This document shows positions 1-51,308 of a stretch of 51,308 nucleotides of DNA, one piece after another. How positions within the stretch are numbered: position 1 is the first letter of the stretch; each line of letters begins with the position of its first letter. A program made the translations under genes and the position numbers. This DNA is from an uncultured Deferribacteres bacterium (lineage in GTDB: Bacteria > Zhuqueibacterota > Zhuqueibacteria > Zhuqueibacterales > Geothermadaptataceae): assembly GCA_964014485.1 (NCBI GenBank), contig CAXHAT010000028.1:1-51308 (forward strand), given 5' to 3'. Under the pieces are notes generated by a model that made no database searches, had not been told where the DNA came from, and saw only the letters and a program-made list of their open reading frames with translations.

Positions 1-8
1 ACGTTTAC

Positions 9-1580
9 TTGATCACAGTCCCGCCGGTGGGCGGCAAAGCGCCGACGGTCTCGCTAAAATCTTCATCGATTGTCCCGACGCGCAGATTGACGGACGTCGG
101 CGGCGATTTTGTTGGTTGGCAAAACGACGGAAACGTGGCTTATTATTCGATTGGACGCAGCTTTTTTCAACATGAAGTCGCGCTCGCGGATTCGTTTGAG
201 CTTGCGGCGGCAAAACGCAAACGCGAAAAATCGGCTGCGACAGACGCTCCGGACGACTCGACGAAAGCTGAAGAAAACAAAGCGCCGGAGCAAAAATACG
301 CCGCCTTGCGTGCGGACATTGAAATCACAGCGACAAAAGACAAGCCGCGCGGCGAAGTCGTTTTGCGCGGCGCTCGGCTTATCACAATGCGCGGCGACGA
401 GGTGATCGCTTCCGGGGACGTCGTCGTTAAAGACAATCGTATTGTGGCCGTCGGCGAACAGGGGCAAGTTTCCGTGCCGCAAGGGGCGAAGATCATTGAC
501 GTTTCCGGTAAGACGATCATGCCTGGGCTTGTTGATATTCACGCGCACACCTGGGTGGCTTGGGGCGTGCACCGTCGGCAGGTTTCGCAATTTTTGGCGC
601 AATTGGCCTATGGCGTTACCACGCAGCGCGATCCGCAGACTTCGTCGGAAGATGTGCTGACTTACAGCGATTTGATGGAAATCGGCGATTTGATCGGGCC
701 GCGGCTTTATTCGACCGGGCCGGGGATTTTCTGGTCGGACGATATTAAGAGCTTGAAAGAAGCGCGCGACGTGCTCAAGCGCTACGCCGACCATTTTAAC
801 ACGCAGACGATCAAGCAATATCTCGCCGGAGACCGCAAGATTCGACAATGGGTGATCATGGCGTCGCGCGAGCTTGGTCTGACCCCGACGACGGAAGGCG
901 GTTCGAACTTCACCATGAACTTGACATTGATGCAGGACGGTTACGCCGGGTTGGAGCACTCTCTGCCGATCAGCCCGCTTTACAAGGACGTGGTGCAGTT
1001 GACGGCTTTTAGCGGCATGGCCTATACGCCCACGCTCGTCGTGAGCTACGGCGGCCCGTCCGGCTTGTATTATTTTCTGACCAAAACCAACGTCGATCAG
1101 GTCGAACGCTTGCGCTTTTTTACGCCGCATGATGAGCTGGATAAATGGAAAAGCACCCGTTATTATCGTGATGACCAATATATTTTCCCGTTGCACGCTG
1201 AACAATTGACCAAAGTCGTTGAAGCGGGAGGGCGCGTTGGGCTGGGCTCGCACGGCGAGGTGCAGGGCTTGGGCACGCATTGGGAACTGTGGATGATGGC
1301 CGCCGGGGGAATGAAGCCGCACGACGCCCTGCGCGCCGCAACATTGCACAGCGCCGACGCCATTGGCTTGGACGGCGACATTGGCTCGCTTGAACCCGGC
1401 AAAATGGCCGACTTGATCGTGCTTGACAAAAACCCGCTCGAAGCCATTGAAAACACCGATTCGATCGTTTATGTAATGAAAAACGGCAGGCTCTACGAAG
1501 CGGAGAATTTGACCGAAATCTGGCCGCGTCAACGTCCTTTGCCGACGCAATGGTGGCAGCGTTTGGAACCTGAGGAGTAG
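9..1580 (+). CDS. Amidohydrolase family protein, 5'-truncated at the window edge
   Basis: PGLVDIHAH metal-binding motif; ALRAATLHSA...GSLEPGKMADLIVLD C-terminal motif; ORF runs from the window start. Confidence 0.85.
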   Translation: MITVPPVGGKAPTVSLKSSSIVPTRRLTDVGGDFVGWQNDGNVAYYSIGRSFFQHEVALADSFELAAAKRKREKSAATDAPDDSTKAEENKAPEQKYAALRADIEITATKDKPRGEVVLRGARLITMRGDEVIASGDVVVKDNRIVAVGEQGQVSVPQGAKIIDVSGKTIMPGLVDIHAHTWVAWGVHRRQVSQFLAQLAYGVTTQRDPQTSSEDVLTYSDLMEIGDLIGPRLYSTGPGIFWSDDIKSLKEARDVLKRYADHFNTQTIKQYLAGDRKIRQWVIMASRELGLTPTTEGGSNFTMNLTLMQDGYAGLEHSLPISPLYKDVVQLTAFSGMAYTPTLVVSYGGPSGLYYFLTKTNVDQVERLRFFTPHDELDKWKSTRYYRDDQYIFPLHAEQLTKVVEAGGRVGLGSHGEVQGLGTHWELWMMAAGGMKPHDALRAATLHSADAIGLDGDIGSLEPGKMADLIVLDKNPLEAIENTDSIVYVMKNGRLYEAENLTEIWPRQRPLPTQWWQRLEPEE

Positions 1581-1590
1581 GCGAGCTTCT

Positions 1591-1731
1591 AATTTTTTGA
1601 CTGGATCAACCGGATTAGCGGGATTATTTGGACTGGACAATTCGCAAGCACAAGGTTGTGATTGTTTTTGATTTACCGGGCAAAGAAATAAAAAGATAAT
1701 CCAGTCGATCCGGTTGATCCTGTCAAAAATT
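1591..1731. repeat. Intergenic imperfect inverted repeat (about 36-bp arms) with 9-bp-periodic GGAT/ATCC units
   Basis: aattttttgactggatcaaccggattagcgggattat (1591-1627) vs ataatccagtcgatccggttgatcctgtcaaaaatt (1696-1731); GGAT at 1603/1612/1621, ATCC at 1699/1708/1717. Confidence 0.8.
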
Positions 1732-1761
1732 ACCCACTCAAAACGACGTAGAACTGAAAGA

Positions 1762-3288
1762 ATGGCGAAATCGAAAAAGAAAAAAGGCGGCGCTAAAAAG
1801 GCTGAAACGAAAAAGACGACGCAAAGCAAGCCGATGCTGAAAATCGTCGTTATTGCCGTCGTTATTTTAGGCGGATTGAGTGCTGCGGGTTATTGGTTCA
1901 TGCAGCCGCGCGGCGATTTGAACAAACTGCCTGCGATCGATGTTGCGACAATGGAGCCGCTTGTCGGCAAAAAGCTGAACAGCTTGCTCAAAGGCGTTCA
2001 AGATTCCCCAGACAACGCCCAGGCCTGGGGGCTGCTCGGAATGAACTTTCAAGTCCATGGTTTTGCGCGTGAGGCGTTTGATTGTCTCGAGCAGGCACAC
2101 AAGCTTGATCCCTCAGCTTTTGCCTGGGCGTATTATTTTGCGCTCGGCAAACGCGATTTGGGCGAACCGGAAGCGCTGGATTGGTTTCTAAAAGCGGCGG
2201 AACTCAATCCAAATCACGCGCCGTTGCATGTGCACCTTGGAGAAATGTACTTAAAATTGAACCGGAAAAAAGAAGCCGAGCAATCTTTTCTCAAGGCTTT
2301 GGGCTTAAATCCCGGCTTATCGCACGCACACTTGGGACTCGCAAAAATTGCCCGCATGGAAAACCGTCTGGACGCGGCGATCAAGCACTTGGAAACCGGA
2401 CTTAGACAGACGCGCCGTCACCGTGAGATCATTGCGCTTTTGATGAACCTTTATCGCGAAACCGGACAAACGGAAAAATGGGCGCAGCTTTCCGCGCAGT
2501 TTGCATCGCAGCTCGACCGCTTGCCGCCGAAGGCCAAGATGAACGATCCGTTCATTACGAGATTTGCACAAGAAGGCGTCAGCCAATTGTGGTTTCGTGA
2601 ACGCGGCCAGGTTTTTTATGATGCGGGCGAATTTCAGAACGCTTTGAAGGAGTTCCAGTCCGCCCTGCAAATTCGCAACGACGCTCGGACGCAGCACAAT
2701 ATTGGCCTCTGCTACATGTCAATGAACAGCCTTAAACCTGCGATTCAACATCTCAAAGCCGCTGTTGAGAAAGCGCCGCACAAGGTCACATACTTGAACG
2801 ATTTGGGCGACGCCATGCTCAAGGCGGACGATGCGGCAGGTGAAAAATATCTGCGAGAAGCGCTGGAGAAAAAGCCGTACGAAGCGTTGGTTGTCGCGAC
2901 GCTGGGAAAATATTTGCAAGGGCAAAAGCGCTGGCGCGATCTCATTGCGATTTATGAAAAAGCCTACGAGTTGCGCCCGAACCATCCGATTTTTCAACGC
3001 GATCTCGCGTGGTTTTTAACGGTCGCGCCGCAAGCGCCGACACGTAAACCGAAAAAAGCGCTGGGAATTATAGAGAAAATTCTCGCGGAAGACGGCGTCG
3101 TGCGTCCCGACTTGTACGAGTTGTTTTCCGTCGTCTATGCTGCGAACGGACGTTTCCAGGACGCTTTGACCTACTCCGGTTATGCGATTACGCGCGCACA
3201 GCGTCGAAACAACCCTCAGCTCGTGAAAGAATTGCAACAGCGCCACGCACTTTTTCAACGGGGACAAGCGTGGGTGATGACGGATTGA
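1762..3288 (+). CDS. Membrane-anchored tetratricopeptide repeat protein (paralog of 4980-6443)
   Basis: Lys-rich N-terminus plus TM helix, many TPR-like repeats (AWGLLG, LHVHLG, HNIG); start at MAKSKK chosen because the upstream part of the ORF overlaps the repeat. Confidence 0.8.
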   Translation: MAKSKKKKGGAKKAETKKTTQSKPMLKIVVIAVVILGGLSAAGYWFMQPRGDLNKLPAIDVATMEPLVGKKLNSLLKGVQDSPDNAQAWGLLGMNFQVHGFAREAFDCLEQAHKLDPSAFAWAYYFALGKRDLGEPEALDWFLKAAELNPNHAPLHVHLGEMYLKLNRKKEAEQSFLKALGLNPGLSHAHLGLAKIARMENRLDAAIKHLETGLRQTRRHREIIALLMNLYRETGQTEKWAQLSAQFASQLDRLPPKAKMNDPFITRFAQEGVSQLWFRERGQVFYDAGEFQNALKEFQSALQIRNDARTQHNIGLCYMSMNSLKPAIQHLKAAVEKAPHKVTYLNDLGDAMLKADDAAGEKYLREALEKKPYEALVVATLGKYLQGQKRWRDLIAIYEKAYELRPNHPIFQRDLAWFLTVAPQAPTRKPKKALGIIEKILAEDGVVRPDLYELFSVVYAANGRFQDALTYSGYAITRAQRRNNPQLVKELQQRHALFQRGQAWVMTD

Positions 3289-3299
3289 GCCGTTTTCTG

Positions 3300-4964
3300 A
3301 TGAAATCTTCCAAAAGCTTTCCTGCTAGTTTATGCCTTCTTGTCATCGCTTGTAATTCAACCGATAATACAAACTCTCCGTCAAGATTCGTTGACGTCAC
3401 TCAGGAAGTCGGGCTCGATTTTGTGCATGAAGCCGGAGCTCAAGGCCGTTATTTTATGCCGGAAGAAATGGGCGCGGGCAGCGCTCTTTTTGATTATGAC
3501 GGCGACGGCGATTTGGACGTTTACCTCGTCAACGGCGGCTGGATTTATTCTGAACGCAAAGTGAAAAACCGGCTTTTCCGGCAAGAATCGGACGGGCGGT
3601 TCCTCGATGTGACGGAAGAGAGCGGGCTTGGCGACACGGGTTTTGGCATGGGCGTGGCGGTCGGCGATATTGACAACGACGGCGATGCGGACGTCTACGT
3701 GACCAATTTTGGCGGCGACTCCTTGTACGTCAACAACGGCGACGGCACTTTTCGCAACGCGACCGAGGCGGCGGGCGTTGACAATCCGGGGTGGGGGTGT
3801 TCGGCAACTTTTTTTGATTTTGATCTCGACGGCTTTCTCGATCTTTACGTCACCAATTATGTCGACTATGATTCTTCCGTGACTTGTACGGACAAAGCGG
3901 GGAGGAAGCACTACTGCGGCCCGCGTAAATTCAACGGTTCCGTTGACGTTTTGTACCGAAATCTGGGCGACGGACGATTTGCGGACGTCTCGCTGCAAAG
4001 CGGCGTTGCCAGATTCAATAAACGCGGTCTGGGCGTTGTTGCGGCGGACGTCGACGCGGACGGCTGGCCTGACATTTATGTCGCCAATGACGCGCAGGAA
4101 AATCTGCTGTGGATGAATCAAAAAGACGGAACGTTTCAGGAACAGGCGACAAGGTTTGGTCTGGCGCTCAACAAATTCGGTCAAGCGGAAGCGGGGATGG
4201 GAATTGCAATCGGAGACGTCAACGGGGACTTAAAACCGGATTTTTTGGTGACGCATCTGGAGCGTGAGAGCAACACGATGTACGTGAGCTCAACTGCCGC
4301 CGGGTATTTGGATAATTCATTGGCTGCAGGGTTTGAAGCTCCGCAGATTACGCCGTTCACCGGCTTTGGCTCTGGATTCGTCGACTTCAATCTTGACGGT
4401 TTTCTCGATTTGGCTGTGGGCAACGGCAGGGTTGACCGTGCGTCAAAACCGCTGCGACAAGACGGCGATTACTGGGCGGATTACGCCGAACCGAATCTCA
4501 TTTTTTTGGGCGAGGGAGATGGACGTTTTAAGAATGGTTCTGGCCAATTTTCCGATTTCAGCGCGCCGATTGAGAATACGCGCGGCATGGCTTTCGGCGA
4601 CATAGACAATGACGGAGACGTTGATATTTTGGTGAACAATTGCGGCGGCAAGGTGCAGCTTTTCCGCAATGAAGTCGAACGGGAAGGCGCCTGGTTGATC
4701 GTTGAACCGTTTGATCCGGCACTGCAACGCAGTCCGCAGGGCGCGCAAGTCTTGGTGAAAGCGGGCGGCAAAACTTATTATGGCGAGGTGCGTTCCGGCT
4801 ACAGCTATTTGTGCAGCAACGACCCTCGCGTTCATTTTGGTTTGGGCAAAGTTGATAAGATCGATGAGATCGCCGTTATTTGGCCGGACGGAGAAAAGGA
4901 GATTTTTGGCCAACGGGAAGTAAATCGATTCGTTCGGCTGGAAAAAGGCAAAGCGAGTGACTGA
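3300..4964 (+). CDS. CRTAC1-family lipoprotein (FG-GAP/VCBS repeats plus ASPIC/UnbV domain)
   Basis: LLVIAC lipobox, repeated DxDxDGxxD motifs, C-terminal SYLCSNDPRVHFGLG...IWPDG. Confidence 0.88.
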   Translation: MKSSKSFPASLCLLVIACNSTDNTNSPSRFVDVTQEVGLDFVHEAGAQGRYFMPEEMGAGSALFDYDGDGDLDVYLVNGGWIYSERKVKNRLFRQESDGRFLDVTEESGLGDTGFGMGVAVGDIDNDGDADVYVTNFGGDSLYVNNGDGTFRNATEAAGVDNPGWGCSATFFDFDLDGFLDLYVTNYVDYDSSVTCTDKAGRKHYCGPRKFNGSVDVLYRNLGDGRFADVSLQSGVARFNKRGLGVVAADVDADGWPDIYVANDAQENLLWMNQKDGTFQEQATRFGLALNKFGQAEAGMGIAIGDVNGDLKPDFLVTHLERESNTMYVSSTAAGYLDNSLAAGFEAPQITPFTGFGSGFVDFNLDGFLDLAVGNGRVDRASKPLRQDGDYWADYAEPNLIFLGEGDGRFKNGSGQFSDFSAPIENTRGMAFGDIDNDGDVDILVNNCGGKVQLFRNEVEREGAWLIVEPFDPALQRSPQGAQVLVKAGGKTYYGEVRSGYSYLCSNDPRVHFGLGKVDKIDEIAVIWPDGEKEIFGQREVNRFVRLEKGKASD

Positions 4965-4979
4965 TCGACAAAAGCCAGG

Positions 4980-6443
4980 GTGACTAATATTTTCAATAAG
5001 AAAAAAAGCATACTATTTCAACGCATTGCATTTTGTTTTGCAACGCTGGTTCTAACCGCGTCTTGCTCGCCGCCGAAAGGCGACCTGAGTAAGTTGCCTA
5101 CGAATGACTATGCCGACGCTGAGCCGCAGGTTGGTCAAAAGTTGCAACGCTTGATCGCCAAGGTGAAAGAAAATCCCGGCGACGCCGCGGCATGGGGGAT
5201 GCTTGGGATGAACCTGCACGTTCACGGTTTCCCTGATGACGCAATCGCCAGTTTTTCAGAAGCTTACGAATTGGACGGGGAAGAATTTCGCTGGCCTTAT
5301 TACGCTGCATTTGTCGCGCTGGAAAAAGGCGATGCTTCTGCATTCGATTGGCTCCTGAAAGCCCGGAAGGTGCGTGAAAATTACGCGCCGTTGCATGTCC
5401 GGATCGGCGAATTTCTTTTGAAAGAGCAAAGATTTGATTTGGCGCGGAGCGCTTTTGAGCGCGCTCAAAGATATGATTCTCGGCTATCACAGGCAGAGCA
5501 CGGCCTTGCCAAAGTTGCGGAAGCAAAAGGCGAGACTCGTTTGGCGATAGATCACGCAAAAAATGCTTTACGCTTGAATCCGCGCCACCATGAAGCTGCG
5601 GCGTTGTTGAGAAGTCTTTACCGGCAGGCCGGTGACGAGCAAAAGAGCGCGCAATTTGGCGGCGGAAGCGCTCCCGGTACGCCTGTGAAAATGGTCGAGC
5701 CGTTGATCGGCGCAATGATGCTCGAAGGCGTGAGTCGTTACTGGTATGTTCTGCGCGGCAAGGATTATCTTGCAGCCGGGAAATACGTGAAAGCCATTTC
5801 TGAACTTGAGCTTGCGCGCGGCATAAAGGACGGCGCAGAAGTGAACAATGATCTCGGCTATTGTTTTCTGCAGCTCGGAAAAATTGACGACGCAACGCGG
5901 TATTTCGCAAAAGCAGTGGAGATGGCGCCGAACAACGCAGTTTATCTTGGCGATTACGGTAATGCGCTGGCGAAGATTGGCGATCCGCGAGGGGAAAAGC
6001 TTATGCGGAAAGCGTTGGATTTGGTGCCGGGTGATCCCGCCGTCGTTTCTCTGGCCAGTCAATTTTATCGAGAGAAAAATCGGTGGCTGGAAACCGTCGA
6101 TGTTTATAGACGCGCTCACCGAGCGGATTCCGATTCTTACCTTTTTCAGTACAATCTCGCATGGTTTTTGGCTGTTTCTCCTGACGCCGACGCACGAAAT
6201 CCGAAGGAAGCGCTGGCCGTGATCGAAGCAATGCAAAAGAACACAGACTTATCTCATCGAGATATTCTGGAATTGTTTTCGGTCGTGTATGCGGCAAATA
6301 AAGATTTTCCGAAGGCGCTTCGTTATTCACAGCAGGCTATCGCACGTGCGGCGAAGACAAAAAACGCAAGGTTAGTTCAGACGTTGCGGCGGCGGCACGA
6401 GCTGTTTGAGAAACGAGTAGCGTGGACTTTGGGGATGCGCTAA
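4980..6443 (+). CDS. Tetratricopeptide repeat lipoprotein (paralog of 1762-3288)
   Basis: LTASC lipobox, TPR repeats, end-to-end similarity to 1762-3288. Confidence 0.82.
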   Translation: MTNIFNKKKSILFQRIAFCFATLVLTASCSPPKGDLSKLPTNDYADAEPQVGQKLQRLIAKVKENPGDAAAWGMLGMNLHVHGFPDDAIASFSEAYELDGEEFRWPYYAAFVALEKGDASAFDWLLKARKVRENYAPLHVRIGEFLLKEQRFDLARSAFERAQRYDSRLSQAEHGLAKVAEAKGETRLAIDHAKNALRLNPRHHEAAALLRSLYRQAGDEQKSAQFGGGSAPGTPVKMVEPLIGAMMLEGVSRYWYVLRGKDYLAAGKYVKAISELELARGIKDGAEVNNDLGYCFLQLGKIDDATRYFAKAVEMAPNNAVYLGDYGNALAKIGDPRGEKLMRKALDLVPGDPAVVSLASQFYREKNRWLETVDVYRRAHRADSDSYLFQYNLAWFLAVSPDADARNPKEALAVIEAMQKNTDLSHRDILELFSVVYAANKDFPKALRYSQQAIARAAKTKNARLVQTLRRRHELFEKRVAWTLGMR

Positions 6444-6449
6444 CGGCGC

Positions 6450-6492
6450 AAAAAAAACAGCCGCGATACGTTTTCGTTAACGTATCGCGGCT
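6450..6492 (-). terminator. Intrinsic terminator between convergent genes
   Basis: Perfect 14-bp stem agccgcgatacgtt/aacgtatcgcggct; U-tract on the minus strand. Confidence 0.8.
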
Positions 6493-6529
6493 AGTCAATT
6501 CGTGGGCGGGCGTTGTTTTCGAGTTTTGG

Positions 6530-7423
6530 TTATTTCGCCAACGCGTCCTGATTATTGTGCTCAGGCAGAAGAACCATGGCGAGCCCGTAGGCGATTAAAG
6601 CAGGGATGACTTGCGTGATAAGCGCGAGGACGATGAATGCGATTCTGACGATAGTTGAATCGACATTGAAATGTTCGGCCAAGCCGCCGCAAACGCCGCC
6701 GATCTTCTTGTCGCTTACCGAACGCTCAAACCGCCAACTTGTTTTTGGCGCGGAGCCGGAGGCGGGGTCTGAAGAATCGACTGGGTTAGACTGGGATTTT
6801 TTGTGATTGAAAATCAGAAAAACGCCCAAGCCTATCAGCGCGATTGAGAATATGTAGTCAAAATTGTAGCGCAGCCAGCGAAACGGGAAGTAGAAGTGTA
6901 AATTGTCCGCGAGAATAACGGCGCCCAGGAAAATCAGAATGCCGCCGATAATAAGCCCTGCATTGCGGGAGCGTTCGCGGCTTTTTTCCTTCAGCTCAGC
7001 GGGGGGGACGTGACCAGGGTCTTGTTCCGGCATGACGATCCATGCGACGATGTAGGCAGGGAGTCCGATGGTAAAAATGGTCGCGACAAACCAACCGACC
7101 CTGACGAGAGTCACGTCTAAACCAAAATATTCGGCGACCCCGCCGCAAACGCCGGCAATTGTGCGGTTCGTTTGAGAACGCATCAATTTTTTCGGGGCGG
7201 ACGACGATCCGGTTTGCTCCTCCGATTGATCTTCGTGCGTCACCGGCTCCTCAGCGGGCGCAGCATCGTCAGCGCTAGACGCTTCTTCTTCCGCTGACGC
7301 TTGAGGCTGCTCCTTTGAAGGCGCTTCTTCGCTCGTTTCTTTTTCCTGCTTTTCTTCCTGTTGTTCGCTCGCTTCCGCCGGTTCGGACGATTGCTGTTTA
7401 TCTTTCTTTTCCGCGTCTGACAT
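6530..7423 (-). CDS. PspC domain membrane protein (two PspC domains, acidic N-terminus, LiaF-like TM segment)
   Basis: Two RSxxxxxIxGVCGGxAExF motifs; GGAGG upstream of ATG 7423. Confidence 0.85.
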   Translation of the reverse strand: MSDAEKKDKQQSSEPAEASEQQEEKQEKETSEEAPSKEQPQASAEEEASSADDAAPAEEPVTHEDQSEEQTGSSSAPKKLMRSQTNRTIAGVCGGVAEYFGLDVTLVRVGWFVATIFTIGLPAYIVAWIVMPEQDPGHVPPAELKEKSRERSRNAGLIIGGILIFLGAVILADNLHFYFPFRWLRYNFDYIFSIALIGLGVFLIFNHKKSQSNPVDSSDPASGSAPKTSWRFERSVSDKKIGGVCGGLAEHFNVDSTIVRIAFIVLALITQVIPALIAYGLAMVLLPEHNNQDALAK

Positions 7424-7516
7424 GGGGAGTCCTCCAGAAATTAAAATATAAGATGATTCGCTCAAAAATCAGCATGTGGGACTGGCTGGGGAAACGAGAG
7501 AAACGGGAGGATTGTT

Positions 7517-8173
7517 TCAACGTGATTTTTTATATTTGAGGTCAATTTGATCAATCTTTGCGACGCGTTTTGCATGCCGCCCGCCGCCAAAATCCGTGTA
7601 CAGCCAAGTCATCACAATTTTTTTCGCGAGTTCGTCCCCAATAAGCCTGCCGCCTAAGGTCAGAACATTCGCGCCGTTGTGCTCGCGACTGTTCGCCGCC
7701 GAAAAAAGATCATTGCAACAAGCGGCGCGAACTCCTGGAACTTTGTTCGCCGCCATTGCCGAGCCGACTCCAACACCGTCGACAATAATGCCGGCCTGCG
7801 TTTGCCCTTGCGCCACTTTTTCCGCGACGGCCTGTGCAATATCCGGATAATCGACCGAGTCTGCGCTATAGCACCCGACGTCTTCTACCTGAAAGCTCTT
7901 TGATTGCAAAAAGTCGATCAAGATTTGCTTCATCTCAAATCCGCCGTGGTCGCTTCCAATTGCGAGCGCGCTTTTCTTAAACTGCGGCGGAGGGAGAGGG
8001 GCGCTTTGGTGCGTTTGGTCTTCTTGAGCTGACGCCAACTCAAATTGTATTCCGTGGTGCGCCGCGGCTTCTCTGGCCAGCGGTGTGATGATCGTGTTTT
8101 GTTCAATTATGACGGTTTGCCGCCCCAGCTTTTTGGCTTTTAAAACCGCGTTTTCTGAGATTAATCTAGGCAT
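7517..8173 (-). CDS. rpiB: Ribose-5-phosphate isomerase B family protein with N-terminal extension
   Basis: GSDHGG, DYPD, AANKVPGVRAA, SREHNGANVL, FGGGRHAKRV motifs. Confidence 0.85.
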   Translation of the reverse strand: MPRLISENAVLKAKKLGRQTVIIEQNTIITPLAREAAAHHGIQFELASAQEDQTHQSAPLPPPQFKKSALAIGSDHGGFEMKQILIDFLQSKSFQVEDVGCYSADSVDYPDIAQAVAEKVAQGQTQAGIIVDGVGVGSAMAANKVPGVRAACCNDLFSAANSREHNGANVLTLGGRLIGDELAKKIVMTWLYTDFGGGRHAKRVAKIDQIDLKYKKSR

Positions 8174-8206
8174 TTTTTCAAACTGCTTTGTTGAAAATCA
8201 GGAAAT

Positions 8207-9376
8207 TCACCGACCTGAAAATTTGATGACGAGCAAAGTCATGTCGTCTGATTGCGCCGCCCCGGAAACGAATTCATGAACGCTTGCAACGGTCGCTTCG
8301 ACAATTTCCGGCGCAGTCTGATTAGTCGAACCTCCGACACAGGAAGCCAGTCTGGTTTCGCCGAATTCTTGCCTGCCGGCGTCCATGGCTTCAGTAACGC
8401 CGTCCGTGTATAAAATGAGTGCGTCGCCCGGCTGCAAAGCGAAAGATTTCTCTTCGTATTGCATCTTTCCGGTAGCGCCAATAACGAGACCGCTGGTTCG
8501 TTCGGTTTCCGTAACCGTACCGTTGACGCTCAAAATGTACCCCGGATTGTGCCCGGCGCTGGAGTATCGCACTTCGCCGGTTTGCGTATTGAGAATGCCG
8601 TAAAACATGCTGACAAACATTTCGGCCACACTTTCTTCGTAAAGACTGCGATTCACCTTCCCCAAGCACTCTCCTGGGGAGAATCCGTTCAGCGCCGTCG
8701 CCTTCAAGAATGTTCTTGAAACCGCCATGAATAGAGCGGCGGGAACGCCTTTGCCCGACACATCGCCGACGACAAACGCCAAATGATCATTATCGATGAA
8801 GAAAAAGTCGTAAAAATCCCCGCCCACTTCTTTGGCGGGCGACATGGCAGCATGAACTTCAACATCGCTTCGTTCCGGAAACGGCGGGAAAGTCCTGGGC
8901 AAAATTGAGGTCTGAATCTTTGCCGCAACATTCAACTCGTTCTTGAGAATTTCAAGACGGGCCCGATTCTCCAACGCCGCCTTGCGTTCCAAAGCCTCTT
9001 TGACGGTTTTGGACAGCGTGTTTTCAAGATCGTCGAGATCGATTGGCTTGGTGATAAAATCGAAAGCGCCGCGATTAAGCGCAGTCCGAATATTCGACAT
9101 GTCGCCGTACGCTGAAATAATCACCGTTCGGATGAGCGGGTAACGTTCATTGATTTTTCCGAGGAGCGTTAAGCCGTCCATGCGCGGCATGTTGATGTCG
9201 GTGAGCACAACGTCGACGGTTTGATCGGATTCGAGACTTTCCAATGCCTTAACGCCGTCTTCAGCGAATGAAAAAACGTAGCGGCCGTTTTCTATTTGTT
9301 CGCTGAAACTCATTGTGATCAGCAGCTCGAGATCAGGTTCGTCGTCGACAACAAGGATTTTGATTTGTTCGGGCAT
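8207..9376 (-). CDS. Response regulator receiver plus SpoIIE/PP2C phosphatase
   Basis: ILVVDDE...TDINMPRMDG receiver; VGGDFYDF, GDVSGKG, YTDGVTEA, DDMT PP2C motifs. Confidence 0.9.
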   Translation of the reverse strand: MPEQIKILVVDDEPDLELLITMSFSEQIENGRYVFSFAEDGVKALESLESDQTVDVVLTDINMPRMDGLTLLGKINERYPLIRTVIISAYGDMSNIRTALNRGAFDFITKPIDLDDLENTLSKTVKEALERKAALENRARLEILKNELNVAAKIQTSILPRTFPPFPERSDVEVHAAMSPAKEVGGDFYDFFFIDNDHLAFVVGDVSGKGVPAALFMAVSRTFLKATALNGFSPGECLGKVNRSLYEESVAEMFVSMFYGILNTQTGEVRYSSAGHNPGYILSVNGTVTETERTSGLVIGATGKMQYEEKSFALQPGDALILYTDGVTEAMDAGRQEFGETRLASCVGGSTNQTAPEIVEATVASVHEFVSGAAQSDDMTLLVIKFSGR

Positions 9377-9696
9377 CGAGCGTCTCGGAAATGATTATAA
9401 AAGCCCGGCGGCTTTATTCTTTTTTTGCTGCATGTATATCGTAAGGATTTGTTGAAAAGGGGAGGGGAAGATGACGAAGAATGAACAGGTTTTAAGCGAA
9501 AAGACAGGCGTCCGGTGCGTTGGGTGAATCCCGCCTCGTCGTTGCTCTCAAATCATCTGAAAAAACTTCGGCGAAGGCGCACGTAAAGTCAGCGCGAACG
9601 GGAGGGAATGCGCTCCGCCAATTCTGAGCGTAAGGGAAGCACAGTCGTTTGTAGTTCAGCCTTCAGGGTGCCTTTGAAGCGCCGTTTTGTACTGTT

Positions 9697-10710
9697 TTAC
9701 CAATCATTTTCCGGATCGTACGGCGAGGCGTACTGGTCTTCTTCTGCGTCCAATTGCGCTTTTTTTCTGCGATTTCGGAAGTATGAGATAACGACGGCAA
9801 GCAGAAACAGAAGGGGAATAAAAACCCAAAGCAAGGTGTCGAATTCAGCAAGAAACGACCAACGGTACTTACTTTTTAAATAGGCGCGCCACTCGCGTTC
9901 GAATTCCGCGACGGAAAATCCGTAGACTTCCTGGAAAGCGCCGTCTATTCCGCCGCTCTCATTGAGCGCGTTAAGCAAAAGCGGGAAGGCGCTCGCATCA
10001 TATTTTTCCGCCAGGTAGACAACGGCAAAATAGGATTGCTGATAAGCCAGATTTGCCTTGGCGTGGCCAAAAACCAGCATACGTTCGATTTCGCGCAGGG
10101 TGAGAAGTTGATCGTTAAGCTGCGCCTGCGAAATCTTCGTCGCGCCGATGTGTTCAAGGTCACCGGAAAAATAGACGGCCAACCCTTCCGTCAGCCAACG
10201 CGGCACACGTACGTCACGCACGGCGTTGCCGACAAGAATGTGAACCAATTCATGAACGACAACCGTTCGCGGATGATCGCCGATTTGCGACCAGCGCGGT
10301 GATTTTAGGTAAATAATTTGGCGTTTCGGATTAGCGACGGCTTCGCCCCAGTGCGGGATTCCACCTCCGGTCATTTTTGTGAATTGTGCTTGATCCTTCG
10401 TGATGAAAACGCCAATCGGCGCTGAAACGTCTGAACCCAATTCGCGGCTAATCGACGGGTACTCGTCGTGAAGAATGCTCGCAATCGTCGCAGCGTTCAA
10501 GGAATCGTCGACGTGGTGGAAAACATTGAATTTTTCATGCGAGATTGTGCGCCACGGAGCATTTTGAAAACGGGGCGGAAGCGGCGTTTTGTGAGCCGCT
10601 TCCCTCAACGTCTCCTCCAATGCGACGACGGCTGCGCCCGAAAACGCACCTGAACTCAGCGCATTTACTGAAAGCAAAAATGAAAAAGCGGCGGCAAAAA
10701 GAACTTTCAT
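9697..10710 (-). CDS. Peptidase MA-family (gluzincin) metallopeptidase with C-terminal TM helix
   Basis: HELVH...WLTEGLA zinc motif; signal peptide from ATG 10710. Confidence 0.8.
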   Translation of the reverse strand: MKVLFAAAFSFLLSVNALSSGAFSGAAVVALEETLREAAHKTPLPPRFQNAPWRTISHEKFNVFHHVDDSLNAATIASILHDEYPSISRELGSDVSAPIGVFITKDQAQFTKMTGGGIPHWGEAVANPKRQIIYLKSPRWSQIGDHPRTVVVHELVHILVGNAVRDVRVPRWLTEGLAVYFSGDLEHIGATKISQAQLNDQLLTLREIERMLVFGHAKANLAYQQSYFAVVYLAEKYDASAFPLLLNALNESGGIDGAFQEVYGFSVAEFEREWRAYLKSKYRWSFLAEFDTLLWVFIPLLFLLAVVISYFRNRRKKAQLDAEEDQYASPYDPENDW

Positions 10711-10717
10711 TTTCAGC

Positions 10718-11875
10718 TCAAATCCCCTGAAAGCTGTTTTGCAAATCGCGGATAAGATCATCCACGTCTTCAATCCCGACTGAGAGCCGGACAAGCCCGT
10801 CCGAAACGCCGATTTCACGCCGTATTTCCGGCGGGACGCTGGCGTGCGTCATGGACGGCGGGTGGCAGGCAAGGCTCTCCACCCCGCCGAGGCTTTCCGC
10901 CACGGTAAATAGTTTCATCCTTCGCATAATCTTCTGAGCGGTCGCAAAATCTTTCACAAAAAATGTGATCATGCCGCCGGAACCGTAGTTGCCGTACGAC
11001 GTTTTATGCTGCATTTTTGCCAATTCGTGCTGCGGATGCGAAGGTAAGTCCGGATAGACCACATTTTCGATGAACGGCTGTTCCAGCAAGAATTTCGCAA
11101 TGTGCTTGGCATTCTCAGCGTGCGTTTTCATACGCAGGGGCAGCGTTTTTGTGGCGCGCAGCATGAGCCAACAATCGAAGGGGCCGGGTACAGCTCCGGC
11201 GGCGTTCTGCAGCCAGCCGATGCGCTCCGCGAGCTCTTCGTTGTTTGTGACAATAATTCCGCCGACCGTATCGCCATGCCCGTTGATGTACTTCGTCGTG
11301 CTGTGAATCACAATGTCGGCGCCGAATTCGAGCGGTCGCTGGAAATATGGGCTCAGGAAAGTGTTGTCAACGACCATGATCAGGCCGCGATTTTTGCAGA
11401 AGTCGGCAACTTTGCGCAGGTCGGAAAGGACAAGCATGGGATTCGTCGGCGTTTCAATGAAAACCATTTTCGTGTTCGCCGTCACCGCCGCCTGGATATT
11501 TTCGATGTTGCTGGTGTCGACCCAACTTGCGGTCAGACCAAAATTCTGCATGAGCTGAGTGAAAAAACGGTAAGTTCCGCCGTAGACGTTTTTCGTTGAA
11601 ACGATATGATCCCCGGCCTTGAATAGTTGCGCAACGGTCGCGGTCGCCGCCATGCCGCTTGCGAATGCAAAGCCGAATTTTCCGCTTTCAAGCGTAGCGA
11701 TGTTTTGCTCAAAAGCGGCGCGCGTCGGGTTGTGCGTTCTGCCGTACTCAAAACCTTTGTGCTCCCCAGGCCCCGATTGCGCATAGGTTGACGTTTGAAA
11801 TATTGGCGTGGATATGGCGCCGGTCACTTCTTCCGCGCTTTGTCCGGCATGTATGGCGTCGGTTGAAAAGCCCAT
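10718..11875 (-). CDS. Cystathionine gamma-lyase/synthase (PLP-dependent transsulfuration enzyme)
   Basis: YGRTHNPT, FASGMAA, ETPTNP, DNTF, HSTTKYINGH, AESLGGVESL. Confidence 0.9.
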   Translation of the reverse strand: MGFSTDAIHAGQSAEEVTGAISTPIFQTSTYAQSGPGEHKGFEYGRTHNPTRAAFEQNIATLESGKFGFAFASGMAATATVAQLFKAGDHIVSTKNVYGGTYRFFTQLMQNFGLTASWVDTSNIENIQAAVTANTKMVFIETPTNPMLVLSDLRKVADFCKNRGLIMVVDNTFLSPYFQRPLEFGADIVIHSTTKYINGHGDTVGGIIVTNNEELAERIGWLQNAAGAVPGPFDCWLMLRATKTLPLRMKTHAENAKHIAKFLLEQPFIENVVYPDLPSHPQHELAKMQHKTSYGNYGSGGMITFFVKDFATAQKIMRRMKLFTVAESLGGVESLACHPPSMTHASVPPEIRREIGVSDGLVRLSVGIEDVDDLIRDLQNSFQGI

Positions 11876-11889
11876 TTTAAACTCCTTGA

Positions 11890-13263
11890 TTACATCGTCA
11901 AATATGAGATAAGATCAGACTTTGTCAAAATCCCGGATATTTCATTTTGTGCGTTTCGCACGAGAATCGCCGGCGCTCTTTTCCCGAACAGCGCTTTTGC
12001 GTGATCGACGGTCTCGTTTTCGTCGAGGACGGGAAATTTGTCATCCATGATTTTCAGAACGGAGCCGTTTAGCACTTCTTGATTTTCCAGAATTTGTCCC
12101 GTCAAAGTACCTTCCTCAACGCTTCCGACGATTTCTCCGTTTGCGGTGACTGGTGTCTGGGATATGTTGTTCTTTTCCATCAGCGCAAAGGCGTCGCGAA
12201 CGGACGTCTCGGCTTCAACGCTCACCAACGCCGGCAAATCGCCGCTTTTCGCAGCAAGAACGTCATGAATTGTCGTCTGGTCAATTTCGAGAAATCGATT
12301 TTCGCGCATCCATTCTTCGTTGTAAAATGTCGACAAATATCGCGTACCCGTATCTGGCAGGAGAACGACGACTGTCTTATCCGCAGGCAGGTCTTTCGCG
12401 GCTTCGAGCGCAACATGCATGGCAAGGCCGCACGATCCGCCGGTGAAAACGCCTTCCTCGCGCGCCATTCGTCTCGCCATGTGAAAGCACTGTTTGTCGT
12501 TCGCCGAAATGACTTCGTCGATGTAGCTAAAATCAAGCGTACCGGGGATGATGTCTTCGCCCACGCCTTCGACTTTGTAAGGCAGCGCTTCGATCATTCT
12601 GTTTTCGTAAAAGTATGTTTTTAATATGCTTCCAATCGGGTCTGCGCCAATCACCTTGATGTCGGGATTTTTGCTTTTTAGATATTTGGCCGTACCGGAA
12701 ATCGTCCCGCCCGTACCAATGCCCGCGACAAAGTAGTCGATTTTGCCGTCCGTCTGCTCCCAAATTTCCGGCCCTGTTGTTTGAACGTGGGCTTCAGGAT
12801 TTGCCGGGTTTTCATATTGATTTGCGAGTATGGCATTCGGCGTTTCGCGCGCCAGTTTTTTGGCAACTTCGTAGTAACTCTCCGGCGATTCCGGCGGCAC
12901 CGCGGTCGGACAAACGACCACTTCCGAACCAAACGCTTTCAAAAATCGAATCTTTTCTGAACTCATTTTGTCCGGCATGGTGAAAATTGTCTTATAGCCT
13001 CGCACGGCGGCAATCAAAGCCAGTCCGGCTCCAGTGTTCCCGGAGGTCGCCTCAACGATGGTTCCGCCAGGCTTCAGGCGACCCGATTTTTCGGCTTCTT
13101 CAATAATTGAAAGAGCCACGCGATCTTTGACTGAGCCGCCCGGGTTGAAAGATTCGACTTTTGCAAGAATAGTAGCATTTAAGCCGCGTGATATTTTGTT
13201 GAGCCGAATGAGGGGGGAGTTGCCGATTGCATCAATAATGGAGTCGTAGATTTTAGGGGTCAT
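11890..13263 (-). CDS. Cystathionine beta-synthase with C-terminal CBS domains
   Basis: NPGGSVKDR, EATSGNTG, GIGTGGT, YKVEGVGED; CBS pair at the C-terminus; adjacent to the gamma-lyase. Confidence 0.9.
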   Translation of the reverse strand: MTPKIYDSIIDAIGNSPLIRLNKISRGLNATILAKVESFNPGGSVKDRVALSIIEEAEKSGRLKPGGTIVEATSGNTGAGLALIAAVRGYKTIFTMPDKMSSEKIRFLKAFGSEVVVCPTAVPPESPESYYEVAKKLARETPNAILANQYENPANPEAHVQTTGPEIWEQTDGKIDYFVAGIGTGGTISGTAKYLKSKNPDIKVIGADPIGSILKTYFYENRMIEALPYKVEGVGEDIIPGTLDFSYIDEVISANDKQCFHMARRMAREEGVFTGGSCGLAMHVALEAAKDLPADKTVVVLLPDTGTRYLSTFYNEEWMRENRFLEIDQTTIHDVLAAKSGDLPALVSVEAETSVRDAFALMEKNNISQTPVTANGEIVGSVEEGTLTGQILENQEVLNGSVLKIMDDKFPVLDENETVDHAKALFGKRAPAILVRNAQNEISGILTKSDLISYLTM

Positions 13264-13295
13264 GGTACTCTCACTTTTTTAAGTCAGGATAACTC

Positions 13296-13334
13296 AAAAA
13301 AACAAAAAGGCCGCTGTTACAACAACAGCAGCCT
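13296..13334 (-). terminator. Intrinsic terminator after the pseudo-receiver operon
   Basis: Minus strand AGGCTGCTGTT-loop-AACAGCGGCCT followed by a U-rich tract. Confidence 0.7.
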
Positions 13335-13363
13335 CGGGCTGATTCCGACAAAAATCGTTGAAA

Positions 13364-13843
13364 CTATTTTGATCGCAAAATGATGGAGTCGACAAGCGTG
13401 AGCAAAACCTTTTTTACACTGGCGGGATCGTTCACGTTACAAAATGTAAAAACGCCCTTTTTTTCTATTGGGAATCCGTTTTGAAATATCTTTGCTGGTA
13501 CGGGCGCGCTGGAATCGGAATGCCCGGCAACGATTATGGTGGAATCGTACTTGGAATTTATCTCATCCACGAGTTTCTGTGTTTGGCGAAATGAGTTTGA
13601 GTCGCCCCATTTGAAGATCGTGATGTAGCCCATGAGTTTTGGCGCGATTAAGTCCCACGACATGCTCTCAACTTCTGACGGCAGAGCAATTCCGTAGAGG
13701 TGAATCACAAATTGCTTATTGACAAAAAATTGCCCAAACGTCAACGTGTTGTTTATGATTTCCACCGAGTGCGCCATTGATTCGATGAATTGTCTTTTCT
13801 CATCGGAATCCGGCCCGACAATTGCGATTTCTCCAATCCGCAT
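13364..13843 (-). CDS. Degenerate MglA/ATP_bind_1-like small GTPase-fold protein
   Basis: IAIVGPDSDEKRQF (P-loop position), LTFG, IHLYG, WDLIAPKLMGYI align by eye with the small-GTPase pattern, but GKT and G3 are altered. Confidence 0.6.
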   Translation of the reverse strand: MRIGEIAIVGPDSDEKRQFIESMAHSVEIINNTLTFGQFFVNKQFVIHLYGIALPSEVESMSWDLIAPKLMGYITIFKWGDSNSFRQTQKLVDEINSKYDSTIIVAGHSDSSAPVPAKIFQNGFPIEKKGVFTFCNVNDPASVKKVLLTLVDSIILRSK

Positions 13844-15072
13844 TATGCTTGCGCCTTGTTGTGTTCATCGTTGACTGTAGAAAGCAATTTTTCTCGCAGC
13901 ATAACGAGCTCAGTTTTGTTCAACCGAATCTCCGGATCGTGTTCTACCCGAGATCGTCTGTCGCCGCTTCTGCGGTCGTTTCGACGCCGTTCAAGGCCGC
14001 CCTTGCCAAAATTGTCAGCTTTCTCAGGTTTTCTCAGTAAGCCTGAGAAAACGTTTTCAACAACGAGCGTGCGACGCTTGCCGTTTTGGGCTTCGCGTGA
14101 AAACTTTTCAAGCTTGGCTTCTTGTAAAATATGGTTTTGCGCCGGCGCTTCGACGATTTTGCCTTTATCGAAAAGCGATTTGAGCAGCCTTAAAGCCTTC
14201 AAATCATCAAACTCGCTGTCCTCGATGAGATTGATCAAACTTTTGCCGCCGTTCAATCCCTCAAAAATTTGCCACTCATCACGCGTCACGTCAGCGTCCG
14301 TCGCTGAAGCTGCGGCCATAGCTATCGAGTTCAAAGGAGGTAGTTCATTGGCAAGTTGCGCCCAGCGATATTGTCTCGTCATGCCTTCGGAAGCGAGTTC
14401 GCGCGTCGTGGTAAAAATTCGTTTTGGCGAAGTATGGCTTTTCATTTCAACCGAGAAATACCCTTCGCTCCAAGTGAACATTCTCATCAACGCTTCCTTG
14501 GGCTCATCGTCCCTCAGGGCGGCGTCAACAACTTCACCGTCAGAAATAAAAACTTGCCCTTCTTTGCCTGAATGATGCAATTTGATGACGCCGGTCTTTT
14601 TCCCGACTTCCAACGTTTGAATGAGGTCGACCAGGTTCATCTCTGAGAGAGAACCATTAAATCCGCCCGCCCTTGCAGGGGCTTTTTCGGCGGCCCTTCG
14701 CACTTCGCGAAGGAGAATTTCTATGCGGGCAATCGCTTCTTCGAGATCATATGGCTTGTAAATGAAATCATCGACGTCCAGCCCTAAGACGGAAAGCCTT
14801 TCATCTACGGTTCTGGGGCTGCCGGAGGCGATAATCGGCGTCAATTTGAAATTTTCGTTTGAGCGAATTTCTTCAACTAAAGACGCTAAATTGATGTCAG
14901 GCGTTTTGGTTTCGATGATAATGAGATCCGGGGAGCTGGACTTGAAGCAATCGAGGATTTCGCTTTTTTGCCGAGCTTTGCAAACCTCGAATCCCGAAGC
15001 GATGAGCGCTTTGCGAAACTCTTGCGCATCTTGTTCGATGTGGTCAACTAAGAGGATTTTCTTCCGTGCCAT
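13843..15072 (-). CDS. Atypical receiver plus DUF4388 (PATAN-like) domain protein
   Basis: Receiver fold with PDLIIIE (Glu at the phospho-Asp site); FNGSLSEMNLVDLIQTLEVGKKTG is a DUF4388 signature. Confidence 0.8.
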   Translation of the reverse strand: MARKKILLVDHIEQDAQEFRKALIASGFEVCKARQKSEILDCFKSSSPDLIIIETKTPDINLASLVEEIRSNENFKLTPIIASGSPRTVDERLSVLGLDVDDFIYKPYDLEEAIARIEILLREVRRAAEKAPARAGGFNGSLSEMNLVDLIQTLEVGKKTGVIKLHHSGKEGQVFISDGEVVDAALRDDEPKEALMRMFTWSEGYFSVEMKSHTSPKRIFTTTRELASEGMTRQYRWAQLANELPPLNSIAMAAASATDADVTRDEWQIFEGLNGGKSLINLIEDSEFDDLKALRLLKSLFDKGKIVEAPAQNHILQEAKLEKFSREAQNGKRRTLVVENVFSGLLRKPEKADNFGKGGLERRRNDRRSGDRRSRVEHDPEIRLNKTELVMLREKLLSTVNDEHNKAQA

Positions 15073-15083
15073 GGTTCCAGCCT

Positions 15084-17954
15084 TTATGAAGCAGAAGAAT
15101 GTGGTTGCGAGCGGCTCTTATGAAGCATTGTTTCTAAGAAGCCCGCAATATTCCGCCGTTTGCTCAAATCGAGATATTCGACATGTTCAGAAGCTTCGAG
15201 CGAAAGCATGTCGATGAATGTTTCCGGGGAGAAATTACGCTTTCCTTTTGCGCGAATCAACGCTACGCTGCAAGGTTTATCATATTTTTCTTTTAATGAC
15301 GACATGAGATAGCGCAAGTAAGGCAGCTTGTCTTTCGCTGATGCATCGATTAAAAGCACATAGCCTGCAAGGTTTGCGGCCATGTTATCAAGCAGTTTGG
15401 TGAATTGTTGCTCCATCGAGACGCCGATGACGCTCAACTTTTCACCGTTTTTGAGCGACTTGTCGCCCATCGCAAGAAAGCTAAAAACTTTGCTGTCCAC
15501 TTCCTTTAAGGGCGCTTCATCCAGGATTGCGCCGGCGAATTTTTGAATATCGTTCTTGTTCATCCCTATGAGCGCCAACCGGGCCGGTTTTGCGACTTCC
15601 GCTGCAAGCTTTTCGAAAATTACATCTGTTTCGTCTGACGCTGCGGGTTCTGGTTGATCGGTGCGCCTTGGCTGTAACGGCGGCGGAGTAGCAGGAGTTG
15701 GGCTTGGAGGAGGCGTAGAAATTGGCTCAGCGCGTTTTTCCGTCGGCTCAATTTTGGATTGAGCCAAAAAATCCTGATCAGAAGATGGTGCAGGTGTTTC
15801 GTCTGCTGCTGCGGGCTTTGGCTGTCTGGCGCGCGTCGGCTGTATCGGAGACGGAGGCTGAGCAGGAATAGTTGGCTCAGCGCGTTCTTCCGTAGGCTCA
15901 ATTCTGGTCTGTGCTAGAAAATCCAGATCCGAGAATGACGCAGGCGAAAACGGCGGCGGTTCTTCGGCGTTTTCAATTTTTGACTGTAACGGTTCCAGCG
16001 CCGGCGGCTCCGGCGACGTGATCGGTTGCGCCGACGAGAAAGGCTCTTGCTCTTGAGCGGCCGACTTTGTAGGCCTCGGTTCTTCCCTGTCCGGTTGCGT
16101 TGTTGTTGTACGATTTTCTGGCTTTGATGACTGGATGCGATCTCCAGGCGCGCCGTAGCTCCGCAAAGGGAAAGATTGCAAGTTGCTCGGACGGTCTACA
16201 CTTGGTTCCGACTCCAGTGGAGCTTCAGTTTGCTCCGATTTGGGTTCTTCTATTTCGTCAATGTCGACAAAATTGGGAAGCGGGGGTTCTATGATCGTTG
16301 GAGGCTGCAGGTCGTCGCTGCTTGCCTCAATGTTTTTGATGATTGGTTTTTGGAATTCCTTGGTGTCCTGGAATTTTGCCAACGCTTCAAGAATATCAAG
16401 GTTGGGTCGAAACTCGAAGTCGCTCATTGGTTCGGGTATCGAATCGAAGCCTTGGAATATTGCAGACTGGCCGGTATCGTCAGAGTAGCCGCCGGCTGAA
16501 GGCTGCGCATCTTGAATAGAAAATTCGTCAGGCTCATCCGGAAGGTTGGGCGCGGGTTTGCCCGCCTTATTATTAAATAAAGCTTTAGCAAAAACAGCCT
16601 CATCCTCGGCGTCTTTTTGGTCAAGACGTTCAAGCGGATTCAGTTCGTTTTCCGGCTGTTTTATTTCAGGCGCAGGGGTGGAAGCTTCTTCAATTTCGAA
16701 AGGATCGGAGATGCTGAACGGCGCCGGGATTTCTTCAGTTTTTTCTTCATCTTGCTCGCCGTCCGCGTCGGGCGGATTGTAAGCGTCTTCCAGGTCGTTG
16801 CCATTCTCTCTCGCCGCAATCGAAGAAGGCTGCGAATGCGGCTCCGAAGGTTTGCTAAGCAAATCGCTGGAGAAAAAATGACTGGTCTCAATTTGATTTG
16901 AGCCGGAAATTGCTAAATGATCATCTGCATCCGCGCCAACCTCATTGATAGTCTGTTCTTCGACGCCAACATCCGTAATTTTTATTTCCGTCGTTTTGTG
17001 GTCTGAGGCGGTTCCGGGAATGATGAAATTTTGTTGGTATAATTTAACGAGGCGTTCAAGGGTTTTGAGATCGTCAAACAGACTTTCATCAATCAATTGC
17101 AGAATGTCTCGCCGTCCGTCTATCAGTGAAATAAATTTGGCGGTTTCGGCGTTAAAACTTTGTTTTTCAATCATTTTCCGAAAAACGCCGGTTAGGACGA
17201 AGGTCGTTTCCGGGGAAGGCAGTTGGCGAAATAATTTTTCCCGAAGCTCCATGCGCTTAAAACCATGGAGCAAGAGACCGAGATTGCTGACCGAGATCGA
17301 AGTCTGCACGTTTACATCTTTAAAGGTCATGATAAACCGGCCAGGTCGCCAGGGGAGCATTTGATAGACTGCTTTTTCCGCCCGCAACGTTCCTAAAGCG
17401 GCGTGCACAACCGCGCCGTTGCTAAAGTAAATCTCGCCGTTCCGATTATTTTCGTTATAGATTTGCAACACGCCGGTTTTGCGTTCAACCCCAAAATTCT
17501 CAATTAAATCGATCACGCTGTGTTCTTCGAGCTTGCCGACGAGCTTTTTGCTTTGTTCCGGCTCTTCTTGCTTCACCTTTGACATTCTGCGCAAAATCAT
17601 CCTGACGCGCGCCACAACCTCTTTCACGTGAAGCGGTTTGATCATATAATCTTTAACGCCGCCGCGTAAGCTGCGAACTCGATCTTGCAAAGCTCGCTTG
17701 TTTGTGAGAAAGACAAGGGGAATGGTCGAAGTGGCGGATTCGCTTTTCAGTTTTTCAAGAAGCCCAAAGCCGTCTAGTTCGGGGACGTCAACCTCTGAAA
17801 GCACTAATTCCGGCATTTCTTCTAGAGCGATTTCCCATGCTTGAGAACCGGTCGAAGCCGTAAGAACTGTGAAGTCGGCGGCTTCCAGGCTTTCCTGCAA
17901 AATTCGAAGGTTTTTATCGTCTGAGTCAACGACGAGGATGACAGGGCTTTCCAT
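15084..17954 (-). CDS. Atypical receiver, DUF4388, long acidic/Pro-rich linker and C-terminal GTPase-like domain
   Basis: PELVLSEVDVPELDG receiver; GKLEEHSVIDLIENFGVERKTG; C-terminal LALIG...AGYVLLIDAS. Confidence 0.78.
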   Translation of the reverse strand: MESPVILVVDSDDKNLRILQESLEAADFTVLTASTGSQAWEIALEEMPELVLSEVDVPELDGFGLLEKLKSESATSTIPLVFLTNKRALQDRVRSLRGGVKDYMIKPLHVKEVVARVRMILRRMSKVKQEEPEQSKKLVGKLEEHSVIDLIENFGVERKTGVLQIYNENNRNGEIYFSNGAVVHAALGTLRAEKAVYQMLPWRPGRFIMTFKDVNVQTSISVSNLGLLLHGFKRMELREKLFRQLPSPETTFVLTGVFRKMIEKQSFNAETAKFISLIDGRRDILQLIDESLFDDLKTLERLVKLYQQNFIIPGTASDHKTTEIKITDVGVEEQTINEVGADADDHLAISGSNQIETSHFFSSDLLSKPSEPHSQPSSIAARENGNDLEDAYNPPDADGEQDEEKTEEIPAPFSISDPFEIEEASTPAPEIKQPENELNPLERLDQKDAEDEAVFAKALFNNKAGKPAPNLPDEPDEFSIQDAQPSAGGYSDDTGQSAIFQGFDSIPEPMSDFEFRPNLDILEALAKFQDTKEFQKPIIKNIEASSDDLQPPTIIEPPLPNFVDIDEIEEPKSEQTEAPLESEPSVDRPSNLQSFPLRSYGAPGDRIQSSKPENRTTTTQPDREEPRPTKSAAQEQEPFSSAQPITSPEPPALEPLQSKIENAEEPPPFSPASFSDLDFLAQTRIEPTEERAEPTIPAQPPSPIQPTRARQPKPAAADETPAPSSDQDFLAQSKIEPTEKRAEPISTPPPSPTPATPPPLQPRRTDQPEPAASDETDVIFEKLAAEVAKPARLALIGMNKNDIQKFAGAILDEAPLKEVDSKVFSFLAMGDKSLKNGEKLSVIGVSMEQQFTKLLDNMAANLAGYVLLIDASAKDKLPYLRYLMSSLKEKYDKPCSVALIRAKGKRNFSPETFIDMLSLEASEHVEYLDLSKRRNIAGFLETMLHKSRSQPHSSAS
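15721..15930. repeat. Intragenic direct repeat at 150-bp spacing (DFLAQxxIEPTExRAEP twice)
   Basis: 15721-15780 and 15871-15930 are near-identical. Confidence 0.8.
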
Positions 17955-17998
17955 AAGCGGTAATGGGATTTAGGAGGGTTAAACAATATGCAAATGAA

Positions 17999-18027
17999 AT
18001 TATAACCAAAAAAGGATCATCAGTCAA
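17999..18027 (-). promoter_or_regulatory. sigma70-type promoter of the pseudo-receiver operon
   Basis: TTGACT-17 nt-TATAAT, about 45 nt upstream of ATG 17954. Confidence 0.75.
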
Positions 18028-18100
18028 GCGCAAAGTTCTTGCGAAGACAAGCGAAATGATGGCGCGTTTCCGCGCCTTTTCGAGGCTAAAACAGGCAGGA

Positions 18101-18140
18101 AAAGAAAAGAAAAAGCGCGGTCGCTTACGACCGCACTTTT
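18101..18140 (-). terminator. Intrinsic terminator overlapping the stop codon of the anti-sigma-like gene
   Basis: AAAAGTGCGGTCG-TAAG-CGACCGCGCTTTT followed by TCTTTTCTTT. Confidence 0.7.
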
Positions 18141-18385
18141 TCAGAAATCGAATTTACAAAATCGATTACTTTTGGCGAACAAGCTTCTGACATTTCCTGT
18201 TCCAGGATCGCGTAGAAAAGCTCCAGTCGCCGGACGGTTTTCCGGCAAGATTCGCAAACAACCAAATGTTGCTCTATTGTTTTGAAAGCAACCGGGTGGC
18301 GGTTTGCGCGCAGAAGGATTTTCTCTAAACTTTCCGAATCAGGGCAGTTGATTGGAAATCGTCTAAGCCGATTTTCATGAGTCAT
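18125..18385 (-). CDS. Small zinc-finger anti-sigma-like (zf-HC2) protein
   Basis: CP...HLVVCESCR, i.e. the HxxxCxxC motif. Confidence 0.65.
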   Translation of the reverse strand: MTHENRLRRFPINCPDSESLEKILLRANRHPVAFKTIEQHLVVCESCRKTVRRLELFYAILEQEMSEACSPKVIDFVNSISEKVRS

Positions 18386-18468
18386 AGATTTACGCACACA
18401 CTTAACTTACACGTCAGATTTATCTTACAACCCGATAATACAGACATATAAGTGAAATGGCGTAAAAA

Positions 18469-19587
18469 TTATAGCAAATCTTTCAAATACTCACGGAACC
18501 ACTTTTTTGTAAGCTTGCCAAGATATTCGAAAATCGTTCTTTCTTCTCGGCGATATTGCTTTTGCGTCAGTTCCGGCATGTATTTCCGCAGGTGTCTAAA
18601 ATAACTTTCTATTTTTTTGCTATGTGTGATATCGTCAAGCACGTCCGCTAGAGTCGAGTAGTAAATGTCGCCCTTTTCCAGGCTGATTTTGCCCGATGCA
18701 ACATATTGATTCTGGATTTTGGCCCGAATCTTTGTAAGCACATCCTTCTTCGCACGATCAATTTCCTGCATCCTGACATAATCAAGCGGAGACAGTTCTT
18801 CTATTTGCGCCAAAAGACGGCTTCTTACAATTTCAAGATTGGTGTGGCGGATTAATCTGGCCACTATGTCCGTCGGAAGACAATTTTGAAATTTCTCTTC
18901 TTCGAAAACAACGCTCAGCATTTTGCGAATGCTGGTCGAAACATGATCTTTGGGATTGTATTGATCGAGATATTGACTGCGAAGGGATTTTTCAGGAATG
19001 GTTGGCTTGTCTCTACGAAAATGCTCGTCATCGATGGGTAAAACTTCAGGCTCAACTTCGTCAGATTCATCATATTGAGCCAGGGCCAACGCTTCTGCAA
19101 CTTCTGCTGGCTGAGCGTAAATATATTCCCGGCCCATTTCTCTAAATGTTCCGAGATCGCCGGCGTTCTTAACGGCGACGCGAATGTTGCGAATGATTTT
19201 TGCGCCTTCCGGATCGCGTTCCTTAAAGATGCGCGAAAGTTCTTGCTTGGTCTTTTTGATAACAAGCCGACGAAGGAGAACAAGAAAGTCAACATCGTCT
19301 GAAATTGGCTGTTCTTGAATATGCGGCTCAAAATATCTTTTCAATTGAACGAATTCGTCATTTTCGTTTCGCATGAAAAGTCCGGCTACGCAATCGATTG
19401 CCATATCTTCCAGTTCGGTGCTGCGCTGACGGCGTTCCCACCGAATGTGTTTTCCGATGACTTCCTGGTATTTCAGATAGCTTAGCGAGATTTTTTGGAC
19501 AAGATTGACAAAAGCTTGCAGTTCCTGCTGAGTATACTCGCCGGAACAGATTTTTGGAATCGCGACGCGTAAGTTTTTGTTGTTCAT
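18469..19587 (-). CDS. Hypothetical protein, possibly a divergent sigma-factor-like regulator
   Basis: 372-aa helical, charged ORF; N-terminal LEDMAIDCVAGLF resembles ECF region 2; followed by a zf-HC2 gene. Confidence 0.6.
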   Translation of the reverse strand: MNNKNLRVAIPKICSGEYTQQELQAFVNLVQKISLSYLKYQEVIGKHIRWERRQRSTELEDMAIDCVAGLFMRNENDEFVQLKRYFEPHIQEQPISDDVDFLVLLRRLVIKKTKQELSRIFKERDPEGAKIIRNIRVAVKNAGDLGTFREMGREYIYAQPAEVAEALALAQYDESDEVEPEVLPIDDEHFRRDKPTIPEKSLRSQYLDQYNPKDHVSTSIRKMLSVVFEEEKFQNCLPTDIVARLIRHTNLEIVRSRLLAQIEELSPLDYVRMQEIDRAKKDVLTKIRAKIQNQYVASGKISLEKGDIYYSTLADVLDDITHSKKIESYFRHLRKYMPELTQKQYRREERTIFEYLGKLTKKWFREYLKDLL

Positions 19588-19646
19588 GTTTTCGTTTCTC
19601 AAAGCTGCGTTAGTTTCCCCTTTACGAATTATCATTTTGACCTTTG

Positions 19647-19661
19647 GCAAACTCCATACCA
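19647..19661 (-). promoter_or_regulatory. sigma54 -24/-12 promoter
   Basis: TGGTATG-GAGT-TTGC (GG-N10-GC), 60 nt upstream of ATG 19587. Confidence 0.7.
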
Positions 19662-19752
19662 CATTATTTGGGAAAAATCACCGCTCCAAAAACAGATTTA
19701 GCCTCAAAAAAAAAACGCCGCAAAAACAAATGTTACACCAGCTTAATCGCCA

Positions 19753-19787
19753 TGTGTATCGCTGAGACATTGTATCAAGTTGAGACT
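19753..19787. promoter_or_regulatory. Tandem candidate enhancer (bEBP-binding) sites
   Basis: TGTGTATCGCTGAGACA and TGTATCAAGTTGAGACT, two 17-bp imperfect palindromes about 120-150 bp upstream of the predicted sigma54 start. Confidence 0.55.
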
Positions 19788-20036
19788 TTTTTCGTGTGTT
19801 TGGAAATAGGGGGAAATTAGGCGCGGATGCTCGCAGATTTTGAAATGGTTTTCGTTACAATTTTCGTGTACTCAAGAAAACCGGTGAGGAAGGTACGAAG
19901 TTGAATTTTGGGGTGAGACGGCAGTTTAAAACAAAAGACCCGCTTCTTGAGCGGGCCTCTTAAAAACTTCTCGTTTTCAATGTTCCGGCAAATCGAATGC
20001 TGACTTGCAAAAATGGAATCAAGTTGCAAACGTGTA

Positions 20037-21413
20037 TTATTTCAGCATTGGCAAACCGTATTTTTTCGCTTTCCTGTAAATCGTAGCTCGCCCGATCCCC
20101 AGCTTTTTTGCGGTCTGCGAGATATTGCCCTCACATTCTAGCAAAGCCTGACGCAAAGCCTCTTCTTCCAGCTTCTCGATCCAGCTCGAAAGCGTCGCGT
20201 CTTTTTCGTAGATTTTCTTCTCGCCAATCGCACGGACTGAATTCGGAAGATCTTTTGGCGCAATTTCATCGGAAGAAGCGAGCAGCGTCGCACGCTCAAT
20301 GGCGTTTTCCAATTCACGAACGTTGCCCGGCCAACTGTACGCCATCAGCAGCTCAAGCGCGTCCGGGGCGATGCCTTCGATGTTCTTGTTCTCTTGCTTG
20401 CAATATTTTTCCAGGAAATGCGCCGCCAGAAGCGGAATGTCTTCCCTGCGTTCGCGCAAGGAAGGCAAGCGAATCGGAAAAACGGAAATGCGATAAAACA
20501 GATCTTCGCGAAACTCGCCTTTTTTAACGGCGTCTTCCAAATCAACGTTTGTCGCTGAAATAACGCGCACGTCAACTTTGACCAACTCATTGCCGCCGAC
20601 GCGCTCAAACTCTCTTTCCTGCAATACGCGCAAAAGCTTCGCTTGCGTCATTTGGCTCATCAAGCCGATCTCGTCGAGAAAAATGGTGCCGTTATTGGCG
20701 ACTTCAAACTTGCCGACGCGTTTGCCGCTTGCGCCGGTAAAAGCGCCTTTCTCATGACCGAAAAGTTCGCTTTCAAGCAAAGACTCAGGCAATGCCGAGC
20801 AATTGACCGCCACAAAAGGCTTGCTCGCCCGCGCCTTGCTGTGATAATGAATAGCTCGTGCGATCAATTCTTTCCCGGTTCCGCTCTCGCCCTGTATGAG
20901 CACGGTGACATTGCTGTCGATGATCTTTTCAATCGAACGAAAAACTTCCTGCATTTTTCCGCTCTGCCCAACGATGTTGGCGAAGTTGTATCTGTTCCGG
21001 AGCTCGTTGCGTAAGTCAGCGATTTCTTTTTTCAAGGAACTCGTCATCAAAGCGTTTTTGACAGTGACGAGCAGCCTGTCGCTAGTGAAAGGCTTGGTGA
21101 TAAAATCATAAGCGCCGAGCTTCATCGACTGGACGGCCTTTTCAATAGTGCCGTGCGCGGACATCATTACGCTGGGAACAAGCGGTTCAATATCCCTAAG
21201 GCGTTTCAAGGTCTCGATGCCGTCAATGCCGGGCATTTGAATATCCATCAAGACAAGGTCCGGGTATTCTTCGCTGAAAACTTTGAGGCAGGCTTCCCCG
21301 CTGCTCACCGTGCGAACGTTGTATTCCTTCGTCTTTCGCAGGTGAATTTCAATCATTTTCCCGATATTTTTGTCGTCGTCGACGACCAGAATATTATATC
21401 TGGGGTTGTTCAC
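20037..21413 (-). CDS. NtrC/AtoC-family sigma54-dependent response regulator
   Basis: Intact receiver (MDIQMP), GESGTGKE, GAFTGA, FLDEIG, WPGNVREL, Fis-type HTH. Confidence 0.95.
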   Translation of the reverse strand: MNNPRYNILVVDDDKNIGKMIEIHLRKTKEYNVRTVSSGEACLKVFSEEYPDLVLMDIQMPGIDGIETLKRLRDIEPLVPSVMMSAHGTIEKAVQSMKLGAYDFITKPFTSDRLLVTVKNALMTSSLKKEIADLRNELRNRYNFANIVGQSGKMQEVFRSIEKIIDSNVTVLIQGESGTGKELIARAIHYHSKARASKPFVAVNCSALPESLLESELFGHEKGAFTGASGKRVGKFEVANNGTIFLDEIGLMSQMTQAKLLRVLQEREFERVGGNELVKVDVRVISATNVDLEDAVKKGEFREDLFYRISVFPIRLPSLRERREDIPLLAAHFLEKYCKQENKNIEGIAPDALELLMAYSWPGNVRELENAIERATLLASSDEIAPKDLPNSVRAIGEKKIYEKDATLSSWIEKLEEEALRQALLECEGNISQTAKKLGIGRATIYRKAKKYGLPMLK

Positions 21414-21965
21414 GAAATGAACTCCAACATTTTAAAGATAAGTCCTGAGAGCTGCGGGCGGAGCATGAATGCAAGCTCGGATAATACGAAAAATGCGCCC
21501 TGCTTCGCAAGAAATTTTCCAACAGAACGCAATTGCTGTAAATGAACGGCTTTTGAGCAAGCCGGTATTTGCAAAGAGAATGGGTTTGAAAAGGAAAATT
21601 TTCTAAAAGTGTAAACAGCGTCGATCGCCTGAGTTAGAAGAAAGAATAGGGTGGAGTTTGAGAATTAAGGCGCGAAAGAAGACACGCTTCCTGATTCGAA
21701 GCGTTTGCCCGCTATTAAACTACGATGCAGCATCCCTGCTCTTTCATTTCCTGGTCACAGCCTGGACCATAGGCGTCTTGCCTGTCTATCGGAAGAATAT
21801 AATGCCAATGAAAAGGATTTGCGTATTATTCAAAAATTTATCCCGGAAAGATGATGAACGGCGCAAACGCAGGTATTTGGATCGTGCGATTATGCGAATC
21901 TTCCGCAACGGAGGTAGTATCAAAGAAGATTCATTTGTACAGCACGAACCAGGGACGGTCGGAAA

Positions 21966-22721
21966 ATGGTGAACACAGCCAAGGCGCTGAAGAAAAGTGC
22001 GCAAATACTTGTTTTGGGGTGCATTTCGCTCTGTTTAGCGAAGACGTCTGCAGCTCAGGATTCGCTCAAAGTCGTTCTTCTGCCGGCGAACAGTCCAATT
22101 TTTACTATTGCAGAAAAATGGACTGTTAGTGAAATTATCCAGTCACAGATTGCCGATGACCGCGATTTTAGTATCGTTGATCTTGAAGACGTCGAAGCTC
22201 TTTTTAATGATCGCGACATCAATCCTGATTCAGCCTTCTCATATTTCAACGAAATCGCGGATGCGTTCTCCGCAAATCTCCTCTTCTTACCAGCAGTAGA
22301 AGTCTCAACAGACAGCTTGGCGTTCAAATTATCACTTTACGACAATGCAATTCGCGCCATCAAGAAAACGATTGTTTTAGGTTGCGCTTGCGATCTTGAG
22401 ACTCCGGATTCTTTTCCGGTCAAAAAAGCTTTTGAGCTGCTTTTTGACGCCCCGGAAATTGTCCTTTCCGATGCATCAGATGTTCCGCCGCCGCTTCCTG
22501 CGCCGCTGATCATGCCTTTACCGATCGCTCCGCCGCCGGATGATTCGACCGCCGTCGATGAAAAAATAGATTTTGTCAAACAGAAAAACGGTTCCGGCGG
22601 GAAGTGGAAAAAAATCGCGGCCGGGACGCTGATTGTGGGCGGAGGAATAGCCTTTCTAACAACAAGAAACGAAGCCTCCGGTGAAAAGCTGGTTGATCCG
22701 CCGGCGCCTCCGGAACGGTGA
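21966..22721 (+). CDS. Secreted hypothetical protein with C-terminal hydrophobic/Pro-rich tail
   Basis: Signal peptide; tail KWKKIAAGTLIVGGGIAFL...DPPAPPER. Confidence 0.65.
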   Translation: MVNTAKALKKSAQILVLGCISLCLAKTSAAQDSLKVVLLPANSPIFTIAEKWTVSEIIQSQIADDRDFSIVDLEDVEALFNDRDINPDSAFSYFNEIADAFSANLLFLPAVEVSTDSLAFKLSLYDNAIRAIKKTIVLGCACDLETPDSFPVKKAFELLFDAPEIVLSDASDVPPPLPAPLIMPLPIAPPPDDSTAVDEKIDFVKQKNGSGGKWKKIAAGTLIVGGGIAFLTTRNEASGEKLVDPPAPPER

Positions 22722-22768
22722 ATTTGACGGCAGATGATTTGAAATCTTACTTCAAAGTTTTCTAAAAA

Positions 22769-25700
22769 ATGACAAAGGACGTCAAAATGCGAAGCAAACG
22801 CATACTGTCAGGATTGACGACGCGGGTGGCGCTTATCGTTTTAATCGGCGCATTTACGCCAAATGAGAGTTGGTCGCGCCAAGGCCAAAACATACCTGTC
22901 TCAGCTTTTAGCGGCGCGCAGACGGCGCCCAAGATTCTGGCGGCGAATTCACCGGAAAGCACCGTCGCCTTCTGGCTTGACGCTCGTTCTGGAAAAAATG
23001 CAATTTACAGCCAAACGCTTGCTGACGACGGGTTTCCGCAATTTGAGAGCGGGCGCCTGGCAATTGAAAGCGCTGCGCCAATCGAAAATTTTGACGTCGT
23101 TGAAGGCGAGAACGACGATGTGTTTGTCGTTTGGCAAGAGACGAACGGAACAGCCTCAATATTTGTGCAATTGCTTCAAAAAGACGGCGTCGCGAAATGG
23201 GATGCGCCGTTGACGATCGGCAAAGCAGAGCGTGCGCAAACCAGCGCGCGCATAACGCCGGATGACGCGGGCGGAGTGTACGTCGTGTGGGAAGATCGTT
23301 CCGCACTCGGACGAACAGACGACTCCTTTATATATGTGCAAAGAATTAATGAAGACGGGGCTTTGCTCTGGGACGAATCTGGAATCGAAGCCGCAAACGG
23401 AAACGCTTCGATTGGTGACGCATTGTCTTTAAGCGAGGCGCTGGTCGTCGTTTGGGAAAATCAAGACGACGGCAAAGTCTATCTCCGCGCCTTTGACCAA
23501 AAAGACGGAGAGCCGGTCACCGACGCCGGTTTTAAGCCGAGCGGTTCGCTCTTCACCATGACCCGCCCGCGCCTGGAATATCAGGATTTTGACGATTCTA
23601 TTAACAAAGCGCTGGTTTATGTTATCTGGCAAGAAAACCGCCTGTTGGGAAACGTTGACATTTACGGCCAATTGATTTCTTTGGAGGGCGAAAAAGAGTG
23701 GCGCAACAACGGAATTGCCATCGCTTCCGGGACCGGCGCACAGGTAAACCACAGCATTGTTTCGGATGGAGATGACGGCCTGCTCGTCGCGTGGGAAGAT
23801 CAACGGGAAGGCAAAATCTTTTCTCAACGCATTCGTGACAACGGAACGTTGCGCTGGAAAGATTCCGGCGTCGTCGTTTCTGAAAGCGACGGGCTTCAAA
23901 CAGAGCCGCATTTAATAAGCAACGCCGACAAGGGCGCTTACTGCGTTTGGCAAGATGATCGAAACGGGAATCCGGATTTATTTGCCCAGGAAATTTCAAA
24001 AAGCGGCAAGCTGGATTGGGGAGACGAGGGAATAGCGATAGCCGCGCAGGCGGGCGAACAAAGCTCCGCTTCAGCGTTCAGGCTGGAGGATGAGCGCATC
24101 GCGTTTATTTGGCAAGACATGCGCAATGGAAACGCCGATATTTACGCGCAACTGGCTACGCCGTCGGGCGATTTTGTCAATGCGGCGCCAAGGATTGTTT
24201 CGACGCCAATAGCTTCAGGCGTTGTCGGGCAGGCGTATTCGTACGCGCCAACTGTCCTTGATGTGGATTTGGACACGCCCTTCGAATTTTCTCTCAACAA
24301 CAAAATCGACTGGTTGAGCATCGACAAAAACACGGGCGTTTTGAGCGGAACGCCGCCAAGCGCTGCGACGCATAAAATTTCAATCCAGGTCGTTGACGCC
24401 CGTGATGGGGAAGGGGCGCAAGAGTTCGAGCTCGAAATCACGGAAGGCGAGAATACGCCGCCCCGGATCACCAGCTCGCCGATCACGACGATTGACGAAG
24501 ACGCCGCCTACGCATATCAAATCGTCGTTGAAGATCCGGATAATAATGAAACTCACACTTTCGCCGGCGAGTCGCTGCCGGAGTGGTTGAAAGTTGACAG
24601 CGCGACGGGCTTGCTTTCCGGCACGCCGCTAAACGCGCATGTTGGACGGCATGAATTGACCGTTGTCGCAACGGATCGGGCGGGAGCGGAAGGTCGTCAA
24701 GCGTTTGCGATTGATGTGACGAACACCAACGATCCGCCGCAGATTTCATCGGCGAATTTTCCGACCGCTACTTTGGAAGATCAAGCTTTTACCTATACGG
24801 TTGAAGCGAGCGATCCTGACTTGGGCGACCGTCTGACTTTTGCATTAACCCAAAATCCGGCATGGCTAACCATTAACCCGGAAAACGGCCAACTTTCAGG
24901 AACGCCTTCAAATGAACATGTCGGCGGGAACGCGATCTCCGTGCGCGTGCAAGACGTAACGGGCGCGACGGCGGACGCAGCTTTTACTTTGCAGGTGCAA
25001 AACGTTAACGATCCGCCGATTTTTACCAGCGCTCCGGGCCTCGAAGCTTTTGTTGGCGTGGAATACAATTATTCCGTCACAGCCCAAGACGTCGATCTTG
25101 GAGATCAGCTAACAGTCACGGTCGAAAAAAAGCCGGCGTGGCTGCAATGGAGCGCCGGGAATTGGCGATTGAGCGGCATTCCAACTTCTTCAGCAGCCGG
25201 GCGCGTGGATTCGGTCAGGTTGAAGCTGCGAGACGCCGCCGCCGCTTCGATTTCCCAAGCATTTACGATCACTGTTAAGGGAAGCAATGAACCAGACACT
25301 GTTGCGCCCGACCCGCCGACCGACGCGAAATTTTCTCCCGAAACCTGGACAAACGCTGCAAGCGTCACATTGCGCTGGACGACGCCGAGCGATCAAAGCG
25401 GGATCGCTTTTGCTTATCTCAAACTTGGAGAAGCGCCCGGCAATGTGAATGATTTTGATCTGGAGCACACCGTGAAGGCAGCCGCCGGAGAAGTTGACAG
25501 CGTGTCCTTCGCTGCCGTTCAGGAAGGAGAATCGCCGGTTTATCTCTGGTTTAAGGATCGCTCGAACAATGTTGACGTTTCCAAAGCTATCGAAATTCGG
25601 TACCGCGTTGATCGGACGACCCCGAGTTTGCCCGCCGTGGTGCGCCCGAATGCATTTTCACGCAGCGATACGGTAAAATTCGTCTGGACAGGCGCTAATG

Positions 25701-27523
25701 ACGCCGGCTCAGGAATTGAGAAATATGAATTGACCGTAGACGGCCATTTTCAAGGCTTGGTGCAGCCCGTCGCGTTAGGCGGAGATACGCTTTTTACTGA
25801 ATTGCCGTTGTTTTTGAACGGCAAGCTTTTTCGCTGGCGCGTCACGGCTTTCGATAGCGCGGGCAACCAAAGCGTCAGCGCTGACGCGACTTTCGATCTG
25901 GACGACGCGAAGCCGATTATTATCCATCCTTTGATGGAGTCCGCATCGACAACCAGCGACGTAACCGTTGAAGCGGAAGTCTTTGATAGATTTTCTGACA
26001 TTGATCTGGTCGAAATTCATTTTCGTACAGCCGGCAAACAGGCGGTCACGGTAAGAAGCATGTCGCGCCAGTCGAGCGGGGACAACATTTACCGCGCTGT
26101 GATTGGGAAAAACGAGACGGAAGCGGAAGGCCTGGAATACAACATTGTTGCCGTGGACGGCGCGGGAAATCGCCAGTCGCTGCAAACTGATCTGTTTATT
26201 TCATCCTTCGTCAGTCTGCCTATCGCCAGCAACAGCGCCGAGGCTCCGAACGGGACGTTTGAGAATCGTTATCAGATGATCAGCGTGCCTTACAATACGC
26301 CCGGCATGACCGTACAGCAAGTTTTTGAAGACAACTTTGGCCGCTACAAAAATTTTGAGTGGCGACTTTTGCGATATTCGCTCGACGGCGCGTATACTGA
26401 ACTTGACGTCGATGATTTTGGAGCCTTGCAACCCGGGCAAGCGTTTTGGCTGATCACGAAAAAATCACGAACCTTCCGCGCAAAGGATGTTGTTTCAGTG
26501 CGAACGGATGAAGCCTTTGAAATGACCGCGGCTCCAGGCTGGAATATGATCGGGTCGCCTTTCGCCTTCGACGTCGATCTTGCAGCGCAGGCATTTTCGG
26601 ACGGTTCGCCTGTCGTCGCCTGGACTTTTAACGGTGACGGCTATGTTTTGGAAACGGAAAAGTTAGCGGCGTGGCAGGGGTATTTTGTAGACAATACTTC
26701 CCTGCAATCACAAACGCTCCGTCTCGTGCCAAGCCCGGCGGAGACTGTTTTGGCGAAGGAAAGAGATATTTGGCGAGATAAGGAAGCTGTTTTGCAAATT
26801 TCAGCCGAGCTGAACGGTTTCACTGATGAATCGAATTTTGTTGGCCTGAACGGCGAAGACGACGGCGTTCAAATGCTAAGTCAAATTTCAGAGCCGCCGA
26901 TAATCGGGCGGTCGCCGCGCCTGTTTTTTTCGGAAAACGATTCGGATGAAGAATTTGCGACGATGTTTAAAAACGCCGACGCTGATTTATCGTGGGAGCT
27001 TGTCGCTGAGAATTTGTCCGTTGGCAAAATGAGCATCAAGCTGAATTTGGTTAAAGGATTTTCGGAGCCGTTGCAGGCTTTGATCGTTGACAGGCAAAGC
27101 GGCGTCGAGAGACGTTTGCCTCTGGACGGCGAAGCAAGTTTTTTTATTGGAGAAGGTGAGACGGAACGCCGGTTTTTGCTGTCTCTTTTGGCTAAAGGAG
27201 ACAATGCGCAACAAAGCGCCACGCCCGAGAACTTTGAATTGCAGCAGCCTTGGCCAAACCCGTATCGATTCAGCAGCGGTCGCGAAATCGCGATTCGCTT
27301 TACTTTGGAAAAGCCGTCGAATGTTCAAATCGGCGTTATCGATTTGCTCGGTCGGGAGGTTTGGCGCGGCGGAAACTTTGCGGATATGCCGAAAGGCGAG
27401 CACGCGATTGCCTGGAACGGTCGCGATTCGCTTGGCGAACCTGCGGCAAGCGGCGTATACTTTGTTGTGCTAACAGTTGATGGTTTTTTGAAGGCGCGGC
27501 GCAAGATATTAATTCTACAATGA
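22769..27523 (+). CDS. Large secreted protein: WxDxR propeller-like repeats, about four Ig/cadherin-like repeats, Fn3-like region, FlgD/T9SS-like tail
   Basis: Repeated VW(E/Q)DxR...DIYAQ; NxPPxxxS...WL...GxLSGTP repeats; FELQQPWPNP...WNGRDSLGEPAASGVY. Confidence 0.85.
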   Translation: MTKDVKMRSKRILSGLTTRVALIVLIGAFTPNESWSRQGQNIPVSAFSGAQTAPKILAANSPESTVAFWLDARSGKNAIYSQTLADDGFPQFESGRLAIESAAPIENFDVVEGENDDVFVVWQETNGTASIFVQLLQKDGVAKWDAPLTIGKAERAQTSARITPDDAGGVYVVWEDRSALGRTDDSFIYVQRINEDGALLWDESGIEAANGNASIGDALSLSEALVVVWENQDDGKVYLRAFDQKDGEPVTDAGFKPSGSLFTMTRPRLEYQDFDDSINKALVYVIWQENRLLGNVDIYGQLISLEGEKEWRNNGIAIASGTGAQVNHSIVSDGDDGLLVAWEDQREGKIFSQRIRDNGTLRWKDSGVVVSESDGLQTEPHLISNADKGAYCVWQDDRNGNPDLFAQEISKSGKLDWGDEGIAIAAQAGEQSSASAFRLEDERIAFIWQDMRNGNADIYAQLATPSGDFVNAAPRIVSTPIASGVVGQAYSYAPTVLDVDLDTPFEFSLNNKIDWLSIDKNTGVLSGTPPSAATHKISIQVVDARDGEGAQEFELEITEGENTPPRITSSPITTIDEDAAYAYQIVVEDPDNNETHTFAGESLPEWLKVDSATGLLSGTPLNAHVGRHELTVVATDRAGAEGRQAFAIDVTNTNDPPQISSANFPTATLEDQAFTYTVEASDPDLGDRLTFALTQNPAWLTINPENGQLSGTPSNEHVGGNAISVRVQDVTGATADAAFTLQVQNVNDPPIFTSAPGLEAFVGVEYNYSVTAQDVDLGDQLTVTVEKKPAWLQWSAGNWRLSGIPTSSAAGRVDSVRLKLRDAAAASISQAFTITVKGSNEPDTVAPDPPTDAKFSPETWTNAASVTLRWTTPSDQSGIAFAYLKLGEAPGNVNDFDLEHTVKAAAGEVDSVSFAAVQEGESPVYLWFKDRSNNVDVSKAIEIRYRVDRTTPSLPAVVRPNAFSRSDTVKFVWTGANDAGSGIEKYELTVDGHFQGLVQPVALGGDTLFTELPLFLNGKLFRWRVTAFDSAGNQSVSADATFDLDDAKPIIIHPLMESASTTSDVTVEAEVFDRFSDIDLVEIHFRTAGKQAVTVRSMSRQSSGDNIYRAVIGKNETEAEGLEYNIVAVDGAGNRQSLQTDLFISSFVSLPIASNSAEAPNGTFENRYQMISVPYNTPGMTVQQVFEDNFGRYKNFEWRLLRYSLDGAYTELDVDDFGALQPGQAFWLITKKSRTFRAKDVVSVRTDEAFEMTAAPGWNMIGSPFAFDVDLAAQAFSDGSPVVAWTFNGDGYVLETEKLAAWQGYFVDNTSLQSQTLRLVPSPAETVLAKERDIWRDKEAVLQISAELNGFTDESNFVGLNGEDDGVQMLSQISEPPIIGRSPRLFFSENDSDEEFATMFKNADADLSWELVAENLSVGKMSIKLNLVKGFSEPLQALIVDRQSGVERRLPLDGEASFFIGEGETERRFLLSLLAKGDNAQQSATPENFELQQPWPNPYRFSSGREIAIRFTLEKPSNVQIGVIDLLGREVWRGGNFADMPKGEHAIAWNGRDSLGEPAASGVYFVVLTVDGFLKARRKILILQ

Positions 27524-27526
27524 CGC

Positions 27527-27555
27527 TTGCAATTGCAGCCGCTTTATTATATTAT
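27527..27555 (+). promoter_or_regulatory. Candidate sigma70 promoter of the kinase gene
   Basis: TTGCAA-17 nt-TATTAT upstream of GTG 27601. Confidence 0.45.
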
Positions 27556-27600
27556 ATACATTAAATTACTAACGACCTCACCACTTTAAACTAATTTCGC

Positions 27601-30393
27601 GTGTTTAAGGCAAAAAAAACTCATGTTCGTCTCGCAGCTTGCACGGTTTTAACGCTCTTTTTAGCGCTTGCCGGGACTGTGTTTTCTCAGTCTCAAGAAG
27701 AAGAACGCGCGAAGATTAAGTTTTACAGCGAAGCGCTTTCCCAACCTACGCCTGCTGAACGCATCCCTCTCTTGTTGGCAATCATCGAGAAATGGCCCGG
27801 CTACCTAAACGCACGTTATGCATTAGGCGTGAGTTATACGGAACTTGGACAGCACGACAAGGCCATCATCCACTTCAATTACTTGCTCGACCGCTCGGAA
27901 GAAATCAACAACGACGCAGCGCTTAAGACGACGATTGACATTTCAACGATTAAGGAATTCGTCGCTTTCGCCTACTTCCAAATCGGCTCCGACTATCTGC
28001 GCTCGAACAATTTAACGGCGGCGATCAGCGCTTTGCAGCACGCCATCAAATTGGACGGCGCGAACCCGCGCTATCTTGCCCGCTTGGGCGATGTTTACTT
28101 GCAATCCGGCAATTATAACTCCGCAATCGAGTTTTTCGTTGAATCGCAAACTCTTGAGCAAAACAACGCTTCCGTTTGGCATAACCTGGGCAACGCTTAC
28201 TGGTATGTCGGCAATTTTGAAGCCGCCAAAGATGCGTATGAACGATGCCTGGAAATCGCGCCGAATATGAAGCAAGCGCAAGACAATTTGAAACGGACCG
28301 AAGCAAAGCTCGCCGTGAAAAAATGGGAAGCAGAAGCTGATTCCGCTATGGCGATAGGCGATGTGGATTTTGCTTTGGAGGTTTTACAGCGCATCGAAGA
28401 AGAAAAGCCTGACGACAAAGAGATCGCGGGAAAAATTGCTGAGTTGCAAAAAGAAAAAATTTGGCGCGAAGCCGTTGAAGAAGAGAAAAAGGGCAACGTA
28501 ACCAAGGCTCTGCAATTGCTCGGGCAGCTTCCGGAAGGCTATAAAGAGAGCGCCCGGATGAAAAATGATTTGCAGGCAAAGTTAGATCAACAAGCTCAGC
28601 AAAAACTGCAAGATCAACAAAAGCGCCGCGAGCAAGACATTGCTCGCCGGATGCGCGACGCGGAAAGCGCTTTTAATAACGGCGATTACAAGCAAGCGGA
28701 CGCCAGAATCGACGCTCTCTTGAGAATTGCGCCGAATCATGCCGAGGCGAAACGTTTAAAAGCCGCCCTGACGAAAGCGGAACAAGATCGAATTGCGCGT
28801 GAACAGACGGAGTTGGCAAAAGCGGAGCAAGCGCGAAAAAAAATAGTAGAGACGGAGATTCCAACCAGTCAGCCGGCGGAGGAAAACCAGCCGGCCAATA
28901 CCGCCGCCATAGATTCAATGGCGAATGCATCAAAGACGGAATCAGACGGCGTCCCGGTCGTTAAAATGCCTTCCGAAGACGCGGCGTTATCAAGTAACCA
29001 AATCATTCTTTTCGTCAGCTTGTTTTTGGCCGCCGGAGTTTTGGCGTTGTTTTTTATGTCGCGTCGAAGAAAAGCGACGGGCGGGCAACCAGGCAAGACG
29101 GCTCAGAATCAGCGTCAGTCCCTGGAACAATCAGACACGGTTCACGCTGCGCAGAAAGTCGGCGCTGCTGTGGAAAAGGTCGATTTTGACGAACTTTATC
29201 AAAACCGAAAGCGGCCGGCAGATTCCGCTGGGACGGAAGAGTTTTTCGAGAAGCTCATTTCGGACGACGTCATGGGAGTCAACGACGACAGCGTCGAGAT
29301 TTTTGAGATCAAGTCTGACGAGTTGAACAAAAATCTTGCTCCGAAGCCCAGCAAGAACAACAAAGATTCGAAAGAGAAGTCGAAGCCGCCGACCCGCCAG
29401 GATGCGAGTTCGACAGGTTCTCGAGAAGGCTCGCGCGATTCATTTATGAACATGGTGGATAACAGCGATCAATTCACGCCGCCGCCTTTTCATGATACCA
29501 CGGACGGCGGAATTTTGACGGGCGGCGACGGAACGCGCACCGTTGACATGTCGCAGTACAAGGTTCGTAAGATCGGTCGTTATGTTATTGAAAAAGAGAT
29601 CGGCCGCGGGGCCGCCGGGCGCATTTATAAAGCTTGGGATCCAAAGCTTGACCGAACGGTGGTCATTAAAACCGTTTCGTACAATTTAACGGCGAGCGAG
29701 GATGAGATTGATCGTCTGAAGCAGCGCGTTTATCGTGAAGCTCGCGCCGCCGCGAAACTGAACCAGCCGAATATTGTCGTCGTTTACGACGTCGAAGACG
29801 AATCGACGTTTTCATACATCGTCATGGAGCATATCGAAGGCGTTGATCTTCGCGAGTTGCTGGACAATGAGAAGAAAATCGGGCCTGACAGATGCGTTAG
29901 TTTCGTGATCCAAATCTGCAAAGCGCTCTCTTTCGCCCATGAGGCCGGCATTGTTCATCGTGACGTTAAGCCGTCGAACATACTTGTTTTAAGCAGTGAT
30001 AAAGTGAAGGTGACGGACTTCGGGATCGCAAAGCTGACCAACCATTTGACGCTTACCCAGACCGGCCGCGTCGTTGGGACGCCGAGTTACATGGCGCCGG
30101 AGCAGATCGAAGGGCATGACGTTGACGCCCGCGCCGATATTTTCTCTTTAGGCGTGGTGTTCTACGAAATTCTGACCGGGCAACGCCCGTTCGTCGGTGA
30201 CACGCTTGCCGCTTTGGCTTATAAAATTGTCCACGTCGATCCGACTCCGCCTAGTTTGGTGAATATTGAATTGTCGCCGGCTTGTGATGAAATTATTGGC
30301 AAAGCCATCGCGAAAGATCCGACTCAGCGTTATCAGTCTATCACCGAATTTCAAAAAGCGCTCGAGAACGCGCGCAAACAAGTAATTTCTTGA
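27601..30393 (+). CDS. Transmembrane Hanks-type Ser/Thr kinase with extracytoplasmic TPR domain
   Basis: Signal peptide, TPRs, TM helix, IGRGAAG, HRDVKPSN, DFG, GTPSYMAPEQ. Confidence 0.92.
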   Translation: MFKAKKTHVRLAACTVLTLFLALAGTVFSQSQEEERAKIKFYSEALSQPTPAERIPLLLAIIEKWPGYLNARYALGVSYTELGQHDKAIIHFNYLLDRSEEINNDAALKTTIDISTIKEFVAFAYFQIGSDYLRSNNLTAAISALQHAIKLDGANPRYLARLGDVYLQSGNYNSAIEFFVESQTLEQNNASVWHNLGNAYWYVGNFEAAKDAYERCLEIAPNMKQAQDNLKRTEAKLAVKKWEAEADSAMAIGDVDFALEVLQRIEEEKPDDKEIAGKIAELQKEKIWREAVEEEKKGNVTKALQLLGQLPEGYKESARMKNDLQAKLDQQAQQKLQDQQKRREQDIARRMRDAESAFNNGDYKQADARIDALLRIAPNHAEAKRLKAALTKAEQDRIAREQTELAKAEQARKKIVETEIPTSQPAEENQPANTAAIDSMANASKTESDGVPVVKMPSEDAALSSNQIILFVSLFLAAGVLALFFMSRRRKATGGQPGKTAQNQRQSLEQSDTVHAAQKVGAAVEKVDFDELYQNRKRPADSAGTEEFFEKLISDDVMGVNDDSVEIFEIKSDELNKNLAPKPSKNNKDSKEKSKPPTRQDASSTGSREGSRDSFMNMVDNSDQFTPPPFHDTTDGGILTGGDGTRTVDMSQYKVRKIGRYVIEKEIGRGAAGRIYKAWDPKLDRTVVIKTVSYNLTASEDEIDRLKQRVYREARAAAKLNQPNIVVVYDVEDESTFSYIVMEHIEGVDLRELLDNEKKIGPDRCVSFVIQICKALSFAHEAGIVHRDVKPSNILVLSSDKVKVTDFGIAKLTNHLTLTQTGRVVGTPSYMAPEQIEGHDVDARADIFSLGVVFYEILTGQRPFVGDTLAALAYKIVHVDPTPPSLVNIELSPACDEIIGKAIAKDPTQRYQSITEFQKALENARKQVIS

Positions 30394-30417
30394 ATTTTAC
30401 CTCGGCCGCGCTAGTCA

Positions 30418-30555
30418 GACGTATAGAACACCCTTAATTGTCATGCTGTAAGCATCTTTTTTAGTCTACCCCCTTGAAATTCCAAAGTAATCAATACAGG
30501 GCAATAACAAAGATTCTTTCAGAATGACAAGCCGAGGGATTTCCCAATTGCGCTC
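30418..30555 (+). repeat. Palindromic repeat copy 1 (91-bp core 30439-30529) with degenerate MITE-like ends
   Basis: TGTCATGCTGTAAGCATCTTT...AAAGATTCTTTCAGAATGACA; right end ggga...gcgctc-tta resembles copy 3. Confidence 0.75.
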
Positions 30556-30597
30556 TTAAGCCGAGACAATACCCCGAAAGCTAACACGATCAGGACG

Positions 30598-32283
30598 ATG
30601 AAGTGTGAACGCTGTGGTCGGGAGAACCCCGACCAAACCCTCTACTGCGAAGCCTGCGGCGAAAAACAATTTAAAGCAAAAATCAGATTGGTTGACACGA
30701 TAGGTCGCGATAATACGATCTATCTTTTCGCGAAGGATTACCTGATTGGTCGGGAAGAATCGTGCGACGTTTTTCTTGATGATCCAGGCGTTTCCCGGAA
30801 ACATGCCCGCGTTCTTTATAAAGAAGGGCGTTTTCAGCTCGAAGATATGCGCAGCAAAAACGGCGTTTTGGTAAATAATGAGAAGCCCTTTCACGCCACG
30901 CGTTTGAAAAATTTTGACTGCATTCAAATCGGCGGAGCGTTCCTGCATTTTTATCAAGCCACCGGCGACCTTCCCGAACAAAAAGCGATTTCCAACACTG
31001 GCGAATTTGTTCAAAAAACTCTCCTCAAAGTTTCTCGCGACATTCGCAGCAAGAACATGCTGGACGAAGTCTTGAACACAATTCTCGACGGCATGACGGC
31101 AATGGCGCAAGCTGCGGAAGCGGGATTCTGGACGTTCGATCGCGAGATCAACGATTGGAAGCTCTACTCCGGGCGAAACATGAAATTGATGGGCGGGGGG
31201 GATGTGATGGAGCGGAAAATCAGGAAGCTTGCGGGGACGGTAGCCGCCGAAAAACGCATTCATCTTTATCACGAAGACGGCCATTGGGAATATTTTGAAC
31301 AACTGGACCAAGCCGCAGGAGCAGTTTACAGCGTTTTGGCATTTCCATTGCTTTCGCGCGGGTTTAGTATCTCAGAAAGCGCTCATGACGACGTACTCGG
31401 AATCGTCTACTTGAAATCTTTGGGGACGGGGCGGATGCTAGACTCCAGGAAAATCACCTTGCTGGAAAGCCTGGCCAGCCAGTGCGTCGTCGCGATGGAA
31501 AACAATGTTCTCTATCGTGAAGCGCTGGCAAAACGACGCATGGACAATGAGTTAGAGCTTGCGCGGAAAATGCAGAGCCAACTGCTGCCGCGTGAAATTG
31601 TGCAAGCGCCAAATACCGACATTGCCTGGTATTCAAGAGCAAGAAATTACGTCGGGGGCGACTATTATGACGTTTTGAAAATTCGGGAAACCGAATTAGC
31701 GTTGGTCATCAGCGATATTTCGGGCAAGGGCATGAGCGCTGCACTTGCCATGTCGAGCCTGCAAGGAAGCTTGCGTGCACAGATTATCTATGAGCAAAGC
31801 CCGCTTCGTCTCGTCGCAAACGTCAACCAGCTTTTTAGACAGTCAACGCCGGGGAATGTTTTTGCGACATTTTTTTTCTGCCTCTACGACTATCGTACAG
31901 GTGCGCTGCGCTATGTTAACGCCGGTCACAATCCGCCGCTGTTGGTTAGAAAAAACGGCGACTGTCAATTCCTCAAAGAGAAGACGCTTCCTTTGGGCGT
32001 TCTCGAACAAAAGCCTGAAAAAGAATCTTCCGAGCGTCTTGAGGACGGAGATACAATCGTTTTTTACACAGACGGTTTGTCAGAAGCGATGAATGAAAAT
32101 ATGGAAAAGCTGGGGGTGGGAGAAATCCAGAAGAACATTTTGTCAAGCCTCGGGAAAAACGACAAAATCACTGCGAAGGAAGTTTTGAACCGCCTGCTCA
32201 AACGCGTGGAGAAACATGTTGAAAAACAGCCGCAGCATGACGATCTTACCATACTTATCCTGAAAAGAACAGTCTCCGATTGA
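30598..32283 (+). CDS. Zinc ribbon, FHA, GAF-like and SpoIIE/PP2C phosphatase protein
   Basis: CERC...CEAC; IGR...SRKHA...SKNG FHA motif; VGGDYYD, DISGKG, YTDGLSEA, DDLT. Confidence 0.9.
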   Translation: MKCERCGRENPDQTLYCEACGEKQFKAKIRLVDTIGRDNTIYLFAKDYLIGREESCDVFLDDPGVSRKHARVLYKEGRFQLEDMRSKNGVLVNNEKPFHATRLKNFDCIQIGGAFLHFYQATGDLPEQKAISNTGEFVQKTLLKVSRDIRSKNMLDEVLNTILDGMTAMAQAAEAGFWTFDREINDWKLYSGRNMKLMGGGDVMERKIRKLAGTVAAEKRIHLYHEDGHWEYFEQLDQAAGAVYSVLAFPLLSRGFSISESAHDDVLGIVYLKSLGTGRMLDSRKITLLESLASQCVVAMENNVLYREALAKRRMDNELELARKMQSQLLPREIVQAPNTDIAWYSRARNYVGGDYYDVLKIRETELALVISDISGKGMSAALAMSSLQGSLRAQIIYEQSPLRLVANVNQLFRQSTPGNVFATFFFCLYDYRTGALRYVNAGHNPPLLVRKNGDCQFLKEKTLPLGVLEQKPEKESSERLEDGDTIVFYTDGLSEAMNENMEKLGVGEIQKNILSSLGKNDKITAKEVLNRLLKRVEKHVEKQPQHDDLTILILKRTVSD

Positions 32284-32358
32284 AATAATTTTCCAACCCG
32301 ATTGAAATGCGCACAAATAGCTGGGTGTTCGATGTGTTGGATTTAATGGAAAGCTCGT

Positions 32359-32907
32359 ATGGCAAAGCCTGAAGCGCCCCTGCCTGTGAAGTTGTTTTCG
32401 GGCGTTTTGTTTGTAAATGGGGAAAAGCTCAGTCGAGCAAGAGAGCTGCTGATTGACGCCTTTGGAGAAATTGATTTCGCCAGCAAAGCGTTCGAATTTC
32501 AGCCCGCGGAATATTATGAGCCGGAAATGGGGGGCCCGATTCGCAGGACTTTTTACAGCTTCCGCAATTTGATTGATCCGGCCGATCTGTCCGTTTGCAA
32601 ATTGCGGACGAATGGTATCGAAGACGAGTTGCAGGAAAATGAGCGACGAACCGTCAATATTGATTGCGGCTACCTGGATTACGGCAAGGTGGTTTTGGCT
32701 TCAATGAAAGAGCACAATCAAAAAATATATCTTGGCGGCGGCGTTTATGCGGACATGAACTTGCTTTATGAAAAAGGCCGTTTTAAGCCGCTGGAATGGA
32801 CGTTTCCAGATTTCCGCACCGGGCTGTATAATGAGACTTTATTGCACATCCGGGCGAAATACAAAGCGGCGCTTCGGAGGGAGCGCCGCGAGAAAGTTGT
32901 CGGATGA
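32359..32907 (+). CDS. DUF4416 family protein
   Basis: YYEPEMG, RTVNIDCGY, IYLGGGVYAD, WTFPDF pattern. Confidence 0.75.
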   Translation: MAKPEAPLPVKLFSGVLFVNGEKLSRARELLIDAFGEIDFASKAFEFQPAEYYEPEMGGPIRRTFYSFRNLIDPADLSVCKLRTNGIEDELQENERRTVNIDCGYLDYGKVVLASMKEHNQKIYLGGGVYADMNLLYEKGRFKPLEWTFPDFRTGLYNETLLHIRAKYKAALRRERREKVVG

Positions 32908-33048
32908 TTGATGAAAAACCAAACCACAAGCTCTGGAATCAAATGCTTCAGCATTTGATTCCAGAGCTTGCACGCGATGTTGAACCGCTGCACTCGGTAA
33001 AAAACTCCGCTGAATTTAGACAAGTTCCGAAAAGTTAAAACGCTCAGG

Positions 33049-33723
33049 CTAGTAGTTTAAGAACTTTGTATCCGGGTTCTGTCTTTTCCAGGCTTCCCAC
33101 CTTGTAAACGAAGATTGAAACTCCTCAAGCCGCCTGTCCTTCCATTTTCCGCTGATGCAGGTCAATCCGTCGTCTTCTTCCATGTGATACCACAGGCTTT
33201 CCGACTCATGATCATAAAGCACAAAAGTGTTTCTGTAAGTCCATCCGCTGGCGGCGAGGGTAAGAACTTCCCCGTCAATTTCCCGGCTGTACACGGCAGC
33301 CAATGAAACAAGCGGTCAGAACGCCGCCGCGACGTGCGTTTCGCCGAACACTTCGTCTGCGATTTCATGCACGGCCAGGACGGATATTGGGTAGGCTCTA
33401 GCATCGCCTTCGATGGAAACGCCGAGCACCGCGAATGTAGCGTTAGGCGCTGGATAGCCGGGATCGCCTGGACTAAGATGTTTGGGATTTAGTATTGGGC
33501 GTATGGCGTTCGGGCCAAGCCCAAATTGAAATTGGCTGGCGACAAAGCCGTATTGTTTGACGGCGTGAGTTACGTCCCATTCTTTTCCCGTGTCGTCAAT
33601 GATCAGAATTTTCCCGTCGTTGGTTTCTTCAACTTTGGCCAGGTCGGCTCCGCCAAAATTCGTCCCGCACGAATAAATCAGAACGGCGCTGATTAAGGGC
33701 GTCAGCAAAGTTTTTTTTCTCAT
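33049..33723 (-). CDS. DUF3179 family lipoprotein, probable selenoprotein (in-frame TGA at 33316-33318)
   Basis: The two ORF-track fragments are in frame; reads VAAAF-U-PLVSLAAVYSREIDG...YDHESESLW; LIYSC lipobox; ARAYP...HEIADE motif. Confidence 0.8.
33279..33308 (-). promoter_or_regulatory. Candidate bacterial SECIS hairpin
   Basis: TTTCATTGGCTG-CCGTGTA-CAGCCGGGAAA beginning 8 nt after the TGA. Confidence 0.55.
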
Positions 33724-33973
33724 AGTCGCCTCTCTTAAATCAGGTGATCGGCTGGAAATAGAATTCTTTTGACAAACACGGTCGAAACTTTCTTTATTCC
33801 GCTCAATGCTCGGTATGAAGCGCTTTGTCAATTCTATGCAAAAAATGTCTAAAAATGCGGCAAGATATTGCATACTGCCAAGGTTGCATCTTGCCGTGAA
33901 TTTGAATGATTAAAGGAATTAAACTCTTAAAAAATAAATAGCTTACATTAGGCGGCCCAAGCTTGGGCGCCAC

Positions 33974-33988
33974 TGGCATGTCATTTGC
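33974..33988 (+). promoter_or_regulatory. Candidate sigma54 promoter upstream of the susC-like gene
   Basis: TGGCATG-TCAT-TTGC (GG-N10-GC), about 500 nt upstream of ATG 34488. Confidence 0.5.
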
Positions 33989-34487
33989 CAAAATCTGACG
34001 GCTACTATACTGAGAGTCGCTTTGAACATGCTCATTAGACAAAGCTCTGGTACGTACTTTCTTCATAAAAGCTCATCAATACTCTCTTTTCGTTTGCTCG
34101 TTCTTGCGGATAGCCGAATGGCTAGATAGATTTGGTTCATTGCTATAATCGCCAACAAGGCATGCTCTTATATCCAATGAAAACAAGAGGCACGACGAGA
34201 AGACGCCAGTCTTCAGCTCTTCAATTTCTTAAAATTTTTCATGTTCTAAAAAAAACATTTAGCGTACAGCCTTTATTCTCTCGGCCTAATCATGCTCAGC
34301 CGAGAGAAACGATGGGCTGAAACGCTGAAGTTTATTCTCCAAAAACTGCATCCGTATGTGCAAGGACGCCCGAACGGATGGAGAAAATTCAGGTTGTCTT
34401 AGGCGGATTTTTCTCGACGTTTTCAAAAGAGGATGAAGATGTTGCGTCTTGGGAATTCCCCGGGAACTCAAATTGAGGGAGTGGATC

Positions 34488-37400
34488 ATGCTCAAATCCC
34501 CACGACTCATGCTGTTCGTGTGTACGGCTCTCCTGTCTATGTCAGGAATGTTGTTCGCGCAGACCGGCACCATCTCTGGTAAGGTCACCGACGCAAACAG
34601 CGGCGACCCCCTGCCTGGCGCTAACGTCCTGGTGCAAGGCCTGGAAATTGGCGCCGCCACAAACGCCGACGGCGAGTACACCATTGCAGGCGTACCAGTT
34701 GGCGAACGCTCCGTTATCGCGCGGTTTGTCGGCTACAAATCTAAAGTGACGACTGTTACGGTTAGTGGCGGCACAATCGCGGAGCTCAACATCGGGCTGA
34801 AAGAAACGGTTCTGCAATTGGATGAAGTTGTTGTGACCGGCGCAGGCGTTGCTTCCGCACGGAAGAAGCTGGGCAACACGGTTGCTTCAATCAACGCATC
34901 GCAACTCGAAGACGCTCCTGTCAGCAGCTTCTCTGAAATGATTCAGGGACGCGAAGCCGGCGTTAGCGTTCTTCCTTCAGGCGGCTTGGCTGGCGAAGGC
35001 GCTCGTATTCGTATTCGCGGAAGCGCAAGCTTGTCACAAACCAACGAGCCGGTCGTTTATGTCGACGGCATTCGTATTAATGCAGGCGCTGGCTTTTCTA
35101 TCGCTGGCGGCGGCGGCGTGGCTTCCCGTCTCGACGACATTAACCCTGCTGCAATTGAGCGTGTTGAAATTCTGAAAGGCGCTGCTGCTGCAACACTTTA
35201 CGGCACGCAAGCTTCTAACGGAATTATCCAGATTTTCACCAAAAAGGGCAGCTTTTCTAAGCCCAAATTCACCCTCGAAATCGAACAAAACGCTCAAAGA
35301 TATCCGGAAACTTACAAGCCAAACACCGGCTTTGCTCGCTCACCAGAGCAGGCTGCCGATATGGCTGCGGCTTTTGGTATTCCAGTCCAGCCTTTTGAGT
35401 TAGTGCAAAGAACAAATGTGAAAGACATTCTGAGCACTGGACATGGCCAAACCTACGCTCTCTCAGTGAGCGGCGGAGGCTCTGGCGTGACGTATTTTGC
35501 CAGCGGTCGTTTTAACCACACCGACGGACCTTACAATCCGCAGTCTCAAGATTTCGCAATTGGCGGAAATCCTGAAGGCTTTGCGCCGGGCGGTTCAAAT
35601 GACCTTAACCAGCGCGCACAATTCTCAGCGTCGGTTAATGTCGTACCTTCCAATAAGCTCAACTTCCGCGTTAGCACGGGTTACACCAATACCCGCCACG
35701 AAACGCCGGATAACAACAATAACATTTACGGCGTTGTCTCTCTCGCCATGTTCGGCAAGCCTGAGTTTGCTGACGTAAACAACCCGCAAGGCACGGTTGC
35801 CTTCGCAACTGTTCGTGAAGCGACGTATCAAGAAAACAGCGAAGTCGCTCAGCGCGCTTACGTCAGTCTTTCCAGTAACTACAAGCTCACCAATGAAATC
35901 ACTATTGACGCGAACGCGGGCTTGGATTACACACAGGAACGCGCCACCGCCTTTCGTCCGTTTGCTTGGGACGTTGACGGATTTACCGGCGCTACCACTG
36001 ACGGTAACCTCTACATCGGAAACTTCACCCAGAAAGAGTGGACTGTTGACGTTAAAGCCAACTGGAATCGTAATTTTGGCTCCGCGATTTCATCTTCTTT
36101 TGTCATGGGCTTCCAGGGCTTCAATACAATCACCAACTTCTCATCTGGTTCAGGTACAACCTTCCCGGGACCTGGTCTTGAAACGCTTTCCGCGCTTGAC
36201 GGTTCAACGACCGGCACGGGCTCTAGCTTTTCTGAAGTCATCAATGCTGGATGGTTCTTCCAGGAGCAGGTTGGCTATCAGGATTATTTGTACGTGACGG
36301 CGGGTATTCGGTTTGACGCGAACAGTGCGTTCGGTACCAACTTTAGCACTCAGAGCTACCCGAAAGTCAGCTTTTCTTTCGTGCCTTCCACTGCATTCCC
36401 AAGCATGAGCAGCTCAACGCTCTCTACCTTCCGGGTACGTGCAGCAATCGGAACTTCCGGCCAGCAGCCGAACGCTTTCGATAACTTGACCACTTTTACG
36501 CCGCAAACTTCTGACGCCGGTCCTGGCGTATCGCCCGGTAACTTGGGCAACCCGGACTTGAAACCTGAAGTTTCAACGGAAATTGAAGGCGGTTTTGAAG
36601 CAGGCCTATTCGATGACAAAGTCGGCCTGGAATTTACCTACTGGGACAGAACCGTGAGCGATGCTATCGTTTTGCGCCAGTTCCCGATCTCCGGCGGTTT
36701 TCTGAGCCTGCAGGCTGATAATATTGGCGAAATAAAAGCGAATGGCATTGATTTGAACTTGCGCGTTTCCGCCTTGAATAAAGAGAATCTGACTCTCGAT
36801 CTCTTTGCAAACGGCGCTTACTTGCAAGAAGAAGTCACGGATTTGGGCGGCGCACCTCGCCTTAAGGCTGGCGGTTCTTACCCGCGTTATCGCAATCACA
36901 TTGATGAAGGCTTCGCGCCTGGCGTTCATTTTGGCGCCAAGTTGGATCGCGATCTTGAGTATCCAATTGATCTCGACGGCGACAACGTTGCTGAAAGCAC
37001 GCAAGAATTATTGGAATACTTCTCTGAAGAGCGCGCTCCGACCGATTTCAAACCGGTCCTGCTTCCATTTACCGATCCTAAAACCGGCCAGAACAACTTC
37101 TTGTTGCACAATCTTGGCAAACCGACTCCGGATTGGTCAGGCTCTTTTGGCCTCAACCTTGGTTTCATGAAGCGTTTCCGTTTTTCAACTTTGTTTGAAT
37201 ACAAAGCAGGTAACTACTTTGTAAACAACCTGACGGACGCCTTCCGTAAGTCGCACGGCGCTATTGGCAGAAACACGCCTGGCGCTGCTGCAACAGAATT
37301 GGTTCTCCTGAACCCCTCAAGCTCTGCGGAAGATCGTTTGGAAGCGGCAAATGAGTGGGTTCGTACCTACCTTGCGCTGTCTCCCTACAGCGGCTTGAAC

Positions 37401-37679
37401 ACGATTGAAAAAGCAGATTTCATTCGCTGGCGTGAATTGAGCTTGGCTTATGATCTGCCGCGCACTGTTGCCTCAAGTTTCGGCTTGCGCAATGCGACCG
37501 TTAGCGTTGCTGGTCGTAATTTGGTTCTCTTTTCCGGCTATTCCGGCGTCGATCCTGAAACCAACGCTATCGGTCGTCGCAGCGGCGGCGGTACTGACAA
37601 CAGCTTCCTCGACGGCGTTGAAGCTTTTGGTTTCCCGATTCCGCGACAGTTCGTTTTTTCACTCAAGGTTGGATTCTAA
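34488..37679 (+). CDS. SusC/RagA-family TonB-dependent transporter
   Basis: Carboxypeptidase-like N-domain, LDEVVVTG, IRIRGSAS, VEILKGAAAATLYG...NGIIQIFTK plug, NPDLKPE, terminal Phe; GAGGGAG RBS. Confidence 0.93.
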   Translation: MLKSPRLMLFVCTALLSMSGMLFAQTGTISGKVTDANSGDPLPGANVLVQGLEIGAATNADGEYTIAGVPVGERSVIARFVGYKSKVTTVTVSGGTIAELNIGLKETVLQLDEVVVTGAGVASARKKLGNTVASINASQLEDAPVSSFSEMIQGREAGVSVLPSGGLAGEGARIRIRGSASLSQTNEPVVYVDGIRINAGAGFSIAGGGGVASRLDDINPAAIERVEILKGAAAATLYGTQASNGIIQIFTKKGSFSKPKFTLEIEQNAQRYPETYKPNTGFARSPEQAADMAAAFGIPVQPFELVQRTNVKDILSTGHGQTYALSVSGGGSGVTYFASGRFNHTDGPYNPQSQDFAIGGNPEGFAPGGSNDLNQRAQFSASVNVVPSNKLNFRVSTGYTNTRHETPDNNNNIYGVVSLAMFGKPEFADVNNPQGTVAFATVREATYQENSEVAQRAYVSLSSNYKLTNEITIDANAGLDYTQERATAFRPFAWDVDGFTGATTDGNLYIGNFTQKEWTVDVKANWNRNFGSAISSSFVMGFQGFNTITNFSSGSGTTFPGPGLETLSALDGSTTGTGSSFSEVINAGWFFQEQVGYQDYLYVTAGIRFDANSAFGTNFSTQSYPKVSFSFVPSTAFPSMSSSTLSTFRVRAAIGTSGQQPNAFDNLTTFTPQTSDAGPGVSPGNLGNPDLKPEVSTEIEGGFEAGLFDDKVGLEFTYWDRTVSDAIVLRQFPISGGFLSLQADNIGEIKANGIDLNLRVSALNKENLTLDLFANGAYLQEEVTDLGGAPRLKAGGSYPRYRNHIDEGFAPGVHFGAKLDRDLEYPIDLDGDNVAESTQELLEYFSEERAPTDFKPVLLPFTDPKTGQNNFLLHNLGKPTPDWSGSFGLNLGFMKRFRFSTLFEYKAGNYFVNNLTDAFRKSHGAIGRNTPGAAATELVLLNPSSSAEDRLEAANEWVRTYLALSPYSGLNTIEKADFIRWRELSLAYDLPRTVASSFGLRNATVSVAGRNLVLFSGYSGVDPETNAIGRRSGGGTDNSFLDGVEAFGFPIPRQFVFSLKVGF

Positions 37680-37699
37680 GGTAAAAGGGAGAAACAAAA

Positions 37700-38980
37700 A
37701 TGAAAAATTCAAAAAATATTTTTGCGCAGATATTGCTCTGCTCCCTGACCGCATTCTTTGTGCTTGGGAGCTTGGGTTGCGAAGATCCGCTTGACGTAGA
37801 AAACCCAAACAGTTTGGTAGAAGTTGATCTGGAAAATCCGATTGCCGCTGCAGCTATTGCTAACGGCGCTTTGGCGACGGTTTCTGACGGTATTGGGTAC
37901 GTGATTGCGCCTTACTCGACTGCAACCGACGAATGCTTCTGGATCGGCTCGCGTGACGCTTGGCGTGAATTGGATTTCGGCAATGTCTCATTTTCCGGAA
38001 ATGAGTTCACAGACAATGCGATGAAATTCTTGCACGAAGGGCGCTGGATGGCTGATAAAGCTGTTGTCGCTCTAACTGAATTTCAAACCAACGGCGAATT
38101 AGGTGATGTGGAAGATCTCGCCCGTTCACATCTTTATGCCGGATTGGTACGAATTGCTATTGCCGAGTGGTTTGACGATTGGACGTTTTCTGACAAAACA
38201 GAACCTGCGCCAAACGTTGGCGCTGCAAATATGAATAGTGTTATTAACGACGCTATTGCAAGTTTCGATCAGGCAATGTCTATCGCTGGTTCAGGCACAG
38301 AAACCTACAACCGCGCTTTGGCTATGAAAGCGAGAGCAAAGCATGGTCTCGCCGTCTGGGGTCTGTTGAACCCGGCTGGTACGACCCCGGCGAACCCATG
38401 GGTTAACGCTGGCGTAGCTGAAGCGCAGGCTGTTCTGGACGCCGTTGGCGACGACTGGCAATGGCAGTTAAATTATTCTCCGAGCGCAAGCTATAACGAT
38501 TGGGCATGGCAAGTCAACGGCCGTTTGGAATTGGATATTTCCGCTATTCCAAACGATATTATTGACGCCGTTGCTGATCCTCGTATGCAAGCGGTCAACG
38601 ATGATTTCCGGGACACCGACAAGTATAGCGGAACAAACTACGCGCCGCTAACGATGGTCTCTTCTCGCGAAATGCATCTCATTATTGCTGAATCTGATGT
38701 TGCTTCAGGCAGTGCGGCCGCGGCATTGGATCGCTTGAACACCATGCGCAGTTGGGACGGCTTGACGGCGAGCGACGGCTCCGTTTCTGCTGAAGATTTG
38801 CTGAAACATGAGCGTCGCGCAAACTTGTTCATGCAAGGACGTCGCCTGAACGACATGTATCGTTTCGGTATTAAAGACGCACTGTGGCAAACCAACTCGA
38901 ACGCCTACACTACGCCTGGCGATTTGTTGGATTTGACCGATGCTGAATTGCAGTCCAATCCGCTTGCACGTGATCGCTAA
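37700..38980 (+). CDS. SusD/RagB-family lipoprotein
   Basis: SLGC lipobox; EMHLIIAE, ERRANLFMQGRRLNDMYRF, ELQSNP; directly downstream of susC. Confidence 0.88.
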   Translation: MKNSKNIFAQILLCSLTAFFVLGSLGCEDPLDVENPNSLVEVDLENPIAAAAIANGALATVSDGIGYVIAPYSTATDECFWIGSRDAWRELDFGNVSFSGNEFTDNAMKFLHEGRWMADKAVVALTEFQTNGELGDVEDLARSHLYAGLVRIAIAEWFDDWTFSDKTEPAPNVGAANMNSVINDAIASFDQAMSIAGSGTETYNRALAMKARAKHGLAVWGLLNPAGTTPANPWVNAGVAEAQAVLDAVGDDWQWQLNYSPSASYNDWAWQVNGRLELDISAIPNDIIDAVADPRMQAVNDDFRDTDKYSGTNYAPLTMVSSREMHLIIAESDVASGSAAAALDRLNTMRSWDGLTASDGSVSAEDLLKHERRANLFMQGRRLNDMYRFGIKDALWQTNSNAYTTPGDLLDLTDAELQSNPLARDR

Positions 38981-39004
38981 ACGCTGTTGACGATATTTTG
39001 TAGT

Positions 39005-39046
39005 GAAAAAGACGATCCTTTGCTCTGGGGTCGTCTTTTTCTTTTT
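39005..39046 (+). terminator. Intrinsic terminator after susCD
   Basis: gaaaaagacgatcc...gggtcgtctttttc plus a T tract. Confidence 0.75.
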
Positions 39047-39129
39047 GTCATGATCAACGATAATGTTTGCCGGAATAAAGACCGGCTTATTCAAAATCGA
39101 TCTGCACCCATTAACTCAAAGGAGGAGGT

Positions 39130-39813
39130 ATGAAACGCTCATACAAAAAAAACGCCGTCTCCATCATTCTTATATTTGCGTTTGCGAATTCATTCATCGT
39201 TCCCGCTTTAGCCTCTCCCAAAAAAGATACAGCAAAAGTGAACGTTGCATTTTTGGGCGTGCATTATGACAACGTACCTAAAGATGTAGAAAAACGATTT
39301 CAGGCGCGTCTGGTTGGATTATTAAAAGATGAGTCATCCTTCAATTTATCGATGACGGGAAAAGCGTTAGAATCTTTGGATCAGGACCAAGTTAATTCTC
39401 TCCTTTTAGAAGCGAACACTGAGAACTGCAAGCTTGTCGCCGATCAATTGCACGTAGATTATCTATATTTTGGCAATATTTCTGACCGGAGTAAAAACGA
39501 AGGTCGCGTGCTGCTGGTTGGAGAGCTTAATCGCTATGATCGAAAAACAAATTTGCTGCACCGGTTTGAGATTGCAAAATATCACGATGTAATCGGGGTT
39601 GAGTTTCTCCGCTTTGAAAAAGAGTACATTGACACAATCATTCCGGAGTTGCAGAACAAAAAAACGACTTGGCCGTGGATCGTAGTTGCCGGCGTTGGCG
39701 TGGCTGGGCTCATAGCGCTTACTTTGTCTACTTCTCGTCTTGGCGGCGATTCAAACGGCGAAAATCCTGATAATCCCATGCCAACGACTCCGATTGAAAC
39801 GCTGAGAAAATAA
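39130..39813 (+). CDS. Secreted hypothetical protein with C-terminal TM/Pro tail
   Basis: AGGAGG RBS, signal peptide, WPWIVVAGVGVAGLIAL tail. Confidence 0.7.
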   Translation: MKRSYKKNAVSIILIFAFANSFIVPALASPKKDTAKVNVAFLGVHYDNVPKDVEKRFQARLVGLLKDESSFNLSMTGKALESLDQDQVNSLLLEANTENCKLVADQLHVDYLYFGNISDRSKNEGRVLLVGELNRYDRKTNLLHRFEIAKYHDVIGVEFLRFEKEYIDTIIPELQNKKTTWPWIVVAGVGVAGLIALTLSTSRLGGDSNGENPDNPMPTTPIETLRK

Positions 39814-39950
39814 TTGCTGCAGGTTCGAGAGTTGAGTTATTGAACAAATCTCGGGCATTCTCGTCAGATTTTGAAATGACAGCGCTTCTCGTATTTGCGA
39901 AAACGCGCTTCGCCAGCCTTCGAACAGAACACAACGCCCGCCAACGTCTT

Positions 39951-41735
39951 ATGTTTTCAAGACGCGTATTTTGGCTCATAATCTTATTTTTTGCTTGCGG
40001 TTTTTCGTCGATTTTGGCGCAAGCTCAAACGAAGAACTTCACTGAAAGAATACGGAGTCTGTACAATCTCGACAGTTTTGAGAAGCAGGGGGTTGATTTT
40101 GAGAAGACCTACATGCAGCTTCTCTACGAAGCCAGTGATTCGCAATTTGAAGCTGAGTTTGAGCCTGAATTTAAATTATTGCTTAGCGTCCGTCAAAAAG
40201 ACTATTATGAATCACTGACTTCCAGTCTGGAACGAAAGGACTTTATCACTCAATTCTGGCAAGCCCACGATCCCAATCCGCTGCTCGCCCAAAACGACCG
40301 CCTTCTGAGCCATCTTTTGCGCGTGGCTTACGTGCGCAAAAACTTTTCTACGCCAAAACATCCCTTTTTTGATGACCGAGGTCTTTATTACATTAAGTAC
40401 GGCGAACCTTCCGTGCGTTACACCGATCCCGGCGGAATTCGGCGCATTGCTTTTTTTACGCCTGATAATTACGACCGCATCACCAGCGCTTACTACACTT
40501 ACAAAAACGGCCCGCAACGAATGTATAGCGTTCCTTCCAATGAGTCTTGGGCCTATGAAAACATCTCCTCAAATTTTGTTGTACATTTTGTTTCCAAGGG
40601 CGCGGTTTTTCGCGAAGTTGCAAGCCTGTCCGAAATTATCCCTGTGCGCAGGCGCGCAAACATGGCGTGGCAATGGAGCGATTTAATCAAGAAGCGCGCG
40701 TCGATATCGCCGGCATTGAGCGAGACCGCAGCGGACATCAATCTTTTCGAAACTGAAGCTCTGATCGGCGGCAATGAATTGGCTACGGGCAATAGACTCA
40801 GCAACGGCTCTGCGCATAGAAAAATTATAGAATCCCTCGAAGTGCGTGATAAAGAGCTGGTCAGGTCGAGACGCGATGTTCCGGCAACATCTTATCAGCC
40901 TCTTTTTGCAAAAAGCAGGATCAGGTTTTCAGCAACGACGGCTCAGTTTAGGGGGGCGGGGAATAATACCAGAGTTGAGGTTAATTATTACGTTCCGGTG
41001 CAAGCTAATTTCCCGATGGACTTCGAGTCGCAATACACTTTGTCGCTTGAATACGGCGGGATGCTGAGAAACCGTGTTTTTACGCCTTTGGCAAATACGC
41101 GAGCGACAAGGCGTTCGCCGATTTCGTCAGTCAAACAAGAATCGACTCCATTTCTGGCGGAAACGATCGTTTTGGAGTCGGCGGCGCAAACTGCTGAATT
41201 GACTCTGCAGGTTAAAGATGATTCATTGGGATTCGTCGGTTTTTCCAAGAGCAATTTGGAAATCCGCAGCTTCGAGAGCAAAGACTTGGCTGTCAGCGAT
41301 ATTCAATATTATTCCGAACCTGAAAATGAGATTGAGCAAAATTTCTTGCCGCAAATTGAAAAGCAAGGGCTGCAACTGATACCATATCCCGAATTGAAAA
41401 TAAGTAAGGCGCGTCCATTTTTCTGCTATTTTGAAGTTTATAATTTGAAAGCCGCGGGAATTGAAGACGCCTTCCAGATTTCTTATCGCATTTCAACAGC
41501 GACAAAAGACGGCGGGTTTTTACAGAAAATGTCCAAATTGCTGTCGCGCTCCAAACAAAGCTCTATCAGCCTGTCTCTTGAGCAGCAAGTCGACCAGGAT
41601 TATTCCGAAGAGGTTATCCTGATTGATCTGAGCAACCTTGAAAACGGATGGCATGTACTTGAAATTACAGTTTCCGACCCCAAAAATTCGAGCATTAAAG
41701 CGACCACGAAGCGCGGCTTAACGATCAAGAATTGA
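39951..41735 (+). CDS. GWxTD domain-containing protein
   Basis: FITQFWQAHDPNP...N...H..RVAY...DDRGLYYIKYGEP; signal peptide from 39951. Confidence 0.78.
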   Translation: MFSRRVFWLIILFFACGFSSILAQAQTKNFTERIRSLYNLDSFEKQGVDFEKTYMQLLYEASDSQFEAEFEPEFKLLLSVRQKDYYESLTSSLERKDFITQFWQAHDPNPLLAQNDRLLSHLLRVAYVRKNFSTPKHPFFDDRGLYYIKYGEPSVRYTDPGGIRRIAFFTPDNYDRITSAYYTYKNGPQRMYSVPSNESWAYENISSNFVVHFVSKGAVFREVASLSEIIPVRRRANMAWQWSDLIKKRASISPALSETAADINLFETEALIGGNELATGNRLSNGSAHRKIIESLEVRDKELVRSRRDVPATSYQPLFAKSRIRFSATTAQFRGAGNNTRVEVNYYVPVQANFPMDFESQYTLSLEYGGMLRNRVFTPLANTRATRRSPISSVKQESTPFLAETIVLESAAQTAELTLQVKDDSLGFVGFSKSNLEIRSFESKDLAVSDIQYYSEPENEIEQNFLPQIEKQGLQLIPYPELKISKARPFFCYFEVYNLKAAGIEDAFQISYRISTATKDGGFLQKMSKLLSRSKQSSISLSLEQQVDQDYSEEVILIDLSNLENGWHVLEITVSDPKNSSIKATTKRGLTIKN

Positions 41736-41863
41736 GTTTATTGCAAATTGCTTTACGCAGCGTCCCGGAAGTTCGACAAGCTTGATTTTCTCTATTTTTC
41801 TCTTTCCTTGAATTTTGTATCTTTGCTCAATCGGCCCAGTTGCAATAAACCAAAGGTGAATGT

Positions 41864-42364
41864 GTGAAAACCTTTGTCAAGCTCGCATTTTTATTTGCGA
41901 TCTCAATCTTCATCTCCAGTTGCTCTTCTTCGAAGCCCGCAAAACAAGGGCGCCAGGGAAAGATAAAATCCTATGACATTGCGTCCGGAACAACGCGTGA
42001 CGATCTTGTCGGACAGAGCATCATTATACTTTCCGGCTATAGTTATACGATGGACTATGTGAACTCCAGCAGCAATCACGGGGCGCTTCAAACGCATTGG
42101 CGCTATTCGCGTCAGGAGTTCAAGACTGAAGACGCAAGCAGCGAGATACAACTACGAGATCGCGCCGTCATTCATCTCACCGCGCGAACCGTACAAGGCC
42201 GCGAAAAAGTAAAGAGCAGAATAACGTTTGAATTGAATATGCGCGCGTCGGGAGATGACAAATGGACCAGAATAACTCCGGGCTCGGAATTTGAGAACGA
42301 ATACTTGCAAATCGTCGATCAAATTCAGGGACGTTTACGCCGACTAGGGTATATTTTCAATTGA
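41864..42364 (+). CDS. Hypothetical lipoprotein
   Basis: ISSC lipobox, 166 aa; stop overlaps the rpe start. Confidence 0.65.
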
Positions 42365-43053
42365 CGTTTACAACCGGGAAACCCGCCATGATCGCTCCGT
42401 CCATCCTTTCCGCTGATTTTGCAAAACTTGCCGAAGACGTTCAAATTGTTGAAAACGCCGGCGCTGACTGGATTCACACTGACGTGATGGACGGACATTT
42501 TGTGCCCAACATCACTTTTGGGCCAGTGGTGATCAAAGCATTACGTCTGCATTCAAAGCTCCCTTTCGACGTACATCTGATGATTGAAAATCCGGATGAC
42601 TACCTTGACGATTTCGTCGATGCAGGGGCGGACTATATTTCCGTGCATGTGGAAGCCTGCAAGCATTTGCATCGCACGCTGCAAGCGATCCGAGAGAAGG
42701 GCGCGAAGGCTGGTGTTGCGCTGAATCCGCACACGCCGTTGTCTGCAATTGAAGAAGTTCTCTCGGAAATTGATTTGATTGTCATCATGTCCGTTAACCC
42801 TGGTTTTGGCGGGCAGAAATTTGTTCCGAATTCAATCGGAAAGATTAAGCGTGCTAGAAGAATGCTCGAAGAACGCGGGTATGGAAAAGTCAAGTTGGAG
42901 GTTGACGGCGGCGTGACATTGGAAAATGCGACGGCGGTTGCAGCGGCTGGAGCAGACGTTCTGGTTGCGGGCAGCGCTATTTTTGGAGCGCCAAACCCGG
43001 CCAGTGCGGTAGAAAAGTTTATAGATTCAACTTCAAGAATATTCGAAAAATGA
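42361..43053 (+). CDS. rpe: Ribulose-phosphate 3-epimerase
   Basis: [43 protein letters not shown]. Confidence 0.96.
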
Positions 43054-43514
43054 GAGTTTTAATCATGCACTTCAAAACGTTCTTAAAAATTATCCTCGCC
43101 GCGCTCTTAATCTCGTGCGGAGAGCCAAAACCTGCGCCGGAAAAAACGGCTTCTGATTCTGTGGCGCAGCAGGGCGTCTCACAATCCTTCATTGACGTTT
43201 CCGCTGACTCGGCTTTTGCACTCATCCAAAAGCACGCCAGCGATTCAAATTTTGTCGTCCTGGATATTCGAACGCCGGCTGAATATGAACGGGAGCACAT
43301 TCCAAACGCAAAGATGGTGAATTTCCGCGCCGACGATTTTTCGCAAAACCTTGAGATGCTCGATAAGCAAAAAACGTACGTCGTGCATTGCGCCTCGGGC
43401 AGACGCAGCGCGCAAGCCATAAAAGTGATGCAAGAGCTGGGATTTGAAAAAGTGTATCACATGAATCGCGGGATGCGTCAGTGGCAGGAGAAAAAATTGC
43501 CGTTGGAAAAATGA
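43050..43514 (+). CDS. Rhodanese-like domain lipoprotein
   Basis: LISC lipobox, LDIRTPAEY...[13 protein letters not shown]. Confidence 0.85.
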
Positions 43515-43688
43515 AACGATGCGTGAAGTAGTGGATTATTGGAAGCGCAGCTTTCCATTATGCGTCCAGATTCTCCCAAGATTCCAATAATCCATTGCTC
43601 TGATTTATTCAGCTTCCCAATCACCCTTGCGGTCTTAATCGAAATGCAACTGGATAACCTCGCTGTAGCTGTCGAAAAGGTCCCGGTT

Positions 43689-43779
43689 TGTCATTCTGGA
43701 AGAATCTTTGTTATCGCCCAGTACCAGATTATGCTCAAAAGTTCAAGGGTAGGTCTAAAAAGATGCTTCCAGCATGACA
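43689..43779 (-). repeat. Palindromic repeat copy 2 (91-bp core)
   Basis: Minus strand TGTCATGCTGGAAGCATCTTT...AAAGATTCTTCCAGAATGACA. Confidence 0.8.
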
Positions 43780-43813
43780 TGTTTGGGGTGGCGTCAGTCT
43801 CGCCAGGGTAAGG

Positions 43814-45046
43814 TTACTCAGTTGCCGGGTTCATCATCCTTCCTGCAAAGACAATCGACTCCGAATGCATGTCGTGAATGATAAAAACAAAGGGGCGATC
43901 AAGCGTCATTCGCGGGATGACGGGGATGGACGTCTCGACGATTTCCACCGAAGTCGCTGCGGCCGCTTCAGTGCCTTCCTCATTGACCTCCACAAATGTT
44001 TTGTGTTTCACTTCGTCGATTTTCAACCGACTGCCTGCTGAGATGCGCGAAAAATCTGCATTGTCGCTGAAAGCTATGCCCATCCCCATCGTTTTCAAAA
44101 CATCGTTGAGTTGAATTTCATATTCCAGTTTGAATTTCGGCATGGCGAGTTCAACTTCCTGCTCTCTAAAGCTGTTGAGCATTGACTGCCACTCGGCCGC
44201 ATCGAGAGAAGTAATGAAAGCGTTAATATCCTCGCCTTCTTTGGGCAGGATGGCCATCATCCGAAATCCCGCATCGCCGTAAGGCAGGTCAATCGCCTGA
44301 AAGCCTTCCGTTTTTTGATAAAAATGCGTCTCAGTTGCATTCATCATATCGACTTCGAATTCCCCTCCGTTAGCGGCGCGGAACATCGCCTTACGGGTGT
44401 TTTTCTTGTCGAACTTGTACGTCCAATCGCCTTTGAAATAGATTGCATTGATCAAAAACATGATTGTATTTGAATCAATGCCGTCTTCTTTCACCAGGTC
44501 TTCAATTTTGCCTTTCGTCTTTTCTTTCACCCAATTGTTGATTTGTTTGGCGGAATTTGCGGCATTGCTAAAATCGATTTCTTCGACCTGAGCGTCGAAA
44601 AAATCCTTGTTTTGCTGGATGAAAAGCGATTCGACGTTGAAGTTTTGACGATACCAGATCGAGTTGGCAACGTTGAATTGAACTTTGGGGTCAAGTTTTG
44701 TAAGCAATTCGGACAGGCCTTTGTAGGACTGATTGATCTCATCGTTAGACATGCCGGTAAATCCAAGAACCGCCTCCATATCGTCCTTGGTTTGGCCGCT
44801 GGCGCCGTTAAGCGTCATGCCCAGCGCCATCGAAACGCTGAAGGGCGAGACGAAGAGATTCTCATTGGCGTCCTCAGCGGCAACGACTTGAAAGAACTCA
44901 AGACCAAAATCATTTGCCGCCCCGACGACTTGCTTTTCTAACGTCGTCAGTTCTCTGGATTCGCCTGGCCCGGTTCCGTTGCTGCAGGAAAAAAGCGCTG
45001 CGCTGAACATTGCCGTTAGCGCGACCAGGAAAATTCGTGCTTTCAT
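43814..45046 (-). CDS. Serpin family lipoprotein
   Basis: SPFSVSMAL, INAIYFKGDW, EEGTEAAAAT hinge, DRPFVFII; LFSC lipobox. Confidence 0.93.
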   Translation of the reverse strand: MKARIFLVALTAMFSAALFSCSNGTGPGESRELTTLEKQVVGAANDFGLEFFQVVAAEDANENLFVSPFSVSMALGMTLNGASGQTKDDMEAVLGFTGMSNDEINQSYKGLSELLTKLDPKVQFNVANSIWYRQNFNVESLFIQQNKDFFDAQVEEIDFSNAANSAKQINNWVKEKTKGKIEDLVKEDGIDSNTIMFLINAIYFKGDWTYKFDKKNTRKAMFRAANGGEFEVDMMNATETHFYQKTEGFQAIDLPYGDAGFRMMAILPKEGEDINAFITSLDAAEWQSMLNSFREQEVELAMPKFKLEYEIQLNDVLKTMGMGIAFSDNADFSRISAGSRLKIDEVKHKTFVEVNEEGTEAAAATSVEIVETSIPVIPRMTLDRPFVFIIHDMHSESIVFAGRMMNPATE

Positions 45047-45133
45047 GATAACCTCAAAATTTTTTTAAAAATGTCATGTCGTGCGTTTACACAATGATGA
45101 CAAACGCAAGCCTGGCGCCAGACAAATCTGACC

Positions 45134-46177
45134 TTATGCAGCACGGATTTGAGCGTGATCTGGCTTCCGCGAACCGATGCGCAGTTCAAACTTTTGCTTC
45201 TTTGCTAAAGAATTTGAGCGTGTACTCTCGGGCCGAGCGAGCAAATGATTTGGGCCAGATGATTTACGCAGCTCCTTACCGAGAAATTGCGCCAAAGCTT
45301 CCATGCCGGTTTTCGGTACTTTTGCACGGCTTTCAGCCAGACTGTTGTAGTTTGTGTTCGTGTTCACGTCATAAGTAAATATTTTCCCTGAAGCGTTTCT
45401 GATGAACTCAATCCCGGCCGCTTCAATCTTGTTTTGCCGAAGAAACGTTTCGTATTTTTTGATCAATTCGGGGTGTGTGCGTTCAAAATGTTTGACGATT
45501 CGAAATTTCTCTTGTTGTGCATCCAGGTTGCAGGCGTCCGCCGGGCACAACTCAAAGCCGTCGGAGGTATCGACGCGTGCGGCATATAAAAATTTTCCCC
45601 CGATAAATTCGCATCGTGTGATGAACGGCTCGGGTGAAGCGATGTATTCCTGGATCAACCAAACGCCGTCGACCGGCTCTTCATAATTCGGGCTATTGAG
45701 AAATTCCTGCGCTTGCTGAATTGAATAAAAGAGCTGAACGCCCGCACCTTTGCCGCCGCGATTGGGCTTTAAGATAAAAGGCGCGGCTGTGAAGCGTATG
45801 ATAGAAGAAAGTATGTTTTCTTTGCCGACCACCGCCGCTGTTTTTGGCGTTTTAACGCCCGCTTCCTCCAGCGCTGCATACTGTTCAATCTTGCTCAATT
45901 CCAATTGCAGCGCACGGCTGCCGTTAATAATGCGGCGACCGTGTTTTTCTAACCAATTCAAAGTCAAAAAAGTCAGGTCAGGGGCAAATCGATTCCCGCG
46001 CGTATGCGCCGAAGCGCTCATCCGATTGTAAAACACGCCTTTGGGCGGCTCTTGCTCAAAAAAGACCGCGCCGTTGTTCAGGTTCCATGCCTGCCAAGGC
46101 AACTTGTGGGCGGCGAATGCTTGTTCCAGCGGTGAAATCCATTCTGGGTTCTCGTGCAAAACATAGATTCGTTTCAT
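45134..46177 (-). CDS. RimK/glutathione-synthase-like ATP-grasp ligase, substrate unknown
   Basis: NRMSAS, KPNRGGKGAGV, IQEYI, YDVNTNTNYN; GGAG RBS. Confidence 0.82.
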   Translation of the reverse strand: MKRIYVLHENPEWISPLEQAFAAHKLPWQAWNLNNGAVFFEQEPPKGVFYNRMSASAHTRGNRFAPDLTFLTLNWLEKHGRRIINGSRALQLELSKIEQYAALEEAGVKTPKTAAVVGKENILSSIIRFTAAPFILKPNRGGKGAGVQLFYSIQQAQEFLNSPNYEEPVDGVWLIQEYIASPEPFITRCEFIGGKFLYAARVDTSDGFELCPADACNLDAQQEKFRIVKHFERTHPELIKKYETFLRQNKIEAAGIEFIRNASGKIFTYDVNTNTNYNSLAESRAKVPKTGMEALAQFLGKELRKSSGPNHLLARPESTRSNSLAKKQKFELRIGSRKPDHAQIRAA

Positions 46178-46221
46178 TGATTACTCCATCGTGTGAAAAG
46201 TGGGTGATTTATTCGAGACCG

Positions 46222-46267
46222 AAATAAAAAAGCCCGCTGTCCGAACTTGCGCCGGACAGCGGGCTTT
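46222..46267 (-). terminator. Attenuator-type terminator 2
   Basis: Perfect 15-bp stem AAAGCCCGCTGTCCG/CGGACAGCGGGCTTT plus TTTATTT, between leader 2 and the ATP-grasp start. Confidence 0.85.
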
Positions 46268-46297
46268 AAGATTGATACGCTTAATTTTAGCGTTCTA

Positions 46298-46414
46298 TCA
46301 ACTGCTATTCAGCCTCATCAGACGACAACAGGACGCACGACAACACATCATACACATGCAACACATGCAGTGAATTGTCATGATCACGTTTTTGTCCTTA
46401 GCGGCTGTTGCCAT
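46298..46414 (-). CDS. Cys/Met-rich leader peptide 2 (38 aa)
   Basis: MATAAKDKNVIMTIHCMCCMCMMCCRASCCRLMRLNSS: 8 Cys, 7 Met; terminator about 30 nt downstream. Confidence 0.75.
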   Translation of the reverse strand: MATAAKDKNVIMTIHCMCCMCMMCCRASCCRLMRLNSS

Positions 46415-46523
46415 TTTAGCTTTGAATTGGGTTCTTAATTGATTCTCTGCGGCGATCCGAAACCGCCTTAATTGAATTGAACGCTTTAACACGTTGTAGT
46501 CCTTGAAAATTTCTCTATAACGC

Positions 46524-46562
46524 AAAAACCCGCTGTCGAAATGAATCGGCAGCGGGTTTTTT
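46524..46562 (-). terminator. Attenuator-type terminator 1
   Basis: AAAAACCCGCTGCCGA-TTCATT-TCGACAGCGGGTTTTT. Confidence 0.8.
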
Positions 46563-46599
46563 GTAGACTGTAAGCTTCTAATTGATCGCTAAATTCCCG

Positions 46600-46689
46600 C
46601 TACCCAAATTGCATAAAGTGCATTTTGCCCATGGAGCAATGCATCATTGCGACGGTCATTTGTGCGGGCGTGTAGCGGTAAGAAGTCAT
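46600..46689 (-). CDS. Met-rich leader peptide 1 (29 aa, absent from the ORF track)
   Basis: MTSYRYTPAQMTVAMMHCSMGKMHFMQFG*: 7 Met, 1 Cys; terminator about 38 nt downstream. Confidence 0.7.
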   Translation of the reverse strand: MTSYRYTPAQMTVAMMHCSMGKMHFMQFG

Positions 46690-46887
46690 CGTATATTTGA
46701 ATTGCTATATTTTCGGGAAAACCTTTTTTGATGGCGGGCAATATAATCCGGAACCGAATTGCGCGCAAACAATTTCTGCAAATTCTCTATTTTTCTGTGA
46801 AAGATTTGTGATAGTCAAAGCGTTATATTTTTTGATATTCAAAATTGAAAACCAGACTCTTTCGATTCTTAACCTTCGGAACGAACA

Positions 46888-47667
46888 ATGACAATGAAAA
46901 TCGCGCTCAGCGTCGGAGCAATGCTGCTCATTGGCGCAACAGCAACAAAGTTCAATAATCAACCGCTCGAAAGTACCGAAACCAGCGGTGACAACGGCAA
47001 TAAACCGTTCGCTGTGGTGGAGCTTTTTACCTCGGAAAGTTGCTCAAGCTGCCCTCCGGCGGATAAGTTCGCCGGGGAGCTGGCGGAAAAATATAAAGAT
47101 CAAAACGTTTATGTGCTCGCTTTCCACGTTGATTACTGGAATCACCTGAATTGGAAAGATCGCTTTAGCAAGCGCGAATTTACCGAGCGCCAGCAAGACT
47201 ATGGCCGCGCGATGCGTCTGCGAACCATCTACACGCCGCAAATGATTGTCAACGGCAAGACGGAATTCGTTGGCTCGCAGCGCAGCAAGGCGACGAGCGC
47301 GATTGCCGATGCACTGCAATCGGAAAAAGGAGCGCCGCTTGAGCTTGAATTGTCAAGCAATCCTTTATCGCGCGTCTGGCAGGTGGATTATAAAACCAGG
47401 TATGGTTTGCAAAACGCCGTGGTCAATGTCGCCGTTGTTGAGAACGATCTGGTGCGAAAAATCGGTTCAGGCGAGAATCGCGGATTGACGCTGCATCTTG
47501 ATGCTGTGGTCAGAAGCTTTGCCGCTGTAAACCTTAAAAAACAAAACAGCGGGACCGTCCGATTGGAGGTTCCAGATGATTTAAAACGCGAAAACAGTCA
47601 GATCATCGCTTTCGTTCAGGATCGAAAAACGCTCGAAATTTTAGGTGCGGCAAAGCTTGGGTTGTAA
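46888..47667 (+). CDS. DUF1223 family secreted thioredoxin-like protein
   Basis: VVELFTSESCSSCPPAD, FHVDYWN, YTPQMIVNG, GENRG. Confidence 0.88.
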   Translation: MTMKIALSVGAMLLIGATATKFNNQPLESTETSGDNGNKPFAVVELFTSESCSSCPPADKFAGELAEKYKDQNVYVLAFHVDYWNHLNWKDRFSKREFTERQQDYGRAMRLRTIYTPQMIVNGKTEFVGSQRSKATSAIADALQSEKGAPLELELSSNPLSRVWQVDYKTRYGLQNAVVNVAVVENDLVRKIGSGENRGLTLHLDAVVRSFAAVNLKKQNSGTVRLEVPDDLKRENSQIIAFVQDRKTLEILGAAKLGL

Positions 47668-47695
47668 TTCTCAGCGCATCACGATGGAGCTCGTT

Positions 47696-48238
47696 TCACA
47701 AACCTGCTTCCCCGAAATGTTCATAGTAAGAGTCGGCGAGTGCGTCGTGAAATCCCCAACCCATTCCTGCTGTATCTTTCACAATTTGTTGCAGCCGCGA
47801 GTCAAATTTCTCGAATAGGTTCTCCTTCCGGACGTATTCGAGAGCGCTTTCGTACATGCTCTCCATACTGTTATAAAACGGTTCATCGATGTCGCCTAAA
47901 TCGTTGGTGCATTCAACGCCGGCTTCGACGTAGGTGATCATGATATCCGCAATTCCGGCGGTTGAAGCGGAAACTTTTTTATAATCGGAAACTGCCTTGC
48001 GCGCCACAGAGAGACGGAGTTCTGGAAAAGGGTTTCTGCCGCTTGGAACAAACTCTTTGCGGATGATCTTTTTGTACTTTTGCAGTACGGCGGAGTCGTC
48101 GTGAAAGAATGAGGCCTGATAATACTCTTTCACCTGAGAGAATTTCTTGTAGAGATGCGCAATCTCTTCGACCAATTCGTACTGCGTTTTTTTTCGCAGT
48201 TGTTTCTTAAGCTCTATGAGAGAAGGTTTTTTTGCCAT
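47696..48238 (-). CDS. Conserved hypothetical protein (DUF6155-like)
   Basis: VKEYY, GDIDEPFYNSME, GWGFHD pattern. Confidence 0.7.
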   Translation of the reverse strand: MAKKPSLIELKKQLRKKTQYELVEEIAHLYKKFSQVKEYYQASFFHDDSAVLQKYKKIIRKEFVPSGRNPFPELRLSVARKAVSDYKKVSASTAGIADIMITYVEAGVECTNDLGDIDEPFYNSMESMYESALEYVRKENLFEKFDSRLQQIVKDTAGMGWGFHDALADSYYEHFGEAGL

Positions 48239-48340
48239 TTTACATCCTTCGAATAAGTATTGGCGCTATGTGAAAAGCTCAAATTCCAACTTTGCAATTC
48301 TTCTCACAAACGAAATCCTGCTTGCTGCATGCGTTATGAT

Positions 48341-49624
48341 CTACCGCCGCCGCGCCTTGAGGAAAACGTCAATGTTTCCGGGCCGGTCATTGATGAAATG
48401 AAGGCGGATTCTGCCGTTTTCCGCTTCATCGACGACGGCGGGGATCGAACTTGTCGTGAGAAACCAGCCTTCCGGCAGCAGAACCGTGTTGTGCGCTCGG
48501 CCAAAACTGCGATCCCAAACCAAAGTTTCGCCGACAAGCAGGTAGCGATTCGGATCAGTGTAAGTCTCCGCAATCCGCAGCCGCGTCGACTGCCCCTTTT
48601 TCACCGGGTCAAACCAGATGACGACGACCTCGGTTTCCGCATCGACGCGCTCCGCCGGAAGAATGCCGCGTTGAGCAATTTCTTCGCCTTTGAGCTGCTC
48701 GACTTTTAGATTCTCGCCAGTGTCGAGATTGATCGCTGAAGGCTCGGAAGCCTTACTCCCTTTGCGTACAATGTTGAGGTATTTGTCCACGCCTTCTCGC
48801 GTCTCGGTGTAGTCGTGATAGAGAAAAAAGGAGTGCGTTTCCGGCGGATTCAGAAAATAGACGATCTCGCGATTTTGAAAAGCGCGCTCGCTAAAAGCAA
48901 AATTCGTTCGCGCGCCAATGGTTGAAGTGACGGAGCGCGTTTCTTCCCTGGGCTCAACCGCATTCAGTTTTTCCGGTGATGTTCTAACGCTATTTTCAGG
49001 CAAATGCCGTCCAGTAAGAGTAAGCGGTACGCCGGAGGGCCCGCGATTGAGAAAGCTGATTTTGATTCTGCCGTCCGCTTCCATCACAACTTGCGACGGA
49101 TAATTGCAGCCGATCAATTCAAAACCCTTTGGAAAAACCACGGCGTTTCTTTTTACGCCGAGCGTTCTTTTGAAGGTGACAGTATTGGCTTTACTGAAAT
49201 AACTTTTGGGGTCTTTGTAAACTTTGTCGATTCTAATGCGCGAGCCGCCTTTTTGAGGAACGGGACGCGCCAGTTCTACTTGAATGTACTGCCCGTTTTC
49301 ATTGGCGCGCGCATGTCCCGCCAGTTTTGCCGCTCCGCCGTCCGCAATTTTCCACGCAAGCTCTTTGCCGGTTTTCATGTCGTAAACAGCGTTGACCGCT
49401 GGTTCGCTGCCCGGGCGAATGGTGTTAAAATAGCGTCTCGCACCCGCCGCCGTCGCGGTGACGTCGTAAATGATGCGAAAGCTTTGCGTCTCGGGGTCGA
49501 GAAGTTCGTAGCGGGTATAGCCGTCTTCCTGGGTTTGCAGAATTGGCTGGGGTTGCGTCTGGCCCAAAGCCCAAGACGCGAGAATCAGGATTGAGAAAAA
49601 CGGCAGTTTCTGTGTCAAATTCAC
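48341..49624 (-). CDS. Secreted hypothetical protein with an internal domain duplication
   Basis: GAGGGAGG RBS before GTG 49624; signal peptide; YELLDPETQSFRIIYD vs YFLNPPETHSFFLYHD repeats. Confidence 0.75.
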   Translation of the reverse strand: MNLTQKLPFFSILILASWALGQTQPQPILQTQEDGYTRYELLDPETQSFRIIYDVTATAAGARRYFNTIRPGSEPAVNAVYDMKTGKELAWKIADGGAAKLAGHARANENGQYIQVELARPVPQKGGSRIRIDKVYKDPKSYFSKANTVTFKRTLGVKRNAVVFPKGFELIGCNYPSQVVMEADGRIKISFLNRGPSGVPLTLTGRHLPENSVRTSPEKLNAVEPREETRSVTSTIGARTNFAFSERAFQNREIVYFLNPPETHSFFLYHDYTETREGVDKYLNIVRKGSKASEPSAINLDTGENLKVEQLKGEEIAQRGILPAERVDAETEVVVIWFDPVKKGQSTRLRIAETYTDPNRYLLVGETLVWDRSFGRAHNTVLLPEGWFLTTSSIPAVVDEAENGRIRLHFINDRPGNIDVFLKARRR

Positions 49625-49678
49625 CTTTCCATCCTCCCTCGAAAAAGAAACGTACTGTGATTCTTCTGTTGACAATTA

Positions 49679-49820
49679 GAGCGTATTTGGAAACCCCAAA
49701 AAATTGTCATACTGGAAGCATCTTTTTAAACTTTTTTGCAGAAATTGCTGGAACGATTATACTTGGCGACCTAAAAAGATTCCTACGGAATGACAAGACA
49801 GGGACTGTCCAAATACGCTC
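49679..49820 (+). mobile_element. MITE-like element (142 bp) enclosing palindromic repeat copy 3 (core 49705-49795)
   Basis: Terminal inverted repeats GAGCGTATTTGGA/TCCAAATACGCTC flanked on both sides by TTA. Confidence 0.75.
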
Positions 49821-49830
49821 TTAGGCACGG

Positions 49831-50760
49831 TCAGCGCACGCCGGTGACAAGAACATCGTACTTGCCGGTAATGGTGACCTTAAACTTGTGCTGTTGCAAG
49901 TATTTTTTGAAAAATGCGAGATCCTTGATCAAAAGCGACAGCTCCGGTTCACTGTAATTTTTGGATTTTGCGCCGTACATAATTTCACCACCAACATACG
50001 AGCAATTCGGCAAACCGAGGATAACGCCGCATCGAGGCTTCAGGTTTTCTTGAACCAATTCTCGCAAAAGCTTCTGCCGATTGACGCTCGGACTTTGCAG
50101 GGTGTTCAGGCAAATCACGAGATCGAATTTTGACAGCGCCAGTGATGGAAGCTCGTTGAGATCGCGGACAAAGAATTGAAATTGCTGTGCGCGAAAACGC
50201 CTCGCCGCTTCGTCAATGGCAGACGCTGAATGGTCGACTCCGGTAAATCGCAGCGATTGAAATAAATCAGCGCCATAGATTTTGGGAAAAATGGTCAATT
50301 CATCGCCGCGATTCACGCCGAGAGCAAGAACTTGAGCGCCTTCGCGGAGCTGAATTCGTTCCAACGCTTGCGAATAATTGAACAAACACGCCGGTTCTTC
50401 CAGCCTGTCAATGCGTGCAAATTCGGATTCTGCGCCATATTTTTCCTTGGCGGGCAGGCTTGTCAAGGCGCGATTGGAACACCCCAGTTTTTCGAAGGTG
50501 AACTCAACGAAAGGGGGCGAAACTTGCCGTAAGTCGGAGATACGGCAGTTCAATTGTTCGGCAAGATCATTCCATGCTTTGTAGGAGCGATAGCGGAACT
50601 CATTCGAATCGAGAGTGAGCGCTTCGCCGTCATATCGTCCGGCTATGGCGGATGGATTCAGCGCTTGAAACGAGAGCGTTTGGCCGCGCTGCAATTCGCC
50701 GATTTGCATTTTCAGCGCATCCAAAACTACGAAAAGAGTTTCGTCTGTAAATCGATTCAT
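49831..50760 (-). CDS. Class I SAM-dependent methyltransferase
   Basis: VLALGVNRGDE motif I, GVDHS, FDLVICLNTLQS. Confidence 0.75.
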   Translation of the reverse strand: MNRFTDETLFVVLDALKMQIGELQRGQTLSFQALNPSAIAGRYDGEALTLDSNEFRYRSYKAWNDLAEQLNCRISDLRQVSPPFVEFTFEKLGCSNRALTSLPAKEKYGAESEFARIDRLEEPACLFNYSQALERIQLREGAQVLALGVNRGDELTIFPKIYGADLFQSLRFTGVDHSASAIDEAARRFRAQQFQFFVRDLNELPSLALSKFDLVICLNTLQSPSVNRQKLLRELVQENLKPRCGVILGLPNCSYVGGEIMYGAKSKNYSEPELSLLIKDLAFFKKYLQQHKFKVTITGKYDVLVTGVR

Positions 50761-50792
50761 TTTTGGAAGTGAAGGTTGGCGAGTTTGCGGAC

Positions 50793-51263
50793 TTACTTTT
50801 CTTCCGTTGGAGCCATGAACAATTGATCTAGAAGAATGCCCGTTCCACCGATCAAGACGCTTCTGTCGTCAATAACGCCGTTTTTCAGCACGACCGCTTC
50901 GATGGGCGGATTGAGCATGCCCTGCTTCAGCACTTGACGCACATCATCTACCAGCGAAGGCAAATTGTAAAAAAGCGGCCCGCTGAGTATTAGAAGCTCG
51001 GGGTTGAATGAATAAATCAGATCAATGCAAACACTGCCCAGAAATTCGGTGACCAGTCCGCTGATATGAACGGCCAATGGGTCGTCTTGGCGAACGGCGC
51101 GTATGAATGCGTCGATGTTGTCCGTCGGCGCCAGCATCGAATCCCATCCATCAGCGAGCGCGCGCGCCGTAGTCCGGCGCAGGTTGGCGATTGAAAGTAT
51201 GTCGCCGATGCATTGTGCGTCGCCGTCGATCAACAAATTTTTATGCACGGGGGTGGTGAGAGA
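50793..51263 (-). CDS. ROK family protein, C-terminal fragment (truncated by adapter)
   Basis: LIYSFNPELLILSG...LIGG C-terminal ROK pattern. Confidence 0.6.
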   Translation of the reverse strand, partial: SLTTPVHKNLLIDGDAQCIGDILSIANLRRTTARALADGWDSMLAPTDNIDAFIRAVRQDDPLAVHISGLVTEFLGSVCIDLIYSFNPELLILSGPLFYNLPSLVDDVRQVLKQGMLNPPIEAVVLKNGVIDDRSVLIGGTGILLDQLFMAPTEEK

Positions 51264-51308
51264 CTGTCTCTTATACACATCTCCGAGCCCACGAGACTCC
51301 ATTGCATC
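51264..51308 (+). other. Illumina Nextera adapter read-through (artefact)
   Basis: CTGTCTCTTATACACATCT-CCGAGCCCACGAGAC, then 8 nt TCCATTGC, then ATC. Confidence 0.98.

Follow-up and report, generated by a model that had tools for sequence, protein, structure and literature searches.

Textbooks describe ribosome-mediated attenuation for Trp, His, Leu, Thr, Phe and Ile/Val; for methionine, the control mechanisms named are SAM riboswitches, T-boxes and protein regulators, and the known mode of the SAM-I (S-box, RF00162) family is control by transcription termination. The classical attenuators of Proteobacteria (trpL, hisL, pheL, leuL, thrL and ilvL) combine a short leader open reading frame (ORF), rich in codons for the sensed amino acid, with the alternative pairings 1:2, 2:3 and 3:4; segment 2 lies at the stop codon of the upstream ORF (uORF), and an intrinsic terminator precedes the structural gene. 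No description of a transcription-terminating leader peptide for Met or Cys was found in the literature searched.

Two described systems come close. The accessible part of Canestrari et al. (10.1101/834739) describes a mycobacterial 'Cys ribulon', in which ribosome stalling on polycysteine-encoding, leaderless small ORFs (sORFs) ahead of cysteine-metabolism genes provides cysteine-responsive control downstream, at the level of translation, by unmasking a ribosome-binding site. The Salmonella mgtCBR leader, according to the accessible sections of Lee and Groisman (2012, PMC3641672), carries tandem attenuators in one leader RNA, each with a short ORF (mgtM and mgtP) in an attenuation-like device that governs transcription into the coding region; the signals, ATP and proline-charged tRNA, are additive, and the arrangement is termed a singular example there.

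Here we describe the leader of an ATP-grasp ligase gene in a window of 51,308 nucleotides, the whole stretch of DNA that was analysed, from an uncultured Deferribacteres bacterium. With a probability of roughly 60%, we read this leader as two diverged tandem ribosome-mediated attenuators that couple expression of the ligase to charged tRNA-Met and tRNA-Cys, and hence to sulfur amino-acid sufficiency. In sequence and predicted folding, the first unit shares with the classical attenuators the features listed above. The locus as a whole differs from them in that Met and Cys are the predicted sensed amino acids, two modules stand in series, the regulated gene encodes an uncharacterised ligase rather than a known biosynthetic enzyme, the host lies outside Proteobacteria and the second unit is without a demonstrable antiterminator. 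Like the mycobacterial sORFs, it has Cys codon runs in an unannotated uORF; in contrast to them, an intrinsic terminator follows each uORF, and Met and Cys codons are mixed. Unlike those of mgtCBR, its modules are paralogous, each has a complete intrinsic terminator and their predicted signals are overlapping sulfur amino-acid signals. A first-pass annotation of this DNA knew of no described tandem arrangement of this kind; that statement does not hold, given the tandem leader-ORF attenuators of mgtCBR (PMC3641672) and the Cys-sensing uORFs of mycobacteria (10.1101/834739), as far as the accessible text of these two sources goes.

Architecture of the leader

The leader spans 530 nt on the minus strand and reads uORF1, terminator T1, uORF2, terminator T2 and ATP-grasp gene (Table 1); inspection of the sequence and an ORF check place both uORFs, both terminators and the gene where the first-pass annotation had put them. 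Both uORFs start with ATG and have intact frames, and they lie 275 nt apart. An alignment of the two units recovers a common CAATTCAAA-N6-ATG element, common terminator arms and a common AGCG(U)AUCAAU sequence past the stop codon. These shared elements mark the modules as tandem duplicates that have since diverged. Contigs from three DNA sequencing runs, all from one study, are identical to the window and display no strain variation.

Table 1. Elements of the ATP-grasp leader, in the order of transcription (window coordinates)
Feature	Position	Strand	Description	Basis
CAATTCAAA motif, module 1	46696..46704	(-)	6 nt 5' of the uORF1 ATG	invariant columns, unit 1/unit 2 alignment
uORF1	46689-46600	(-)	29 codons, MTSYRYTPAQMTVAMMHCSMGKMHFMQFG; stop UAG 46602-46600	
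Segment 1 (CGCCCGCAC)	46662..46670	(-)	uORF1 codons 7-10; pairs with segment 2	ribosome-free MFE fold
Segment 2 (GGGUAGCGGGA)	46595..46605	(-)	overlaps the uORF1 stop codon; complementary to the T1 5' arm (CCCGCUGCC), with which it would form the antiterminator as its 5' half	
Terminator T1	46561-46524	(-)	A-tract, 12 outer G+C-rich pairs, inner 3-pair stem, 6-base loop, U5	fold
CAATTCAAA motif, module 2	46421..46429	(-)	6 nt 5' of the uORF2 ATG, spacing as in module 1	invariant columns, unit 1/unit 2 alignment
uORF2	46414-46298	(-)	38 codons, MATAAKDKNVIMTIHCMCCMCMMCCRASCCRLMRLNSS; stop UGA 46300-46298	
Cys/Met run of uORF2, CMCCMCMMCC	46340..46369	(-)	ten consecutive Cys/Met codons, 16-25; presumed stalling tract	
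Terminator T2	46222..46267 (hairpin 46267-46229)	(-)	16-bp perfect stem, 7-nt loop, U6-A-U3 tail	terminator scan, fold
Shine-Dalgarno-like GGAG	46184..46187	(-)	6 nt 5' of the ATP-grasp ATG	sequence
ATP-grasp carboxylate-amine ligase	46177-45134	(-)	347 aa, predicted RimK/LysX-like fold	Pfam RimK and ATP-grasp_3, weak

A Shine-Dalgarno motif precedes neither uORF1 nor uORF2; only 28-39% of the long ORFs in this genome have one. The ATP-grasp coding sequence starts 44 nt past the T2 tail. An independent promoter in this interval had been named as evidence that would speak against attenuation; no promoter-like site was found in these 44 nt, and the gene must therefore be transcribed through T2. 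A promoter-like match inside uORF2 (46374-46347) was rejected, since it lies upstream of T2 and is explained by the ATG/TGT composition of the frame, and the count of such sites in the region does not exceed that in shuffled sequences.

Methionine and cysteine codons in the upstream ORFs

The peptide of uORF1 has six internal Met (codons 11, 15, 16, 20, 23 and 26) and one Cys (codon 18) in 28 residues, that of uORF2 eight Cys and six internal Met in 37. The rarity of such frames was gauged by scanning the 8.4-Mb genome for ATG-started sORFs of 10-70 aa with at least six Met/Cys in 16 residues. Genome-wide, 71 sORFs pass; only six of them lie outside long ORFs, and the best two of these six are uORF2 (12) and uORF1 (7). 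Intergenic runs of at least five Cys/Met codons with at least three Cys occur twice in the genome, once in uORF2 and once as an adapter artefact at a contig end. Two further frames were set aside: a poly-Cys frame on contig C135 runs antisense to poly-Thr codons of a reverse-transcriptase-like gene, and an MMMMM frame on contig C2, flanked by a cold-shock gene and a convergent ArsR-like gene, does not qualify as a leader. The units of Met/Cys-rich uORF and terminator are real and far from chance.

The first module

T1 is the dominant hairpin of the unit 1 fold (z -3.9), with a duplex of its own arms at -22.5 kcal/mol; the terminator scan missed it, probably since that scan takes only simple stems with a loop of 3-8 bases. 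The predicted antiterminator is a 9-bp duplex of -19.9 kcal/mol that overlaps the uORF1 stop codon, and among 1000 dinucleotide shuffles only two were as good over the whole uORF and six in the 46-nt stop region. Its availability was followed in thermodynamic folding models with a ribosome footprint assumed to extend from -15 to +14 nt around the A-site codon. In these models, segment 2 is masked only by a ribosome at codons 25-30. With the ribosome at Met 11, 15, 16, 20 or 23 or at Cys 18, the antiterminator stabilises the truncated transcript by 2.9-9.3 kcal/mol; the gain drops to 0.1 kcal/mol for a ribosome at Met 26 or at the stop codon, without a ribosome it is 0.8 kcal/mol, and segment 1 would thus act as a 'protector' (anti-antiterminator).

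In sequence and predicted folding, module 1 has the full layout of a classical attenuator, and we infer its function from that layout. The proposal that unit 1 is a ribosome-mediated attenuator gains from this analysis, given an antiterminator that exceeds shuffled sequences and whose modelled accessibility varies with the position of the ribosome, in the manner of trpL or hisL. With Met plentiful, the ribosome would reach the uORF1 stop codon and cover segment 2, T1 would form and transcription would stop. A ribosome stalled at Met codons 11-23 (or at Cys 18) would cover or unwind segment 1 and leave segment 2 free to pair with the T1 5' arm, and polymerase would read through. With no ribosome on the leader, segment 2 would be held by segment 1, and T1 would form.

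The second module

The arms of T2 are near-identical to those of T1; the fold of unit 2 is even further from that of shuffles (z -7.0), and the duplex of T2's own arms reaches -31.6 kcal/mol. The best candidate antiterminator within unit 2 comes to -10.9 kcal/mol, a value matched by 548 and 674 of 1000 shuffles, and the position of the modelled ribosome makes no difference to the folding. Unit 2 can thus not be called a demonstrated attenuator switch. The only alternative pairing available to T2 lies across the modules, where the T1 3' arm and the T2 5' arm form a duplex of -23.1 kcal/mol.

The best-surviving of the other explanations, which we nevertheless consider unlikely, is that only module 1 works and that module 2 is a decayed duplicate, T2 being constitutive or leaky and the Cys/Met frame sensing nothing. 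It would account for the missing antiterminator of unit 2, where AAUAGCAGUU replaces the aligned GGGUAGCGGG of unit 1 and about 5 bp of complementarity to T2 are left. Decay would not be expected, however, to leave an intact frame with an uninterrupted run of ten Cys/Met codons, the most extreme in the genome, and a constitutive 16-bp terminator just before the ATP-grasp gene would nearly silence that gene.

On the reading with two attenuators, the Cys/Met run of uORF2 would be a stalling tract and T2 a second gate. One possibility for the relief of T2 is that its 5' arm pairs with the T1 3' arm, which would be freed in the read-through state of module 1; alternatively, T2 may merely lower basal expression. 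With the gates in series, a full-length mRNA would require both to be open. The first-pass annotation had taken this as an AND-like gate for Met and Cys starvation. In its strict form this is not supported, since uORF2 mixes six Met with eight Cys codons and uORF1 has a Cys codon in its productive stalling window; with codons mixed in both uORFs, both units should respond to either shortage. Such overlapping inputs would report a general shortage of sulfur amino acids, with Met dominant. Met shortage would also limit initiator tRNA and in this respect work against a Met-sensing uORF.

A bolder version of the scheme, in which the modules work as a relay instead of two independent gates, is doubtful. 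It holds that Met stalling in uORF1 lets the antiterminator form and so frees the T1 3' arm, which is complementary to the T2 5' arm over 13 bp and would prevent T2 from forming by long-range pairing, with translation of uORF2 modulating the outcome, and that the ATP-grasp family is a core sulfur-starvation gene wired in different phyla to four RNA-level sensors, namely the SAM-I riboswitch, the T-box, terminator-type uORFs and non-terminator uORFs.

The ATP-grasp gene and the leaders of its orthologues

The ATP-grasp protein falls below the cut-off of NCBIfam rimK_fam. With 7203 relatives at E <= 0.001 among 8000 candidates scored and a best non-self identity of 61%, it belongs, judged by sequence similarity, to a large uncharacterised family; the literature searched on this family and the S-box yielded nothing relevant. 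Its predicted structure (mean pLDDT 81.7) finds ArgX, LysX, DcsG, Ddl and RimK in Foldseek at 13-16% identity, with PsnB also a neighbour; all are generic ATP-grasp matches and do not hint at a substrate. Of 167 genomes of the phylum, a single one has the gene. Synteny is uninformative, as the neighbouring DUF1223 gene has matches in only 2 of 30 relatives.

Loci of the family were matched more widely (582 + 552, more than 1100 in all), and 80 genome and 80 metagenome loci were compared. In 27 of the 80 genome loci (26 called by Rfam at the gathering score, one by nhmmer only) and in 8 of the 80 metagenome loci, the orthologue is preceded on its own strand by a SAM-I riboswitch; such leaders occur in Bacillales. 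Like the leader described here, these SAM-I leaders stand ahead of the ATP-grasp gene and report Met/SAM status; the sensor there is an RNA aptamer for SAM, here by prediction a translated uORF. Orthologues linked to SAM-I are often accompanied by an SfnG/SsuD-like monooxygenase, and orthologue neighbours are often sulfur-related. At one genome locus (L054), a T-box precedes the operon of the orthologue. Its specifier could not be assigned: the loop GAAGUGCC can be read as UGC (Cys) or, with the register shifted, as GUG (Val), and the accessible part of PMC2494555 does not settle the matter.

Cys/Met-rich uORFs of 35-38 codons, ending 100-118 nt before the orthologue and without terminators, were found at L168, L127 and L136 (2-3 of the 80 metagenome loci); at the same stringency, three control sets, each of 69 kb, contain none. 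No such uORF lies near the gene in any of the 80 genome loci. Conservation of the uORFs in homologues, which the first-pass annotation had put forward as a check, is thus confined to these few metagenome loci. When the 713-nt leader was searched for in 60 relatives and its own genome, only chance matches of 17-39 nt came up. In an Rfam scan of 45800-47100 (E <= 10), all matches stayed below threshold and were due to the terminator hairpins; SAM-I riboswitches and T-boxes matched neither there nor anywhere else in this genome. Swaps between a riboswitch or T-box and a leader peptide on orthologous genes are documented in the accessible text of PMC2965389.

The sequence elements upstream of the orthologues support a link of the ATP-grasp gene to sulfur amino acids. 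Of the role in sulfur scavenging or thiol/peptide metabolism that had been proposed for the ligase, the sulfur link is backed independently by the SAM-I riboswitches, the T-box and the Cys/Met uORFs.

Other readings of the small ORFs

Quite unlikely, in our view, is the explanation that each small ORF is a gene in its own right, with its own promoter and terminator, for a peptide rich in Met, His and Cys that binds metal or thiols (metallothionein-like or Cu(I)-binding), the ligase next to them being incidental or co-expressed. The patterns MxxMMHCxMxxMHxM and HCMCCMCMMCC..CC are reminiscent of metal-binding motifs and count in its favour; the strong terminator of each ORF fits as well, and the CAATTCAAA-N6-ATG common to both might serve in expression. 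Against this, the uORF2 peptide has no predicted-protein relative among 1.84 billion protein representatives, Pfam has no match for the small ORFs and no metal-handling genes were found among the neighbours scanned with Pfam. Nor would it explain why the unit 1 antiterminator overlaps a stop codon, why sensors of Met, SAM or Cys occupy the same position before orthologues of the ATP-grasp gene, or how a gene without a promoter-like site of its own after T2 is transcribed.

The incidental presence of the ORFs, with the elements being sRNA genes or terminators under an RNA-binding protein or an undescribed riboswitch, is very unlikely. Both regions do fold far better than shuffles, and the leader matches no Rfam family, yet many classes are undescribed. 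This reading leaves unexplained the codon composition, with two adjacent frames being the genome's two richest intergenic ones in Met/Cys, and an antiterminator placed exactly at the uORF1 stop codon.

In graspetides, ester or amide cross-links join Thr, Ser or Lys of the core peptide to its Asp/Glu, of which there are several, and LysX, ArgX and RimK require an acidic C-terminus in their substrate. That the small ORFs encode ATP-grasp substrates, either graspetide-type RiPP precursors or a LysW-like carrier peptide, can hence scarcely be right: ATP-grasp enzymes do modify ribosomal peptides, and PsnB, ArgX and LysX are structural neighbours, but acidic residues are absent from uORF1 and limited to a single Asp in uORF2, which makes graspetide-type cross-links impossible, the acidic C-terminus is absent from both peptides, 157 of 160 orthologous loci lack such a peptide gene, and terminators between precursor and enzyme genes would uncouple them.

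Perspectives

If the reading as tandem ribosome-mediated attenuators is correct, the gap that attenuation leaves at methionine would be closed by a leader peptide of Met codons that comes with a complete terminator/antiterminator switch, and the supply of Met would be readable via elongator tRNA although initiation also needs Met. Should the long-range pairing between the modules prove real in addition, a purely ribosome-read, two-stage sensor of sulfur amino acids would represent a new attenuator architecture. For the uncharacterised ATP-grasp family, with its thousands of members, control by SAM, Cys and Met in several phyla, frequently alongside an SfnG/SsuD-like monooxygenase, points to a hitherto undescribed step in the salvage of sulfur or methionine.

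Architecture of the leader

The ATP-grasp gene is separated from the divergent DUF1223 gene by 710 nt, whose minus strand carries two small units, each a uORF followed by a terminator, at the positions where the first-pass annotation had placed them. T2 is picked up by a consensus terminator scan; T1 is absent from its output, probably because the scan is limited to simple stems whose loops have 3-8 bases. T1 is the dominant hairpin of the unit 1 fold (z -3.9), and the unit 2 region folds with z -7.0. From the T2 tail to the ATP-grasp ATG, which is preceded by a GGAG motif, there are 44 nt, and a promoter scan found no promoter-like site in this interval, so that the initial proposal stands on this point; a separate promoter may lie between T1 and uORF2. 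An Rfam scan of the leader returned no family at gathering score, relatives of the leader were not found in the comparison genomes, and the locus showed no strain variation across three DNA runs of one single study.

Both T1 (46524-46561) and T2 (46222-46267) have an A-tract before the stem and a U-tract after it and would therefore stop transcription on the plus (antisense) strand as well; a scripted terminator scan detected T1 in this orientation. The DUF1223 homologue in a genome of the same family (locus L182, G001:C3:460144-460821) carries one in-frame TGA inside the match, which may encode selenocysteine or mark a break.

Features of the leader and its flanking genes, and Met/Cys-rich uORFs before ATP-grasp orthologues in three metagenome loci (L168, L127, L136)
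Feature	Position	Strand	Remarks
DUF1223 gene	46888-47667	+	divergent neighbour; SCSSCP motif in window copy
uORF1, 29 codons, MTSYRYTPAQMTVAMMHCSMGKMHFMQFG	46689-46600	-	unit 1
T1 hairpin	46561-46524	-	38 nt past uORF1; 12 G+C-rich outer pairs, inner 3-pair stem, U5
uORF2, 38 codons, MATAAKDKNVIMTIHCMCCMCMMCCRASCCRLMRLNSS	46414-46298	-	unit 2
T2 hairpin	46267-46229	-	30 nt past uORF2; 16 perfect pairs, then U6-A-U3
ATP-grasp gene	46177-45134	-	downstream of T2
uORF GMMMCAACTCCC	within L168:1977-2189		8 Met/Cys in 16 residues
uORF SMCDAMRCPCAC	within L127:844-1068		6 Met/Cys in 16 residues
uORF CPRCCIC	within L136:426-642		4 Met/Cys in 12 residues

Codon content and origin of the two units

The whole 8.4-Mb assembly was scanned for ATG-started ORFs of 10-70 codons with at least 6 Met/Cys per 16 residues. 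Only 6 of the 71 small ORFs found lie outside long ORFs, and the top two of these are uORF2 and uORF1 (scores 12 and 7), 275 nt apart. Intergenic runs of at least 5 Cys/Met codons including at least 3 Cys occur twice genome-wide; one is uORF2, and the other, which adjoins a sequencing adapter at a contig end, was rejected as a real feature. An exact 19-base transposase-library adapter is present inside the assembled contig end of the window (51264-51282, plus strand), and contig C6 of the same genome has adapter at its end too; the final ~50 window bases are an assembly artefact, and ORFs there are not real.

Aligned with each other, the units reach a mean column identity of 70%. Both have CAATTCAAA exactly 6 nt 5' of the ATG and, past the uORF stop, AGCG(U)AUCAAU; their terminator arms are near-identical (CCCGCUG.CCG / CGGACAGCGGG). 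On the strength of these sequence features, the units are paralogues that arose by tandem duplication and later diverged in codon content.

Unit 1: layout of a classical attenuator

Leader-peptide attenuators are textbook regulators, and unit 1, like trpL, follows the 1:2 / 2:3 / 3:4 logic of successive pairing arms, with 2:3 as antiterminator and 3:4 as terminator. The uORF1 stop codon lies within GGGUAGCGGGA (46605-46595), a segment complementary to the 5' arm of T1. The resulting antiterminator duplex (9 bp, -19.9 kcal/mol) is equalled only twice when the 124-nt upstream region is dinucleotide-shuffled 1000 times, and 6 times in 1000 shuffles of the 46-nt region around the stop; in the ribosome-free fold, the same segment pairs instead with CGCCCGCAC of uORF1 codons 7-10. 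The thermodynamic folding used a transcript ending ahead of the T1 3' arm and a ribosome modelled as 30 unpaired nt from -15 to +14 of the A-site codon (an assumed footprint). The antiterminator gains 0.8 kcal/mol without a ribosome, 9.3 with the ribosome at Met 11, 4.7 at Met 15, 3.9 at Met 16, 3.0 at Cys 18, 2.9 at Met 20 and 5.3 at Met 23, and just 0.1 at Met 26 or the stop codon. In these models, unit 1 is organised as a classical attenuator.

Unit 2 and the logic of the proposed gate

The corresponding pairing of the unit 2 upstream region with the T2 5' arm reaches -10.9 kcal/mol at best, and 548 of 1000 shuffles are as good; the state of this arm does not depend on ribosome position in the modelled folds, and the aligned position reads GGGUAGCGGG in unit 1 and AAUAGCAGUU in unit 2. 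According to the models, unit 2 is not built as a classical attenuator, and that it is a decayed duplicate is a live option. The likeness of the two terminators lets the 3' arm of T1 pair with the 5' arm of T2 (13 bp, -23.1 kcal/mol); a relay is conceivable in which the T1 3' arm of an anti-terminated unit 1 would act on T2, and such cross-pairing is also an expected by-product of duplication.

Placed in series, T1 and T2 would multiply their read-through, so that both must open. The strict Met AND Cys gate of the first-pass annotation is not supported, as the inputs overlap: uORF2 has six Met codons mixed among eight Cys codons, and Cys codon 18 of uORF1 is among the positions at which a stalled ribosome favours the antiterminator. 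The leader should therefore respond to either shortage, and most strongly to that of Met.

The ligase and the sensors in front of its orthologues

The downstream gene is predicted to encode a RimK/LysX-like ATP-grasp ligase. Its Pfam matches are weak, its NCBIfam match is below cut-off, and among PDB sequences it finds RimK at E about 1e-6; Foldseek neighbours of the predicted structure (mean pLDDT 81.7) are ArgX, LysX, DcsG, Ddl, PsnB and RimK, at 13-16% identity. The family is large (7203 of 8000 proteins scored have E <= 0.001, the best non-self match at 61% identity). The gene was not found in 166 other genomes of its phylum (E <= 1e-30), and 60 relatives give chance-level matches only; both counts include G016 and G023, two unpublished genomes. 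The gene and its leader therefore look acquired.

Orthologues were analysed at the 80 best loci of each of two sets, 582 genome matches and 552 metagenome matches. Among the best 80 genome loci, no Met/Cys-rich uORF was found near the orthologue: a first scan gave frames inside upstream genes only, and a second gave 4 weak intergenic frames, all >800 nt away. Record titles label 60 of these 80 loci Bacillota. In 34 of the 60, an SfnG/SsuD-like flavin monooxygenase gene lies directly upstream, preceded in 26 of the 34 by a same-strand SAM-I riboswitch; at one further locus, L046, it stands immediately ahead of the ATP-grasp gene itself. SAM-I reaches the Rfam gathering score in 26 of 27 loci (6/20 in one scanned set, 20/20 in another), and L075 has an nhmmer profile match alone. 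Among the 20 loci labelled non-Bacillota, nhmmer found no SAM-I, and Rfam found nothing at gathering score in the 11 scanned.

SAM-I riboswitch, SfnG/SsuD-like LLM flavin monooxygenase and ATP-grasp ligase form a conserved Bacillales operon, the monooxygenase-ligase pair being present at L013 (e.g. L013:1760-3921), L055, L030 and 31 more loci. The monooxygenase scores under the SfnG cut-off, and a literature search found no paper on this operon.

SAM-I is also found in 8 of the best 80 metagenome loci. [quoted passage not shown] Three of the best 80 metagenome loci have uORFs of 35-38 codons ending 100-118 nt before the gene. Conservation of the uORFs in homologues, a check named by the first-pass annotation, fails at the 80 genome loci, and comparable uORFs occur at two to three of the 80 metagenome loci. 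At their nearest relatives, L148 (L148:1-147) and L162, the sequence ends too near the gene for a uORF to be seen. Sense upstream regions yield 2 frames with at least 6 Met/Cys in 12 residues, and antisense and downstream control sets (~69 kb each) yield none. The leaders of L127, L136, L168 and L148 share UUCCCC...CCUCC(Y)GUCCCG.GGAC(R)GA and an SD-proximal hairpin after the uORF; comparison of L127 with L148 shows one compensatory pair change. They have no intrinsic terminator and hence work differently from the leader in the window; judged by their sequences, they may act on translation and represent an undescribed leader of the ATP-grasp family. Other orthologue neighbours are varied and often sulfur- or peptide-related, including M20 peptidases, CysA, a Cys/Met PLP enzyme, DsrE, TauE, FMN reductase, OppC and GFA.

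Alternative readings and known systems

The Met/His/Cys patterns of both uORFs have also suggested small metal- or thiol-binding peptides, each with its own terminator. This would leave unexplained the stop-codon antiterminator, the sensors before the orthologues and the lack of a promoter after T2, and for the uORF2 peptide no relative was found among 1.84 billion protein representatives. A RiPP precursor or carrier peptide is excluded in practice, as the uORFs have 0 and 1 acidic residues and no acidic C-terminus, and 157 of the 160 top-ranked orthologue loci lack such peptides.

In mycobacteria, poly-Cys sensory uORFs act on translation, according to 10.1101/834739. The first-pass annotation knew of no tandem arrangement of this kind; this fails, because the Salmonella mgtCBR leader is known to have leader-ORF attenuators in tandem (PMC3641672). 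No Met-codon leader peptide was described in the open full-text literature searched. What is new here is the pair of paralogous modules in series, and their target gene.

Elsewhere in the window (13270-13351, minus strand), four Cys codons follow one another in a frame that starts with TTG (..ARGCCCCNSG..). The frame overlaps a terminator-like hairpin at its 5' arm and loop, the hairpin being followed by U5-G-U7, and lies 55 nt upstream of a cystathionine beta-synthase / gamma-lyase-type operon (13263-11890, 11875-10718), a label resting on translations and on cysK and Cys_Met_Meta_PP matches. Only 3 intergenic stretches in the genome have 4 or more Cys codons in a row. The frame may be a second Cys attenuator, of ribosome-occlusion type, or merely the terminator of the upstream gene.

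Implications for the ATP-grasp family

Neither SAM-I riboswitch nor T-box was found anywhere in the window's genome, and orthologous genes are known to have swapped such sensors (PMC2965389). In different lineages, members of this one family are preceded by a SAM aptamer, by a T-box or by Cys/Met uORFs, and two views thereby gain independent support: that the uORFs in the window are sensors of sulfur amino-acid supply and, as the first-pass annotation had proposed for its sulfur link, that the ligase belongs to sulfur or methionine salvage.

What the first reader, a model, noticed from the sequence alone, without database searches (positions are those of the whole stretch)
46524..46604. Antiterminator overlapping the stop codon of leader 1
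Seen: GGUAGCGGG (46604-46596, spanning the UAG) can form 9 bp, one of them G-U, with CCCGCUGCC, the 5' arm of terminator 1. A weaker equivalent exists for leader 2: GCUGAAUAGC just before the stop vs GCUGUCCGGC (9 of 10 pairs). Inference: a ribosome reaching the stop masks the antiterminator and transcription terminates, while stalling on upstream Met/Cys codons frees it. This is the polarity expected for starvation-induced read-through.
Basis: partly seen in the sequence, partly recalled or inferred. Interest (0 to 1): 0.7.

Follow-up and report, generated by a model that had tools for sequence, protein, structure and literature searches.

The report
Methionine/cysteine leader-peptide attenuator before ligase gene
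Two tiny genes packed with methionine and cysteine codons, each followed by a transcription stop signal, sit in front of a sulfur-linked ligase gene, and the first has the alternative RNA pairing of a classic starvation-sensing switch.

Summary
The leader-1 observation holds. On the minus strand GGUAGCGGG (46604-46596, spanning the UAG) pairs 9 bp (one G-U) with CCCGCUGCC (46556-46548), the 5' arm of terminator 1. An equal or better partner arose in 8 of 2000 shuffles and at 4 of 268 terminator-like hairpins of this genome. With a ribosome mask on M11, M15, M16, C18, M20 or M23 the nascent RNA forms this helix (P 0.90-0.99). A mask on M26 or the stop abolishes it.

The "weaker equivalent" for leader 2 is at chance level (1745 of 2000 shuffles). 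Terminator 2 forms in every masked fold.

Context supports Met/Cys sensing. The downstream RimK-like ATP-grasp gene has homologues behind SAM riboswitches (18 of 60 loci) and behind T-boxes that I read as Cys-specific (2 of 60). The two ORFs are the only intergenic Met/Cys-rich small ORFs with a nearby terminator in the 8.4 Mb genome.

No homologue of the leader was found, so covariation could not be tested, and no RNA data exist.

Verdict: probably a classical ribosome-mediated attenuator with an unusual (Met) specificity. It rests on one sequence. How terminator 2 is bypassed is open; its 5' arm matches the 3' arm of terminator 1 (13 bp).

The parts
46789..46818 (-). Possible sigma-70-like promoter (TTGACT, 18 nt, AAAAAT) upstream of leader 1
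   Evidence: Consensus scan only. It found 4 sites in the region against 2.8 expected, so this is weak. No promoter-like site was found between terminator 1 and leader 2, or between terminator 2 and the ATP-grasp start.
46600..46689 (-). Leader ORF 1: 29 codons plus UAG. Internal Met at codons 11, 15, 16, 20, 23 and 26; Cys at 18. No Shine-Dalgarno motif.
   Evidence: P(at least 6 Met in 28 residues) = 9e-6 at the genome's Met frequency. It is one of 4 Met/Cys-rich small ORFs with a terminator, out of 70,275 small ORFs.
46664..46678 (-). Region 1: CCGCUAC (46678-46672) and CCCGC (46668-46664). Both can pair with region 2 (codons 4-9 of leader 1).
   Evidence: MFE folds. The pairing is not beyond chance: 414 of 3000 shuffles do as well.
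46596..46604 (-). Region 2: GGUAGCGGG, the 5' strand of the antiterminator. It contains the UAG stop of leader 1.
46548..46556 (-). Region 3: CCCGCUGCC, the 5' arm of terminator 1 and the 3' strand of the antiterminator
46524..46539 (-). Region 4: the 3' arm of terminator 1 (UCGACAGCGGG, ending at 46529) plus the U-run 46528-46524
   Evidence: hairpin -23.1 kcal/mol.
46298..46414 (-). Leader ORF 2: 38 codons plus UGA, with 8 Cys and 6 internal Met (MATAAKDKNVIMTIHCMCCMCMMCCRASCCRLMRLNSS)
   Evidence: It is the top-ranked Met/Cys-dense small ORF in the genome. P(at least 14 of 37) = 1e-13.
46271..46303 (-). Hairpin H between leader 2 and terminator 2. Its 5' arm overlaps the UGA stop. Its role is unknown.
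   Evidence: MFE folds.
46221..46267 (-). Terminator 2: a stem of 16-17 pairs (46267-46229) plus a U-run, -31.1 kcal/mol. No local antiterminator was found.
45134..46177 (-). RimK-like ATP-grasp ligase gene (347 aa) with a GGAG at 46187-46184. This is the presumed regulated gene.
   Evidence: Pfam PF08443 and PF02655, and TIGR00768 below its cutoff. Family context.

Best explanation
Leader ORF 1 with terminator 1 is a ribosome-mediated (leader-peptide) transcription attenuator. It reports the supply of charged tRNA-Met, and marginally tRNA-Cys.

When Met is plentiful, the ribosome runs to the UAG and covers GGUAGCGGG. The 5' arm of terminator 1 stays free, the terminator hairpin forms, and transcription stops at about 46524.

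When Met-tRNA is scarce, the ribosome stalls at one of codons 11-23. GGUAGCGGG is then exposed and pairs with CCCGCUGCC as it emerges, which delays terminator formation so that RNA polymerase reads on.

Without any ribosome, the nascent RNA also prefers the antiterminator. Poor initiation through lack of fMet-tRNA would therefore push in the same direction; this step is inferred.

Leader ORF 2 (Cys/Met-rich) with terminator 2 is most likely a second sensor in series, in front of the same ATP-grasp gene. Its switching structure was not identified.

Shown here: the sequence elements, their energies, their statistical excess, and the regulatory context of homologues. Inferred: translation of the ORFs, stalling, kinetic competition, and read-through.
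For: 1. The 9-bp helix exists and is the best partner of the terminator's 5' arm (-19.9 kcal/mol). It was matched in 8 of 2000 shuffles and by 4 of 268 genomic terminator-like hairpins.

2. Transcripts truncated inside the terminator loop fold into the antiterminator.

3. Ribosome masks give P(2:3) = 0.90-0.99 at six of seven internal Met/Cys codons, and 0.00-0.02 at M26 and at the stop.

4. The energies fit a kinetic switch: antiterminator -18.4 and terminator -23.1 kcal/mol.

5. Of 70,275 small ORFs, 70 are Met/Cys-rich and 4 of those have a terminator within 130 nt. Two of the four are these neighbours; the other two lie inside real genes.

6. Both terminators lie in the 710-nt divergent intergenic region upstream of the ATP-grasp gene. 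No gene on either strand needs them as a 3' end.

7. Homologues of the ATP-grasp gene lie behind a SAM-I riboswitch on the same strand in 18 of 60 loci scanned with Rfam. In 2 of 60 they lie behind a T-box. I read its specifier as UGC and its T-box bulge as UGGA; assigning these to Cys rests on recalled tRNA identity rules. Partner genes there are an SfnG-like sulfur-scavenging monooxygenase and a DAACS symporter.

8. The window's genome has no SAM-I riboswitch or T-box hit, so another sensor type would be needed. Swaps between riboswitch or T-box and leader peptide for orthologous genes are documented (PMC2965389, passages read).
Against: No homologue of the leader region was found, so there is no conservation or covariation. 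Specifically:
- the DNA search of 167 phylum genomes (G000 included) gave only short chance matches;
- the peptide search of the same genomes gave only chance frames;
- there were 0 hits in 1.84 billion protein representatives;
- there was no convincing Met/Cys-rich upstream ORF at the 124 homologous ATP-grasp loci;
- the 3 DNA runs showed no variants.

The 1:2 pairing expected in the classical model is not beyond chance (414 of 3000).

At equilibrium the full transcript always forms terminator 1 (P = 1.00), so the switch depends on untested kinetics.

Neither leader has a Shine-Dalgarno motif. About a third of long ORFs in this genome have one, against 6% at control sites.

My crude scan found no other amino-acid leader peptide in this genome.

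Terminator 2 has no detectable local antiterminator. Read-through of terminator 1 alone would therefore not express the gene.

The pairing was found post hoc by a reader who was looking for it.
Confidence: 0.55

Rival explanations
1. The two ORFs are genuine small-protein genes, or dual-function small RNAs. They would encode Met/Cys/His-rich peptides, for example soft-metal-binding or redox peptides, each with its own terminator. The 9-bp complementarity would be coincidental, and the ATP-grasp gene would have its own unrecognised promoter.
For: Each ORF is followed by a strong terminator, as any small gene would be. Met-, His- and Cys-rich stretches resemble metal-binding motifs; this resemblance is recalled, not tested. 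Terminator 2 has no antiterminator. A shared ATAGAGAAWTT motif lies about 90-100 nt upstream of both ATGs and could mark two promoters.
Against: The 38-aa peptide had no relative in 1.84 billion representatives and no usable atlas hit. No promoter-like site was found between terminator 2 and the ATP-grasp start, only 44 nt away. The antiterminator is beyond chance. The homologues' S-box or T-box control predicts exactly Met/Cys sensing.
Confidence: 0.15
2. The hairpins are conditional terminators, but the sensor is not the ribosome. A protein or small RNA would bind the UGU/AUG-rich repeats or the terminator arms, and the open reading frames would be incidental.
For: Leader 2 is a dense run of UGY and AUG triplets that also folds on itself. 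No ribosome position changes terminator 2 in silico. The leaders have no Shine-Dalgarno motif.
Against: Both runs sit in frame between an ATG and a stop. The codon enrichment matches exactly the two amino acids predicted by the regulation of homologues. The antiterminator's 5' strand sits on the stop codon, which only matters for a ribosome. No candidate binding factor is known.
Confidence: 0.1
3. There is no regulation. The two hairpins are constitutive or insulating terminators in a long divergent intergenic region. The codon bias and the pairing are chance features of a single sequence.
For: There is no conservation in any other genome and no RNA data (one search lists no RNA holder; this is not evidence either way). 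The 1:2 pairing and the leader-2 pairing are at chance level.
Against: The joint occurrence is very unlikely by chance. The top-ranked and another of the few Met/Cys-rich small ORFs in 8.4 Mb lie 185 nt apart on one strand. Each has a terminator. They precede a gene whose family is S-box or Cys-T-box controlled. The antiterminator has a shuffle frequency of 0.004.
Confidence: 0.15

Closest known systems
Classical leader-peptide transcription attenuators of enterobacterial amino-acid operons (trpL, hisL, pheL, thrL, leuL, ilvL)
   Same: A short ORF is enriched in codons of the sensed amino acid. An intrinsic terminator lies before the regulated gene. An antiterminator shares the terminator's 5' arm, and its own 5' strand is covered by a ribosome that reaches the stop codon. 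The terminator is more stable than the antiterminator, so control is kinetic. (The anatomy here comes; the model itself is textbook knowledge, recalled.)
   Different: The sensed amino acid would be methionine, with cysteine in the second unit. I found no description of a Met leader-peptide attenuator under the phrases searched. The 1:2 helix is weak and at chance level. Most regulatory codons lie between regions 1 and 2 rather than in region 1. There are two units in series. The regulated gene is an uncharacterised ATP-grasp ligase, not a biosynthetic operon. No Rfam leader family matches above its threshold.
Cysteine leader peptides: polycysteine leaderless sORFs of mycobacteria (bioRxiv 10.1101/834739, abstract read); Cys leader peptides upstream of cys/cbs operons in Actinobacteria (PMC1262725, passages read); the uORFC-8-2 motif upstream of cysS in Rhodobacterales (PMC8632094, passages read)
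   Same: Short upstream ORFs carry runs of Cys codons and are read as sensors of charged tRNA-Cys. The Rhodobacterales motif also ends in an intrinsic terminator.
   Different: The mycobacterial elements act on translation by unmasking a ribosome-binding site, and the actinobacterial leaders lack terminators. Here each ORF is followed by a strong intrinsic terminator, leader 2 mixes Cys with Met codons, and no alternative structure was found for it.
SAM-I (S-box) riboswitches and T-boxes that I read as Cys-specific, controlling homologues of the same ATP-grasp gene in Bacillaceae and Clostridia
   Same: The regulated gene family is the same, the signal would be the same (methionine/SAM or cysteine supply), and the output would be the same (premature termination).
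   Different: The sensors are quite different: a metabolite-binding or tRNA-binding RNA there, against ribosome stalling here. The window's genome gave no RF00162 or RF00230 hit.
Tandem attenuators or riboswitches in one leader (for example the two short ORFs mgtM and mgtP of the Salmonella mgtCBR leader; recalled, not read here)
   Same: Two sensing short ORFs lie in series in one 5' leader.
   Different: Those ORFs sense ATP and proline-tRNA and use stem-loop switching without two strong intrinsic terminators. Here there are two complete ORF-plus-terminator units whose stems share a sequence.

Membership tests
Leader-peptide (ribosome-mediated) transcription attenuator | Short ORF in the 5' leader, enriched in codons of the regulatory amino acid | tested here: met
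   Leader 1 has 6 internal Met and 1 Cys in 28 residues (P = 9e-6 for Met). Leader 2 has 14 Met+Cys in 37 residues (P = 1e-13). In the genome census these are the only intergenic cases with a terminator.
Leader-peptide (ribosome-mediated) transcription attenuator | Intrinsic terminator between the ORF and the regulated gene | tested here: met
   T1 is -23.1 kcal/mol with UUUUU. T2 is -31.1 kcal/mol with UUUUUU.
Leader-peptide (ribosome-mediated) transcription attenuator | Antiterminator helix mutually exclusive with the terminator | tested here: met
   Met for unit 1: 9 bp, -19.9 kcal/mol duplex, 8 of 2000 shuffles and 4 of 268 genomic controls. It forms in truncated transcripts. NOT met for unit 2: 1745 of 2000 shuffles, and absent from all folds.
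Leader-peptide (ribosome-mediated) transcription attenuator | Geometry: a ribosome at the stop masks the antiterminator, and a ribosome stalled on regulatory codons leaves it free | tested here: met
   This is an in-silico test only. P(2:3) is 0.90-0.99 at M11, M15, M16, C18, M20 and M23, and 0.00-0.02 at M26 and at the stop, with two footprint sizes.
Leader-peptide (ribosome-mediated) transcription attenuator | Anti-antiterminator / pause helix (1:2) | tested here: inconclusive
   CCGCUAC or CCCGC can pair with region 2, but 414 of 3000 shuffles do as well. Without a ribosome, the nascent RNA prefers 2:3 (0.80).
Leader-peptide (ribosome-mediated) transcription attenuator | Regulated gene functionally tied to the sensed amino acid | tested here: met
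   The tie is indirect. Homologues lie behind SAM-I riboswitches (18 of 60 loci) and behind T-boxes that I read as Cys-specific (2 of 60). Their partner genes are an SfnG-like monooxygenase or a DAACS symporter. The enzyme's substrate is unknown.
Leader-peptide (ribosome-mediated) transcription attenuator | Conservation or covariation of the ORF and the alternative helices in related genomes | not testable with these tools
   No homologue of the leader was found. The DNA runs showed no variants.
Leader-peptide (ribosome-mediated) transcription attenuator | ORF translated; termination responds to the amino acid | not testable with these tools
   No RNA run holds the locus.
Rfam leader families (Trp_leader, His_leader, Leu_leader, Thr_leader, PyrG_leader and others) | Match to the covariance model at the gathering score | tested here: not met
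   The best hits were PyrG_leader at 32.6 bits (cutoff 65) and Trp_leader at 18.9 bits (cutoff 41), both on terminator 2.
ATP-grasp RiPP system (graspetide/microviridin-like precursor plus ligase) | Precursor peptide gene co-occurs with the ligase across homologous loci | tested here: not met
   No convincing Met/Cys-rich small ORF lies upstream of the ligase at the 124 homologous loci. Homologues sit in S-box or T-box operons with metabolic or transport genes.
ATP-grasp RiPP system (graspetide/microviridin-like precursor plus ligase) | Core peptide with Thr/Ser/Lys and Asp/Glu side chains for ester or amide cross-links (definition recalled) | tested here: not met
   Read from the sequence: leader 1 has no Asp or Glu, and leader 2 has a single Asp and no Glu.
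Mycobacterial polycysteine translational attenuators | Leaderless sORF, and a duplex that sequesters the downstream ribosome-binding site | not tested
   The transcription start is unknown. An intrinsic terminator lies between leader 2 and the GGAG of the ligase gene, and I did not look for a structure that sequesters the RBS. The definition comes from the abstract of 10.1101/834739.

The most novel reading that the evidence does not exclude
The two units may form a relay.

Terminators 1 and 2 share their stem sequence, so the 3' arm of terminator 1 is a 13-bp perfect complement (-23.1 kcal/mol) of the 5' arm of terminator 2. When the stop-codon antiterminator captures the 5' arm of terminator 1, its orphaned 3' arm would be free. 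About 270 nt later it could capture the 5' arm of terminator 2.

One stalling event at leader 1 would then be passed on to a second, stronger terminator that has no antiterminator of its own. Leader 2, which lies inside the long-range loop, could gate or time this step with Cys-tRNA.

That would be a two-amino-acid, two-terminator attenuator with long-range strand exchange, a design not described for leader peptides.

Support:
- With 2:3 enforced, the MFE of the read-through transcript ending before the 3' arm of terminator 2 pairs 46267-46255 with 46525-46537.
- Random pairs of terminator-like hairpins of this genome reach -23.1 kcal/mol in 1 of 4000 draws.
- Only three hairpins in 8.4 Mb carry this stem core.
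- The rest of the two units is dissimilar.

Against: shared stems may simply reflect a duplicated terminator; long-range pairing has to beat a local hairpin; and no role for leader 2 follows from it.
Probability: 0.12. Interest if true: 0.75.

Novelty: new variant of a known kind. Interest (0 to 1): 0.5.

Why it matters
If it holds, leader-peptide attenuation would extend to methionine. I found no such attenuator in print under the phrases searched. It would also extend to an uncultured marine bacterium outside the phyla where such switches are textbook; one protein search points to Calditrichota/KSB1-like relatives.

It also gives a regulatory handle on a widespread ATP-grasp ligase family of unknown function, with more than 7000 database relatives. 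Three unrelated sensors, namely the SAM riboswitch, a T-box read as Cys-specific, and a Met/Cys leader peptide, would then all place this enzyme in the response to sulfur amino-acid shortage.

Earlier notes of this scan report Cys-codon leaders in front of ATP-grasp genes in other uncultured bacteria (I did not check them). A recurrent pairing of "amino-acid-sensing leader, then ATP-grasp ligase" may be worth a systematic look.

Tried and rejected
- Rfam scan of the region at E up to 10: nothing near any gathering score.
- Search for the leader in relatives. The ATP-grasp gene was not found in 60 relatives at better than E = 1e-4. The DNA search and peptide search of 167 phylum genomes, G000 included, gave only chance hits. 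These counts include the unpublished genomes G016 and G023.
- Upstream regions of homologous loci, 80 from genomes and 44 of 55 from metagenomes (11 lacked usable upstream sequence), scanned for Met/Cys-rich ORFs: none convincing.
- 38-aa peptide against 1.84 billion representatives: 0 hits.
- Sequencing runs: no RNA holder is listed. Three DNA runs of one study are identical to the window where they cover it, so there are no natural variants.
- PDB sequence search with the ligase: 0 hits.
- Scan of this genome for other amino-acid leader peptides: nothing credible. A Thr-rich candidate on C5 lies inside a gene, and a poly-Cys ORF on C135 is antisense to a reverse-transcriptase-like gene.
- Alignment of unit 1 with unit 2 to test for a tandem duplication: only short shared motifs and the terminator stems.
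- A hairpin-chain model for unit 2 (ORF-internal helix, then hairpin H, then terminator 2): by eye, only about 4 bp of complementarity between the 3' arm of H and terminator 2, so I rejected it.
- RiPP-precursor reading: rejected (see the membership test).

Full report
WHAT IS THERE. All features are on the minus strand, in the 710-nt gap between a divergently transcribed DUF1223 gene (46888-47667, +) and a RimK-like ATP-grasp gene (46177-45134, -).

Reading 5' to 3', the gap holds:
- a weak sigma-70-like site (46818-46789);
- ORF 1 (46689-46600), MTSYRYTPAQMTVAMMHCSMGKMHFMQFG, ending in UAG;
- terminator 1, with stem 46556-46529, loop UUCAUU, then UUUUU, at -23.1 kcal/mol;
- ORF 2 (46414-46298), MATAAKDKNVIMTIHCMCCMCMMCCRASCCRLMRLNSS, ending in UGA;
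- a hairpin H (46303-46271);
- terminator 2 (46267-46229 plus a U-run), at -31.1 kcal/mol;
- GGAG at 46187-46184, then the ATG of the ligase gene.

THE OBSERVATION. GGUAGCGGG is at 46604-46596 and includes the UAG. CCCGCUGCC is at 46556-46548 and is the lower 5' arm of terminator 1. Nine pairs form, one of them U-G.

I tested this against chance in two ways. First, RNAduplex of the 138 nt upstream against the 5' arm returns exactly this helix at -19.9 kcal/mol, and 8 of 2000 dinucleotide shuffles of the upstream sequence do as well. Second, I ran the same calculation on 268 strict terminator-like hairpins found in the 8.4-Mb genome. Four of them (1.5%) have an upstream partner at -19.9 kcal/mol or better. 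A random 9-mer would fall wholly inside the footprint of a stop-codon ribosome in 22 of 130 positions.

However, its -12.6 kcal/mol is reached in 1745 of 2000 shuffles.

DOES THE SWITCH WORK ON PAPER? Transcripts cut inside the terminator-1 loop (ending at 46541 or 46538) have the antiterminator in their MFE. A cut at 46545, and the full leader, instead give a helix between codons 4-9 and region 2.

For the nascent RNA I forbade pairing over a footprint placed on each Met or Cys codon. The ensemble probability of the antiterminator was as follows (two footprint sizes):
- 0.99 at M11; 0.90 at M15; 0.90-0.98 at M16;
- 0.97 at C18 and M20; 0.97-0.98 at M23;
- 0.00-0.02 at M26; 0.00 at the stop;
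- 0.80 with no ribosome at all.

With the full transcript, terminator 1 has P = 1.00 in every case. Any read-through must therefore be kinetic. From memory, this is also true of the classical trp attenuator, where the terminator is the most stable helix.

The 1:2 helix that the classical model uses is not statistically distinguishable from chance here (414 of 3000 shuffles).

For unit 2, terminator 2 forms in the MFE for every ribosome position tested, and truncated transcripts show no competitor.

ARE THE ORFS SPECIAL? Scanning all ATG-initiated ORFs of 8-70 codons for windows of 12 residues with at least 6 Met+Cys gives 23 hits. ORF 2 ranks first (10 of 12) and ORF 1 is among them. The second-ranked hit is antisense to a reverse-transcriptase-like gene.

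In a second census, 70,275 ORFs have 10-60 codons. Of these, 70 have at least 6 internal Met+Cys at 20% or more, and 4 of those have a terminator-like hairpin within 130 nt. Two of the four are ORF 1 and ORF 2. The other two lie out of frame inside real genes.

Binomial probabilities at the genome's own Met (1.8%) and Cys (0.7%) frequencies are 9e-6 for ORF 1 (Met only) and 1e-13 for ORF 2.

Neither ORF has a Shine-Dalgarno motif. In this genome an SD-like motif precedes 33% of first ATGs of long ORFs, against 6% of internal ATGs. The absence is therefore only a mild negative.

WHAT IS REGULATED? The 347-aa protein matches RimK and ATP-grasp_3 weakly, and TIGR00768 below its cutoff. It has no sequence relative in the PDB.

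It is absent from 60 relatives of the genome but belongs to a large family. The search gave 7203 hits among 8000 scored candidates, with the best non-self identity 61-62%.

I fetched 80 genomic and 55 metagenomic loci and scanned 60 of these 135 loci with Rfam at gathering thresholds. Eighteen have a SAM-I riboswitch upstream on the same strand, and two clostridial loci have a T-box upstream on the same strand. A home-made nhmmer profile found the same 14 riboswitches among the 80 genomic loci.

In the riboswitch loci, the element usually precedes an SfnG/SsuD-like FMNH2 monooxygenase followed by the ligase. In three loci (L044, L106, L107) it lies directly in front of the ligase.

In the T-box loci, a DAACS-family symporter precedes the ligase. 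From the alignment I read the specifier as UGC and the T-box bulge as UGGA, which fits tRNA-Cys. The assignment rests on my reading of the alignment and on recalled tRNA identity rules.

The window's genome gave no SAM-I or T-box hit (completeness 97%). A gene that Firmicutes switch on when SAM or Cys-tRNA is low is thus preceded here by ORFs loaded with Met and Cys codons. Exchanges between riboswitch or T-box and leader peptide at orthologous genes are a documented pattern (PMC2965389, passages read).

WHAT COULD NOT BE DONE. The attempts were:
- DNA search of 167 genomes of the phylum, G000 included (short chance matches only);
- peptide search of the same genomes (chance frames inside other genes);
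- 0 hits among 1.84 billion protein representatives;
- no convincing Met/Cys-rich upstream ORF at 124 homologous loci;
- three DNA runs of a single study, identical to the window where they cover it;
- no RNA run listed.

The phylum counts include the unpublished genomes G016 and G023. No positive claim rests on them.

MOST LIKELY MECHANISM.

One refinement follows. Without a ribosome, the nascent RNA already prefers the antiterminator. Termination therefore seems to require a ribosome parked at M26 or at the stop. Met shortage could also act through poor initiation; this is inference.

Unit 2 is probably a second sensor weighted towards Cys, but its switch is unidentified.

AN OPEN LEAD. Terminators 1 and 2 share their stem (AAARCCCGCUGYC ... 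CAGCGGGYUUU). The 3' arm of terminator 1 is therefore a 13-bp complement of the 5' arm of terminator 2 (-23.1 kcal/mol). With the unit-1 antiterminator enforced, the MFE of the read-through transcript uses exactly that long-range helix.

Random pairs among the 268 genomic hairpins reach this energy once in 4000 draws. Only one other hairpin in the genome has the same core. The rest of the two units does not align convincingly.

This could be a duplicated terminator, or it could be a relay that hands antitermination from unit 1 to unit 2. I rate the relay at 0.12.

COMPARISON WITH WHAT IS KNOWN. In mechanism this is the classical trp/his/phe-type attenuator.

Cys-codon leaders are described in Actinobacteria (PMC1262725, passages read; bioRxiv 10.1101/834739, abstract read) and upstream of cysS in Rhodobacterales (PMC8632094, passages read).

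Four full-text searches returned no bacterial Met-codon leader-peptide attenuator. That covers only the library held and the phrases used.

Earlier notes of this scan (e1-4815952, e1-993157, e1-1917566, e1-4513060) report Cys or other amino-acid leaders in front of ATP-grasp genes in other uncultured bacteria. I could not check whether those ligases belong to this family; a word-based look-up with this protein found no look-alike in the scan.

VERDICT. I class it as a new variant of a known kind and score interest at 0.5.

Noticed in passing
window 46524-46561 and 46229-46267: Terminators 1 and 2 share their stem sequence. The 3' arm of T1 pairs with the 5' arm of T2 over 13 bp (-23.1 kcal/mol). 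Random pairs of terminator-like hairpins in this genome reach that energy in 1 of 4000 draws. Only one other hairpin in the genome (on C150) has the CCCGCTG...CAGCGGG core.
   Followed up: partly
window 46696-46704 and 46421-46429 (minus strand); also 46780-46790 and 46508-46518: Both leader ATGs are preceded at 7-8 nt by CAATTCAAA. Both units carry ATAGAGAAWTT about 90-100 nt upstream of the ATG. These could be initiation or promoter elements, or remnants of a duplication.
   Followed up: no
L006, L007, L008, L009, L013, L014, L016, L019, L020, L021, L025, L037, L044, L051, L106, L107, L109, L114: In Bacillaceae and related metagenome contigs, the same ATP-grasp family lies in a SAM-riboswitch operon, usually after an SfnG/SsuD-like FMNH2 monooxygenase. 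This is an uncharacterised enzyme pair linked to sulfur scavenging.
   Followed up: partly
L034 757-996 and L061 824-1061: A T-box that I read as Cys-specific (specifier UGC, bulge UGGA) lies in front of a DAACS-family symporter plus the ATP-grasp gene in two clostridial genomes.
   Followed up: partly
G000 whole genome: Only 268 strict intrinsic-terminator-like hairpins were found in 8.4 Mb (perfect stem of at least 8 pairs, then a U-run). The genome gave no SAM-I riboswitch or T-box hit. Two strong terminators within 300 nt are therefore conspicuous.
   Followed up: partly
window 43814-45046 (-): A full-length serpin gene (Pfam E = 1e-120) with a signal-peptide-like N-terminus lies 88 nt downstream of the ATP-grasp gene on the same strand. 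Co-transcription is unknown.
   Followed up: no
window 46298-46525 (-): The reading frame of leader 2 is open for 75 codons back to a TTG inside the U-run of terminator 1. This is probably chance.
   Followed up: no
G000 contig C135, about 6615-8363 (-): A reverse-transcriptase-like gene of 582 codons has a poly-Thr stretch near its N-terminus. Its antisense strand gives the poly-Cys ORF that ranked second in the Met/Cys scan.
   Followed up: no
window 46888-47667 (+): A DUF1223 protein with a CxxC motif and a signal-like N-terminus is transcribed divergently from the leader region.
   Followed up: no
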